DNA of 63,989 nt, filler included, from Fonticula-like sp. SCN 57-25 (taxonomy: Eukaryota), in NCBI GenBank assembly GCA_001724245.1. It is 8 parts of 8 records of this genome, joined end to end, with 100 filler letters (N's around TTAATTAATTAA, not from the genome) between each part and the next. Parts side by side here need not be neighbours in the genome. Positions count along the whole stretch, not along the records: positions 41,432 to 49,444 come from MEDX01000317.1; 7 more parts are not named here. One strand, given 5' to 3'. The notes beneath the pieces were generated by a model. The model saw only the letters and a program-made list of their open reading frames with translations. It made no database searches and was not told where the DNA came from. The translations under genes were made by a program, and so were the position numbers. Within the stretch, counting starts at the first letter, position 1. The number at the start of each line of letters is the position of its first letter. Shown piece by piece: positions 1 through 63,989 of this stretch.

Positions 1-51
1 TTGCTAGTGCAAAGGTTGAGAAAATATTTTCAGAGTGTCGCGAAAACAGAT

Positions 52-125
52 GCTTGGGTGGCGCAATTGGTTAGCGCGTCAGACTGTTAATCTGGAGGCT
101 GGCGGTTCGATCCCGCCCCTGAGCG
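52..125 (+). tRNA. tRNA-Asn (GTT)
   Basis: Cloverleaf: acceptor GCTTGGG/CCTGAGC, anticodon arm TCAGA-CTGTTAA-TCTGG, T-arm GGCGG-TTCGATC-CCGCC; CCA at 126-128, then a T-run Pol III terminator. Confidence 0.95.
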
Positions 126-209
126 CCATATTTTTTGCTTTTTGGGTCGTTTTGCGCCGTCAGCATTCAGTTGTCCAGCTCGGCACTGCTCAGCATCGGC
201 GTCTCGTCC

Positions 210-1426
210 ATGCTGGCCACGATCATGTCGTATATTCTGGCTGGTATTCAGTATCTGGCGGCCGCTGGCGGCGCTGTCGTCGTCGCCGGTCTCGGCGCGC
301 TGTACATGTACCAGCGCAAGCTTGTATATCCGGCCGACTTTGTGCCCGTACGCCTCGCTTGATCCCCTGCCGCGCGCGTTGACCCTCGCGACTCGCCAGG
401 AGGCTCGCACTGCTGTGCCGCGCCCCGACGAGTTTGGTCTGGCGCACTGGGACTCGCTCTCGTGGGTCACCCCTGACGGCGTGCGCATCACCGGCTACCT
501 CATCAAGCGCGCGACGGATGCCGAGACGCGCGCCGCGCCGACGATCCTCTTCCTTCACGTACGCGCCCGCTCTGCTTCACCGCTTTCTCACACAGCTATA
601 GGCAAATGCCGGAAATATGGTGCATATATCAATGTAAGTGCATTTCACTGCTAACTCTCGCGGCTGATGTGCAGGGTCATCGTCTGCCAATCGCCGCCGT
701 TCTTCACCGCGAACTCGGCTGCAACATCGTCATGCTGAGCTACCGGGGGTACGCTCCTTGCCCTTGTATGTCCGCCGCTGACGGCTTGCAGGTACGGCCT
801 CAGCGAGGGCTCCCCTAGCGAAGCTGGTCTACAGATCGACGCCAAGGTGGCGCTCGACTTTATCACCGAACACCCCGAGCTGGACGAGAGTCAAGTGGTC
901 GTGTACGGCCAGTCGCTAGGCGGCGCCGTCGCCATCTACCTCGCGAGCACATTCCCCGAAAAGGTACATTTTTTGCATATGTTTTTGCATTTCTGACGCT
1001 TGAAAAGGTTAAGGCGGTCATGATTGAAAACACGTTCCTCTCAATTGTACGCTTTCCCGCCAAATTCCCGCCACATTTTGCTGAGTCATTCTTAGCCTAA
1101 GCTTGTCCCACATCTGCTGCCTTACCTGTCGGCCGTTCGCTTTGCGTGCTCTGAGCAGTGGCCGAGTGAAGATCGCATCAAAAAGATCAGGGTGCCGATC
1201 CTGTTCTTGTCGGGCACGCACGATGAGATCGTCCCGGCGATGCACATGCACGAGTTGCACGCAAGCTGCCCATCGCCTTCAAAGGTGCGTTTCTGATTGG
1301 TTGAGAGGTGCTAAGAGTGTGTAGTACATGACGATATTCCCCAATGGGACGCACAACGATACGTGTGTCAAGGAGGGGTACTTTGAGGCGATCAAGGGGT
1401 TCTGGGCGGCGCATGTGGCAAACTGA
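210..1426 (+). CDS. ABHD13/Bem46-family alpha/beta hydrolase, multi-exon
   Basis: N-terminal TM segment then YQRKLVYP, H|ANAGNM|GHRLP (18-nt microexon), SYRGYG.SEG.PSE.GL, nucleophile elbow GQSLGG, PILFLSG..DEIVP, GTHND. Confidence 0.9.
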
Positions 1427-1754
1427 GTTTGCGTATGTATATTGAAAGAATAATATTAAAGCAATACTATTATGGTCCTTATCTATTCAATTGACAGCAC
1501 TATTTCTGCATTTCACTTTGTTATGAAGCCAAGTTGAAAGACCGATATCAATTTCATCATATTTCACTTGCATTTTTATTGAGTACATAGCATTTTTATG
1601 ACCATTTATTACCTTATTATGACCCTGCGCAGCCAATAGTGCACCTTTTATTATTCAAAGTGCATCAAACATACCAAATTTGACGAGGCCGATTTCGACC
1701 AATCAGAAGCGAATCAGAAGCGTTCGCGCCATATTTCAAAGCGCCACCCCATTG

Positions 1755-4345
1755 ATGGCGGACAATGTGGCCGCGCCGGTAGCGCCCGCCGCGGCCGATC
1801 CCCCCGCGGCGGCCGCCATTTCAGCCGACGTCGAGCTTGCCTTGACCGAAATGGAGCAGTGGACCGAGGCCGTCCCGGCTGTCGCGATGCCTTCGTCGCT
1901 AATCCGCAAGGCTGGCTTGCCGACATCATCAGCATCATTGTCGACACCAGTGGCGCCCACTGCTTCCCCTTTGCCGATCCCCGTGCCCGTCCAGCCGACA
2001 GAGCCCGCTTTCTCTCCCGTTGCAGCGGCGCCGCTTCCCGATCCGGAGCCCGATCAGCGCGACGAAGTTCCTGCTGACATGTTTGACCGCGTGGCTGCGC
2101 AGATCGAAGCCATCGCCCAGCATCACCGCGCGGTGCGTCTCGCTTCAGCTCGGTCGATCTTGCTCACGCTCTTCTGTTTTTCTTTTACTTTTCTTTTGTT
2201 TTCTCTTTCTTTTGTGCAGCTTGGCGAGGAACTTGTCACTCTGACGGCCGGCTACGAATCGCTCCGCGCTGCCGTAACAAAGCGCCTCGCCGATCCCGCC
2301 ACGGTGCGCCTACTTTTTAGTCTCTTTTCCCCCTCTTTTCCTATCAAAAACTGACCATTTCAATTCGCTAGGGCAACCCTTCCAAGCGCGCGCGCACCGA
2401 AGATCCGATCCTGCTAGATTCTTCGAGTCAGCAGGACGCCCTTGTCTCGCAGCTCCAGGCGCAGCTCGAGCAGCAGCAGCGCCAGCGCCAGCAGCTCCAG
2501 CAGCTCGTTCTCCAGCAGGAAGAGGAGCTCAAGCAGCAGCAGGCGCTCACCGTGCAGCAGCAGGACGCGCTGCAAAAGGCGCTCAGTCACCAGCGCGCGT
2601 CGCCTTCCACGCCCGCCTCTTCTTCTTCCTCGCGCGCCGACGAAGGAAAGAGCGCCACGCGGCCGGCAACGCGCGTGCGGCAGCTCGACGCCTTCAGCTC
2701 GGACATTGATTCGGACACTGAGGACGAGCGCGACGCGCCGCCAAGCAGAGTGCCCGAAGCGGCAAAGGGAAGGGCAGAGCCCGCGCGGGCAATCGACGTT
2801 GCGTCGGCGCGCGAGGTCGAAGTAATGACAAATATAAAGTGCGCTTTTTTGATAGGGAATTTGGTAGGAAAAGTGGCTAAATGGAATGTGAATAGGGTCG
2901 TGATACATGATAGGTGCTTTGTGAGGAAGCCGAGGTCGCTGCTGGCGCACCCGGACGCGTCGTCGCCTTTGGCTCGGTACATGGTCACAAGGTGCGAATC
3001 AAATTGTGGTCTTATTTGTGTCATTTTGTGATTATTTGGTGCATTTTGTGGCCAATTTATGGTCATTGTGAATGATTTGTGTGTCTTTTCAGTGACATTT
3101 TTCATGATTTTTGATCTTTTCTTACCTTTTTTCACCTTCCACAGCTGCCTGAATGGCACATTTCAGTTTTGGTCGATTGCCAAAAAAGCCGTTTCACTTC
3201 AAGTCGACCAGAAAAAACTCGGCTGCAAGTGGGTCGAAGACATGTGCTGGATCGACAATGGCCGCGCGCTGCTCCTCGCCATGGAAAACGACGGGCAGGA
3301 CCCGCGGCGACTTCTCGGCATTTCGACCGTTGACGCGGCGGCGGCGGCGGCCAATGGCGGGTCGAGGATAAAGTGCAGATTTGCGCACTTGAATCAGGAG
3401 GCGGCAAAGGAGACGTTGAATGCGGTGGTTGGGTTGGGGGCCAATCAGAATTCGTTCCAGTTTGCGGTGGCGGGAAACGAAAAGCGTGTCGTACGTCAAT
3501 TTGGTTGTTTTTTGATATAACATTGTTGTGTTTCTTTTATTGTGACGTTGTTCATGGCCACTTCATGGCCGTTTTTGACCAAATTGTGACCATTTTGTGA
3601 CCAATTTGTGGGATTTTATCTTTTTTCCCGCCCTTTTTGTGTCTTTTCCCGCCTTTTCCCGCCTTCTCACACACATTTCAGCTACTTTATGATGTTGAGC
3701 GCTCTTCGCACACTGTCCTTTCCACTGTCCCCTTTGGCACCAAGCACACCGCCGCTGTCCAATCCCTGTGCAGCTCCCGCGACCGCTCGACCGTCTTTTC
3801 CGGCGGCGCCGACCGCAAAGTCTTTCAGTGCGACGTCGAAACGTCCCAGGCGTCGCTTCTTCACACCTTTGGCGAGCGCGTCGGCAGCCTTTCGTGCAAC
3901 CCCGTCGACAATTCTCTTCTTTTAGCTTGTCTTTCCGCGCGCGACAAGCAGCTCGCGCTCGTCGACACGCGGTTCGGCCGCGTGGTCGCCAACTTTGGAA
4001 GCGACGAAAAGGAGAGCCTTTCGAGGTATATTGTGCCGAGCTGGCACAGGGATGGCGTCCACGTGGCGTGCGGGTCGGCGAGCCCGCTCGTGAACGTGTG
4101 GGACATTCGGTACGTGGCGCTCGAGCGGCCGCACCAGACGATCGCCATGCACAGTACGCGAATCATTTTATGATTTTTAGTGAATTTGAAGGGAAATGCT
4201 GAGTCATGGTTTGGTAGGTAAGCGCGTGCTGAGGACAGTGTGGCACCCGGCGGATGATGCGCTGTACACGATCTCGTCGGACTCGGCGCTGGGGTGCACG
4301 TCGTACAGGTTCCAGAAGAAGGGGGAGACAAAGGCAGAGTATTAA
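1755..4345 (+). CDS. Coiled-coil + WD40-repeat protein, multi-exon
   Basis: Gln-rich coiled coil at ~2430-2590; WD repeats (HTAAVQSL..VFSGGADRKV, VACGSASPLVNVWDIR); GT-AG introns. Confidence 0.7.
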
Positions 4346-4698
4346 GAAGGATTATTCAGTATGGACATATATATCTTTATTATTGTGAGGAATGTAATAC
4401 ACATTGTATTGTATCGAATATGCGCGAGGACCAATACGGGTTGAACGTCAAATAGTTTTATGTGCAATATTGCGTACATTTGTGTTCATTTCAGCAAGGA
4501 TGCACTAAAATACGCAACAAAAGAAGGAAAGTATGGCGATTTCTCGTCATTTAATGCGCCATTTAACAGTAAAAAATATCTACGTTGTCGCTGGTATGGC
4601 TGCTGTGCTTTATTGGAGCACCAAAGGTGATTACAAATGTACATGCCAAAGAGGCTTCGGTAAGAAAGAAAGGAATTAAAGGACACTGCCTATGCTCG

Positions 4699-4971
4699 TC
4701 ACTGCTGCTTGGTAATGAAGGCGCCAGGGGCAGGGGCGTCCGACGGAGCGGCAAGCGCGGCCTCCTCCTGCTCCAGCTGAGCGACGTGCGTCTTGGCGGC
4801 TCTTATGGCGTTGCGGCCCATCCTACACGGCGGCATTAGAAAGATTCCATACTTTCAGTATCATTCGCACAAATAAGAAACCACTCCGCTAGTAATAGTA
4901 AACAGGGCGAGGCCGCTTACAACGCCCTTGAAGGCCACGTCCGTTACCCGGCGCCACGTTTCAATCGACAT
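4699..4971 (-). CDS. Small single-pass protein, COX14-like
   Basis: MSIETWRRVTDVAFKGVVSGLALFTITSGV, intron, charged tail; resembles the COX14 D..YK + TM pattern. Confidence 0.5.
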
Positions 4972-5264
4972 GATGATCCGCCCGACTGCGACTGCGTGCA
5001 CAGTGCGTGCACGTTCCCAATGCTGACTGTGTACCTGCACGTGATTGGCTGATATAAGACCCGGCCGATCCTGATTGGCTGAGCCATCCGGCCCGATATG
5101 CGCGCAAAGACCAAAGCAGACCAGTATAAATGACAAGCCATTTGTTTATTATTCAATTACAGTAGATAAGACTATCAAAAAGCTCTGAAAAAGCTCTTTT
5201 GAAGGTCGATATTTTGTTATACAATACATGTTGATCTGCCATCAGATGTGCGAGCAATGATGAT

Positions 5265-6269
5265 CTACTTCCCGCCCTGCATCTTCTGGACGACATCCTG
5301 CAGTGACGACACTCTCAGGGCTGCGCCCGTGTCCTGTGCCCGCTGCTGATCACTCTCGTCGTCCGTCTCGACCAGAAAAATGTGCGGGATAAACTGCTGC
5401 AGCACCTTGACCGCGACCGGCTCGGCTAATCATTCATGTCAGCAGCTGACCAAAAAGGATAAATTTCCCTCATTTGTAGCGCAAAAATCCCCAATTTGTC
5501 CACTCTATCCTTTAATATAAACGTACTATCGATATGAAGCTGCGAGCCGACGTGTCGCGCCATGTGCGCCTTGCCCTCTGCCGTGGCGCACACGAGCACG
5601 CGTCGCGGGTCTACGAGGCCGCTGAGCGCCGCCGCCACGGCGTCCCGCTCAGCGTCGGCGTCCGCGGCGCCCAACGCGTGTACAATGACGTACAGGTCGG
5701 AGGAGGCGGAGCCGAGGAGGGGAAGAGTGGAGCGTGCAGACGGCGTCAGTTGGAACGAGTCATCAACAAGGATCTAAAGGAAAGGAATAGGAAAAGGTAA
5801 GAAAATGGGGAAATAAACAAAATAAGCAACAAAAAATCAATACAACATATCAAAAATGCAACAAAAACAGTCTAAAATGTATCGAAATGTATCATGTTGA
5901 CATCACGCCCAGAGCAACCAGAAACATCGGCCAGCAGCAACTGAAAAAAGTCAAAAACGTACTTTTTTGGCGGATACCGTCACACAACGGACATTCTAAA
6001 AACATTGTTAGACACTACACAAACCAGTATCGAATTCGCACGAGTCTGCGGCGCGGTGCCGTCGATGATGCCGAGGTTGACGTTGACGTTGACGCTGATG
6101 CCGATGCCGATCCGGTTCCCGATGCCGTTCTTGATGCCGACGTCAATCGATCAGCTTCAATTGTTCTTGCGCTTCGCGCCAATGCAAGTCTCCTCTGCCG
6201 CCCGAGCAGCCACAGCAGCACCCACGCGCCGAGCGACGCGCCCAAAAGCGCCGCCACCCCTCGCTTCAT
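5265..6269 (-). CDS. PEX22: PEX22-like peroxisomal membrane anchor, multi-exon
   Basis: N-terminal TM followed by a basic patch; RVLVCATAEGKAHMARHVGSQLHID..EPVAVKVLQQFI resembles plant PEX22 KVLFCST..GR..FVRQL...WHID..PEIV.QL.RFI. Confidence 0.65.
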
Positions 6270-6279
6270 CACCACAATA

Positions 6280-6298
6280 TCACGTGACTTTCACGTGA
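6280..6298. promoter_or_regulatory. Tandem TCACGTGA E-boxes in the 39-bp PEX22/SSL1 bidirectional promoter
   Basis: TCACGTGA at 6280-6287 and 6291-6298 between divergent ATGs at 6269 and 6309. Confidence 0.6.
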
Positions 6299-6308
6299 CC
6301 TCGCTGCG

Positions 6309-8105
6309 ATGGCGACCGAGGAGGAGGTCAATGTGCTGGCCGACATTAACGCGAGCGACGTCGACGGCCACATTTGGGAGCAGGTGCGCCCACTGCGCAG
6401 CACAAAGCGGTTTTTGCTGATATTGTATTGATAGGAATATAACCGGACATGGAATGTAATTCGCGAGGATGAGGATGGCAGTCTTGCGACGACGGTGGCG
6501 AACCTGCAGCACCTCCAGAAGCGGAAGCGGTACACGCGGCCATCTTTCCTTTCACCTTCTCACACCGCTTTTCCAGTATTCACCGCGACACGCGCAGTGT
6601 TCGCCGCGGCATCATCCGCCATGTGTACCTCATCGTGGACATGTCGCGGGCCATGGAGGAGAAGGATCTTTCGCCATCGCGCGGCCTGCTGACGCTATCC
6701 CTCCTCGAGACATTCATAACAGAATTCTTTGATCAGAACCCGATCAGTCAGCTCGGCATTATTGTTACGCGCAACGCAAATATGGAAAAGCTCACGGATC
6801 TCGGCGGCAACCCGGCGGATCACATCAGGGCGCTCAGGCAGAATGTGCACTTTGCGGGCGAGCCGTCGCTGCAAAAGTCGCTCAATTTGGCGCACACTTT
6901 GTTAAAGTGCGCACGTGGGAAGAATAGAAAGGGAAAGCAAAGAAAAAGGGAAAGTAATTGTGTTGCTTTTGCTGCATCTGCTTCTTTTTTGCTGATGCTG
7001 ATGCTGGGCTAGTCATGTGCATCGGCACGCGAGCAGAGAGATCGTGGTGCTCATGGGGTCGCTCACGACGTGCGACCCGGGAAACATATTTGACACAATT
7101 GCGCAGCTAAAGGCCGACAAGTACGTACATATATTTTTATGATCGGTTGGGTTTGGTGTGCGGGATCACGATGGAAGTGGTAATTTATTGAGATTTGTTG
7201 TCATTTTGAGTTGTTTTGTGCCATTTTAGTGTCATTTTAGTGTCATTTTCGTGTCAAATTGTGTCACTTTTCATTCATTTTCCTACTTTTCACTCGTTCT
7301 CCTCACCTTTTATTCACTTTCCTTCAGGGTCCGCTGCTCCGTCATTGGCCTTTCCGCCTCCGTCCACGTCTGCCGCTCGCTCTCCTCCTCCACCGGCGGC
7401 ACCTATGACGTCATCATGAACGACTCCCACTACAAAGAAGCCCTCCTCGAGCACATCCACCCACCTCCCCTCACCGCCGCGACCGCCCAAAGCGCACTTG
7501 TCCCCATGGGCTTCCCTCTCCGCAAGCAAGCCCACTTTGCCGCCATGTGCGCCTGCCACCCAAAGCCGACACGTGGCGGATTTGTGTGCCCGCGGTGCAG
7601 CGCAGTCGTGTGTGACATTCCAGCGGACTGCCCAGTGTGTGGGCTCACGCTCGTGTCGTCGCCGCACTTGGCGAGGTCGTACCATCACTTGTTTCCGGTG
7701 CAGCCGTTTGGCGAAAAGTCGAGAGTGACTGGTGGGAATAGTAATGCTAGTGGGAGGGGGAATAGTAATAGTAGTAGTGGTAATACTGGTAATACTGGTG
7801 GGAATAGTAATACTTTAGCTTCTTCCACTAATGCTACTGCTACTTCCACTACTGCTACTGCTACTGGTGGTAATAGCAATAGTTCTGGAAGTGCGTCTAT
7901 AACGATAACACTTTCGGCTACTACTACTTTTGCAAAGTGTTTTGCATGCCAGATTGCATGTGTTCGTGGCGAGTCTGTTTATGTCTGCGGCGAGTGCGGC
8001 AAAGAGTACTGCAGTGACTGCGATGTTTATATACACGAGGTGCTGCACAACTGCCCGGGGTGTCTCGTGGCGGAGCAAAGGCGGCAGCAGCAGGAGGCTG
8101 AGTGA
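6309..8105 (+). CDS. SSL1: TFIIH subunit p44 (Ssl1/GTF2H2)
   Basis: RRGIIRHVYLIVDMS, EFFDQNPISQLG, GEPSLQ, SLTTCDPG, CPRC..CPVCGLTLVSSPHLARSYHHLFP, C-terminal CSDCDVYIHEVLHNCPGC. Confidence 0.97.
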
Positions 8106-8147
8106 GGCCACGTGGATATTATGTGACACATGATGTGTTGTACAAAT

Positions 8148-8247
8148 NNNNNNNNNNNNNNNNNNNNNNNNNNNNNNNNNNNNNNNNNNNNTTAATTAAT
8201 TAANNNNNNNNNNNNNNNNNNNNNNNNNNNNNNNNNNNNNNNNNNNN
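8148..8247. other. Artificial contig linker (N-run, TTAATTAATTAA, N-run)
   Basis: Six-frame stop spacer; the same linker recurs at 16332-16431, 24501-24600, 33210-33309, 41332-41431, 49445-49544 and 57536-57635. Confidence 0.97.
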
Positions 8248-9069
8248 TTTGTGTACATTCCGCTGCTTGTGATCGGCACGTTCGCCGCGATCCTCATCGC
8301 GCGCGCCCTCAACGTCTTCCCGCTCAGCTGGTTCATCAACTTTTGCCTGCTGCGCCGCGGCAGTGTGCGGCGCACCACCGACACGGGCTGCGACGCCGCC
8401 ATTAGGAGGGGAAAGATCCAGCCGCGCACGCAGATCGTCCTCTGGTGGTCGGGGCTCCGCGGCGCCATGGCGTTCGCGCTCGCCGTGCAGCTCGACAACC
8501 CTATCATCCTCACCACGACGCTGTGGATCGTCATCCTCACCGTGGCGTGCATGGGAGGCTCGACGCTGTGGCTGCTCGAGAAGCTGCACGTGCCGACAGG
8601 CATCATCCTCAAGGAGGACGGCGCACAAGAGGGGGCGCACGACGACGCGGCGGACGCGGGAGACAACGCGGCTGCGGCGGTCGACAGCGACGTCACGCGC
8701 ATCCTCGGGGACGACGACGGTATGCCGACCAACATTTCGATCGCGACAGCCGCGCAGCAGAGCTCGGGCGGGTGGTTCGGCAGGCTCGACAGGCGGCTGC
8801 TTCTTCCTTTCCTCACCGTGGCGCAGCCGGCGGCCCAGGCGGCGGCCGGGGGGGCGGGCGCGGGAGGGGACATTGACGAAGCCGCCATCGCGCTGCTCGA
8901 AAAGAACCCCAGCGACGCCATGAGCTCCTCGACTTCTTCCACCTCTTCCTCCTCCTCCTCCTCGTCTGCGCAGGGCCGCAGGTACGAGGCCGCGAGCTTG
9001 ATTGATTTCAGCGGGGATGCGTACGGCCAGCCGCCGCCGCGCAAGACCCACGCGGACCATATTGCATAG
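8248..9069 (+). CDS. Endosomal Na+/H+ exchanger (NHX1/NHE6-9 family), 3' partial
   Basis: ARALNVFPLS, WWSGLRGAMAFALA, TTTLWIVILTV..GGST, WFGRLDRRLLLPFLT. Confidence 0.93.
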   Translation, partial: FVYIPLLVIGTFAAILIARALNVFPLSWFINFCLLRRGSVRRTTDTGCDAAIRRGKIQPRTQIVLWWSGLRGAMAFALAVQLDNPIILTTTLWIVILTVACMGGSTLWLLEKLHVPTGIILKEDGAQEGAHDDAADAGDNAAAAVDSDVTRILGDDDGMPTNISIATAAQQSSGGWFGRLDRRLLLPFLTVAQPAAQAAAGGAGAGGDIDEAAIALLEKNPSDAMSSSTSSTSSSSSSSSAQGRRYEAASLIDFSGDAYGQPPPRKTHADHIA

Positions 9070-9227
9070 TGCATTTAGGTAAGCATATCGCATTTCGAAG
9101 AAGCGTTGTTTTTTAGCTATTTATAATAAAAGTAACGCATATATTTGTGCCATACTGCAGAAAATATCATAGTATTACAGGACCTAATAAATAAACACAC
9201 ATTCACACACAAAAGGAACACCGACAT

Positions 9228-12200
9228 CTATGCAGCACCGGTTCCGACTCCGCACGTTGGCTCGGTGAGCGCCATGAGATACTGCTGCGGCGAGATGCTG
9301 GGCATCGCCGTGCGGTTCATGAGGTCAGAGAGATACGTCAGGCGGTTGGAGAACGGCGGCGGCGACTTGAGCGCCTCAATCGATTTCCACGACGCGTTGA
9401 TGGCCGTGGTGCGCACGAGCGGCGCAAGCGCGCGCTTCGACACGATAGCTCCGTTGGTAAGCGGGCCAAAGCAGTACCCCTTCTCGTTCAGAATCTCGAC
9501 GTGGAAGAGGCCCGACGGGAGCGGGGTGACGATAATCTTGACGGAAGCAAAGCGCGACTTGAACACGAGCGGGTCAAACTTGCGATAGTGGTCGTTCCAG
9601 ACGATGAGCACGTCGTCGTTACCGACGTGCCTCTTCTTGTTGTCGTGCCCCTTCTCGCCCCCGCCCATCGGGATCTGCGTGCTGACGTGGAAGATCACCT
9701 CGTTGATGGCCGTGGCAAAGTACGGCGCCGTCGCCCCGCTCTTCTTGTTGGGCTCAAGTCCACCCAAGAATCCGGGGTGCGTGGCGACGTCCACCTGCCA
9801 GCCGAGGCCGTCGACAAAGTCGGTGTAGTCGGCGCTTCCTTCGCTGTTGGCAAACATCTCGGCTTCCGTCTCCTGCCCCTCTGCAACGTACAGTACGCCG
9901 ATCTTTAGCGTCGCGCGGCCGCTCACCTTGTCAACCAGCGGAATGTCGCGGCTAAACTTTTTCGAGCTCTTGTTCAGCACTTGGATGCTGTTGTTCTCGC
10001 CTTGGCGCTCCAGCGGCAGGATCCCAAAGTCGTGCAGCAAAAGGCGGCCACGCTCAAAGAGCGTCGGCGTGGACGGGAGCGCCTTTGGCGCCTCAGGATT
10101 AGCGTGGCGAGGCGCAGTGCGGCCCGTCTGCGCGTTCGTCCGCTCATCATGCACCTGCGAGTGCAGGCGCGTCGCCGCTGCCGAAACAACCGAGGCGGTT
10201 GAGTCAAGCACTGGCGGCGGCGCGTTCAGCGGCTGCGAGGAGAACAAAAGACACTCGGGATGGTCCACGGAAAGCGCCGCAAGCATCGCCTCCACATTAT
10301 CGGCCGGTGAAGAAGTAGCAGCGCTGGGGGGCGCTGTGGCACTCCCTCCCGCCGACGGCGTCGGCGTCATGGGCGTTGACGGCGAACTGCGCAGCGACTC
10401 GGAAACCGAGGCCGCAGCCGCGTCCGACGCCGGCTCGGGCGCTGCCAGAACCGTGGCCACGCGCAGCGGCGACGGCGCAACGATGTCGCCCGACGGCGTC
10501 GCCTCGTCCGCCTCAGTCAGGAGCGCGATGCGGGGCGACGCAATGGCAAGCTCGGGTGCGTCCTTTTTGACGCGCACGGGCGGCTCGCCGTAGAACGGCT
10601 TAAAGTCCCAGGCGTACTTGCCGCTCATGTTCCTCGCAATGATGCGTGCGTACTTGCCGCCAAGGTCGAGAACCGAAAGCGCCGTAGAGTCGTGCGACAG
10701 CGCCACGCCGAGGGTGTCGAGGTTGCCCGCGTCGTCCGTCTCGACGACGTCGCTCGTCAGCTGAGCCGCGCCGACGACGGGCGTCGGGAAGAACTGAAGG
10801 TAATGGAGCATGTGGACAAGCGTCTGGAGGGCAATGGTGCGCGTTGCCTCGTCAGTCCCCTGCGTGCCGACCGCGTCCGCGCCGTCATCCTCGCTCGAGC
10901 GCGACGTGTTGCTGGTCAAGGGCCCGCCGCCGCCGACGCGCACGCGCGGGATTTCCAAAAGAGCGGGCAGAATTCCAGCAACCATCGGCAGCTGCAGCGT
11001 AGCAATAATTTCTTCGCCGACAGCGCTCGTCGGCGTCATCGTAGGCATCGGCGTCGGCGCGCCGCCAGTTGTCGGCGTCGTTGCATATGCGTTGACCGGC
11101 ACGCTGTCTGCACCAGCACCGTGCGAGGAGGCCGACATGCTGGTGGGCGTCGAGGCAAACGAGCGCGACTGCATCAGCGCAACGTCGAGCGCTCCAAAGA
11201 TGATTTCCGCGAGATGCGCATTGTCCTTGTCGGGCGACGGCACAAACGCGACGGCGGGGAAAGCAGTGACCCACTCAAGGAGGCAGTTGAGCAGCAGCGC
11301 AATAATCTCGGGGCGAGAGCGTTCGTTGGACAAGTGGGCGCGCAAGCCCGCCACGATGCGCTCAAACGCGTCAATAATCTTGAGGCGAGAGAGCGAGCCG
11401 CCACGCGACGAGGACGCATTGATCGAATGACACGCGTTCGCGAGGAAGGTCAAGCAGTCCACGGCGGCAGTGACGATCGGAACCGACGTCATCCGAATGT
11501 GATCCAGCAGCGTGGTTATCGTGTCATTAAGCGACAAGTGCGACGAGGCAGCAGCAGCCATGGATGATGACGAAGACGTCGACAGCGCAACATCCGACAC
11601 GGCGTACATTTCGTCAGAGGCGGCAGTGGTTAGGCAGCACAACAGGGCGGCGCGCTGGTCAGTGGTGAACGTCTGCCGCGCCGCCGGCAGTTGGACCAAC
11701 TGCTGAATAGTCTGTCGGTGCACCGCACGCAGGCCGCTTCCGTTTTCGCTGCGGAAATCCTCCGCCGCACTTGTGCCGACCGATGCAACCTTTCTAAAGT
11801 CGACCAGTGGCGCATCGCCAAGGAGTGTGCATACTCCCGAGAGCGAAGCCAAAATCTGAATGGCCGACGAGCGCAGCTCATCATCCTGGATCTCTTCGAT
11901 TCCGAGGCCCGCCGGCGACACCAGCCAATGCCGGATCCCGCGGAGGAACGAGGGCGCGAGGCCTTCCGCGCCTGGCAGGCACGTCGCGAAGACACGCGTC
12001 GAATTGCGAATGACGTGGGAGAACACGTCAGGGTTGTTGGCGTGCATCGAGCGGCGGATCAGCTCGTAAAAGAGGGGCAGAACGGCGAGAGCGTGCGCCG
12101 AAATGTGCGGCGAGCTCGGTAGTGCAGAGGCCGAAAGCGACAAAAACGACTGCGAATGCTGACGCGAGAGACCTTGCTCGGGGGAAGTGGCCGTAGCATT

Positions 12201-14636
12201 GGGGGACGACGGAAACGTAGGAGTGCTAGCCGACATCGGCACCGGCGCAGGCATCGACCACCACGCGACGGCGTCCGCGTCGGCACGGTCGCTCCACCTG
12301 TTCATAAGCCGGCACACCGCGCCGTACGCCGTGCCGCTGCCAACCGTCACGTCGTCCGTCGAAGCAGCAGCAGCCTGCAGGATCCACGGCGAAAACTGAA
12401 AGAGCGGCGGCACCGGCTTGTCACCCAGCGGCACTCGCATGCCGCGGTCCCTGACAGCAGCCAGGTTGTCAATGAGGCGCACGACGCACTTGACCGCGGC
12501 TCTGTGAAGCCCGACGTCGGCAATGTCGTTGATGTTGCCGAGGATGGAGACAACGTTCTGGAAAAGGAAGAGAACCATAGCATGCCGCTGATGGGCGATA
12601 GGGATGCGCTGCTGCATCCGCGCCTCAAGCGCAATATCAATTGTGTCAATTCGAATGGCAAGCGCGATTTCTAGATCGCCGCTCGTCGATTGGCGATGAA
12701 TCGCCGCCGTTGTCGTTCTCGAGCGGTCCGTGGCCGACGAATTGTTCCGCGTCAGCTGCGTCGTCCGCGTGCCGGGCGCACTGGCCGACGAAGAGGCGGC
12801 CGCGGCGGCTGCAGCTGCGGCGGCAAACTTGGAACCAGCAGTTGCCGTCTGGAGCCAGGGCTGCTGCACATCAAGCATTCCGTTGGGGCGCGCAATCACT
12901 TCCACACCGTAGACGTTCCGCGACATGAGCTTGGTGAGGGCCAGAACCGCGCCGCTCCAATGCTCAATCGTCTGGGGCCAGCGCGTCGCCTGCGACAGCA
13001 CCGCGCGGAAGCGAGTCCAGACGGCCTCGTTAGTCGACATGGACATGACCAGGATGAGGAAAAGCGCGTGGAGAACAATGTTTGCCATTTCGCCCGCCGT
13101 CTTTTGGTCGCTAATAAGAGTGCTCGAGCAGGCGCCTCCAACTGTGGTGCTTCCCGTGTTGAGCAGCGCTTCCGCGAGATCCGCCATCACGCCATGCAAG
13201 ACATTCCACGTTTCCGGCTCCACGACGAGAGAATCCTGCAGGGCAATGTGGCGCATCAGCTTGAGGGCGTGTCGGTATATGCGGATGTGTGTCTCCACAT
13301 GCGCGGCCGACTCTGGCGGCTGCGGAACAAAGACGGCGCTGGCGTCTCGAATAATGATGCGCAAGTAAATGTTGAGATTCACGTACGAGTCCAGCTGCTC
13401 GTCGGCCAAGAAGGGCGGCAGCGTGTTCTCGAGCCAGCGGCGATAGAGCTGGATCGCGTACACAACGTACGTCGAGTAGGTGCTGAACGGCAGGCGCGCG
13501 CTCTGCCGCACAATCTCCAGTAAAAAGCAGACGTTTTCGGAATTCTCATAAAAGAGCCGCTGGATCCGCGGGTCAGGGTGGTCCACCAGCCAGTCGTGCA
13601 CCTGCAAGAAAATCTTTTCCTGGAGTCGAACTGGGCAGCGCACAACAAAGCCGCTCTCTATCATGCGGTAAAAACGTACAGTCAACAAAGTGGTAAACAA
13701 CGCGAGGATGGGCTGCCGTACTCTCTTCGACGAGGTGCTGTGCGAGCGCCGCGTCTGGGTACAGATAATAAAGGTAGTTCTAAAATGCAGCCAAAAGCGT
13801 CAGATAAAGCCAGCATCTCTTTGGGGAAAGTGCACCGTCTTGAACAGATCAAAGAAGAACTGCAGTAGGCCGGGGTTCTCTGACCCGCTGCACGCTCTAA
13901 TATGCAGCAGAATGTCGTTCAAAATGGCGCAGTGCGCGTCAATAAGATTTGTCCCGGGCGGACTGCCAATGATAACCGCATTTTGTGGCGCTATAACCGC
14001 GCGTGAGCAAACACGTGCAGGTATGAACGTCCATCGCGTACCGGTGATGGGCGTGTAGTGCAGCTTGACCTTGTCCGCATGCTTGGATTCAATAAAGAGC
14101 GGAAGCTGTACCGCGTTGCGGTAGAGATCAATAACTGAGGAAAGGCGACCCGGCTGCACCTCCAAGAACGAGAGCAATAGCTATTGATACCAGATCGTTA
14201 GGAGCCGCAAGCAATGCTTGCCGTAACCGCATACCTTGAGGCCCTCCTCGCGGAGCCTGACGTGATTGTCCTGCGCAAGGAGACGCCTCACGAGACCCGC
14301 CACCGCGTCTACCGTGCCCTGCTCATCAAAGTTGGCGCGCAGATGTGTGAAGCATGGCTTGAACACAGACAGCAGACGAACGAGCTCATTGACTTTACCG
14401 CTGTTGCTAGACGGGGCCTCCTTCAAGAGCTGGATCTTGGCAATGGTCGCATCAAGGGCGGCGAAAAGGAGGCTGATTACCATAGTTGAGTTGGCAATAA
14501 AAAAGGACTCTTCTGTCTCATTGCGGCTCTCGACGAATACCGCGAGCGCAAGGACGCGCGTCTTCGCCTTCAGTTCCGTGTTGAAAAAGTCGCGCAGCCG
14601 CGTCTTGCGGAAGAAACCTTCCCCTCCGAATCCCAT
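9228..14636 (-). CDS. RALGAPA: Ral GTPase-activating protein alpha subunit-like (Rap/Ran-GAP domain), multi-exon
   Basis: N-terminal LLAQDNHVRLREEGLKLLL resembles RALGAPA LLHTGNSLKIRREGVRLFL; RNMSGKYAWD; C-terminal KIGVLYVAEGQE, EVIFHVST, Asn-thumb KKRHVGND, FGPL..GAIV. Confidence 0.85.
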
Positions 14637-14974
14637 GATTGCGCCACCTCAACAACGATAATGGCAACAAAAATGGGAACGGACAAGAAAGCTCGTTCGA
14701 ACCCGCGTCGGCGCTTGACTACGGAACGAGTGCGAGGGGATGGAGACCTCGGGATGAAAGTTGCAGTCACAACGTTTCGAGGTGCAACGAAATCAGACGA
14801 AATCAGACACAAATCAGATTTGCATTGAAGGATCTCTTGGCAGGGGATTAAAGAGTTGGGCCATTTTTAGGGCTCCGCGCGAGCCGCCTGAACAGTGCAG
14901 TGCATGCTCGTGCAATGCTTACAGTAAAGGGTAGACGCATAAGAATGTATTGGTAGTTAATAATGGGATGTCGC

Positions 14975-16067
<1,093 letters not shown>

Positions 16068-16677
16068 TCATTGTTGTGTTGCGCGGCGATCTGGCCAGGA
16101 TCTGGCGGTGATGGCGACGGAAGTGGAAAGTGCTGCGGTGCGGATACCTTTCTGGCCGCCGGAAACTCAAAAGCTAACTCTTTCTTTGTTATCGTTGTTG
16201 TTGGTAGAGCCTGGAGCACCTTGAGGGGGTGCTGCATCGCGAAGAGGGCGGCTTGCTCGGCAAATCATTCAAGCCGAGGTGCGAACCGAGACATTTTCTT
16301 GTAAAACAAGCCTAACACCTGCTCGTTGTGTNNNNNNNNNNNNNNNNNNNNNNNNNNNNNNNNNNNNNNNNNNNNTTAATTAATTAANNNNNNNNNNNNN
16401 NNNNNNNNNNNNNNNNNNNNNNNNNNNNNNNAGCCCCTGCGGTGCGTGATTTGAGGCGATTTGAGGCTTTGGAAACGCTGACAGATCGTTACGGTAAACA
16501 TTTACCGGAAAGGTCGGTTTGAGCCCTGTTTAGTAGGGGTGGGTGGCACCCTAAACGCATGCGATTTTCAAATCTTCCGCAAAAAAAGAAACGAAACTGT
16601 GATTGCTGACTGTTGCTGAGCGTTGTGGCGGATTCTGGGCGGATTCGGGATTCCTGCTAGCGACGGCCGACGGGGCC

Positions 16678-18971
16678 ATGTTGCGGAGGGCATCTTCCGG
16701 TTGGTTGCTTCGGCGTGTTTTATTTGTGGCCATCTACATTCTGATTTTGCTAGAGGTATCTGTCACTCGCCGAGTACGTGGCATCGCTTTTCCGTTTCAT
16801 ATCCGAACTGACCGCATCGTTAGCTCGCGCTGGACCAGAGCGTCGCGGTCGATGCGTTCCTGCATAAAAGGGCCGCCACGCCCGCGTTTGTGTCGGATAC
16901 CGAGACATATTTGTCCGTGCATCTGCCGACGTGGTCGCGGGACAAGGTGCGCGTGCTTCTGGTGGCGGTGGCGATCGGGGGCCCGACGCCGTCCGGTGGC
17001 ATCGCGGCCGCGTTTCGTCACTTGCTGGACCACCTCAAGCACGATCCCCGAATGGAGGTGACCGTGCTGTACACGGGGCATCCCTACTACAGCAGAGGGA
17101 ATGAGAGCACGTGGCAAGAGGCGTTTTCGCGCGACGGGGTGTCGTTTCACGGGCTTCCAAAATTCGTGCTGGACCGCCAGATGCCGGGGCCGCGCAACGC
17201 CGTCGCCGCGTACCGCGCCTTTCTGTGGATGCTGGAGCGGGATGGCAGCTTTGACGTCGTGCACTTTCATGACTACATGGGCAACGGCTACTTTGCGACG
17301 CTCGCCAAGCACCAAGGGCTCGCGTTCCACGACACGAGACTGGTGATGCAGCTGCACTCGACGATGCAGTGGGCGGACGAGGGCAACTACCGCGTGCCGG
17401 AGAGCCCGACACAGCTCATGAACTACTACATGGAGCAAGTGAGCGTCGAGCTGGCGGACGTGCGCATATCGCCGAGCGCGGCGTACATTCGGTGGCTGAC
17501 CGACGTCGCCCGGTTCAACCTCACGCGGGGCGTCAACCTGGTTATCCAAAACACCATGTACCCGCTGCCGGAGCCGACGCCGTCGACGCCATTGGCTGCG
17601 AGCAAGCCGATGGTCGCAAAACATCTTGTCTTTTTCGGGCGCCTGGAGGTGCGCAAGGGCCTCCTGGTGTTTATCGAGGCGATCCGCAAGCTCGTCGCCC
17701 TGGGCGGCCCGCTGCCAGAGTCGGTCGCGTTTGTCGGCATGCAGACGACGATCGGCAAGGGGAGCGCGACCAGTCTCATTGAGAAGCACACCGGCAGCTG
17801 GCCGTTCAGCGTTCTGGTGCGGACAAACTGGACGAGCGCCGAGTCGTCCGAGTTCCTCATGCGGCCCGGCGCAGTCGCGGTGATGCCCGTGTACGTGGAG
17901 AACTCGCCGTACGCTGTGCTCGAGCTGGTCGCGCAGGGCATCCGCTTCATTACGACGCGGGATGAGGGAAGCATGGAGCTGTTGGACGCCGAGTCGCTGG
18001 CCGACTGCAACTGCGTCACCGCCATTGGCGACGCGGGCGCGCTCGCTGACACTTTCCAGCGTGCGCTCACCGTGGGCGTGCGTCAGGTGCGCGCGCAGGT
18101 GCCGCTAGACGTCACTGTGCGGCACCACAAGGAGGCGACGCTGGCAATCGCCGCGGACGCGTCATTTGCAAAGGAGCGTCGGCCGGCTGCTCACCGGCGC
18201 ATCACCGTGGCGATCACCAGGAGCGAGGAGGCGGTGCAGCTCGAGGGCGTGCGCGCGGTGCTGGCGCAGAACTACTCGATGCCTCTGGTTGACATTGTCA
18301 TGATTGAGGACGATGTGGCGCCCGGGTCGAAGGACGCGCTTGCGGCAGAGGTCAAGGCGGCCGGCGCGATGCTCAAGGTTCTCCCTCGCCCCGCAGCGAG
18401 CTCACCGGGCGCGATTCGAAACACGCTTCTCCAGGGCGGCAAGGGCGAGTTCGTCTGCTTTATAAAGGACACTGACAAGCCGCTGCCCCACATGCTCGAT
18501 ACCATCATGCGGGTGGCCAGCGAGACAGGCGCTCGCTTGCTGACGTCGTTCGCCGACCATTTTGGTGAGGATTCTGCCGAGCTGGCGTACCGCCACGTGT
18601 CGCCTGGTAGCGCGCTGGCAGCCAACTTTTACGAAGACTTTGTCGGTGGCGCCGCGCTGTGCGTTCACCGCGAGGAGGCACTGTCGCTTGGCCCGTTTGA
18701 CGGCGCTGGCGACGCCAGGCACCTAAATAGGAGCATGTTTGTCAGGGCGGGGCTGGCCGGCTTGCGGACCGAGATCATCCCGCTCGTTCTTGTTCATTCG
18801 CGCGTAGCTTCTGAGCGCGCCGCCAGCCAGAAGGATGTGTATGGCGCGCACGTCGAGCTGGTGGATCTGGTGGCGGGTATCGCACCGGCCATCTTCCGAG
18901 ACGTAGTGGACTACTGCCACGCGCAGCTGGCCTCGCCGAGGCTGCCCAACGCTCCAATGTGGATACCATAA
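16678..18971 (+). CDS. Type II membrane glycosyltransferase, GT4-like + GT2-like domains; one intron (~16774-16823)
   Basis: Signal anchor in exon 1; GGIAAA, FDVVHFHDYMGNGY, FFGRLEVRKGL, ENSPYAVLE (GT-B); C-terminal AQNY..DIVMIEDD, IRN..GEFVCFIKDTD (GT-A-like). Confidence 0.85.
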
Positions 18972-19649
18972 TCAAGTTGGGTTGTAAGATACTTTTCGAA
19001 AACTTTGTGGCCTGGTTTTGTGAGCATGTATACGTTTATTATTCTCCCTTAATAAATTACAATTTGAGAGATGCTGTTATGCATACATCGCCGCGATCGC
19101 TGCCAGCGACGATGAAATGGACCTCACAGATGCCGCGGATCAGGAGGCGAGCGGATCAGGGGCAAGCACCAGAGTCTTTTGGAGCAAAGGCTATGAAGAA
19201 AGCCTTGGTCAACGGCAAGGTGGAGCTTAAAATTGCTGCCTGCCAACTTGCCAAGCGAACTTGTAACGGCAATCTTAAGCCCACCGACCGTGAGTCGGTT
19301 GTAATGAGAGACTCAGAGTGAACAACGCTGGCCGAGACACGTCGGTCGTCGCGACCAGCGTTGTCGTATACAAATACAACGTCCTCAAGAGTCTATAAGC
19401 GCTGGAAACGTTTCCCACCTCCGGATGGTCCCTGTCGCAGGCATCGTCGTCAACGATGGCAACTGAAACGATTACATCTCGTCCTACGAGCGTCACCATG
19501 ACACGCTTCGGCCATTTCGCGCGAACGGCTTTCCGTTGTATCCGTCACTGCTCCAACTGCTGGATAAGCAAGCCGCAACTGGCGTCGAGGCGCGCGGGCG
19601 CGGGGCGCCGCGGGCCCTCACTAGAGCGTCGCGTGGCTTCAGTGTCCGC

Positions 19650-19752
19650 TGCAGCGGTTGCGTCCTCTTCGTCAGCGACATCGAGTGCAGTGGTTGCGTC
19701 CTTCTCAACTGGGACAGCGAGTGCAGCGGTTATGTCCTCGGCCTCGGCCTCG
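19650..19752. repeat. Degenerate 36-bp tandem repeat (~3 units)
   Basis: Units begin TGCAGCGGTTGCGTCC, TGCAGTGGTTGCGTCC, TGCAGCGGTTATGTCC. Confidence 0.65.
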
Positions 19753-20041
19753 ACTCTCACAGGCAGCCTTGAATTGGCGCCAGGCGCCCGACTGCTATCA
19801 TACTATGATATCATACCGGTATGATATGCATAGCTGGTATCTGCAATCAGATTGCTCGCTTTTGATTGGTGCGCGGCTCGATTACCGAATCGTGATTGGG
19901 CCATCGGTATGCAAGGCCCTGGATTGAAACGATGACTCAGCGTGGACTAGCTTAACCAATCCCGAGTTAACACAATTCAACCAATCGCAAGCTGAGGACT
20001 TTCGTTGACTTTAGTTTTTCCTTTTGCGTAGCGCATCTAGC

Positions 20042-22885
20042 ATGGACGGCATGGTCGCCATGCGACGAACACTTCTTCGGGGGCGAACGTTGGTCATATT
20101 TATTCTCGTCTGCTTGGTGCTGTTTGGGGTGTCCGTCGTAATTCCTGATGAATCGCGGAAAAATTCTCCTTCTTCGCACGTTTCAGCACACCCGAACGAT
20201 CACGTGGTCACCGTGTCCCCCTTACACGAAGGGCAGGGCGGATGGGATCTACTTTCCGACACCATGAAACGGCATCAAGAATGTAAGTCGACCAGGAGAA
20301 GTGCAGAGTTGCTAGAAATGGCTACTAAGGAGCGCACGTTTACCATGCGACGCCACGTTCTTCATTCAAACGATGTTGATCTGGATTATGGCCGCGTAAT
20401 TGTTTCAACCTTCAGCACTGAGATCGCTTCCCTCGTGATGAATTTCCTAAGATCCATCGACGATTTTAACAAGGACGTGCTTGTCCTTCTCATTGCGGTA
20501 GATGTTAACGAGAATGACGTACGCGACCTCGTCCTCCTTCACAACCGTCTATTACCGGGCATGGCCGTTGAGCTCCTCGCGCTGTCGTCCGAATCACTTG
20601 CCTCGCTATATCAATACCGTCCAGGTTCCCCTGGCATTCTCAAGCATATCCCAATCGCGACCATGGCTCGTCTTTTGCTCCCATCCATCGCGCAAGTGCT
20701 GGCCCCGCACACCATTGACCACGTTCTGTACCTTGACTTGGACACGAGCGTGCACGGCGACCTGACTCCACTATTTGCTGGACAAGTGTGCGACCCGCCG
20801 CTCTTTGTTGACGAGATCTCTCCTCAGGTTTGCGGGCGGCAATCTGCGGATTCCGCCCAACTATTTTCAGGATGGCTATCCACGGAAGCCAAATGCGCCT
20901 TACAGACGCCTCCGCAACAAGCTCGTTTCACGAGTTTCAATGCTGGTGTTGTTCTAATGAGCATGTCGCATATGCAGTCATGGGGATTTGCGGCTTATGC
21001 AGTCGCGATATCGTCATTTTACGGCATGAACGATCAAGTGGTGCTCTCTCTCTACGCCCAAGCAGCCGGACTAAGTGCACTGAACCCAGCCTACAACCGC
21101 TGGGCCACTAGTGGAGAAGACACGAAATTCCCCGCGAGCAGTAACCTTATCATGCATTTCAATGGATCTCGCAAACCTTGGACTACTGTGTGGCATCCAT
21201 GGGGTTCTTACTTCTTCAAGTATGAGCCACCTGGTTATCTGATTGTCTGGTCGTCGCTCGTCGCCCCATTTGGGCCTACTCAGATTGAGATTGTCAAAAA
21301 AGCATCTCAAGTTGCCGGTGTATTTCCTCTTCATGTGGTCTGTTCAACGAAGTATTGCCAAGACACGGTGATAGGTTTGGCGTTGGACAACGTGCGAGTG
21401 CGAGATATCCGACTGTCCCGTTTCTTCGACGGTCCTTTCGGCTACTGGTTTCAGCAACATCCTATTGTCAAGATTCACACTGGCGAGCTCTACCCACACC
21501 AATTTCAAGTCGCCGTCGAGCTTGCTACTTTACATTATTATGGCGGCGTTCTCCTCCCTTGGAGTACGGAGCTTGACGATTTGAATTTCACCTCGGCGCT
21601 TCTGGATCAAGAAGACCTATGGTGTATGCCACTCAAGGGAGGCGGCCGCGTCATGGGTGCACCAAAGAATCATGACTCGATTGCTGCTTTTAGCGGGCCG
21701 TTTGTTAGTCAGGGCAACGCCTATGCAACGGGCGACGTATTCCCGCGGGCGCTTCCTGCAAACGTGATGAGCGGTTGCGATGGCCTGCCGCGATGGGAAG
21801 GCGCGTCATCGTCCCCGGCATTGCCGCTTGTTACGTCGTCAGGCGAGACAAGCTCGGCCATCGCCTCATGGACGGCAGTGAAGCATTTTGGCCTGTTGTG
21901 GTTTGATGAGCGCGCGCGATATCTGACGTCTGTTGGCAATATGACGATTGATCTTGGAGATGAGGTGCAGGCGGTTGCCGCCGCACAATGGCTTCCCATG
22001 ATCAACAAGCACGTCGAACGCGATAACATGGATGCCGCTGGCGTTTCGTCGGCCTCCGATGCATCGCCGATCAAGCCGATTATTATGTTCATGAATGCGT
22101 GGTATGGAACTCAGACAATGACGTGGCCGCCGCCGGCAAATGTCGACCCGATCCTCCTTGCGGTACAAGTTGAACCAAATGCGCAAACGCTCTTTACGAG
22201 CCCTGCATCGATTGCCTACCTGAAGGAGCGAGGACCGGTTGGCGCCCGCGACACCATCACAAATGATCTGTTTGCGCAGAAGGGCATTGACACGTTCATG
22301 AGCGGCTGCATGACGCTAACGATGCAGCGTCCGCGCATTGATCGTACTGCTGGCTGCGACATTCTCATTGTTGATGTGAGTCAGCATATTGAAGCAAGTC
22401 TTCCACAGTCCGTGCGTGACCGTTCTTGCAAAGCTTCACCAGAGTATTATGACGGGGGGAGCGGCGACCGCTTCGACGGCCTAAAACGCTTCTCTCTGGC
22501 GCATGAGCTGCTGCAAAAGTACGCGTCTGCTAAAATTGTTGTGACTTCGCGTTTGCAAACTGCGCTCCCGTCGGCGTCTATGGGTGTGCCCGTCCTGCTT
22601 GTTCTGGAGGAATTCATGCCGGGCGGTGGTAGCGGTCAGCGCTTTGCAGGACTGAGTCAACTTGTGCACCTCGTGTTCTTTGATGGCGTCAATAGCACCA
22701 AAGTATTCGAAGATTTCAACTGGGACAATCCGCCTCCGAATCCGTCGCCAAATGGTCTGCGGAACTTCAGATGCGGCTTCAAGAATCATTTAACAATGCA
22801 TGGCCCTTCGCCGGCGGCTACTGTCAATTTTACTGATGTAATGACGGTATTTGACACCTCAATTTTTACTACCAATTGCAGTTGA
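20042..22885 (+). CDS. Intronless multi-domain glycosyltransferase: GT8 + degenerate GT32-like + polysaccharide pyruvyltransferase-like
   Basis: TM anchor; GT8 motifs ARLLLP, VLYLDLD, FNAGVVLM, NDQVVL, HFNGSRKPW; LHYYGGVLL; C-terminal LGDEVQ, PVGARD, SGCMTLT, YASAKIVVTSRLQTALP. Confidence 0.8.
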   Translation: MDGMVAMRRTLLRGRTLVIFILVCLVLFGVSVVIPDESRKNSPSSHVSAHPNDHVVTVSPLHEGQGGWDLLSDTMKRHQECKSTRRSAELLEMATKERTFTMRRHVLHSNDVDLDYGRVIVSTFSTEIASLVMNFLRSIDDFNKDVLVLLIAVDVNENDVRDLVLLHNRLLPGMAVELLALSSESLASLYQYRPGSPGILKHIPIATMARLLLPSIAQVLAPHTIDHVLYLDLDTSVHGDLTPLFAGQVCDPPLFVDEISPQVCGRQSADSAQLFSGWLSTEAKCALQTPPQQARFTSFNAGVVLMSMSHMQSWGFAAYAVAISSFYGMNDQVVLSLYAQAAGLSALNPAYNRWATSGEDTKFPASSNLIMHFNGSRKPWTTVWHPWGSYFFKYEPPGYLIVWSSLVAPFGPTQIEIVKKASQVAGVFPLHVVCSTKYCQDTVIGLALDNVRVRDIRLSRFFDGPFGYWFQQHPIVKIHTGELYPHQFQVAVELATLHYYGGVLLPWSTELDDLNFTSALLDQEDLWCMPLKGGGRVMGAPKNHDSIAAFSGPFVSQGNAYATGDVFPRALPANVMSGCDGLPRWEGASSSPALPLVTSSGETSSAIASWTAVKHFGLLWFDERARYLTSVGNMTIDLGDEVQAVAAAQWLPMINKHVERDNMDAAGVSSASDASPIKPIIMFMNAWYGTQTMTWPPPANVDPILLAVQVEPNAQTLFTSPASIAYLKERGPVGARDTITNDLFAQKGIDTFMSGCMTLTMQRPRIDRTAGCDILIVDVSQHIEASLPQSVRDRSCKASPEYYDGGSGDRFDGLKRFSLAHELLQKYASAKIVVTSRLQTALPSASMGVPVLLVLEEFMPGGGSGQRFAGLSQLVHLVFFDGVNSTKVFEDFNWDNPPPNPSPNGLRNFRCGFKNHLTMHGPSPAATVNFTDVMTVFDTSIFTTNCS

Positions 22886-24832
22886 CCATAATTATAATAA
22901 TAATAATAATACAGAACCATCGATCATAGTCACATCAGTCTGGCATCGTATGTACAGTATCGTACCGTATGATTTTCATTGCGCATAGCTTGCTGATCAG
23001 TATCTGCTCGTTTAATTGAACAATGCCCGTGTATGATATAAATTATCCCAGTCGTATCCGTGGCGCACACGGCATCACGTTAACCTCGATAATGTTTGCT
23101 CAATGATAGTGCCATTGTATTAGTATGGATACAACAAACGAGTAAACATTCATGTTTTCCCGAACATGGCATGCGCTGTCTTTTGACGCTATCTAGGATT
23201 AGGCGACCATTACTCCGTGATTACCTCAGTTTAGCGCGCAATGAGGCAAGTGCTGGTTGTATAATTTTATGGAGAATCGATTGATACCTTACACCACACG
23301 AAGCGTGATTTGAAAGATGATTTGATAAGATGCCTATGGATAGCTCTAAGATCAGACAATGTAAAACTATCAACAGACGAACTCCCCAGAACAAGATGCC
23401 ATGTATCGCAATATAATTATATCAAATTCAGCGTTTCCACTACAATTCAAAAGGATTCTTTTGGACGGTCGAGCGTCTCCGTAAGCTCCTCGATGCGTGG
23501 CGGCGGCAAGCAGCCGCTGTCAGACGGGCTGCAAGGCCTGGCGTCAGGTAGCCACGAGGGTCCCTGAAAGCATTGGTACCACGTCGAGCAAGGACTAGGC
23601 AGAGAAACGTCAACCAGAAGATTGCCAGAAGGTGAAGGGCAGTTTCGGCGATCCAACAGCATAGCGGCATCGGCAGCGACCCCACCGGGCTGGCGATGAT
23701 GTGCGGACGCAGTACAGCAGCGCGCGCCCAACAGCAGCAAAGTTTCGTCAGAAGGGGAGGCGGAAGCGCATGAGCTGCCGAGTGGCCACACGGCTACTGG
23801 CGCGTACGCTGCCCTCCCGGGCCCAGCCGGTGTGTGCCGCAGCCATCCGCAAGCGTCGCGCGCACGACGAAGAGTCGGCTTCGTATGTCGTGCCTCGGGA
23901 ATACCTGGCCATGACGCCAGTGATGCAGAGTCGCGTGCGTCAAGGTGAGCCACCAGCGTCTCACGACTCCACCAAGTCTGCCGCCAGGAACCGCCGCGAC
24001 GCCGTCGGCTCAAGAACAGAACCGCCACGAGATGACCGCCACCAGTGCGGCATCTCGTTCAAAGTCAGGCTGGTGTAATGATAGACGCGATGGCGCAGGG
24101 CGTTCCGGACGCGAAGCAGGCGCGCTCGCATCCGTCTCGCCATGCGCGCTGCGTTCATCCATGCGGAAGAAGGCCTGATCTCCGACGTTGAAAAATTCTT
24201 CATTCCCCTGTCACTGCACGGTGAAAGCGCCAGCGGTCAATTGCTCGTCGAGACGCCCCTCGCGCTCAAGTAGGATTACATGTTCGACACCGAGGCCACC
24301 GCCGCCGTGGCCTCTGTCTGCGGGCGAGATTTTTTATTTTCGTCTCATCGACACATCGCCAATTCTCGGTGGTCTGAGACGAAGTCACGTCGAAGTTACA
24401 GTAGCGAGTGTCCTGACTGAGCTTGACTGAATTTACCGCGCGCCGGCCCAGGATGTGGAGCGCTGTCGCAAAAGTGTCACCTCACATGCTCGTACTGCTT
24501 NNNNNNNNNNNNNNNNNNNNNNNNNNNNNNNNNNNNNNNNNNNNTTAATTAATTAANNNNNNNNNNNNNNNNNNNNNNNNNNNNNNNNNNNNNNNNNNNN
24601 TCAGAGGAGGACGACACGGCGGCCACAGAAGAAGCCATTGCGCGCGTCAAGGCGGCGGCGGCACCTTCGCCGTCGGCAGCCGACCTATAAATTTCAGTCT
24701 TTTTTGTGTAACTATTCATTCCAATAAATGATGCATATTTCTAGCTTGCTTCACTCTTATTGTCTCTAGTACATTTGCAGTGTTTACGTTGTGTACAACC
24801 GCGTGAATCGCCACACGATAAAATAGCTCATC

Positions 24833-26267
24833 TTACCGCCTCGACTGGAGCAGGTGGTCGACCGCCAGCGATAGGTCGCCGTCCGTGGCGAGCAGCGCGG
24901 CGATGATGCGAACGGCGTCGTCTTCCAGCCCCATCTCGCGGATATTGCTGATCTCGGCGGCAAAGCGCGCCTCGTACTCTGGCAGCGATGCGCGGATGGC
25001 GTCGTCGGACGGCACCGGTGGCCGGAACGATGGCATCATTCCCTGGCCGCCGGCACCCGCCATCGCCATGCGCATAAAGGCAGGGTCCTGCATCAGCGAC
25101 TGCATGTGCTGCTGGTTACCGGCGCCCATTCCCGGCGCAAGTCGCCGCATCTAGAAAGGAACAGTGAGCAAATGCCAAGTACACGACTAATAAAGCGGAG
25201 CGCACCCCCTCCATGGCGGCCGGGTCCGACATCATGCTCTGGATCATTGCATTCATATTAGGGTCCGAGAGCATCTGCGACATGCCTGGCGAGCCGCCCG
25301 CGCCGAAAAACGGGTTGCCGCCGCCGCCGCAGAACGGCTGCCGCGATGCCGCGGGCGCCTGTGGCGTGGCGGGCGGGAGCGGCCCCCACGGGTTCGGGAG
25401 CGCGACGTCGTTCGGGCGGTCGGCTGGCGGCGGCGCGCTGTTGTCGCGGAGCGCTGTAAAGGCGGTGTTGGCGTGCTCTGTCCCGCCGAGCTGAGACCTC
25501 GCGGCCTCTTCCATGGGCGACGAGACGCCCTCGTACATGCGGCGGAGCGCGTTAAAACCGCCGGGCATGACTTCTATGTGCTGCATGGCGCGGTCGGCAT
25601 TCCGCTGCATCTCGAGCATGAGGTCGGGGTTCCGCACGAGCTGCATCATTTGGCGCAGCGTCGCGGGGTCGTTTAGGGCGTGGCCCACCTCGGGGTTCTG
25701 CTCAATGACCGCCTGCATCTGCGGGTTTGCCATCATCATCGAGCGCATCAGCTCGGGGTTGTCCATCATGTACTGCATGATTGGCGACTCGGTCACTTGC
25801 CGCATCAGGTTCGGATCATTAAGAAGCTGCTGCTGAAGATTGTCAAACGACCCAGCGGATCCCGCCTGCGGCATCCCGCCTGCGGTACTGCCAGGCCAGC
25901 CAAAGGGGGAGCCAAAGGGGGACGGGGCGGATGTTGGCGCAGGGCGAGGTGGAGATGCGGCAGGCGTCGAGGGCGCGGGGGACGCCGGGGACGCGTAGAC
26001 AACATAGATGGAGTGATTATTCCGGATACCGACCGCCGACAAAATTTCTTCGTCCTTAAGTACACGCCCAGAGTACACCAGGCGCTGGCATTTGGGCTCA
26101 ATATTCGTCTGTGCAACAGTTAGACAAACATATAATCGGGGGTCAAAGGCTGTGCGTACTTCGATGGCGACCACCTCGCGCAAGTCGCCGACGGTGATGC
26201 TTGTGTCAATGTCAATAGCGCACTGCTGCTCGCGCCACTTTAACTGCACGGTGATCACGTCGCCCAT
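24833..26267 (-). CDS. DSK2: Ubiquilin/Dsk2 (UBL-STI1-UBA), multi-exon
   Basis: QRLVYSGRVLKD, STI1 repeats NPELMRSMMMANPQMQ, PGGFNALRRMY, ALPNPW, UBA IREMGL..ALLATDGDLSLAVDHLL. Confidence 0.95.
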
Positions 26268-26539
26268 TGTGGAAAAATATAGGCAAGTGCCGGAAACTAG
26301 TTAAAAGAAACGAAGAGGCAGGCGAGCGGTACGAGTGTACGGCGACCAGCAGCCCGCGGCAGAGTGTGTGCGTAAGTGACGCACTCGCGCACACCAACAA
26401 ACGAAATCACCGGTGGATTCTGGGACAGAGTCTGCCCCAAACATATGACGAGAATGATCTGATTTCGCTGATTTGAGCTGATTGGCCAAAAAATAGGCGC
26501 GAAAAACTCGGTTCAGAGGAGAGCATCACAGCGGAAACA

Positions 26540-26866
26540 ATGTACGCCACAAAGCAGCAGGAAGAGGTTGTGTACGACGACATGGAGGAGGACGAGGAGG
26601 AGCAGTTCAAGCGCGGTTCGTCTCGGTTAAAGCTTGTTCGTTGACTGACGTTTACGCCTGCGTAGACGAGTTCCGCTCGCTGCTGGGCGGCTTCCAGAGG
26701 TACATCGTGCAGCCCTTCCTCGTAGGGCTTTCGGGCGCCATTGGCCTCAGTGTCGGTACGAGCATTCGTGAGCGTACCTTTTACGTGCTTACACGTTGTA
26801 GGTTACGCCATCTTTGACAAACTCTCCGTTTTCTTGCGTGGCACTTCGCGTCGGATCGGCGCGTGA
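26540..26866 (+). CDS. Small acidic single-TM protein, possibly Mim1-like; 3 exons
   Basis: MYATKQQEEVVYDDMEEDEEEQFKR|DEFRSLLGGFQRYIVQPFLVGLSGAIGLSV|GYAIFD; two canonical introns. Confidence 0.5.
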
Positions 26867-26938
26867 TTCTGTATTGTAGACCGAATGGCGGAGCAAAGAA
26901 TACATTATTTTATTGAGTATATTCATGACAAAATACAA

Positions 26939-27702
26939 CTAGGAAGACGGGGCAGGGGTAGCGGAGGTGGGCGGCGTCCTCCGTTCAAGGACGCGGTCTA
27001 TGAGCCCGACCTTGAGCGCCTCCTCGGGCGAAAGAAAAGTGTCGCGCTCCATCATCGCCTCTGCAACATCATGGTCAGAATCAAAGCAAAATAGAAAAGC
27101 CCCGTATGTTGCGCACCGATGGCCTCGAGCGACTGTCCCGTGTGCTTCACATAGATGTTGTTGAGGCGCGTCCGCCAGCTGAGAATCTCCTTGGCCTGGA
27201 TGGCGATGTCGGTGGCCTGCCCCTGCGCGCCGCCAGAAGGCTGATGCACCATGATGCGCGCGTTAGGAAGCGCAGCCCGAGACCCGGGCGCTCCCGCCGT
27301 GAGGAGAAGCGAGCCCATCGAGCTTGCCTGGCCCATGCAGAACGTATGCACCGGGCTCGAAATGTACTGCATGGTGTCGTAGATGGCCATGCCCGACGTG
27401 ATGATGCCACCAGGGCTGTTAATATACATCATAATAGGCTTTTCGGGGTGCTCGCTCTCGAGGAACAAAAGCTGCGCCACGGTCAGGCTCGCCGTGCCGT
27501 CATGCACCGGGCCATTGATCATGACGATGCGCTCCTTGAGCAGACGCGAAAAAATGTCGTAGGCACGCTCGCCGCGCGCAGTCTGCTCAACAACCATAGG
27601 AATCAAGTCAAGGCGCGGCTCCATGGCAGCGCTGCCGAGGCAACGCGCAACAGGCGTGCCAAGGGCACCAATCCTCCGTCCGAGAGCCCGTCCGACAAGC
27701 AT
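26939..27702 (-). CDS. CLPP: Mitochondrial ClpP protease proteolytic subunit
   Basis: [54 protein letters not shown]. Confidence 0.97.
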
Positions 27703-27823
27703 CACGACGAAACAGCACTTGAGGGGCAGCAAATTTGGCTTTTGTGGTTTATTGGCAACAAGCAAACGTAAAATGTAGACAAAAATAGACAAATGAATTT
27801 GTTTTTCAGAGGCCTACAATGAA

Positions 27824-28701
27824 TTATTGTGGCCGGGGAGGCTGGGCGCCGGGGGGGAAGGGCATGCCCGGGGGCATCTGCATACCGGGCGGCATGGGCA
27901 TACCCGGCGGCATCGGCATACCCGGAGGCATAGGCATCCCCGGGGGCATACCCTACGGTGCATAGTCAGCAGGTGGATACATAAAAGAGAAATTGCGTAC
28001 GAAAGGCGGCTGCATTCCCATTGGGGGGCGCATGCCCGGGGGCATCATCGGCATGCCAGGCGGCGGGCGAGCGTAGGCCATGGGAGCACCGGCGACGGCT
28101 ACATGCGCATGAGCAAAAAACACCACAAAACAAAGACATACCGGGCATGGCGGGGTGCATGAGGCTCGGGGCTGGCCCACCGACGCCGGGGACCGGGCCC
28201 ATGAGGCCGACAGGGGCCATGCCCGGGGGCGCCGATACCGGGGCACCGCGGGCGGCGGGCCGGCCGACACCGGGGCCGCCAGTGTGCGAAGCAGCGCGAC
28301 GGCCGTCCTGCAAGACAGCGCGTAAGCACCAAAAAAGAAACGGAATGAAACGCACCTGTGTGGGCGGGGGCGCTTCTACCGAAAGAGACACGATGTTTTC
28401 ACCGCGGAGGATCACGAGGCCGAGCGTGCTGAATCGCGCAAAATGTCAGCACGGAAACAAGAAAAGCCGACAAAAAACAAGAGAAAAAAAAAGAGATGAC
28501 GCACCGCTTCTCCTCGATCTCTGCCTCGCTGCCCTTTGCTTTGCTCTTTGCCTTGATCTGCCTAAACTCCTCGCAGTCGCCGAGGACGAGGTTCATGTGC
28601 TTATCGAAAGCGAGAAACTGGCCGACAATAACGCGCCCATCGAGAAGGGTCACGCGCATGCGGTAGTTGATAAAGTTGATAATTTTCGTCCCGCGCACCA
28701 T
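27824..28701 (-). CDS. SNRPB: snRNP core protein SmB, multi-exon
   Basis: INYRMRVTLLDGR..FLAFDKHMNLVLGDCEEFR, LRGENIVSLSVEAPPP, PPGM repeats. Confidence 0.97.
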
Positions 28702-28912
28702 TCTCGCGGAGGGCTTCTCCCTTGGAGCGGAGCTTGCGAGGCAGCCGGCAAAAGTGTGCTGCGCGGATCAGCAGCAGCAGTTAGAGGAAGAGCGATTTCG
28801 GGGTGTCCAATCCGGACCTATCTCGTTCCGCGAAAGGGGTGGACCACCCCAAAAATCTGGCATCGTTTTGTTTGTTGGTGGGCATCGCACGGCCGTCGAC
28901 CACAACAGCGCC

Positions 28913-31336
28913 ATGACGGAGGCCGAGGACCGCGCCATTCCTCCCACACCGTCGTCGGCGGATGCACGCCTTACGGCCAACGTGGACATTGCGCTGTCCG
29001 ACCCGGCCGCCGATGGCTGGCTTCCGGCGGTAGCGTTTGTTCGCGGGTCAGACCTCCTGTACCGCCTCATTGTTGACGAGCAGCGGCCCGACAAGAAGGC
29101 CAGCGATTCCGTGCGCCTGTCGCGCCGCGCAAGCTCAGTTTTGCCGGACCACGAAGGGCGCGTTGCCAAGCTTGTGAACGCCGCCGAGTTCCGCTCGAAA
29201 AGTGCCGAGAACTTATTGCTGGCCGACAGCGATTGGCAGGTGGGAGCTGCGGGATCGTCACTGCTGCGGCGGCCAACGCGCTTCAGGGACAACGAAAAGC
29301 GCCCTATTCTACCCGCCGCGCCTGTACGCCGTTTATGGGTTTTATCGTTTTGCTGACTTTTGATAGCTTCCCGACGAATCGCTTACTCTAATCAATGTTG
29401 ACGGCGGGTCGGTGACCGACGGCGAGGAGCCGCTTTCTTTGCGCATCAGCGGCCTCGCTGGACCCACGCCATTTTTTAGCGTGCGGTTTAGCAGTCAAGA
29501 GACACTGGAAGAATGGCGGGCTGCTCTATCTGTGCAGAATTTTACCTCGGCGCCGCTTTTGAGCCCACCCGCCCCGGCTGACGAACCCTTGCCGACAACA
29601 GTGGTGCTCGAGACACCGCCGCCGCCGCAGTCGGCCGAGCCCGTACCAGCTGCCGACGAGTCTTTGGTTGACGAAGCGGTTGAAGAGACTGTTGTGTCTC
29701 CATCAATTGATGCGGCGCCAGTGGAGCCGCTTGAAGAGGGCGGCACAGTCGAGCAAGACGCGATTGCGGACCAGGAGGATGAAGTTGCCGCACACGAAGA
29801 AGCTGACGAAGATTCGGGCCTCGCTGCGACTCATGACAATGATGTTATTGAGGCCGCAGAGCCAGATACTGCGCATCACGACGATACTGTTGATGCGGCT
29901 GAGCCAGAGACTGCGCATCATGACGATATTGTTGATGCGGAGTCAGAGGCCGTTGTCGAGCACGACGAAGGGGTAGTAGCAGATGCGCCAACCGTTGAGG
30001 ACGACGCTTTGCCGGCGGAAGTGACGGTAGCGGATTCCATTGACACGGCGGAGAACCCGGCAGAGAGCGCGGCGGTGACGACTGATGAAGTTGATGATGC
30101 CGCCGCTGGTGCAACTGTTGGCGACTCGCTTTCCACGGCGGCTGAAGGTGCCGAGGTGGAGCAGGCGACTCGTTCGGACCCTCTCTCTGTTGATGTCCCC
30201 GACATTGCGGTCGATGCCGATCACGCTGTTGCTACGCCGCGCTCCACCGCGGGCTCGTCCTTGTCCGGCGACGCGGCGGATGCTGCTTCGTCACCGAAGA
30301 GCACGGCGGGTTTCAAGTCGATGACGCTTCCGTCGCGGTCGTACTCTTCGCACTCTTCGCTTGCCGAGGGCGGCGAGAGCGTCGGCCGGTCGTCCCACTG
30401 TATTCCGCATCGCTTTTCGACAGAGAACACGCTCCTTCGCCTGGTAAAGTGCGCCGTCTGCCGCCATACCATCAGGGAAAGGAAGGGTGTCCGCTGCCAA
30501 GAGTGCAACCAGTACTACCACTTGGCCTGCTCGGAGAAGGAGGCGCCAAATTGCGGCCTCGCCAGCATCAACAAGGCGCTCGCCAAGCTGCAGGGGAGCG
30601 GCCAATCACCAATCAGGTACAGCTTTTTTTGTTTTATTTTGCTCATGGCTAACTTGGTGCTTGCAGCTCGACGGTGCGCACGAAAAAGATTGGCGGCGAT
30701 ATTTTTGGCATTTCTCTCGAGGAAGTGATGGCGGGTGACGATGGCGTCCCGCCAATTGTCGGCATTTGCATTGGCGCGATCGAGAGGCGCGGCGGTCTCA
30801 ATTCTGAAGGCATTTACCGCATCTCTGGCGTCAAGTCGGACCTCGAAAAGCTTCGAATTCACTTTGCTTTTGGCCGTCCCAACTTGGACGACGACGTACA
30901 ATGGCCCGACATCAATGTTATCGCCGGCGTGTTCAAGGCCTGGCTTCGCGAGCTCACGCCGCCGCTCCTGACCTACGATCTCTTTTACAGGATAACTGAC
31001 TTGTCTGACCGTGCGTCGCCCCTGTTTCGGTTGCGTTGATTCTTACCTTTGTGCGTAGCCGCCAATGCGTATGCTGTCGACAAGGAAAAGCTGGCGGTGC
31101 TGCTCGAGGAGCTACCCGCAGGCCACCACAGCGTGCTGCGGTATCTCATGGCTCACCTGCGGAGGGTCGCCGACAACACGGCCGTCAACAAGATGATGCC
31201 CGCCAATCTCGCCACCGTGTTTGGCCCCAACCTGCTTCGTAGCCGCGACCAATCGATGGACCGCATTCAGCAGCAGATTGCGGTTGTTGAGGAAATGATT
31301 GCGAGCTACCATTTCTTGTTCCCTTCGTCGGACTAG
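28913..31336 (+). CDS. RhoGAP with C1 zinc finger and acidic linker, multi-exon
   Basis: C1 HRF..CAVC..CQEC..HLAC; RhoGAP IERRGGLNSEGIYRISG, FKAWLRELTPPL, NKMMPANLATVFGPNLL. Confidence 0.92.
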
Positions 31337-31863
31337 TTTTAATGTCTGCCATTTTGTACTTTTATCCTTGTCGCTTCGTTTGATTGCTCTCTTTTTATTC
31401 GTATTCATTGGGCGGGTGTGCAGCCTGTGCCAGTATGAGGTGTCATAATATACTAGTGCATTTTAAAGGAGCTCATTACAAATTACTGATATACTTGTCG
31501 GCTTGAAGACAAAGAAAGGCGGGTCGATCATTGCAGTTTCTCCGCTGCAGCTAGCCGGATATTCACGGCGCCACAGCTTGTGCGACGGCTGCCCAAGCCA
31601 CACCGTTGAACAGTCGGTGCAATGCCAACAAGGAACTCCATGTGCTCGTTGACATTAACAAACCGCACGGTTTGGGATACGATTCGATAGACACGTACCC
31701 CGCTTTTCTGCGACTGCCGGCAGCCACCATTATTAAATTTGAAAGCCCCCCACCGAAGAGATGGGGGTCTATCTTCCCCGTTCTGATGGTGCTCCGCACC
31801 ATTGAACGTTATTTTGAGCGTCATGAGTTCGCCGTCCTCATGACCGCCGTCCTCTATGCTTTG

Positions 31864-32306
31864 GTGCAGCTGGTGGCGTTTGTCGCATTGCAGCGGTTTC
31901 CTCACTGGCAGGAAACAGCTATTCTGAACAGCGAAGACCTACAGGCAACGCTGCTTCCGGGCGCGCTGACGGGCGCTGTAGTGAAGATTGTGCTGCATTG
32001 CTACAACGCCGACCGGGAAACCAAGTATCGCTTGACGATCTAATCTCAAGAAGACGAAAAGCAGCATTATTTCGGAAGCGCGAGACCCTCCAGGGTGGAA
32101 GACTTTGCTAGGTATGGTGGGATTAGTAATATGATGTATAGCTATACCCACGGCCGTACTTAGGAAGAAGCACCATGATCAGGTGACCGCTGTCCCACAT
32201 TCTCCTGTGCAGCAGGTGGCGTTTGTCGCATTGCGAGCGGCGTCCTTATTGCAGGAAACCTCTGTTCTAAAACAGCGAGGCCTTTTAGGCAACGCTGCTT
32301 TCGACG
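31864..32306 (-). pseudogene. Decayed gene remnant containing a ~100-bp degenerate direct duplication
   Basis: 31864-31962 and 32206-32306 share GGTGGCGTTTGTCGCATTGC..GCAGGAAAC..AACAGCGA..AGGCAACGCTGCTT; intron-like GTACGG..CAG segments at 32370-32510; stops and frameshifts. Confidence 0.45.
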
Positions 32307-32577
32307 AAGGTGAGGCCTTGCCGTAGCGGCTCGCAGTTGAACACGCCACTGGTAACGCCGTTCCGATACTCTGGGAAAGTTATTAGCCAACGAATACACG
32401 ACGCAACCAAATGAATACCGTACGCGGCGGTCCCACGGTGCGACGTCCAGCTCACGGTTCAGAGCCTGAGAGGTCAAATCGACGAGGCGAAAAAAATCGG
32501 CATCCGTACGACAGATCAGCTGGCCATCTTGCGAAGCCATAATGTGCTGCACAAAAAACCAATTGTTATACTACTAC

Positions 32578-33208
32578 GGGTCCATTTACTTCGAAAATCA
32601 ATTTTCAATTTTATTATCAAATCCAATTTTCGACCAAAATCAATTAATTTTCAATTTTGGTAAACACAGTCACGATTTGATCTTGATCGAGTTAGGATCG
32701 AGACACTCCATCCAGGCATCCTTGCATCCCAACCCATCAGCACTCAGTGCCACTCACCCGATTCGTCCATGGCTCGCAACGTCAACGAGGCCAGCGCTTC
32801 CCGCCCCTCAGTGCAGGATGATGACTCGTCGGACGATCTGACATCTGCATCATCACATGAACATGGTGGCACGCGATGACGCCGGCAATGGCGCGACGAT
32901 GTGCGAGAGGAAGACGCTGCGGAAGACCGGTGTTCATCTTGGCCACGCACGGGAAAGCACAGCATAGGCGAAAAGAAACGCAGACAGCGCGCCAACGGCG
33001 GCGGTGCCACTGGCCAATCGAGAGGTTTCCCGCCTTTTCAGACGGACCGAGACGGACCGAGACAGACCGAAACGGTCGACTTCGCAGTTCCCGTACAGAA
33101 AATTGAAAAGCCTGTTTATTTACTTCGAAAATTGAAAATTGGTGCCAAAATTGAAAATTAATTTTGGATTTTGCACGATGAAAATTGATTTTCGAAGTAA
33201 ATGGACCC
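32578..33208. mobile_element. Non-autonomous DNA transposon (MITE/deletion derivative), 30-bp perfect TIRs
   Basis: GGGTCCATTTACTTCGAAAATCAATTTTCA (32578-32607) is the exact reverse complement of 33179-33208; further subterminal inverted AATTAATTTTCAATTTTGG; contig ends 1 bp after the right TIR. Confidence 0.88.
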
Positions 33209-33309
33209 TNNNNNNNNNNNNNNNNNNNNNNNNNNNNNNNNNNNNNNNNNNNNTTAATTAATTAANNNNNNNNNNNNNNNNNNNNNNNNNNNNNNNNNNN
33301 NNNNNNNNN

Positions 33310-34661
33310 GGGAGAGGTGCCTTTGGCAAGGTGCGCATCGTCCTCAAGCGCGACGACAAAAAGCTCTACGCGTTGAAGTACATCAACAAGGAGCAGTGTA
33401 TCAAGATGAAAGCCGTTCATAATATCATTCAAGAGCGCAAGTTGTTAGAGGATATCAACAACAATTTTATTGTCAATCTGCAGTTTGCCTTCCAGGACTC
33501 TGAAAACATGTTCATGTACGGCCGCCCCGTTGTTTTGGATTACGTGCTAACGAGTGTGTAGGGTCCTTGATTTGATGTTGGGCGGCGACCTCCGGTACCG
33601 GCTAGACCGCAATGGCCCGCTGGGCGAAGAGTGCACGCGCTTCTACGCGGCGGAAATCGCGCTCGCTCTGGACTACCTCCACTCGCAGCGCATCGTGCAC
33701 CGCGACATCAAGCCCGACAATCTGCTGCTCAATCAGGACGGCCACATTCACCTCACCGATTTTAACGTCGCCGTACGAGTGCGGAAAGATCGCCTTTTAA
33801 CTGCGGCGGCGGGGACGCGAGCCTACATGGGTGCGCTACTAGCTGCTCTCGCGTTGACTGCTGCTGACCACCGCTCGCAGCCCCCGAAATGCTTAGCCAA
33901 AAGATCGAGCAGACGGGGTACTTTACCTCGGTCGACTGGTGGAGCCTGGGCGTTGTGCTGTACGAGTGCCTGTACGGCACGCGGCCGTTCACGGGCAAGG
34001 GCGACGCGCTCACCAACGCAATCCTCACACAAGACTATGTCCTCCCCGCGGGTAAAATGTCGCCCGAGTGCGAAGACGCCGTTCGCTCTGTACGCGCCCT
34101 TTTTGGTTGGTGGTTTGGCTGACCGGATTTGTACAGTTTATGCAAAAGAACCCTGAAAAGCGCCTTGGGTGCGGCCCCGACGGCCTTGAGGACATCAAGC
34201 GCCACCCGTGGTTCCGCGGCCTTGACTGGGACCTGCTCGCCGCCAAGAAGGGGACGCCGCCGTTTGTGCCTGACGTACGCTCCTTTCTTATTCGTTTGAG
34301 CTGCTTGCTGAGCGTTATTTGCAGGCCGCGCGTGTGAATTTCGATGCTACGTATGAGCTTGAAGAGATGCTGCTCGAGGACAACCCGCTCAAGGCGTCGC
34401 CCAGGAGGCGGTCGAGCAACCGGGCGCCTCGCGAGAATGAGTCAAAGTACCAGGAAATCGAGGAAAAGTTTGAGCCGTACTCGATCCGCCTTCCGAAGCG
34501 TACGTCATTTGGCTGCATGTTTGAAAGTGATTGGCTGACGGCTGTTGCGTGTAGATGCCCTGAGCAATCTTTCGACCGCGACAGAGTCGACGATGACAGA
34601 CGAGTCACAGGACCTTATTCAAGAGGTTGATGACGCCAGCTCGGTTCGCAGGGATTCATAG
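33310..34661 (+). CDS. STK32/YANK-like AGC kinase, 5' partial
   Basis: GRGAFGKV, YALKYINK, DLMLGGDLRY, HRDIKPDN, TDFNVA, GTRAYM, NFDATYELEEMLLEDNPL. Confidence 0.9.
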
Positions 34662-34722
34662 CCGCGCGGCCCTTTTTGCAACGCACGGACGGATTCATAG
34701 CCGCGTGCTCTTTTTTGCAACG
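34652..34722 (+). repeat. Short tandem duplication spanning the kinase stop codon
   Basis: GGATTCATAGCCGCG...TTTTTGCAACG occurs twice (34652-34683, 34691-34722). Confidence 0.7.
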
Positions 34723-35299
34723 TACTGCCTCTTGTATTACGACTGAAATTATGTGTTATCGTTTGTATCATGTGCGCCTTTTCATTATGAGCGCCTCTTT
34801 ATTCAACCTTCCACGTGGTTTGTATACCATTCTACTACTCATTCCATATGCCTGCTCACCCCCATTATTACACTATGCCATGTTGCGCGCAAGTGCGCCA
34901 GCGTGCGCGACCCTGTCTTCCTTTTTGCTTATCTCCCCCTATAATTGAGAATTTTGAGCAATGCTTATCTTCCAACGCCTTTAACAAAGTGTGCTTTTAC
35001 TGCTTTTTATGATTTCCTTGCCCATAATGTCCATATTTCCCATAGTAAAAGCCAGCTTTTGTTGCGCAGCCCACCCAGATCGGCGCTCCAAAGATCAAAG
35101 CCGGCAGGTCGGTTTGAAACCAGACATCCATCAATCCATCAATCTGATTGGTCGACCGCGCGCGGCCGTTTCGAAATTCGATTATTCAAAAAAGCCCAAA
35201 CGCGCGTTTGGGCAGTGCACTTGCAGTGGCGCACCCGCGCGTTCGACACGGCACGGGCGGGAGAAAGAAAGAGAGAGTGAGAGAAAATTAACCGCAATT

Positions 35300-37937
35300 A
35301 TGGACGGAATGGTAGCTGTAGGGCCGGCTCCGGCTGCCTCGACGCAGCCGTTGCGGCAGGGTGCCACCACGGCCAAGCCGGCATCCGAGCCCGTCCCCAA
35401 CACCATCTTTAATCCGACGACGCAGCAATCCTTTACGCGCGGAAAGCTGCTAGGAAAGGTTCGTTCAGGGCTAGGGTTCATTTGAAAGTGCTTTTGGTGT
35501 GCTCATGGTTGCTGGTGTTTGCAGGGCGGGTTTGCAAAGGTGTACGAGGCGTTTGAGGATGCGACAGGGACATGGTTCGCCATCAAGGTTGTGGACAAGA
35601 AAATCATCCGCAGCTCGTCTGCCAGGCAAAAGGTGCATATTCGTTGTTTATAATTAAAAGGCGTCCCTTCGAAGCGCTTGTACTTACGTGCCTTCGTGCT
35701 AGTTAATTACCGAGATCAAGATCCACCGGTCGTTGCACCATCAGCACATCGTCCGGTTCCTGACTCATTTCGAAGACACCAAATTTGTCTACATTTTGTT
35801 AGAGCTCTGCGAAGGAAAGGTACACCTTTTTTCTCTATTTGAGTGTATTTTTCTGAACAATCTTGCGTAGACGATTCTCGACATTGTAAAAAAGCGGCAA
35901 GGGATCACCGAGCGCGAGACGTGCTTCTACATGCAGCAGACGCTTGATGCGGTCGAGTACATGCACAAGCAGAATGTCATTCACCGCGACCTCAAGCTCG
36001 GCAATGTATTTTTGAGCGGCTCGGGAGACGTCAAAATTGGCGATTTCGGGTTGGCGACCGTCGTCAAGTTTGACGGCGACCGCAAGACGTGCGTTTTTTT
36101 GAAACCTTTTTTTGCTTCTTCTTACAATTGACAGAACATTTTGCGGCACGCCCAATTACATTGCGCCCGAGCTTCTTGAGCCCAACAGCACGCACTACTT
36201 TGAGGTGGACGTGTGGTCCATTGGCGTGATGATGTTCACCATGCTGGTTGGCCGGCCTCCGTTCGAGACCAAATCAATTCCCGACACTTACGAGTACGCT
36301 AATTTGTTTGTTGTTTCTATTGCTGAATAATGTGCAGGCGTATTCGAAACACGGACTATTCGTACCCCGAGAATGTTCAGATTGCCGACGACGCCAAGGA
36401 TCTCATTGACCAAATGCTTCAGCGTGACCCAGGTGCGCCTTTTCCTATAATATTGCCTTTTTATTGACATGATGTTTAGCAAACCGTCCGGCAATTACGA
36501 CGCTGCGTTCGCACCCCTTCTTTGAGCGGACACGTGGCTGGACTGCTGCGCCGGCGCCCACCTTTGAGTCTGACAAGCCTGCGCCTCGTCGCGCACTTGC
36601 TGGTCTCGACAATCTTGCACGGCCGTCGCTCCGCAGCCTTGCCAAGAGCGAAGTGAACTCGACGGCGCCCACGGCGGCAGAGTCCAAGCCTGCTGTTGCA
36701 CCTGTTGCTGTTGCTGCACCTGCTGTGACTGTTGCACCTGCTGTGACTGCTTCTTTGCCTGAGCCAGTGGCGGTGATTGAGACTTTGCCTGTTGCTGTGG
36801 CGGTTGCTTCGACCGTGTCTGACTCTGATGTCGCTCCTGCTTCACCTGCGCGGCCGGTTGTTGTTGCCGCCGAAGTGTCGCAAGTGGCGTCGGCGATGGA
36901 CCGCGTGGACATTTCAAAGCAGCATGAGGCCGACAAGAGCGCGGCAAAGGAAGAGACAAAGGAGGAATTGGCGCCTTTGCCTTCGGTTGCACAGCGCTTT
37001 TTGGCGCGGCAGTCGCATGGGTCGTCGTCGTCGCACGTGGCCATGTCGTCGCCTGTGCGGTCGTCTCCTCTGCGCTCAGAGGTTGTTGTGCCGTCGTCGC
37101 GTCACAGTCTTCAGATGAAGGCGTATAATGACCTTGTTTCATTGCTTGAGCAAGTCCTTGCAGAGCCTGGTGCGCTTTTTACTATACATATTTGATACTT
37201 TTCTAACATGTGCTTCAGAGAAAATGATTGTGAAGCGCGATGAAGAGTCGCTTTTGACGTCGACGAATGACTACATTGTCAAGTGGGTTGACTATTCGGA
37301 GAAGCATGGGCTCGGATACCAGTTGAGCGGCGGCGCTGTCGGTGTTTACATGACAGATATGACGAGTGTCGTGCTGCATCCGAACGAGCAGTGCGTCACT
37401 TTTTTTGTTGTTTTCTTTTTCTAAACATCTTTTTATAGATACTTTCAGTTGTATGATCACCGCACGGCCACTGGCGCGTGGTTCTCTGCCCTGCAATGCC
37501 CCCCCGAAGCCGAGCAGAAACTGACGACGCTGCACTACTTTAAGACGTACATGCAGGACCGGCTGCAGCGCCATGCCTCTGGCGCCATTCCGTCACTGTC
37601 GGGCGTCGCTCAGCGGCCGTCGGACAGCGACGCTGTGCGGCTGACAAAGTGGCTGCGCACAAAGCACGCCATTTTTTTCCGTCTCAGCAATGATGTATAT
37701 CAGATCAACTTTGCCGACCATGCAAAGGTGATTGTCGATCTTGGCAAGCGCACCATTCGGTATGTTGACAAGACGCGCGAGAGCCAAGTGTGGCTGTTTG
37801 CCGCGGCGGGTGAGGCGTCGGCGGCTGTTCCGCAGCGGTCGTCGCTGAGTCGCGTAAAGTATGTGCGCGATTTGGTCATCAAGCTCATCAAGCTCATTGA
37901 TGCAAAGAACAAGTCGACGGGGCGGCCGAGCCAGTAA
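35300..37937 (+). CDS. PLK1: Polo-like kinase, multi-exon
   Basis: [33 protein letters not shown]; polo boxes [17 protein letters not shown] and [22 protein letters not shown]. Confidence 0.96.
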
Positions 37938-38239
37938 TGCGCATTTTGCTTGAGATTTCGTACAATTTAGCATTTCAGTTCTTTGTTTTATGAATAATAA
38001 TACACCAATTTGGCATAAATTGCAGATAAATTGCATAAAAGTTGGCGTAAACGTAAGGAAAAGTGGCAAGGCGACTTTGACTTTTTCCTATGTATCAAGT
38101 AAAATGACACAGTGCAGCATGGATATGGTAAATTGGCGGGAGATTTGTGGGATTCTGGGCATTGAAAGTGCGCAAAAAAGCAAAAGACAGAAAAGACATA
38201 AAAAACAGATACAAATTTCGTTCTACAACTCAAAAGACG

Positions 38240-39133
38240 CTAAATGTTGTGCAGTGGCTTTACTGCGGCAAACTTTGAGAGCCCGACGCGCCTGAATGTC
38301 GGGCCGTTGCCGAGGATCTTGACGCCACCGAGCCCGACGGACGCGCCCGTCGACGCGCCCGCCGCCGCCGCGGGCCTCGCCATCACGCGGACGGCGGGCC
38401 GGCTGCCCGCGTCCGCCTGGCTCTTCTTGGCCGCCGCCGCCTTGGGGGCCGCCTTGCCCTTTGGCGCCGCCTTGCCCTTGGGCTCGGCCTTTTTCGCCGC
38501 CGCCTTGCCCTTGCCCTTCTTCTTGGGGGCGTCGTCGTCCTCATCGTCATCTTCAAAGGCGCTGCCGTCGTCGCTTTCGTCGTCTTCGTCGTCGTCGTCG
38601 CCGCCGTCGATAAAGTCGTCCTCTTCGGGATCGGCATCGTCATCGTCAACGCCGCCAGCGTTAAAGTCGTCCTCGTCGCTGGCCTTGGCGACGTCCAGCT
38701 CGTCCTCGTCGTCGCCAGCGGCTGCAGCGGCCGCCTTTGCGGTCGGCTTGCGCTGGCGGCCGGCAGTCTTGGGGGCGGGCGAGGCATCGCCGCCAGATGC
38801 CTTGGCGCGGCTGCGCGCAGCGGGCTTCTTCCTGGAGGAGAGAAGGAAAGTGTGAGGGATAGGCAACGAAGAGGAAAGAGCGCGCACTTGGTGTCGTCGG
38901 ATGAAGCGGGCTTCTTTACGGGGCTGCCTTCAAAGTCCGTGTCCTCTGCGGCGAGAACTCTGTTAGCGCGCGGGATGCCGGGCATGACCGAGGGGGTACG
39001 CACTGTCGCCGGCTTCGTCGTCGTCGTCCAGCTGGTAGTTGATCGACTTGCGCTTGCTGAGCATAACGTGTAAGAAAAGCAAACTAGGGCACCAGGGCGG
39101 GCGGCCGGCGTACCGTGCTGTGCGTTCGGTCAT
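38240..39133 (-). CDS. RAD51AP1/NUCKS1-like intrinsically disordered protein; 3 exons plus terminal exon
   Basis: Spliced N-terminus MTERTARKRKSINYQLDDDE, acidic and Lys-rich middle, C-terminal RRVGLSKFAAVKPLH. Confidence 0.6.
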
Positions 39134-39381
39134 GATGCGTTTCAGATGCGGTGCGGGCGGGAGAGAGAGGCCGGCGGGCGTCGCGGGTGAGTGGCGCCAA
39201 TGGAGCGATTTTCGAATTTCCCGCCATCGTGGATCCGGATTGATCGATCGCGATCGAGCGGAATTGTGTCAACAAGCGTCAGGTGGTTTGCCGTATCTTC
39301 GCAATTGCGCGCGCGCGGGAAGATTCTAAGATCAGTGCGGGCGCTTGAGGCTGAGAGCGAGGTTTATACAGATACAACACA

Positions 39382-40972
39382 ATGAGGCTAAAGTGCTTGA
39401 CCGGGCAAGAGATTCGGTGCGCTTTGTTTTACTTTTCCACTTTCGTCTCTAATGCCTTGCCGTTGCAGAGTTCTGTCGGTACGAGAGGATGTGTCGTACG
39501 AGGAGCTCCGTGAGAAGCTGGAGGACATGTTTGAGAGCCGGTTACAGATCAGCTTCCGCGACGATGAGGACGATCTCGTCACGATCAAGAGCGAGTACGA
39601 GCTCCAGGAGGCCCTTAATAATGCGCGCAGCAGCTCTGATGCCAATCGGAGTGTTCGCCTCGTGCTCCAGCGCGTGAGCACGCGCAATCCGCTCCCACAA
39701 GGTGCGCCGCGCGATTCTATTGACATCCATATGCTAAAAGGGACGCAAACTGACATTTGGTTGGCAGAATTCCTTCATGCGTACCAGTCGCCCGTCTCTG
39801 CCACGAACTCGCTTGCCGGATCCTCTGGCACTCTGAGCGGCGGGGGATCGACGCCGACCCTGACCAGCGCCGTGCCTCTCCCGCAGCTCTCCGGCAGCGC
39901 GCCTACCCTGTCGTCCAGCAACGGCGCTCTCCACGGCGGCGAGTCTCTCGAGTCTTTCCCCGGCGTTGCCGGCGGCGGCCAGCCCCCGATCGAGTACCAG
40001 CGCGGCGAGATGATCGGCCAGGGCGCCTTTGGCGAAGTGTACGTCGCGCTCAACAGCCGCACGGGCGCGATGCTCGCCGTAAAAGACATCCGCATGACCG
40101 CGCTCGGGGCCGACGTGACCAAGGCGGCGGACGCCTTCAAGCAGGAGATCAACACATTCACGACGCTGCAGCACCCGCACCTGATCAGGTACCTCGGGCT
40201 CGAAGTCACCGACTCGGCGTTTAGCATTCTCATGGAGTACGCGCCGGGCGGGTCGCTGTCGTCGCTCGTGAGCAAGTTTGGGCCGCTCACGGAGCCCGTC
40301 GTCATGCGCTACACGAGGCAAGTCCTTTTGGGTCTCGAATTTTTACACTATAACCGCATCGTGCACCGGTGCGCCAATGGCTCAATTTCCCGCCATTTTT
40401 TGCTCACAATATGCGCTTTAACAAATTTATAGAGACATTAAGGGCGCGAATATTTTGTTGGACGCGCGCGGGAATGCCAAGCTGGCTGACTTTGGCGCGG
40501 CCACACGGTTGCAGTCGCTCACGAACGCGTCAATGCTAAAGTCTGTCAAGGGAACGCCGTACTGGATGGCGCCAGAGGTCATTCAGCAGTCGGGACACGG
40601 TCGCAAGTCGGACATTTGGTACGCATTTCGACTCTTTATGACGTATTTGTATGTATGGTTTTCGCTGACAATGGGCGTGCAGGAGTCTTGGTTGCACCAT
40701 CATCGAGATGCTGACGGGATCGCCGCCGTGGTCGCACCTCGAGCCGATGTCGGCGCTCTTTCACATAGGCACGACGACGCAGCCGCCGCCATTCCCGCCA
40801 AATATCGGTCGCGCCACTGTTGCTTTCCTCGAGTTGTGTTTCCAGCGGTACGATACATTGAATTGTTTCCTTTGTTGCTCACATGGCAACCGTGTGCAGC
40901 GTGCCAGAGAGCAGACCGGGGGCCGACGTGCTTTTGCTTCACGAGTTTCTTCGCGACGCTCCGTCTGCGTGA
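39382..40972 (+). CDS. PB1-domain MAP3K (MEKK2/3-like architecture), multi-exon
   Basis: PB1 [71 protein letters not shown]. Confidence 0.9.
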
Positions 40973-41066
40973 GGCGCTCCTTTTCGACTGCTTTTGATTG
41001 TGCTGTTGTATTATAATATCGCCTGTGTTTACAAATGATCTGCAACGAATCCATACATACAAAAGT

Positions 41067-41331
41067 TTACGACGGCGGTGCCGCCTCCTCAGCGGGCTGC
41101 TCCGGGGCGGCGGGGGCGGCTTCAGTAGGCGCCGGCGGCTCTGTGGGCGCGGGCGTGGCCTCGCGCTCGGCCTTGTACTCGGCCTCGCTCTTGAGCTGCT
41201 GCACGGTCTGCTGCGGCTTGAGCTTCATGATGGCAATATACCCTTCGCCGTCCGCCTATCCTCAACAGGTTAGAATGCCGCTATGGAGCAACAGTATGCA
41301 TGCGAAAGAGCGCACCCTTGTGGAGAGCAGC
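41067..41331 (-). CDS. 3' partial gene, possibly ABITRAM/FAM206A-like
   Basis: ADGEGYIAIMKLK..LKSEAEY resembles the FAM206A C-terminus EGYIAVVLPK..LLTQKQY. Confidence 0.4.
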
Positions 41332-41431
41332 NNNNNNNNNNNNNNNNNNNNNNNNNNNNNNNNNNNNNNNNNNNNTTAATTAATTAANNNNNNNNNNNNN
41401 NNNNNNNNNNNNNNNNNNNNNNNNNNNNNNN

Positions 41432-43537
41432 ATGATTGTGACGAGGTGGTCGCCCGAGCGCCGTATTGTGTCAATCATCTCGCGCTGCTCTTCCGACACG
41501 TCGGTCGTCCGCAGCACATCCGCCATGGCAACGACGGCGTACATTGGCGTGCGGATTTCGTGCGACATGACGGCAAGGAACTGGTAGCGGTGCGCGGCAT
41601 TGTCGGCTTCTTCGCGCGCGCGTTTGAGCGCCTCGTTTTGCTCTGTCAGCTGTTTTTGCCGCGCGTCGGCGACTTCGACAAGCCGCGCCTGCGAAAGCGC
41701 CATTTCTGTCTGCGAGCCGACATCGTCAATCAGGTTGAGCAGCACTGTGGCAGGCATGTCGGCAGAGCCTTCTGTGAGGAGAACGCCAAAGACCTGCTCG
41801 GAAAGGCGGACGCGGCGCGCAATGAGGTGCGTCGCAGAGTCAGTGTCGGGCGGTGGGCGGTGACCCATAAGGCGCCACGATCCCATCCTAAGGCACAGTG
41901 GCATCATGTTAGTCATACAAAAAAGGCAAAAAGACGGACCTCTGGTCCAGCAGCATGGCGCTCTCGCTCTGCAAAATCTCTGCAATCAGCTCGTCGTTCA
42001 TTGACACTGTCACTGGCTGCACGCCTTGGTCGGTCACCGTGTACAAGTCGTCGCTGTTGACGCTGCCGCGCGCCGCGGTCGCCGATGCAGACGCCGACGA
42101 CGAACCGGCCGCCGCGCGCTGCTCCTTCTTGCGCCTCCCGACGCGCATGAGCGGTACGCGCGCGTCGGTATCGGCAACGGCACTCCCGCCCGCGTCGGCG
42201 CCGTCGCCCTCGTCGTCGCTCTCAAAGTAGAGCAATTCTTCGCTTGACGAGCTGGCGCCGCCGTGCGCCGCCACTTCGAGCTCGTTCTGCGCGAGCATGC
42301 TGTGCGCCGGCGCGCCGCTGCTTCTGAGCACGCGCCGCGCGACGTACTTGCTCGACAGCGAAACCGACGTTGAGCCGCCGGCGAGCGCCTCGGGCACGAG
42401 AATGATGCACGTCTCCATGCGCAGCGTGCGGCACACTTCCATGGACGTCTTGCGGCAAATGACCTCAGAGTCGAGCGTCCGCCGAATGTTGAAGCTCATC
42501 TCGCGCAGGACGCCGAGCAGCTTGTACTGCTGCTGCATGAGGTTGTCGCGCAGAATGCGGCGGTCGAGGTCGAGCGTCAGCTGGTGCGCGCGGATGGGCA
42601 GGCCGAGGGCCTTTGGGATGATGCGGATCAGCACGACAGAGGTGAGCATTGAGACGACCGCCGTCGATATTTTGGACGCAATGTGGATGGTCTGCGCGGT
42701 GGAAGAGTGGAACCAGTGCGTCGGGATGGACAGAAAGTGCGTCAGGCCGCATAGCGTGATGAAGCAGATGAAAAGAGACAGGACAAGCTGGAACGATGCG
42801 CTTTGTGCAGGGAAGAAAAAGTCAGTAAAAAAACCAAAAAAGAGACGAAAAAAGACGGAAAAAAATGAAAGCGTACGTATTTGTCGTCGGCAGACGCATG
42901 CGGACGGTAAAGTACAGCAGCTGCATCGGAATAGAAAAGTACGCCAGCGAAATCATAATGTCGGCGATGATGACGAGCCACAGTTGCGTGGGATCTGCCA
43001 GGGAAGAGTTAATGGCGGCGGAATCAAGGAAAGGAGCCGAGCGCGGCGTACGAAAAGGAACCGTGCATATTCCGCTGCCCTCGTAGGTACGGATGCCCTC
43101 GTGGGGCGGGTACCTGTGCTGCTCGCCGTCCAACTCAAACTTGTAAAAGTACTCGCGGCAACTGTTGGACTCGCCGAGGAACACTAACAGGGATCATCAG
43201 CACACGTCGGCAAAAGAGGGGCCTAAAAGGCGCGCGCACAGCTCCCCGACGCTATCCCTGACGTAGGCTCGACTGTGAGCGCGAACGACAACGTAGGGCC
43301 TCCATTAAAGATGACCTCGACGTCAATGTCGTTCGACTGCCCGCCGAGATAAAACTCGATGGAGAGCTCGCCAGCCTCTGTCACCCCCAGCGAATGCTGG
43401 ACGGCCGTAACAGCCGACCCGCTCGCGCCCACCGCGCAAAAGAGCAGCACCAACGCCGCCACTATTAGCGTGCTGCGCGCCACCGGCCCTCTCCTTCCCA
43501 GCCTCGGCCGCCTCCTACACTCACTCAACCTACCCAT
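41432..43537 (-). CDS. ETR1-like ethylene receptor histidine kinase with N-terminal extension, 3' truncated by contig end
   Basis: ADIMISLAYFSIPMQLLYF, FICFITLCGLTHF, SKISTAVVSMLTSVVLIRIIP (ethylene-binding domain); GAF start NIRRTLDSEVICRKT; H-box FLAVMSHEIRTPM. Confidence 0.92.
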
Positions 43538-44074
43538 GATCAAACAGGCGCTTCGCGCGCGCTCTCTATCTCGGACCCGCCAGTATGCTGCTGCTGCTTT
43601 CAAGGGGAAAGAGCGTGCAAACGTCGCTTATAAAGGGCGACTGGAAAGGACAAGAGACCCGAAACGGCACAGCCCCTGTCTCCTCCCTGCCGTCGCGCCC
43701 ACGAGCACCGTATCAATCGGTCGTTGTTTACGTTTCGGAATTCATATACGCCGTGACGTCATTGGTCGGTGGGATCGACGAGCACGAAGGCCGAGGCTTG
43801 ACTCGGCGTCGGACGGCGCGGCAGCCAATCGCGTGCGCTGTTCGATTATGGCTCAAAAGGAGTGATGCCCCTATCAAGGGATCCGATTTGGACCCTGTTT
43901 CAGCGTTATTGTACGATTCATAGTGACTTTGGTTGCGGGGGGCCAGAGGCCAAAGTGAACAGTGGTCGTAAAGGGAAAAGTATCGTAATCGCCTCATGTT
44001 TTTTTATCTTTCACTACATCGAACGCTCTGGCGAGGATATACAAAGCGCGGCCGGTTTTTGCAAGGGAGTTGAC

Positions 44075-45389
44075 TTAGATGTGGGACACCTGCCAGACAC
44101 GGATGAGGTTGTCGGTGTGGCCAGAGAAGAGGAACTGGCCATCGGCCGACCAGGCGAGGGAGATGCACTGGGGGGTGAGCGAGTGCTTGCCGAGGTTCTC
44201 GAACTCCATCTTGAGCTCATCGACGACGTTCTTGCTCTCGAGATCCTGTAAAACCAAATTGTGATTAGAAAAAGTGAAAAAGAGCCACAAATGTCTAGCG
44301 TACCCAGATCTTGATGGTGGAGCCAGTGGCAGCGCAGAGCCAGTAGCGGTTGGGCGAGAAGCAGAGAGCATTGATCTCCTCTCCGGCCTCGAGCGAGTAG
44401 AGGTGGCGACGGTCATTGAGGTCCCAGAGCATGGTGACGCCGTCCTTGCCGCCCGAAGCGCAGAGCGAGCCGTCGGGGGAGACGCTGACGGTGTTCACGT
44501 TGCCGTTGTGGCCCTTGTGCACCGTGCGGAGCTTGCAGTTGCTGAGGTTCCAGACCTATAGGGACATATCGTCAGAACACTCCATCTGCAAAAAAAAAAA
44601 ACGCACCTTGACGGTCTTGTCCCAGGAGCCCGAAACGATGAGGGGGTTGGCAGTGTTGGGGGAGAAGCGAACGGCCGAGACCCAGTCGCTGTGACCCTCC
44701 TCAGTGATGGTGTACTTGCACTCACCGAGGGTGTTCCACAGCTTGATGGTGCGGTCGCGAGCGCCCGACACGATCTGGCGGTTGTCCTGCGAGAACGAAA
44801 CGCTGAGGACATCGGCAGTGTGGCCAACGAACTGGCGGGTGGTGGTGCCAGCGTTAAGGTCCCAGAGGCGGAGGGTCTTGTCTGTAAATGCGGGAAAACA
44901 AATCTGATTTAGTACGCAGGAATACATCGAGCAGCACGCTGCGCATGCCACCAGGCCGGATCGCAGCGTGCTGTGGAAATTCAGGCAATTAAAACGCACC
45001 CCACGACGCGGTCAGGGCGAACTGGCCGTCCGAGGAGACCACGACATCAGAGATGAAGTGGTTGTGGCCCTTGAGCGCCTTCTTGGCGTAACCGTACTCG
45101 ACGCCATCGCGGGTAAGGTGCCAGATCATCAGCGTCTTGTCTGAGCTTCCCGTTAGCAACATGCACAAGAGAAGCGAAAGAGGAGCCTCGCGGATGGCGG
45201 ATGGCGAGCTCTCCGCCATCGGCGGGACCGCCCGAGGATGGATGCCGCCATCTGCCATCCGCTCCGCATCCGTGACGTACCGCGGGAGCCCGAGAGCAAA
45301 ACATCGGGGTTCTCGCTGGACGTGGCAATCGAGGTGACCCAGCCAGAGTGGCCCTTGAGCACACCGCGCAGCGTAAGTGTCTCCGCCAT
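44075..45389 (-). CDS. RACK1: RACK1 (Asc1/Cpc2), multi-exon
   Basis: [72 protein letters not shown]. Confidence 0.98.
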
Positions 45390-45575
45390 TATGACCTGCT
45401 GCCTCTACGTGGGGGATGCAGGAGGGAGATGAGAGGCCGAACCTGCAAGGTGATGCGTTCCGGATGAACCAAACCGGGTGGTACAAAAAGCGTCCCCCCG
45501 ATCCACAAGCCTGTCACAGGTTGTAAAATCCGGTTTCCATAAATTTTCTTTTTCGGGTCTCGATTGTTGTATTGG

Positions 45576-45649
45576 GTTCAAATGGTGTAGAAGGTTATCA
45601 CGGCTGTCTCACACACAGCAGGTCCCAGGTTCGAGTCCTGGTTTGAACA
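45576..45649 (+). tRNA. tRNA-Val (CAC), copy 1
   Basis: GTTCAAA/TTTGAAC acceptor, GCTGT-CTCACAC-ACAGC anticodon arm, CCAGG-TTCGAGT-CCTGG T-arm, downstream T-run. Confidence 0.95.
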
Positions 45650-46059
45650 TCCATAACTTTTTTTGTTTTTTGGTGGTAACTGCAACATCGCGTCGTCGTC
45701 TTGCCATGACATTGTGCAAGTAACATTACTCTTTTGACGAACAGGACAACGCGGCTTTGAGTTTGCGAAGCTGCTCTCCTCGCGATCAGGAAACCGCACA
45801 GATGCGATCATCACGACACACCATTTTCAGATTTTCGTCTCATCATAATTTTTTGTGAAACATGAGCGATCGAGAAACTCGATCAATCTCGATCATTGGA
45901 TGAGACGATTTCGGACTCGAATGTCTGCGAATGGCAGGCGAATGGTGACACAAGATGGTGACACAAGGCGGGGACGCACCAAGGACGGCGGCAGCGGGGA
46001 TGCACCACGAACGGCGGCTATGTTGATAAAAGGACAGCGGCAATGGTGACACAAGAACG

Positions 46060-46552
46060 ATGGCGGAGGACGACCTCCCCGATGTGCGCGTGCACTGGTC
46101 AATCGGCGGCGCCCCAGACTTTGATGACTTTTTCGAGATCGACCGGTGGGCGGATGTCCGCGAAATCATTCGCCGACGTCGCCCTGACCCAAAGCCCGGC
46201 CCTCACGACATTCAAGTACGCTCCCGCTTTTCGCGCGCACGTCGACCTATGGCTGACATGTGCGCCAATTTGTGTGTCGTAGCTTTTTAGGAATGGCGCA
46301 CAAGTTAATCCCTTTGATGCCGTCGAGGCTGGTGCATGTTTGACGGTCTGGATTGACCCAGAGCCTGCTGCCATTGATCGTAGGCGACCTGTTGTGCGCA
46401 CTTTTGCCCCCGATATTGCTCGCTAACAATGGGCTCTAGCGCATGGCAACCCGTCGGCCCCTCGCCCCTTTGCAGCACACAATGTGCAGGAGGCCTTAGA
46501 CACTTACCTTTTTGTTATGGGAGACAAAGAACGCCGCCATTCCGAGATCTGA
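46060..46552 (+). CDS. Small orphan protein (putative ubiquitin-like/Crinkler-type header), 2-3 exons, possibly truncated
   Basis: Intron 46216-46282 (GTACGC..CTGAC..TAG) and probable intron 46380-46439 (CTAAC branch); DIQ|LFRNG...LTVWIDPEP. Confidence 0.45.
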
Positions 46553-46978
46553 ACAACCATCTTCGCCAACAGCGCCGCTTTGCTTTGTGCCACCTGCGAC
46601 AAAGATGGAGCTTTTAGAACAAACGTAGTATTCCTTTCTTTAAAAATTACGGTCGCTCTTTGAAGCCCTAATAGGGTATTATATATCATCACCATGCATC
46701 TTTGACATCACTGCGATTGTATCTTCAACACCTTTCGAATCTAAAACACCAATGTAGACAATGATTATTCTTCCCGCCTGACCCCCATCCTCCACACAAA
46801 AGCATATAAAATGATAGAAAAACAGCTTAGTATGCTACTGTCAAGAGAACGCCGTCACTAGACCCAACTACGACAAGCATGCGCGAATCTGCGGCGCACC
46901 ATGCCGCGCGCTGCACAGCTGGCAAAGTTTGCTCTCGGCCGTAATGTTCAATTGTCATTTTCATCCAATAATTGGTAT

Positions 46979-47052
46979 GTTCAAATGGTGTAGAAGGTTA
47001 TCACGGCTGTCTCACACACAGCAGGTCCCAGGTTCGAGTCCTGGTTTGAACA
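46979..47052 (+). tRNA. tRNA-Val (CAC), copy 2
   Basis: Identical to 45576-45649; downstream T-run. Confidence 0.95.
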
Positions 47053-47206
47053 GCTCAAATTTTTTGATTTTTTTTTGGATGGAATCAACGAGTCGTATAA
47101 CTTTTTATTCGCAGTTTCCTCTTCTTTCTTGCTTTTAATGTCGCCCACAACACATAAAAGCTGCATTTCACTATATATTTACTCATACAGATACCAAAAG
47201 TGTGCC

Positions 47207-48319
47207 CTAATTATTTTTCGGCTTGAAAGTCTTGACCGTGTTGTCAAAAAAGGCCGTGACGATGGCGAGGACGATAAAGATGATTGGCGAGATGAGCGCC
47301 TCAAAAAACACGTTGCCTCGTGGCGCAGTCCCGTTGGCCTGTACCCTCATGAGATCCGTAAGCGCATCGACGGCGATGTGAAAGATCCCCCTGTCGATGC
47401 CGTCAAAGAGCCCCTTGGCGCAGTCGCTCGGCTCGAGCAAGTCGCCGGTACCCTCGATCAGCTTAGTGATCTCTGGCTTGAGCTTGTTCTCGGCCTCGAG
47501 CCCTTCGGTCTTCATGGTGGGCGGCAAAAAGTGGTGCACAGAGATGCCGTGCGGCACGAGCTCGTTGCGGAGCGTCTCTGCGTACGCTGCGCAGGAAAAT
47601 ATGCGTGAGACACGGGATCGTGGTGCGGCGCGAGCGTACACTTGAGAGCCGCCTTGGTGGGCGCGTACGGCGCGTAACCCGCAAAGGCGCACACCGCCAT
47701 GGTCGAGCTCACGATGACGATCTTGCCGCGCCTCTTGCCATCGACCATGCCGCGAATCGTCTCCTGCAGATCGCGCGCGCGTGTTAGCATTTCTTTCCCA
47801 CTTTTCCCGCTCAAGCAAAGCACGCACCTGGACGGCATACACTGTGCCGAGGTAGTTGAGCCGCATCTGCTTCTCAAACACGTCCGACGCAACGTCGGTG
47901 ACGAGACCCGGCAGAGCCGCGCCAGCGCACGCGATCGTCACGTCGAGCGGCCCCGTCTTTTCGCGCGCCTCGGCCACCGCGGCCACCACCGACGCGTGGT
48001 CCGTCACGTCGCACGACAGCGACAGGAATCGCTGGCCGGCATCGGCACGAGCACCCTCGAGCGCCTCCAGCGTCTCCTTGAGCGCGGCGGGCTGGCGGGC
48101 GAGGATCGTCACGCTCGCACCGCGCCGCGCAGCGAGAATCGCCACCTCGCGGCCGAGGCCCTTGCTCCCACCAGTCACCAGGACATGCTTGCCGCGCCAC
48201 TGGAAGCGCGGGCCAAGGCGGCGGTACGCAAAGAGGCCGAGCGACAACAGGATCTGCAGGCCAACAGCGCCGACGGCCACATACCCAACAACCCACACGA
48301 TCTTGTCCCACACGTCCAT
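47207..48319 (-). CDS. KDSR: 3-ketodihydrosphingosine reductase (KDSR/Tsc10), multi-exon
   Basis: HVLVTGGSKGLG, MRLNYLGTVY, GYAPYAPTKAAL, ENKLKPEITKLIEG. Confidence 0.92.
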   Translation of the reverse strand: MDVWDKIVWVVGYVAVGAVGLQILLSLGLFAYRRLGPRFQWRGKHVLVTGGSKGLGREVAILAARRGASVTILARQPAALKETLEALEGARADAGQRFLSLSCDVTDHASVVAAVAEAREKTGPLDVTIACAGAALPGLVTDVASDVFEKQMRLNYLGTVYAVQVRALLEREKWERNANTRARSAGDDSRHGRWQEARQDRHRELDHGGVRLCGLRAVRAHQGGSQVYARAAPRSRVSRIFSCAAYAETLRNELVPHGISVHHFLPPTMKTEGLEAENKLKPEITKLIEGTGDLLEPSDCAKGLFDGIDRGIFHIAVDALTDLMRVQANGTAPRGNVFFEALISPIIFIVLAIVTAFFDNTVKTFKPKNN

Positions 48320-48447
48320 CGCTTTAAACGGGCAAAAAGAAAGCGACCTTCTTTTACTGATGCAAAGGCGTGCGCTGCGATGCCCCGCCTTCCCCTGCCA
48401 AGCGTCAAGGAAACGACAAAAAGAAGAAACCAACTGCTATCTTTCGC

Positions 48448-48521
48448 TGCCCACACCCGGGATCGAACCGGGGACCTCCAGTTTACGAGACTGGCGCTCT
48501 ACCACTGAGCTATACAAGAGC
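48448..48521 (-). tRNA. tRNA-Thr (CGT) with irregular acceptor stem
   Basis: TAGCTCAGTGGTAGAGC D-arm, CCAGT-CTCGTAA-ACTGG, CCCGG-TTCGATC-CCGGG; 5' strand GCTCTTGTA versus 3' TGTGGGC-A. Confidence 0.85.
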
Positions 48522-48924
48522 GTTGAAGCCGAACAATCAGTTAAAAACCCATCACAATAGTGACATTGCAAATTGGTACTGCATTGAAATGGAATACCTA
48601 TGTATAACTAGCATGAAACACGCGTAAAACAAGCGTGAACGTGTGTACAATAGTGCCATGCTATCATGCAATCTAGTTCTAGTTTGCATGGACTTTGTTC
48701 ATATTCACTTTCAGGCGTGAAACTTTTCGATTCCCATCCCATCCCAGCATCAGCATCACGGACATTCACGGCTCATCCCATCATATTGGCAGAAGAGTTG
48801 TGACGAGCGACGAAAAGCGACAATACAAAACGGTAAATATAACCAACGGGACCGCCCGCACAAGAAGAAAAAAAAAAGCAAACGCAACCAACACTCTTTC
48901 CCGCCACTTTACTCTTCATCTCGC

Positions 48925-49444
48925 TCACTGCGCATGGCGCAAGATCGCGGCGAGCGTCGCCTGGAACGGCGCCGCGAGGTGCGTCGCCGTCGTCCTGAGC
49001 GCCGAGAGCGCCGCGTGCGCACCCAGGTTGAACGAAACCTCGACGAAAAAGCTGGCGCGGTCCGGCAGCGTGCGCGCAAAGCAGTACAAAATCTGCCTGC
49101 CGTCGGCCTCGCGCTCGGCCACGGTAAACACGTTATTGAGCTGCAGCTTGTGCTTGAACGCGGCCACGTTATTTGCGCGCAGGCCGCTCACCTCGGCGCG
49201 GTTCTCAAGGTGGTCGGGGATCTCGCGCCACATGCGCAGGTAGTCGTTGCGGTCAACGGCAGCGTCCTCGACAAAGAGCACGTGCAGCGGGACGGGCGTC
49301 GAAAAGTAGAAAACAGAGACATTGTTCTTGAGGGCGATCTGCAGAGTGTCGCCGCGCGTGACGACGGCGCCCGTCGTGAGGAGGAGAATGGAAGTGCTCA
49401 CGGACTGGCCGGGCATCAGAGGGGAGTGCACCTCAAGGGGGGAC
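48925..49444 (-). CDS. AP-1/AP-2 beta-adaptin appendage, 3' partial
   Basis: LQIALKNNVSVFYF, FVED..DRNDYLRMWREIP, KLQLNNVFTVAER. Confidence 0.92.
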
Positions 49445-49544
49445 NNNNNNNNNNNNNNNNNNNNNNNNNNNNNNNNNNNNNNNNNNNNTTAATTAATTAA
49501 NNNNNNNNNNNNNNNNNNNNNNNNNNNNNNNNNNNNNNNNNNNN

Positions 49545-50141
49545 CCTTTAGAATGGACGTTGACTATTCGCCAACTGGCCAGGAGATCGTCACTGGCTCA
49601 TATGACTGCTCGATTCGCCTTTTCCGCGTCGGCGAAGGACACAGCCGCGACATTTACCACGCGCGCCGCATGCAGCGGTACGCTCTGCTGACACACCTAG
49701 CTATGCCCTAACGCCCTTTTTTCATAGTATTTTTGCCGTGCGGTTCAGTATGGACTCAAAGTACGTGCTGGCCGGCAGCGACGACACAAACATTCGTATC
49801 TGGAAGGCGCACGCGGCCGAGAAAATGGGACCGGTTCGCGCCATTTTTTCCCTCTTTTCCCATATTAAATGTTCATTTCTGTGTTCCAGATTGCCACGCG
49901 GGAACGCGCTGCGCTCGAATATGGCGAGACGCTCAAGAAGCGCTTCCAGCACATGCCCGAAGTGCGCCGCATTTCGCGCCACCGTCACGTGCCGCGCGCC
50001 ATCTACAAGGCGGGCCACATCAAGCGCGACATGGAGACGGCCATCAAGACAAAGGAGGACAACCAGAGGCGGCACTCCAAGCCGGGGACGGTGCCGTACC
50101 AGGCGGAGCGCCGCAAGCACATTGTCGCGCAGGAGCAGTAA
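49545..50141 (+). CDS. SOF1: DCAF13/Sof1, 3' partial
   Basis: MDVDYSPTGQEIVTGSYD, GHSRDIYHARRMQ, GSDDTNIRIWKA, PEVRRISRHRHVP. Confidence 0.95.
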
Positions 50142-50283
50142 ATGGCCCTCTTTTTGTATGTGTGTTTTATTTGTTTGCCCTGTAATAGTCTGTGAATATA
50201 CTGCTATGCATACTTTTCCTTTTAGAGCACTGGCAATCACATCTGTATCGGATATGTGTATTCATTTATGATGGTATCAGCGT

Positions 50284-51335
50284 CTACTTGGCGCCCTTTT
50301 CGAGCGTGCGGAGAACCTCCTGCGCAGCGAGCGGGATGCGCGTGCCTATACAAACACGAAAACATTAGTCAAAAAGAACCAAAAAACGCTTCTTTAACTC
50401 TTCGTACCGGGACCAAAGATGGCGGCGGCGCCCGCCTTGTAGAGGAACTCGTAATCCTGCGGCGGAATCACGCCACCCACAATGACGAGCTTGTCGCTGG
50501 CACCGAGCTTTGCGAGCTCGGCCACGAGCGCCGGCACGAGCGTCTTGTGCCCCGCCGCCTGCGACGACACGCCCACAATATGGACATCCGCATCGACCGC
50601 CTGCCTCGCGACCTCCTCCGGCGTCTGGAACAGCGGCCCGACATCGACGTCAAAGCCGAGGTCAGCAAAGCCCGTGGCGATCACCTTGGCGCCGCGATCG
50701 TGCCCGTCCTGCCCCATCTTTGCGACGAGGATGCGCGGGCGGCGGCCCTCCCTGTCGGCGTACGCCTGCACGAGCGCCTGCGTGTCGGTGATCTCGCTCT
50801 CGTCGCCAAACTCGGACTTGTACGCGCCGCTCACGTAGCGCGTCGGCGGCGAGTAGCGGCCCGACGCCTTCTCGACGGCGAACGAGATCTCGCCGACAGT
50901 GCAGCGAGCGCGCGCCGCCTCAATGGCGAGCGCGAGCAGGTTGCCCTCGCCGGTCGAAGCGGCGTTCGAGACGGCCTCGAGCGCCGCCTTGGCCTTGGCG
51001 TCGTCGCGCTCGGCGCGCACCTTGTTGATGCGCGCAATCTGCTTCTCGCGCACGGCAGAGTTGTCAATCGAAAGCACGTCAATGCTCTCCTCCGTCTTGA
51101 GGCGGTACTTGTTCACGCCGACAATCGTCTCCTGAACAGAGTCAATGCGCGCCTGCTTGCGCGCGGCGGCCTCTTCAATGCGCAGCTTGGGCATGCCGCT
51201 CGCGATCGCCTTGGTCATGCCGCCAAGCTCCTCAATCTCGTTGATGATCTTGAGGGCAGCGTCGGCGACCTCGGTCGTGAGCGACTCCATCATGTACGAG
51301 CCGCCCCAGGGGTCGGCGACGCGCGGGATCTGCGC

Positions 51336-51368
<33 letters not shown>

Positions 51369-52970
51369 AATGCGGGCCGAGAACTCGGTCGGGAGGCCGA
51401 CGGCTTCGTCAAGGGCGTTGGTGTGGAGCGACTGAGTGCCGCCGAGCGTGGCGGAAAGGGCCTCGATGGTCGTGCGGATGACGTTGTTGTAGGGGTCCTG
51501 CTCGGTGAGCGAGACGCCAGAGGTCTGGCAGTGAGCGCGGAGAAGGAGCGAGCGAGCGTCCTTGGCGCCGAAGCGCTCCTGGAGAAGCTGCGCCCAGAGG
51601 CGGCGGCCGGCACGCATCTTGGCGATTTCCTGTTGGGGTGGTTAGCGAGAGAGGGGGGAAAAAGTGGGCGAAAATGGACAGAAAAGTACAAAATGAGTCA
51701 AAAAAGGTACAAAAAGGCACCAAAATATTGCAAAACAACACAAAAATGCTTCAAATTTAACATTCACCACCAACGCACCATGAAAAAGTTCATGCCGATG
51801 GCCCAGAAGAACGAAAGGCGCGGCGCAAAGTCGTCAATGTTCATGCCCGTCTTGACACCCGTGCGGCAGTACTCGAGACCGTCGGCAATCGTAAAGGCAA
51901 GCTCGAGAACCGGGTCGGCGCCGGCCTCCTGCATGTGGTAGCCAGAAATGGAAATGCTGTTGTACTTTGGCATTTGCTGCGCTTTTCCGTCAGCAAAACG
52001 CTCAAAACAGACCTTAAATAAGCATATTTCGTACCTTGGCGGTGAAGGAAAAGATGTCGGCAATGATGCGCATCGACATGTCGGGCGGGTAGATGAACGT
52101 GTTGCGGACCATGAACTCCTTAAGAATGTCGTTCTGGATGGTGCCCTTGAGCTCGTCAAGGTTGGCGCCCTGCTCCTGCGCGGCGACAACGTACATGGCG
52201 AGGATGGGGAGAACAGCGCCGTTCATCGTCATCGAAACGGACATTTTGTTGAGCGGGATCCCGTCAAACAAGATCTACATGCGGTGGATCAGCGGAAGAA
52301 AGATCGCGACCGGGATCGCACCTTCATGTCCTCGACAGAGTCGATGGCGACACCGGCCATGCCAACGTCGCCAACCACGCGCGGGTGGTCCGAGTCATAA
52401 CTAGCAAAAAAACACTGTTAGCTCGCAAGCGATCGCGGCATCCCCGCGTACCCGCGGTGAGTGGCGAGATCAAAGGCGACGGAGAGGCCCTGCTGGCCGG
52501 CGGCGAGGTTCTTGCGGTAGAACGCGTTCGACTCCTCGACGGTACTGAAGCCGGCGTACTGGCGGACGGTCCACGGCTTGACCGTGTACATGGTGGCGTG
52601 CGGGCCGCGCGTGTACGGGAACTTGCCGGGAAGCTCGTTCGGGAAGCCGGCGACATCGGCCTGGGTGTACACGGGCTTGACGGCGATGCCCTCGGGCGAG
52701 TTCCACACAAGGTCGCTCACCGCCTTCTTGCCCTTGAGCTCCTTGGTCGCAATCTTGGACCACTCCTGGTCAAGCGGGACGCGAAGCGCGGCCTGGGAAC
52801 AGGTGTCAGAGAGGGATGGCGTCAAATAAGCGCAAAGCATGGATCGTGCGAAATTTTGGTATCGAAAAAAAGACAGGAAAGCATGCAAGAGACGGGCAAA
52901 TATATAGAGAGGAGAGCATGCGTACCGGAGCGCGCGCGGCGAGCCGGCGAGCATTGTGCCAGAAAGCCAT
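50284..52970 (-). CDS. MMUT: Methylmalonyl-CoA mutase (adenosylcobalamin-dependent), mitochondrial, multi-exon
   Basis: [48 protein letters not shown]12 motif [18 protein letters not shown]. Confidence 0.98.
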
Positions 52971-53560
52971 GGCAGATCGAGGCGGGTGGGCAAAAGTCTC
53001 TCTGCTCACGTGATGTGATGATATACGGCCATATGGTATCATACAGCCTTCTGTCGATATAGTCGCGAAGTTATAATACGGGCCGAGGTATGATTTAACT
53101 ATTGCACGCTAAAATGAGGTAGCAGCCAGCAGCACCAGCGCAAGGCCTGGCCGTATGTTCCTGTGTATTTCTATTGTTTTGACAACTGTCGACGTCGGTG
53201 GTTTGAAACCTGAAATGGTGGTGATCAATCTTAGACTAACCGACGCCACCAATCGCAGCCATAAGCAAAATTGCTTACTAGCCGCCGACGGCTAAAGGTG
53301 GGCAAACTATAGCATGTGGCACTGGCCAATTACGTCGACAGCCGCGCAGGATCTTTGTCGGCATCGAACGCATCACCGATTACACAGCCAACGAACACCT
53401 CCCATTGGTCAACACAAATCTTCAAATGTCGTTCCCCGGATAAACGTATATCCGAATCACGCAGAAAATTCATTAATACAATCAAACCATAATTTTGGAA
53501 TTGAATATGTTCCTCAAGTTAAACACGGACCTGTCCATCCAAGGTCGTCAAAAATATGAT

Positions 53561-55907
53561 GGGGAATGTTATTTCCAGGTGACCAATCTTAGTTCCAGGA
53601 TGGCAAAATTTGAAAATTTGTGTCAGCCAATGAACATCCATGGATATAGCTATGCACAGCCCAATCAGCGCACTTGATTCTGCGCAGCAGCATGGACGGC
53701 GGCGACGATGCCGCCATGCCAGAGGAATGGCTCGACGATGCGGCCATGCCAGAGGAATGGTTCGACGATGCGCTTGAGGGAGAAGAGTCCCCTCCACCAA
53801 ATGACGATTTGGACGAAGCGGATCTGCCTGCGGCCGCGGCCGCGGAAGCCGCTTTTACTACCCAGGTTGACGGCGAAGGCTTCCAGTCGCGCCAAGAGCT
53901 GTTGAACTTTGCGCAGACGAGGGCGCGCTACAGCGGGTTTGCAGTGAGCATTACCAGCTCAAAGCACGACAGAGTTTTTCTGGCGTGTTCCCGTGGTGGC
54001 AGCTACCGGAACCGCCTTGGTCTGTCTGAAAATCAACGCCGACGCCGGACGGGCTCCAAAAAGGACGGTTGCGGATTTACCCTCCGCGGCCAACTAGTGA
54101 ACCGTCTCTGGAGGTTGACTACCACCAACGACACGCACAACCACCCACCGGCTCGTTCGCAGGATGCAGACCCCAGGCACCGCCGCATACCCGAAGCGGG
54201 CCGCCGCACGGTAGCGGAGATGACGAACAGTGGCGTGCGCCCGGCGGCCATTCTCAGCACGCTTCGCCGCTCCTTTCCGAACAGCCTGGTGACGGACAGA
54301 GAAGTGTACAACGAACGCAGGCGTATCCGCGACGAACAGATCGGTGGCCGCACCCCTGTCCAAGCACTGCTCGATGACCTTCTAGAGCTCGGCCATTTTG
54401 CTCGTTTCGAGACGGACGCGAACAACGCCATAACGCACTTGCTCTTCACGACCTCTCAGTCTGTGAATTTGGCGGCCCAGTTTGGAAGCGTCCTTTTCAT
54501 GGACTGCACATACAAGTCCAACCGCTACGGAATGCCGCTGCTGGATATTGTTGGTGCAACGAACAACAACGATACTTTTTTTGTGGCGGGAGTGTTCCTC
54601 CGCAGCGAGACGGCCGAGGACTATCTTTGGGCAATGCGCGCTCTTTCCCAGCTGATCAATTTCCAGCCGCGCGTTATTGTGACTGACCGAGAACTCGCCC
54701 TCATCAACGCGCTGGAGCTCATCTGGCCTAACGCGCGCCTGTTTTTGTGTCGCTGGCACATTAACAAGAACGTCCTTGCGAACTGCAAGCAGCTTTTTCC
54801 CAACAATGACCATTGGGAGGCATTTTACGCGGCGTGGCACGACATTGTCCAAGCACGTACTCCCGACGTGTACACGCAAAGGTGGGAGGCCTTCCAGGCG
54901 ACGTACGCGCACCTCAACCCCACGCTGCGGTACTTGCACAACACGTGGCTGCAGTACAAGGAGCGTTTTGTCGCCGCGTGGACCGACAACGTGCGGCACT
55001 ACAACGCAACAGTGACGTCCCGTGTGGAGGGAGCTCACCACATGCTGAAGGACTATATCGGCAGCTCCACCGGCGACGTCCACAGAGTCGTGCATCGCAT
55101 GCTCGACGCCATCGCCAACCACGCTTCGAGGATTTCGACGAAGCTGGGGCGCGATGGCCAACGGCATATGCACATGCCGAACGCGGCGTTTTGGCAACAG
55201 GTATATTCCTTCATGATACAGTTTTCAATGATTTCTTACGCTCAGAATAGATTCAGACTCGCATCACCAAGTTCGCCCTCTTCAAGATGCGTGACGAGTA
55301 CACCAAGGTACAGCGCGCCAACTTCATGCGCGAGGAGCTCGCCGCTTGCACTGGGTACCACCGCAATGTACTTGGCCTTCCTTGCGCACACACGCTCTCT
55401 CTGCGGCTGCGTCAGGGCGGCGTCGTGCAGATGGCCGACATCGACCCTCACTGGCACCTAAGGGGTGCAGTTGTTCAGCCGATGGTACAAGAGCCCATTG
55501 CGCGGGTGCCACTTGGGCGCCCTGGAAACGCACCTAGGCTGGAGTTGCGCCACGAGCGGGTGGAGCGCCAGCTTGCACAGGAAGCGCGCCGGAATGCTCG
55601 CCACTGTGGCATCTGCCGTGTGGCGGGCCACACCAGAGCAACATGCCCGCAGCGTTAATGCCCCTCGCCCATCCCATCTCGACGACACACTACCTTTTTC
55701 TTTATATTCCCTCCATTCTCCAACCGTGTCCAACGCTATCATCGCTCGTCGTTAGTAGACCTGCAGACCACAGCATGACAGTACCTATCATCCTTCTTTG
55801 CCCTGTCACTGTTGATTCGAAAAATAAACAACGCTCATTGGCTGACACAAATTTTCAAATTTTGCCATCCTGGAACTAAGATTGGTCACCTGGAAATAAC
55901 ATTCCCC
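53561..55907 (+). mobile_element. Mutator-like (MULE) DNA transposon, 2347 bp, perfect 73-bp TIRs
   Basis: TIR 53561-53633 (GGGGAATGTTATTTCCAGG...CAGCCAATGA) is the exact reverse complement of 55835-55907; encloses the transposase. Confidence 0.95.
53692..55658 (+). CDS. MULE transposase (FAR1-like DBD, DDE, SWIM, CCHC knuckle); intron 55201-55250
   Basis: CSRGG..SKKDGCGF..HNH; MDCTYKSNRY; VTDRELAL; LCRWHINKN; TSRVEGAH; CTG..GLPCAH; CGICRVAGHTRATC. Confidence 0.95.
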
Positions 55908-55930
55908 GAAAATCGATAGAGGAACAAATT

Positions 55931-56132
55931 CTATGGAGGACCTGGCTGTTCAGAATCCAGCTAAAAATGAACCTTGATTGTAAACTTGAATTTTATGACG
56001 GATTCGGATATACGAAACGCGAAAGAGTCACAGAGGACCAGGTCCTCTGTTCCGTCCGAATCGCTCATAAAATTCAAGTTTACAATCAAGTTGCATTTTC
56101 GGCGTGGTTTCGACACAGCAGGTCCTCTACAG
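55931..56132. repeat. ~200-bp imperfect inverted repeat (hairpin)
   Basis: Perfect 26-bp arms at 55973-55998 and 56065-56090, extended imperfect pairing outwards, nested palindrome ACAGAGGACC-A-GGTCCTCTGT at 56030-56050. Confidence 0.85.
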
Positions 56133-56453
56133 GTTGACGTAAGCACCGCTGTGCAAAACAACGGCGGTAAAAACTAGATTTGACTTTCAAGGCAATCTTT
56201 TCGCACTCCGGCAAGGGACTGCCGGCAGATAGCCAATACCGCGCCTTGGTTCTCATGCGGTGCCGCCTTTGTATCATTTGTCGATAGGAAAACAGGCGCA
56301 GCGCGTTCCTCTTTTCCCTCGCGACCGCACAGCGATCGTCCGATCAGAGCAGCGTCCGCTCGTCGTCGCAATCTGCGTCGAACGATTTATACGACTAGGT
56401 AGGGAGGGCCTCGCCGTCATTGTGTGCCGCTTTCTGTGCTCCTAGACCAGACG

Positions 56454-57104
56454 ATGGCACTAGTGGAGGCAACGCACGTCTGCATTGACATTCATGTGTA
56501 TGCCAAGCCGGGCGCCATTCGCCACACTGGATTCTTCTTTACTGTCAGAGATGAAGGTGTCCGTTCGATGGGAGATTGGTATCGAGCCGACTATGGGCCT
56601 CATCCCGAAACACCGTACAACTTGTTTGCGTCTTCGAACTCCTCGTCATCGTCACTCTCAACCTCTGTTTCGAGATCTGTGTCATCCTCCTTTGGGGTGC
56701 CCTCCTCTAGCGGGCGTATGTTGCAGAAAATTGTGGACGTTGAAAGCGTATTGAAAAAGGAGGCTTACCGTTTTGTGTATGTGACTGCTGTGCGGTTTGG
56801 CAAGGGCACTTGGATGTCCGAGGTGGAGACACTGTTTTATAAGGATCCGAACCACTACGCGTTGACCGACGAAAATTGCCGCAAGCATTGTAAGGAGGTG
56901 TTTGGACGGCTTGCCGCAAGCGGGTATCCTGTTTCAGAGCAAGCCCAGAAGCTTATCCGAGATGTTGTGCGTGAGGATTTTACTGGTGCCGTCGTTGGAG
57001 TTGGAATTACTGTCATTACGGCTCTCGCTCTGTTTCGCTCGGCCGCCTTGGCGTTCAGCCGTGACGAGGACAATTCCGAGGAAGAGGAGACCTCCTCAAA
57101 ATGA
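56454..57104 (+). CDS. Intronless permuted papain-like (PPPDE/LRAT-type) protein with C-terminal TM
   Basis: Early His (RHTGF) and late YALTDENCRKH catalytic-type motif; hydrophobic AVVGVGITVITALALF. Confidence 0.6.
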   Translation: MALVEATHVCIDIHVYAKPGAIRHTGFFFTVRDEGVRSMGDWYRADYGPHPETPYNLFASSNSSSSSLSTSVSRSVSSSFGVPSSSGRMLQKIVDVESVLKKEAYRFVYVTAVRFGKGTWMSEVETLFYKDPNHYALTDENCRKHCKEVFGRLAASGYPVSEQAQKLIRDVVREDFTGAVVGVGITVITALALFRSAALAFSRDEDNSEEEETSSK

Positions 57105-57366
57105 TATTGAATTTTATTTGTTTCCTCATGGAGTTGTATCTTTTGTATGGCTGATACTGCTCTTTTCGTGTTTTCGCATCCCTCTGAGCAGCCGCGACAC
57201 CACTTTTTTCACCAATATCTATCTTTCCCTTTCCCAGAATATAGTGTACTGTAGCAGCCTCGACAAAGTGACACACATATAATGCTGATACTTTATTCAA
57301 AAATGCGTACAAAACGAATGTTTACAAGCTGAATGCGAAATTATTACTTTAAATTCATTAAATCCC

Positions 57367-57535
57367 TCACCTTGTCTTGTACTTGTCATCCATCTCGAGC
57401 TTTGTCACCGGCGACAGCGCATTCCTCGCCCCCATGATCGTCCTCGAGATCGCATCCGTCGTCCCAATCACCGGGTGCAGCACCGCCGTCGGCAGCGCGC
57501 GCACAAAGTACCGCGCCGCGCCGCCCGCCCCCTCG
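57367..57535 (-). CDS. ATG2: ATG2 C-terminus, 3' partial
   Basis: RALPTAVLHPVIGTTDAISRTIMGARNALSP...MDDKYK matches the ATG2 C-terminal pattern. Confidence 0.8.
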
Positions 57536-57635
57536 NNNNNNNNNNNNNNNNNNNNNNNNNNNNNNNNNNNNNNNNNNNNTTAATTAATTAANNNNNNNNN
57601 NNNNNNNNNNNNNNNNNNNNNNNNNNNNNNNNNNN

Positions 57636-57949
57636 GCCGCGCGCGTCTCGGTAGACAGCGGCGGAGGAGACGCAACATCAACAGCGCCGCCAGTTGGACG
57701 GAAGGACCGGACAACGTCGGCCGGGATGTGCTCGGCGAGGCCGACGTCGGGGAGATCGAGGCGAAAGCCAGGAGACGAGCCGGGTGACAGGCAAACATAC
57801 GTGCGGAGGCCGAGGCTCAGTGCAACAGCAGTCTATACACGCATTTAGTACACGCCATACACAACAAACATGTGGCATACACAGCCGTGCACAACTGCAT
57901 GCTCGCCGCACAGGATCACCTTGCCGGGCGCCCCAACGCAAACCCGCAT
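57636..57949 (-). CDS. MVK: Mevalonate kinase, 5' partial
   Basis: MRVCVGAPGKVILCGEHAVVHG GHMP-kinase N-terminal motif. Confidence 0.85.
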
Positions 57950-58072
57950 CGCTGCCAGGCACCGCAAAGTGGCGCCACAATGTCACGTGAGCTGTATTGA
58001 CAATGGGTGAAAAGATGACACATGGTTACGGTATCGATACGGTTGCTGTTTGGTTGGGTCCCACATCTCGAG

Positions 58073-58625
58073 ATGCTCAAGCCCAAGCTTTTCCCGCAGG
58101 TGCTGGAGCAGGCCAACACTGATGGCGTCGTGTGCAGCATGTACGGCGTTGATAGTTCTTGTTGTTTTTTTGTGTCTTATGATTTAATTGGTATCAGGGT
58201 GACGACGACGGAGGGCGCCATGATTGCGTACGCCGGCGACAAGAATGAAAAGGAGGTGGCCGCCATCTCGGCGAGCGTGTTTTCTGCCTATGAAAAGCTC
58301 GCACGGTCGGTTGGCGAGGAGGACGTCGAATTCTTTATTATCAACAACGAGGTACGCTTTTGCCCCCGTTTGTTTTATTTTGTCTCTCTTTGTTTGTTTC
58401 GTTCATCCCGCTAAACATGCGCCCCAGAACGGTCGCGTCGCCGTCGTGAGGCTGACGCGCTTCCTGCTGTGCCTCGTCGCGCAAAACTCTGTGGAGCTCG
58501 GCATGCTAAAGTCAAAGGTGCGCCCCTTTTCTTTGTTCATTCTCTTTTCTCACGCCGCATCCCAGGCGACGACGGTCGGCAGCTACCTCGGTGGATGGCT
58601 CAAGCAGGTCGCCGTGCCTAGCTAA
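58073..58625 (+). CDS. LAMTOR2: Ragulator subunit LAMTOR2 (roadblock), 4 exons
   Basis: MLKPK..QVLEQANTDGV, EGAMIAYAG, AAISASVFSAY, GRVAV..FLLCL..GMLKSK. Confidence 0.9.
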
Positions 58626-58757
58626 GCTCCCCTTAATACCCCCCCTTGTACAGTGTCTTTCAACATCGTTTCGACAATTACTAGCTATTTGTAATCACAT
58701 TGACTGTACAGAAGGTGTCTAGCCGGCGCGCCGCTGCGTGCCGTGCGGCGCTGTTCA

Positions 58758-62102
<3,345 letters not shown>

Positions 62103-62357
62103 GTCGTCTGGGTCTCTCCACGGCACCGATGCAAACTGACCCGCAAACTGAATCCAATCCGGGGTAGAATCCTCCCTTGGCGTCATCTTGCAAGGGTCAC
62201 GGAGGAGATTGTGTGGGGGAGGAATACTACGACCGCGTGTTTTTAGCGCCAAGTGGACAAGGTCACATAATTGATATGTCTATGTACATTACAAGTCAAT
62301 AATAACAGATTCTGAATCCATGTATAAATACGAAAACGGCGCTCTATCTTGCGCCTC

Positions 62358-63532
62358 TTACCGCGCCCGCTGCGGGTCCTACGATGGTGCGTCAGTCCCG
62401 CGTAACCTCAATTTAGTGTGCGTACCCACGTGTCCATTGAGTCGTGAACGCGTACCGCCCACTTTAGCGTGTCGGCCCACTCTGTCGGGAACACGGCTGC
62501 GTCACCCCGTCAGTATTTCATAATACTGACCAATTATATTCCCGCGTACCCTTGACGACCCCCGCGAGCCAGAGGTGCGCTGGCAGCAACACCATCACCT
62601 GCTCCTTTTGAATCGCTTCAATAACACGCGCAGCCACATGGCGCGGCGTGAGCGACGTGTACGCCGTACCGGGGTTGTACCCCTTGAAAAGGTCGGTAGT
62701 GACGTGCGCCGGGCACACGCACGTGGTGCGCACGCCCGACACACCTTGCTTAAGCAGCTCGCCGCGCAGAGACTCTTCAAGGCCGACGACGGCAAACTTG
62801 CTCGCGCAGTAGTCGACCATGCGGGCGGCGCCGTGCATGCCGGCGACCGACGCGACAAAGACGAGATGGCCTTCATTGCGAGCGATCATGAGGGGAAGGA
62901 ACGCCTTGCTCACCCAAAAGTGCGAAAGAACATTCACGTCAAAGGTGCGCCGGATGCTGCACTCGGGCGTCTCGAGAAGGTAGCGGCCCGTAACAATGCC
63001 CTGAGGTGTGTCAGCAGGGGGCCAAAAAACGAAAATACGCACAGCATTGTTAACGACCGCGTGGACGAACCCGACCTCTTCCAGCGTGCGCTTCGCCGCC
63101 GCGTAGACCGCGTCCGCGTCTGCCACATCCACTCGCAGGCCAAACACGCGCCTCGACGGGAAGCTGTTGGCCACCTCGCCCAGCGTCACATTCAGACGCG
63201 CCTCGTCAATGTCCCACAAAACGATCTGTGATCCAAAAAAAGCACGAATAATAAGCAATCTGTAATAAAGAAGCCATATAGAGTAGTAAAGTGACGCACA
63301 TTGCAACCGCGGCGACCGGCTTCAAAGGCGATCTCGCGGCCGATTCCCGACGCTCCACCGGTGATCACAATCGTCTTGTGAGCCAGGCTCTTTCTCCGCT
63401 TTACTAATAACGGCATTAGCGATTGGCCAATGCAGCTGTACCCTACGCACATAAACGGCTCACGTGATGCAGAATGGCGATGAGGAAAAAGCGCCCCGTC
63501 CATGTCTGGAGGAGCCACCTCCAAAACGCCAT
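62358..63532 (-). CDS. Short-chain dehydrogenase/reductase (SDR16C/RDH10-like), multi-exon
   Basis: VITGGASGIGRE, VNNA|GIV, FDVNVLSHFW..AFLP.M, YCASKFAVVG. Confidence 0.92.
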
Positions 63533-63570
63533 CGACCGGTTTTGACGCCGCCGGCTGAAGTAGATAGATA

Positions 63571-63613
63571 TCACGTGATTACTAACGTGTATCACGTGAC
63601 CGTATTCACGTGA
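63571..63613. promoter_or_regulatory. Three TCACGTGA E-boxes in the SDR/XPF bidirectional promoter
   Basis: TCACGTGA at 63571, 63592 and 63606 within the 89 bp between divergent ATGs. Confidence 0.65.
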
Positions 63614-63621
63614 CCAGCGCG

Positions 63622-63989
63622 ATGGCGCCGCGGTCGCGCACCGAGGTCGACTTTCACCGCCAGATTGTGACGGACCTCGTGACCGAGGACGCGCTTCTTG
63701 TTCTAGCGCGTGGTCTCGGCGCGCGCAGCATTGTCCGTTTACTTGTCCAGACATACGCGTCAACCACCAACCTTGTCTTTGTTATCAATGCCACCAATGA
63801 CGAGCGTGCGGCCATCATCGAGGAGCTCGGCGTGCTTGAAGTCGACCCGCTCCCGCTTGTCATCGATGCCGACGTGAGCGTCGCCGGACGCGTTGCGTTA
63901 TACGCTCAGCGTGGTATATTCTTTATCACGGCGCGGATCCTCGTCGTCGACATGCTGTGCGGGCGCGTCCCCTTGGACGCCGTCACCGG
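63622..63989 (+). CDS. ERCC4: DNA repair endonuclease XPF (ERCC4/Rad1), 5' partial
   Basis: FHRQIV..EDALLVLARGLG, RVALYAQRGIFFITARILVVDML. Confidence 0.9.
   Translation, partial: MAPRSRTEVDFHRQIVTDLVTEDALLVLARGLGARSIVRLLVQTYASTTNLVFVINATNDERAAIIEELGVLEVDPLPLVIDADVSVAGRVALYAQRGIFFITARILVVDMLCGRVPLDAVT

Follow-up and report, generated by a model that had tools for sequence, protein, structure and literature searches.

Among described receptors, the architecture closest to that of the locus reported here is found in GpHHK2 of Gonapodya (P0054) and RiHHK6 of Rhizophagus, published in 2017 (PMC5285503, Text S1). These proteins share an order of parts consisting of a leader, an all-beta domain of ~110 amino acids at the same position as in our locus (hereafter, the N-domain), a three-helix ethylene-binding domain, a long helix, a GAF domain with a variable insert, and HisKA. 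Of the 13 entries for fungal homologues in the available part of Text S1, 2 carry the N-domain, and in the available part of their article, Herivaux et al. treat the extra N-terminal portion only as an additional transmembrane helix (PMC5285503). In the ethylene receptor of Arabidopsis, ETR1, residues Asp25, Cys65, His69, and Lys91 are tied to Cu(I)/ethylene binding, with Cys65 and His69 on helix II acting as the Cu(I) ligands (PMC10266040, partial text), and ethylene binding has been demonstrated for plant and cyanobacterial members of the family (same partial text, plus abstracts). Cyanobacterial and bacterial proteins (e.g., of the SynEtr1 type) possess the same ethylene-binding domain, and their conserved cysteine ahead of TM1 aligns with the last cysteine of the N-domain in our locus; they differ in carrying PAS, GGDEF, or other modules downstream, in having no leader-led beta domain, and in forming a separate clade.

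The window that we analyzed (63,989 nucleotides, filler included) consists of eight metagenomic contigs chained by seven identical artificial linkers spaced about 8 kb apart. On one of these contigs, we regard it as very likely that the minus strand, from 43537 down to 41432, holds the 5′ two-thirds of an ETR1-family ethylene-receptor-like histidine kinase gene, in four exons (Table 1); its source would be an uncultured eukaryote in a bioreactor metagenome, most probably a fungus of an early-diverging lineage. The end of the contig truncates the gene at 41432, and the DNA to the left of the adjoining linker belongs to a different contig. Two public contigs overrun this end (record 1 of X1 by 120 nt and record 11 of X4 by 454 nt), and no joints were seen in the contigs aligned to the receptor locus. 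When the kinase and receiver parts of four homologues were compared with the window by tblastn, no other matching place was found, and a scan of metagenome_contigs with exon 3 returned 131 pattern stretches, none of which proved to be a relative by tblastn.

Table 1. Predicted exons, introns, and domains of the receptor gene, with the linker that adjoins it (window coordinates)
Feature	Position	Strand	Details
Exon 1	43240-43537	minus	ATG at 43537, the earliest one downstream of an in-frame stop; basic N-region, hydrophobic leader, first half of N-domain
Hydrophobic leader, about aa 23-39	43421-43471	minus	In exon 1
Intron 1, 56 nt, phase 1	43184-43239	minus	GTGCGC..branch CTGAT..TTAG
Exon 2	42877-43183	minus	Second half of N-domain, linker, TM1
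N-domain second half, motif C-R-E-Y...R-Y-P...G-I-C	ends near 43068	minus	In exon 2
TM1	42912-42986	minus	In exon 2; Asp174 at 42960-42962
Intron 2, 76 nt, phase 2	42801-42876	minus	GTACGC..ACTGAC..AAAG; in TM1-TM2 loop
Exon 3	41940-42800	minus	TM2, TM3, coiled linker, first part of GAF-like region
TM2	42722-42793	minus	Cys219 at 42749-42751; His223 at 42737-42739
TM3	42596-42682	minus	Lys245 at 42671-42673
Intron 3, 52 nt, phase 2	41888-41939	minus	GTCCGT..GACTAAC..TTAG
Exon 4, cut by contig end	41432-41887	minus	End of GAF-like region, coiled coil, HisKA
HisKA	41434-41589	minus	H-box His598 at 41560-41562
Artificial contig joiner, N44-TTAATTAATTAA-N44	41332-41431		Non-biological

All four receptor exons have third-position GC contents of 0.73 to 0.86 (exon 1, GC3 of 0.76 versus GC1 of 0.58 and GC2 of 0.55), and intron 2 has a GC content of 0.34. 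The phase-matched donor of exon 1, GTGCGC, follows the donor style of the contig, GT[AG]CG[CT]; at intron 2, no alternative donor-acceptor pair that keeps the frame was found when the junction sequence was read by hand; and reading through intron 3 leads to a stop at 41909, as in the mis-called fragment P0001. Alternatives for intron 1 that start from a GTCAGG or GTCGGG donor and end at a CAACAG acceptor, and that would drop 11 to 16 linker residues, were rejected because their donors depart from the GT[AG]CG[CT] style and because TTAG supplies the first AG downstream of the branch point. The donors and branch points of a RACK1 gene on this contig are of the same style as those of the receptor gene, and no RNA run containing the receptor locus is listed. 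An earlier note on this DNA quoted peptides of the receptor, all of which are found in the spliced translation, and appealed to an intron style shared across the window; this argument is weak at that scale, since the window strings together separate contigs, and holds within the receptor's own contig, where RACK1 provides the comparison.

Pfam family ETR1_N (PF25487; cut-off, 27 bits) matches exon 2 (E value of 2.2e-7, 31.5 bits, profile positions 3 to 31 of 97) and exon 3 (E value of 1.8e-12, 47.8 bits, positions 36 to 96), and the two matches adjoin each other at intron 2. Hydrophobic membrane windows lie at amino acids 166 to 190, 201 to 229, and 242 to 271. In an alignment with a plant receptor, residues D174, Y181, I184, P185, I216, C219, H223, and K245 are present at the positions of ETR1 D25, Y32, I35, P36, I62, C65, and H69, plus K91, where ETR1 numbering was taken from the partial text of PMC10266040 and from the D-C-H-K spacing of the plant row P0198. 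This spacing is 45/4/22 in the window and 40/4/22 in P0198, and in plant, fungal, and cyanobacterial rows alike, a Cys and a His occupy the alignment columns of C219 and H223. Together with the Pfam match to HisKA, the ETR1_N matches and the residue alignment bear out the initial identification of an ETR1-like receptor kinase that retains the copper/ethylene residues. Like Arabidopsis ETR1 and other plant receptors, the predicted protein follows its Asp25, Cys65, His69, and Lys91 equivalents with a putative GAF-like region and a phospho-acceptor H-box; unlike them, it has about 150 extra residues ahead of TM1 (in P0198, which is subfamily-1-like, the Asp lies 26 residues from the start) and a larger GAF insert. 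A search of a 1.84-billion-protein library with exon 3 recovered 346 relatives at an E value of ≤1e-3; the same query found nothing in a word-indexed search among longer proteins and no match at an E value of ≤1 among PDB sequences.

Ahead of the membrane domain, a hydrophobic window at amino acids 16 to 47, following a basic N-region, indicates an N-terminal hydrophobic leader, and a segment of roughly 110 amino acids, predicted to be all beta, separates this leader from the ethylene-binding domain. The second half of this segment, encoded by exon 2, exceeds shuffled sequences by z scores of 9.0, 6.8, and 6.0 against P0009, P0015, and P0054, respectively, with none of 300 shuffles reaching the observed values, and shows no match to six other proteins (P0017, P0061, and four without the domain). 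By tblastn, P0015 residues 94 to 157 and P0054 residues 133 to 204 land on 43169-42900; by phmmer, this half matches P0009 with an E value of 0.0015 among 150 proteins; and the exon 2 open reading frame (ORF) is the best of 1,231 window ORFs against an HMM built from N-domains only (E value of 0.014; next best, 2.6). As judged by these similarities, the second half is homologous to that of GpHHK2 and RiHHK6-like proteins. The first half matches weakly: exon 1 is similar to residues 97 to 134 of P0054, which lie just ahead of the part matched by exon 2, in a weak, collinear fashion (z score of 3.8, 0 of 300 shuffles), such similarity is absent against the other eight proteins (z scores of −0.4 against P0009 and 1.4 against P0015), and the N-domain HMM misses exon 1.

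The window protein, GpHHK2, and RiHHK6 have in common the N-domain motif C-R-x-Y...R-[WY]-P...G-x-C. Relative to the two published proteins, identity in the membrane domain is only about 30 to 40%, and the window protein is longer by 16 residues in the stretch from the last Cys to TM1 and by 5 residues in the TM1-TM2 loop. With regard to spacing, the alternative intron 1 would suit the homologues better than the 56-nt intron. The earlier note had described a leader and a beta domain ahead of the membrane as unusual: both are present, but the arrangement is not unusual, being the same in GpHHK2 and RiHHK6, and the N-domain, as far as sequence comparison can define it, is real but not unique to this receptor.

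Searches for a family or fold of the N-domain were negative throughout their scope. No Pfam family matched it in five homologues at an E value of ≤5 or in the window exons, exon 1 included, at an E value of ≤1; the profile of alignment A2 against PDB sequences gave, at best, a TonB fragment at an E value of 0.27, which we judged to be a chance match; and the ESM Atlas had no usable match for the N-domains of P0054 and P0009. AlphaFold modeling of the N-domain, which the note had proposed, was run on P0054 residues 1 to 274 with six rows and produced an unusable model (pLDDT of 32 to 53), for which Foldseek returned no match at an E value of ≤0.001; fold searches with a 485-residue model of P0009 had their matches filled by its GAF domain. 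A word-indexed search with P0054 residues 75 to 190 found only P0054 itself, and among the 88 matches to the A2 alignment query, the only two covered beyond the membrane domain were P0054 and P0061, both of them already in A2, so that no new N-domain members were obtained. By eye, we take the motif Y-x-[FY]...R-[WY]-P to resemble those of carbohydrate-binding beta-sandwiches; a CBM20- or CBM48-like reading of it, unsupported by any tool, was set aside.

Downstream of the membrane, the GAF region reported from the initial reading aligns with the GAF of homologues and has no direct Pfam GAF match on exon 3 or exon 4 at an E value of ≤1. It aligns with P0015, in which a GAF domain is detected (E value of 4.1e-6, residues 274 to 418) and of which residues 358 to 511 align to exon 4 by tblastn, and the corresponding region of the homologue P0009 folds as a GAF domain in fold searches with the 485-residue model. 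We refer to the region in the window as putatively GAF-like because the homologues aligned there have a detectable GAF. Its insert is rich in Ser, Ala, Gly, and Asp, and the stretch from TM3 to the H-box measures 341 amino acids versus 248 to 338 in four homologues; on these lengths, the predicted insert appears to fall in the size range of fungal homologues and is not the unusual feature that had been claimed. Pfam HisKA matches exon 4 (E value of 2.7e-15, profile positions 2 to 53 of 66), and the H-box, S-H-E-I-R-T-P, which had been recognized in the initial reading, contains the phospho-acceptor His598. Signaling partners were sought in the window by Pfam (E value of ≤1e-5) in 128 of its 141 ORFs of at least 130 amino acids, the 13 omitted ORFs being those that coincide with parts of the receptor or occupy overlapping frames on the contig carrying it; this search, which had been suggested as a check, found no HPt, receiver, RTE1-like, or copper-ATPase family, a result that applies to the window and not to the whole genome.

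A quick tree of the membrane domain plus linker (163 columns, 68 rows, with row P0050 mis-cut) excludes the window receptor from both the plant clade (33 rows, SH-aLRT of 99) and the cyanobacterial/bacterial clade (13 rows, SH-aLRT of 98), in agreement with the view that it comes from a nonplant microbe. In this tree, the receptor and P0002, its closest relative (39 to 41% identity), which has no N-domain, stand on an open fork outside an eight-row clade (SH-aLRT of 84) of Gonapodya, Synchytrium, and RiHHK6-like rows. In this quick tree, the window receptor does not group with GpHHK2 and RiHHK6, and, since the contig end cuts its gene within HisKA, no HATPase or receiver is seen in it, leaving kinase competence and a hybrid architecture putative. 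P0002 aside, the nearest rows by path belong to a clade matching, by eye, published fungal homologues, the nearest named ones being CcHHK3 (Conidiobolus), Bm|388937| (Basidiobolus), RaHHK2 (Rozella), CaHHK2 (Catenaria), and AMAG_07058 (Allomyces). These five share the linker style of the window receptor after TM3 (PKA-x-x-LP, then IRR-[ST]-LD); unlike it, they are without the beta domain and either start a few residues before TM1 or have a leader and a low-complexity linker. The RACK1 protein of the receptor contig scores best against two ribosome entries, presumably from filamentous fungi, and then against mammals, with plant-named entries lower.

Since plants and cyanobacteria are the groups in which this receptor family is most familiar, the contig could be a plant, algal, or cyanobacterial contaminant or carry a recent transfer from one of these sources; we consider this extremely unlikely given the exclusion of the receptor from both clades in the tree, its three short spliceosomal introns in the style of the neighboring RACK1 gene, and the RACK1 scores, which favor presumed fungal and then animal ribosome entries. 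A second possibility is that exon 1 is foreign to the gene, being a chance ORF or lying away from the true start, and that the protein begins near TM1, as in plant subfamily-1 receptors. In line with this are the lack of a significant family match and of an HMM hit for exon 1, the lack of an RNA run with the locus, and the fact that three of the five differences recorded in exon 1 change a residue. Nevertheless, an upstream coding exon is required, because exon 2, although lacking any Met ahead of TM1, is open for 60 codons homologous to receptor N-domains. The first ATG lies in exon 1, which also encodes a leader resembling those of GpHHK2 and RiHHK6, ends in a phase-matched donor, has a high GC3, and shows the collinear similarity to P0054; we accordingly hold a foreign exon 1 to be very unlikely.

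The two remaining alternatives concern what the receptor senses. The membrane domain might respond to a cue other than ethylene, such as copper status or another small unsaturated molecule, in which case "ethylene receptor" would be a family name only. We know of no ethylene response in this organism, binding has been demonstrated for plant and cyanobacterial members in the partial sources cited above, and the accessible portion of the literature yielded no direct ethylene-binding assay of an early-diverging fungal homologue; D174, C219, H223, and K245 are nevertheless all kept, and we judge a nonethylene cue to be distinctly unlikely. The dual-input sensor proposed in the earlier note, in which the N-domain would bind a second extracellular ligand, e.g., a glycan, and combine this signal with ethylene binding, draws on the fact that at least three lineages (that of the window, Gonapodya, and RiHHK6-like proteins) retain the N-domain in the same place, on its predicted all-beta character, and on a motif that recalls carbohydrate-binding beta-sandwiches. 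Against it, neither a carbohydrate-binding nor any other Pfam family was found on the N-domain, the PDB profile search gave nothing below an E value of 0.27, and the domain occurs in only 2 of the 13 Text S1 entries available and is absent from the nearest relative, for which reason it appears to be dispensable for the receptor core. We therefore view dual input as doubtful and a second, glycan input as unsupported speculation, and the sensing of hosts or prey, also raised in the note, as conjecture; a putative role of the N-domain, with its conserved Cys pair, in folding, dimer formation, or positioning is more likely than a second ligand input.

Our preferred reading remains that of an ETR1-family receptor with an N-domain whose second half is of shared ancestry. 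Owing to the leader, the all-beta N-domain would face the lumen or the cell exterior, as does the ETR1 N terminus, and Cu(I), held by Cys219 and His223 together with Asp174 and Lys245, would, within the membrane, bind ethylene or a small alkene similar to it. The resulting change may be relayed to the kinase by way of the long helix and the GAF-like domain, and the kinase would then feed a His-Asp phosphorelay, as expected of related hybrid kinases. One could conjecture further, although we think it improbable, that, as an ancient and as yet unnamed module outside the cytoplasm, the leader-led beta domain marks a distinct subclass of fungal ethylene receptors (Glomeromycotina, Monoblepharidomycetes, and this lineage) and serves as a second input or as a control of dimer state, with sensing on the outside gating gas sensing in the membrane. 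From sequence, homologues of ethylene receptors are already known outside plants, and the locus adds one from an uncultured organism; it opens no new kind of system. Its main use lies in providing a third, divergent copy of the N-domain common to two published fungal receptors, which should help in defining, folding, and testing this domain.

Near-identical pieces of the locus (≥99% identity) occur in four sequencing runs from three studies, classed as bioreactor, aquatic, and fungus metagenomes, and one of these runs may be the source of the window itself. The aquatic and fungus-metagenome runs differ from the window at some bases. The coding differences in other runs number 12, 5 of which change a residue; R601H, in the H-box, is present in a single contig of depth 2.

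Pfam searches of the predicted exons recover the ETR1_N membrane domain as two abutting pieces, one in exon 2 (E = 2.2e-7, profile positions 3 to 31 of 97) and one in exon 3 (E = 1.8e-12, positions 36 to 96 of 97), which supports intron 2, and a HisKA domain in exon 4 (E = 2.7e-15, positions 2 to 53 of 66) that is cut by the end of the contig. All of the peptides quoted in the earlier note are found in the spliced translation, whose four hydrophobic segments comprise a leader and three membrane helices. In an alignment with rows from plants, fungi, and cyanobacteria, D174, C219, H223, and K245 correspond to ETR1 Asp25, Cys65, His69, and Lys91; the Y, I, P, and I positions that the note had listed alongside D, C, and H for copper and ethylene binding are likewise kept, as is the phospho-acceptor of the H-box, His598. 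In the text available from PMC10266040, Cys65 and His69 are the copper ligands of ETR1, and Asp25 and Lys91 are required for high-affinity binding and signaling. A HMMER search of 1.84 billion representative proteins with exon 3 yields 346 matches at E ≤ 1e-3, of which 24 have E ≤ 1e-10. A single match reaches E ≤ 1e-30, and it is a fragment of this exon that was mis-called; P0002, at 39% identity, is the closest true relative. The window thus shows the parts of the receptor, their order, and their key residues, and assignment to the ETR1-type receptor family is sound.

The minus-strand frame from the ATG at 43537 stays open only with three short introns removed, and the predicted splicing yields a partial product of 640 amino acids. 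Third-position GC is 0.73 to 0.86 in all four exons, versus 0.42 to 0.70 at codon positions 1 and 2, and the introns have GC contents of 0.34 to 0.59. These introns share their style with those of a RACK1-like gene on the same contig, which have donors GTACGC, GTGCGT, GTGCGT, and GTACGT and branch-like boxes CTAAT, CTGAC, CTAAA, and CTAAC. Two public contigs reach past 41432, by 120 and 454 nt.

Features of the receptor locus and of the surrounding window
Feature	Position	Strand	Remarks
Receptor's contig	41432-49444		receptor gene at left end
Receptor exon 1	43537-43240	minus	
Receptor intron 1	43239-43184	minus	56 nt, GTGCGC..TTAG
Receptor exon 2	43183-42877	minus	
Receptor intron 2	42876-42801	minus	76 nt, GTACGC..AAAG
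Receptor exon 3	42800-41940	minus	
Receptor intron 3	41939-41888	minus	52 nt, GTCCGT..TTAG
Receptor exon 4	41887-41432	minus	ends with contig
RACK1-like WD40 gene	44078-45390	minus	four short introns
Two tRNA-Val(CAC) and one tRNA-Thr(CGT)	45576-45649 (+), 46978-47054 (+), 48448-48519 (-)		between protein-coding genes, receptor's contig
B12-dependent methylmalonyl-CoA mutase	50397-53005	minus	MM_CoA_mutase and B12-binding; at least 3 exons; other contig of bin
Mutator-like transposase	53650-55458	plus	603-aa open frame; MULE transposase and ZSWIM-type RNaseH-like domains
Artificial joiners N44-TTAATTAATTAA-N44	8148-8247, 16332-16431, 24501-24600, 33210-33309, 41332-41431, 49445-49544, 57536-57635		

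Between leader and membrane domain lies a further domain (N-domain). The TM1 motif is more than 100 residues from the start in 10 of the 150 relatives listed, and three relatives, P0009, P0015, and P0054, have the same chain of motifs as the window just ahead of the membrane domain (C-R-x-Y, an aromatic strand, R-[WY]-P, then G-x-C). The pre-membrane part of exon 2 resembles the N-terminal regions of these proteins with z scores of 9.0, 6.8, and 6.0, respectively (0 of 300 shuffles reach the score), and is also covered by P0015 and P0054 in tblastn; z does not exceed 1.4 for P0017, P0061, or any of four proteins that lack the domain. An HMM of the three N-domains, run against the window's full set of 1231 six-frame ORFs, ranks the exon 2 ORF first (E = 0.014; runner-up, 2.6) and misses exon 1. 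The mature part of exon 1 is similar only to P0054 (z = 3.8, 0 of 300 shuffles), at residues 97 to 134, directly upstream of the part matched by exon 2. Exon 2 has no Met ahead of TM1; the first ATG lies in exon 1, which also has a leader, coding periodicity, and a donor of matching phase. By these comparisons, the second half of the N-domain can be taken as established in the window; its first half and the joining of exon 1 are predicted from the structure of the gene together with a weak similarity. The spread of the domain among close relatives is patchy, since in P0002, whose membrane domain is 39 to 41% identical to the window's, a low-complexity linker after the leader takes the place of the domain. 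N-terminal extensions of 120 to 230 amino acids are seen in P0017 and in P0061, a Synchytrium endobioticum protein by its source's name; they line up with the N-domain in MAFFT, yet their similarity to that of the window is not significant, and they may be degenerate copies or have no relation to it.

What the earlier note flagged as unusual also occurs in published fungal homologues, the leader-led N-domain in two of them. P0054, a Gonapodya prolifera protein by its source's name, is the GpHHK2 entry in Text S1 of Herivaux et al. 2017, and RiHHK6 of Rhizophagus, in the same text, has a leader and the same N-domain and motifs; by eye, P0009 and P0015 look like RiHHK6. These two are the only carriers among the 13 fungal receptor entries examined there, four others having a leader and low-complexity linker and seven starting near or inside the membrane domain. 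The term "signal peptide" is absent from the text of that paper (PMC5285503), and our literature search found no published description of the domain. It is not new as a sequence. It matches no Pfam family in five homologues at E ≤ 5 and nothing in Atlas or PDB sequence searches. In the predicted structure of P0009 it is an eight-strand all-beta unit (pLDDT 60 to 82); the matches of two fold searches of this model against solved structures were filled by GAF. Because the domain has two conserved cysteines and is missing from most fungal homologues, we think it more likely to have a structural or dimerizing role than to bind the second ligand that the note had proposed.

Similarity to GAF, also claimed previously, holds through homologues, not directly: the window's own exons give no Pfam GAF match at E ≤ 1, and P0015, whose residues 161 to 364 and 358 to 511 align with exons 3 and 4 in tblastn, has a GAF at residues 274 to 418 (E = 4.1e-6). 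The Ser/Ala/Gly/Asp-rich insert in this region is real but not unusual, because the 341 amino acids between TM3 and the H-box fall within the family range (248 in P0015, 282 in P0003, 299 in P0061, and 338 in P0054).

By family analogy, ethylene would bind within the membrane to Cu(I) whose ligands are Cys219 and His223, with Asp174 and Lys245 assisting. The signal would reach the kinase by way of a long helix and then the GAF-like domain, and the kinase would autophosphorylate on His598. The leader would set the beta N-domain on the non-cytoplasmic side, where the N terminus of ETR1 lies. A His-Asp relay is expected, because relatives of this type carry HATPase and receiver domains and are hybrid kinases; the window's part of the gene stops with the contig, ahead of these domains. 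HPt, response regulator, RTE1-like, and copper-pump genes were not found among the 128 window ORFs scanned, which says little about the genome.

Seven identical joiners, about 8 kb apart in the 63,989 bases, mark the window as a chain of eight contigs of about 8 kb each from a metagenome bin, not a single chromosome piece. Arguments from neighborhood therefore end at each joiner, the sequence to the left of 41332 is from a different contig than the receptor, and the contigs need not all derive from one organism. Taken together, the following observations argue against the receptor's contig coming from a plant or algal contaminant. A quick maximum-likelihood tree of the membrane domain and linker (68 rows, one of them mis-cut, and 163 columns) excludes the window from the plant clade (33 rows, SH-aLRT 99) and from the bacterial/cyanobacterial clade (13 rows, SH-aLRT 98). 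Window and P0002 share an unresolved fork that adjoins an 11-row clade (SH-aLRT 97), whose members match by eye published Conidiobolus, Basidiobolus, Rozella, Catenaria, and Allomyces entries, and an 8-row clade (SH-aLRT 84) that includes Gonapodya, Synchytrium, and RiHHK6-like rows. In the PDB, the 93-aa exon of the RACK1-like gene scores highest against the RACK1 chains of ribosome entries 7olc and 7r81, which we take to be from filamentous fungi, then against mammalian and other animal entries, with plant-named ribosome entries lower. Ordinary eukaryotic genes are found on other contigs of the window, one of them for a B12-dependent methylmalonyl-CoA mutase. To our knowledge, most Dikarya lack this enzyme, which animals, early-diverging fungi, and many protists have. 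These observations point to an opisthokont as the receptor's organism, with an early-diverging fungus the likeliest candidate.

The top public match to the receptor stretch is a bioreactor metagenome run in which all sampled words were found, with lesser shares in runs labeled wastewater, aquatic, fungus metagenome, manure, and soil, and no RNA run among the public runs listed. Pieces of 41432-43700 at least 99% alike occur in contigs of four runs from three studies, two bioreactor (one study), one aquatic, and one fungus metagenome (X1, X2, X4, and X5); the window itself may stem from one of the bioreactor runs. The aquatic and fungus-metagenome runs differ from the window at some bases, and 7 of the 12 coding differences are synonymous; an R601H change in the H-box was seen in one contig only, at depth 2.

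Elsewhere in the window, the Mutator-like transposase is apparently intact, and the two tRNA-Val(CAC) matches have equal Rfam scores.
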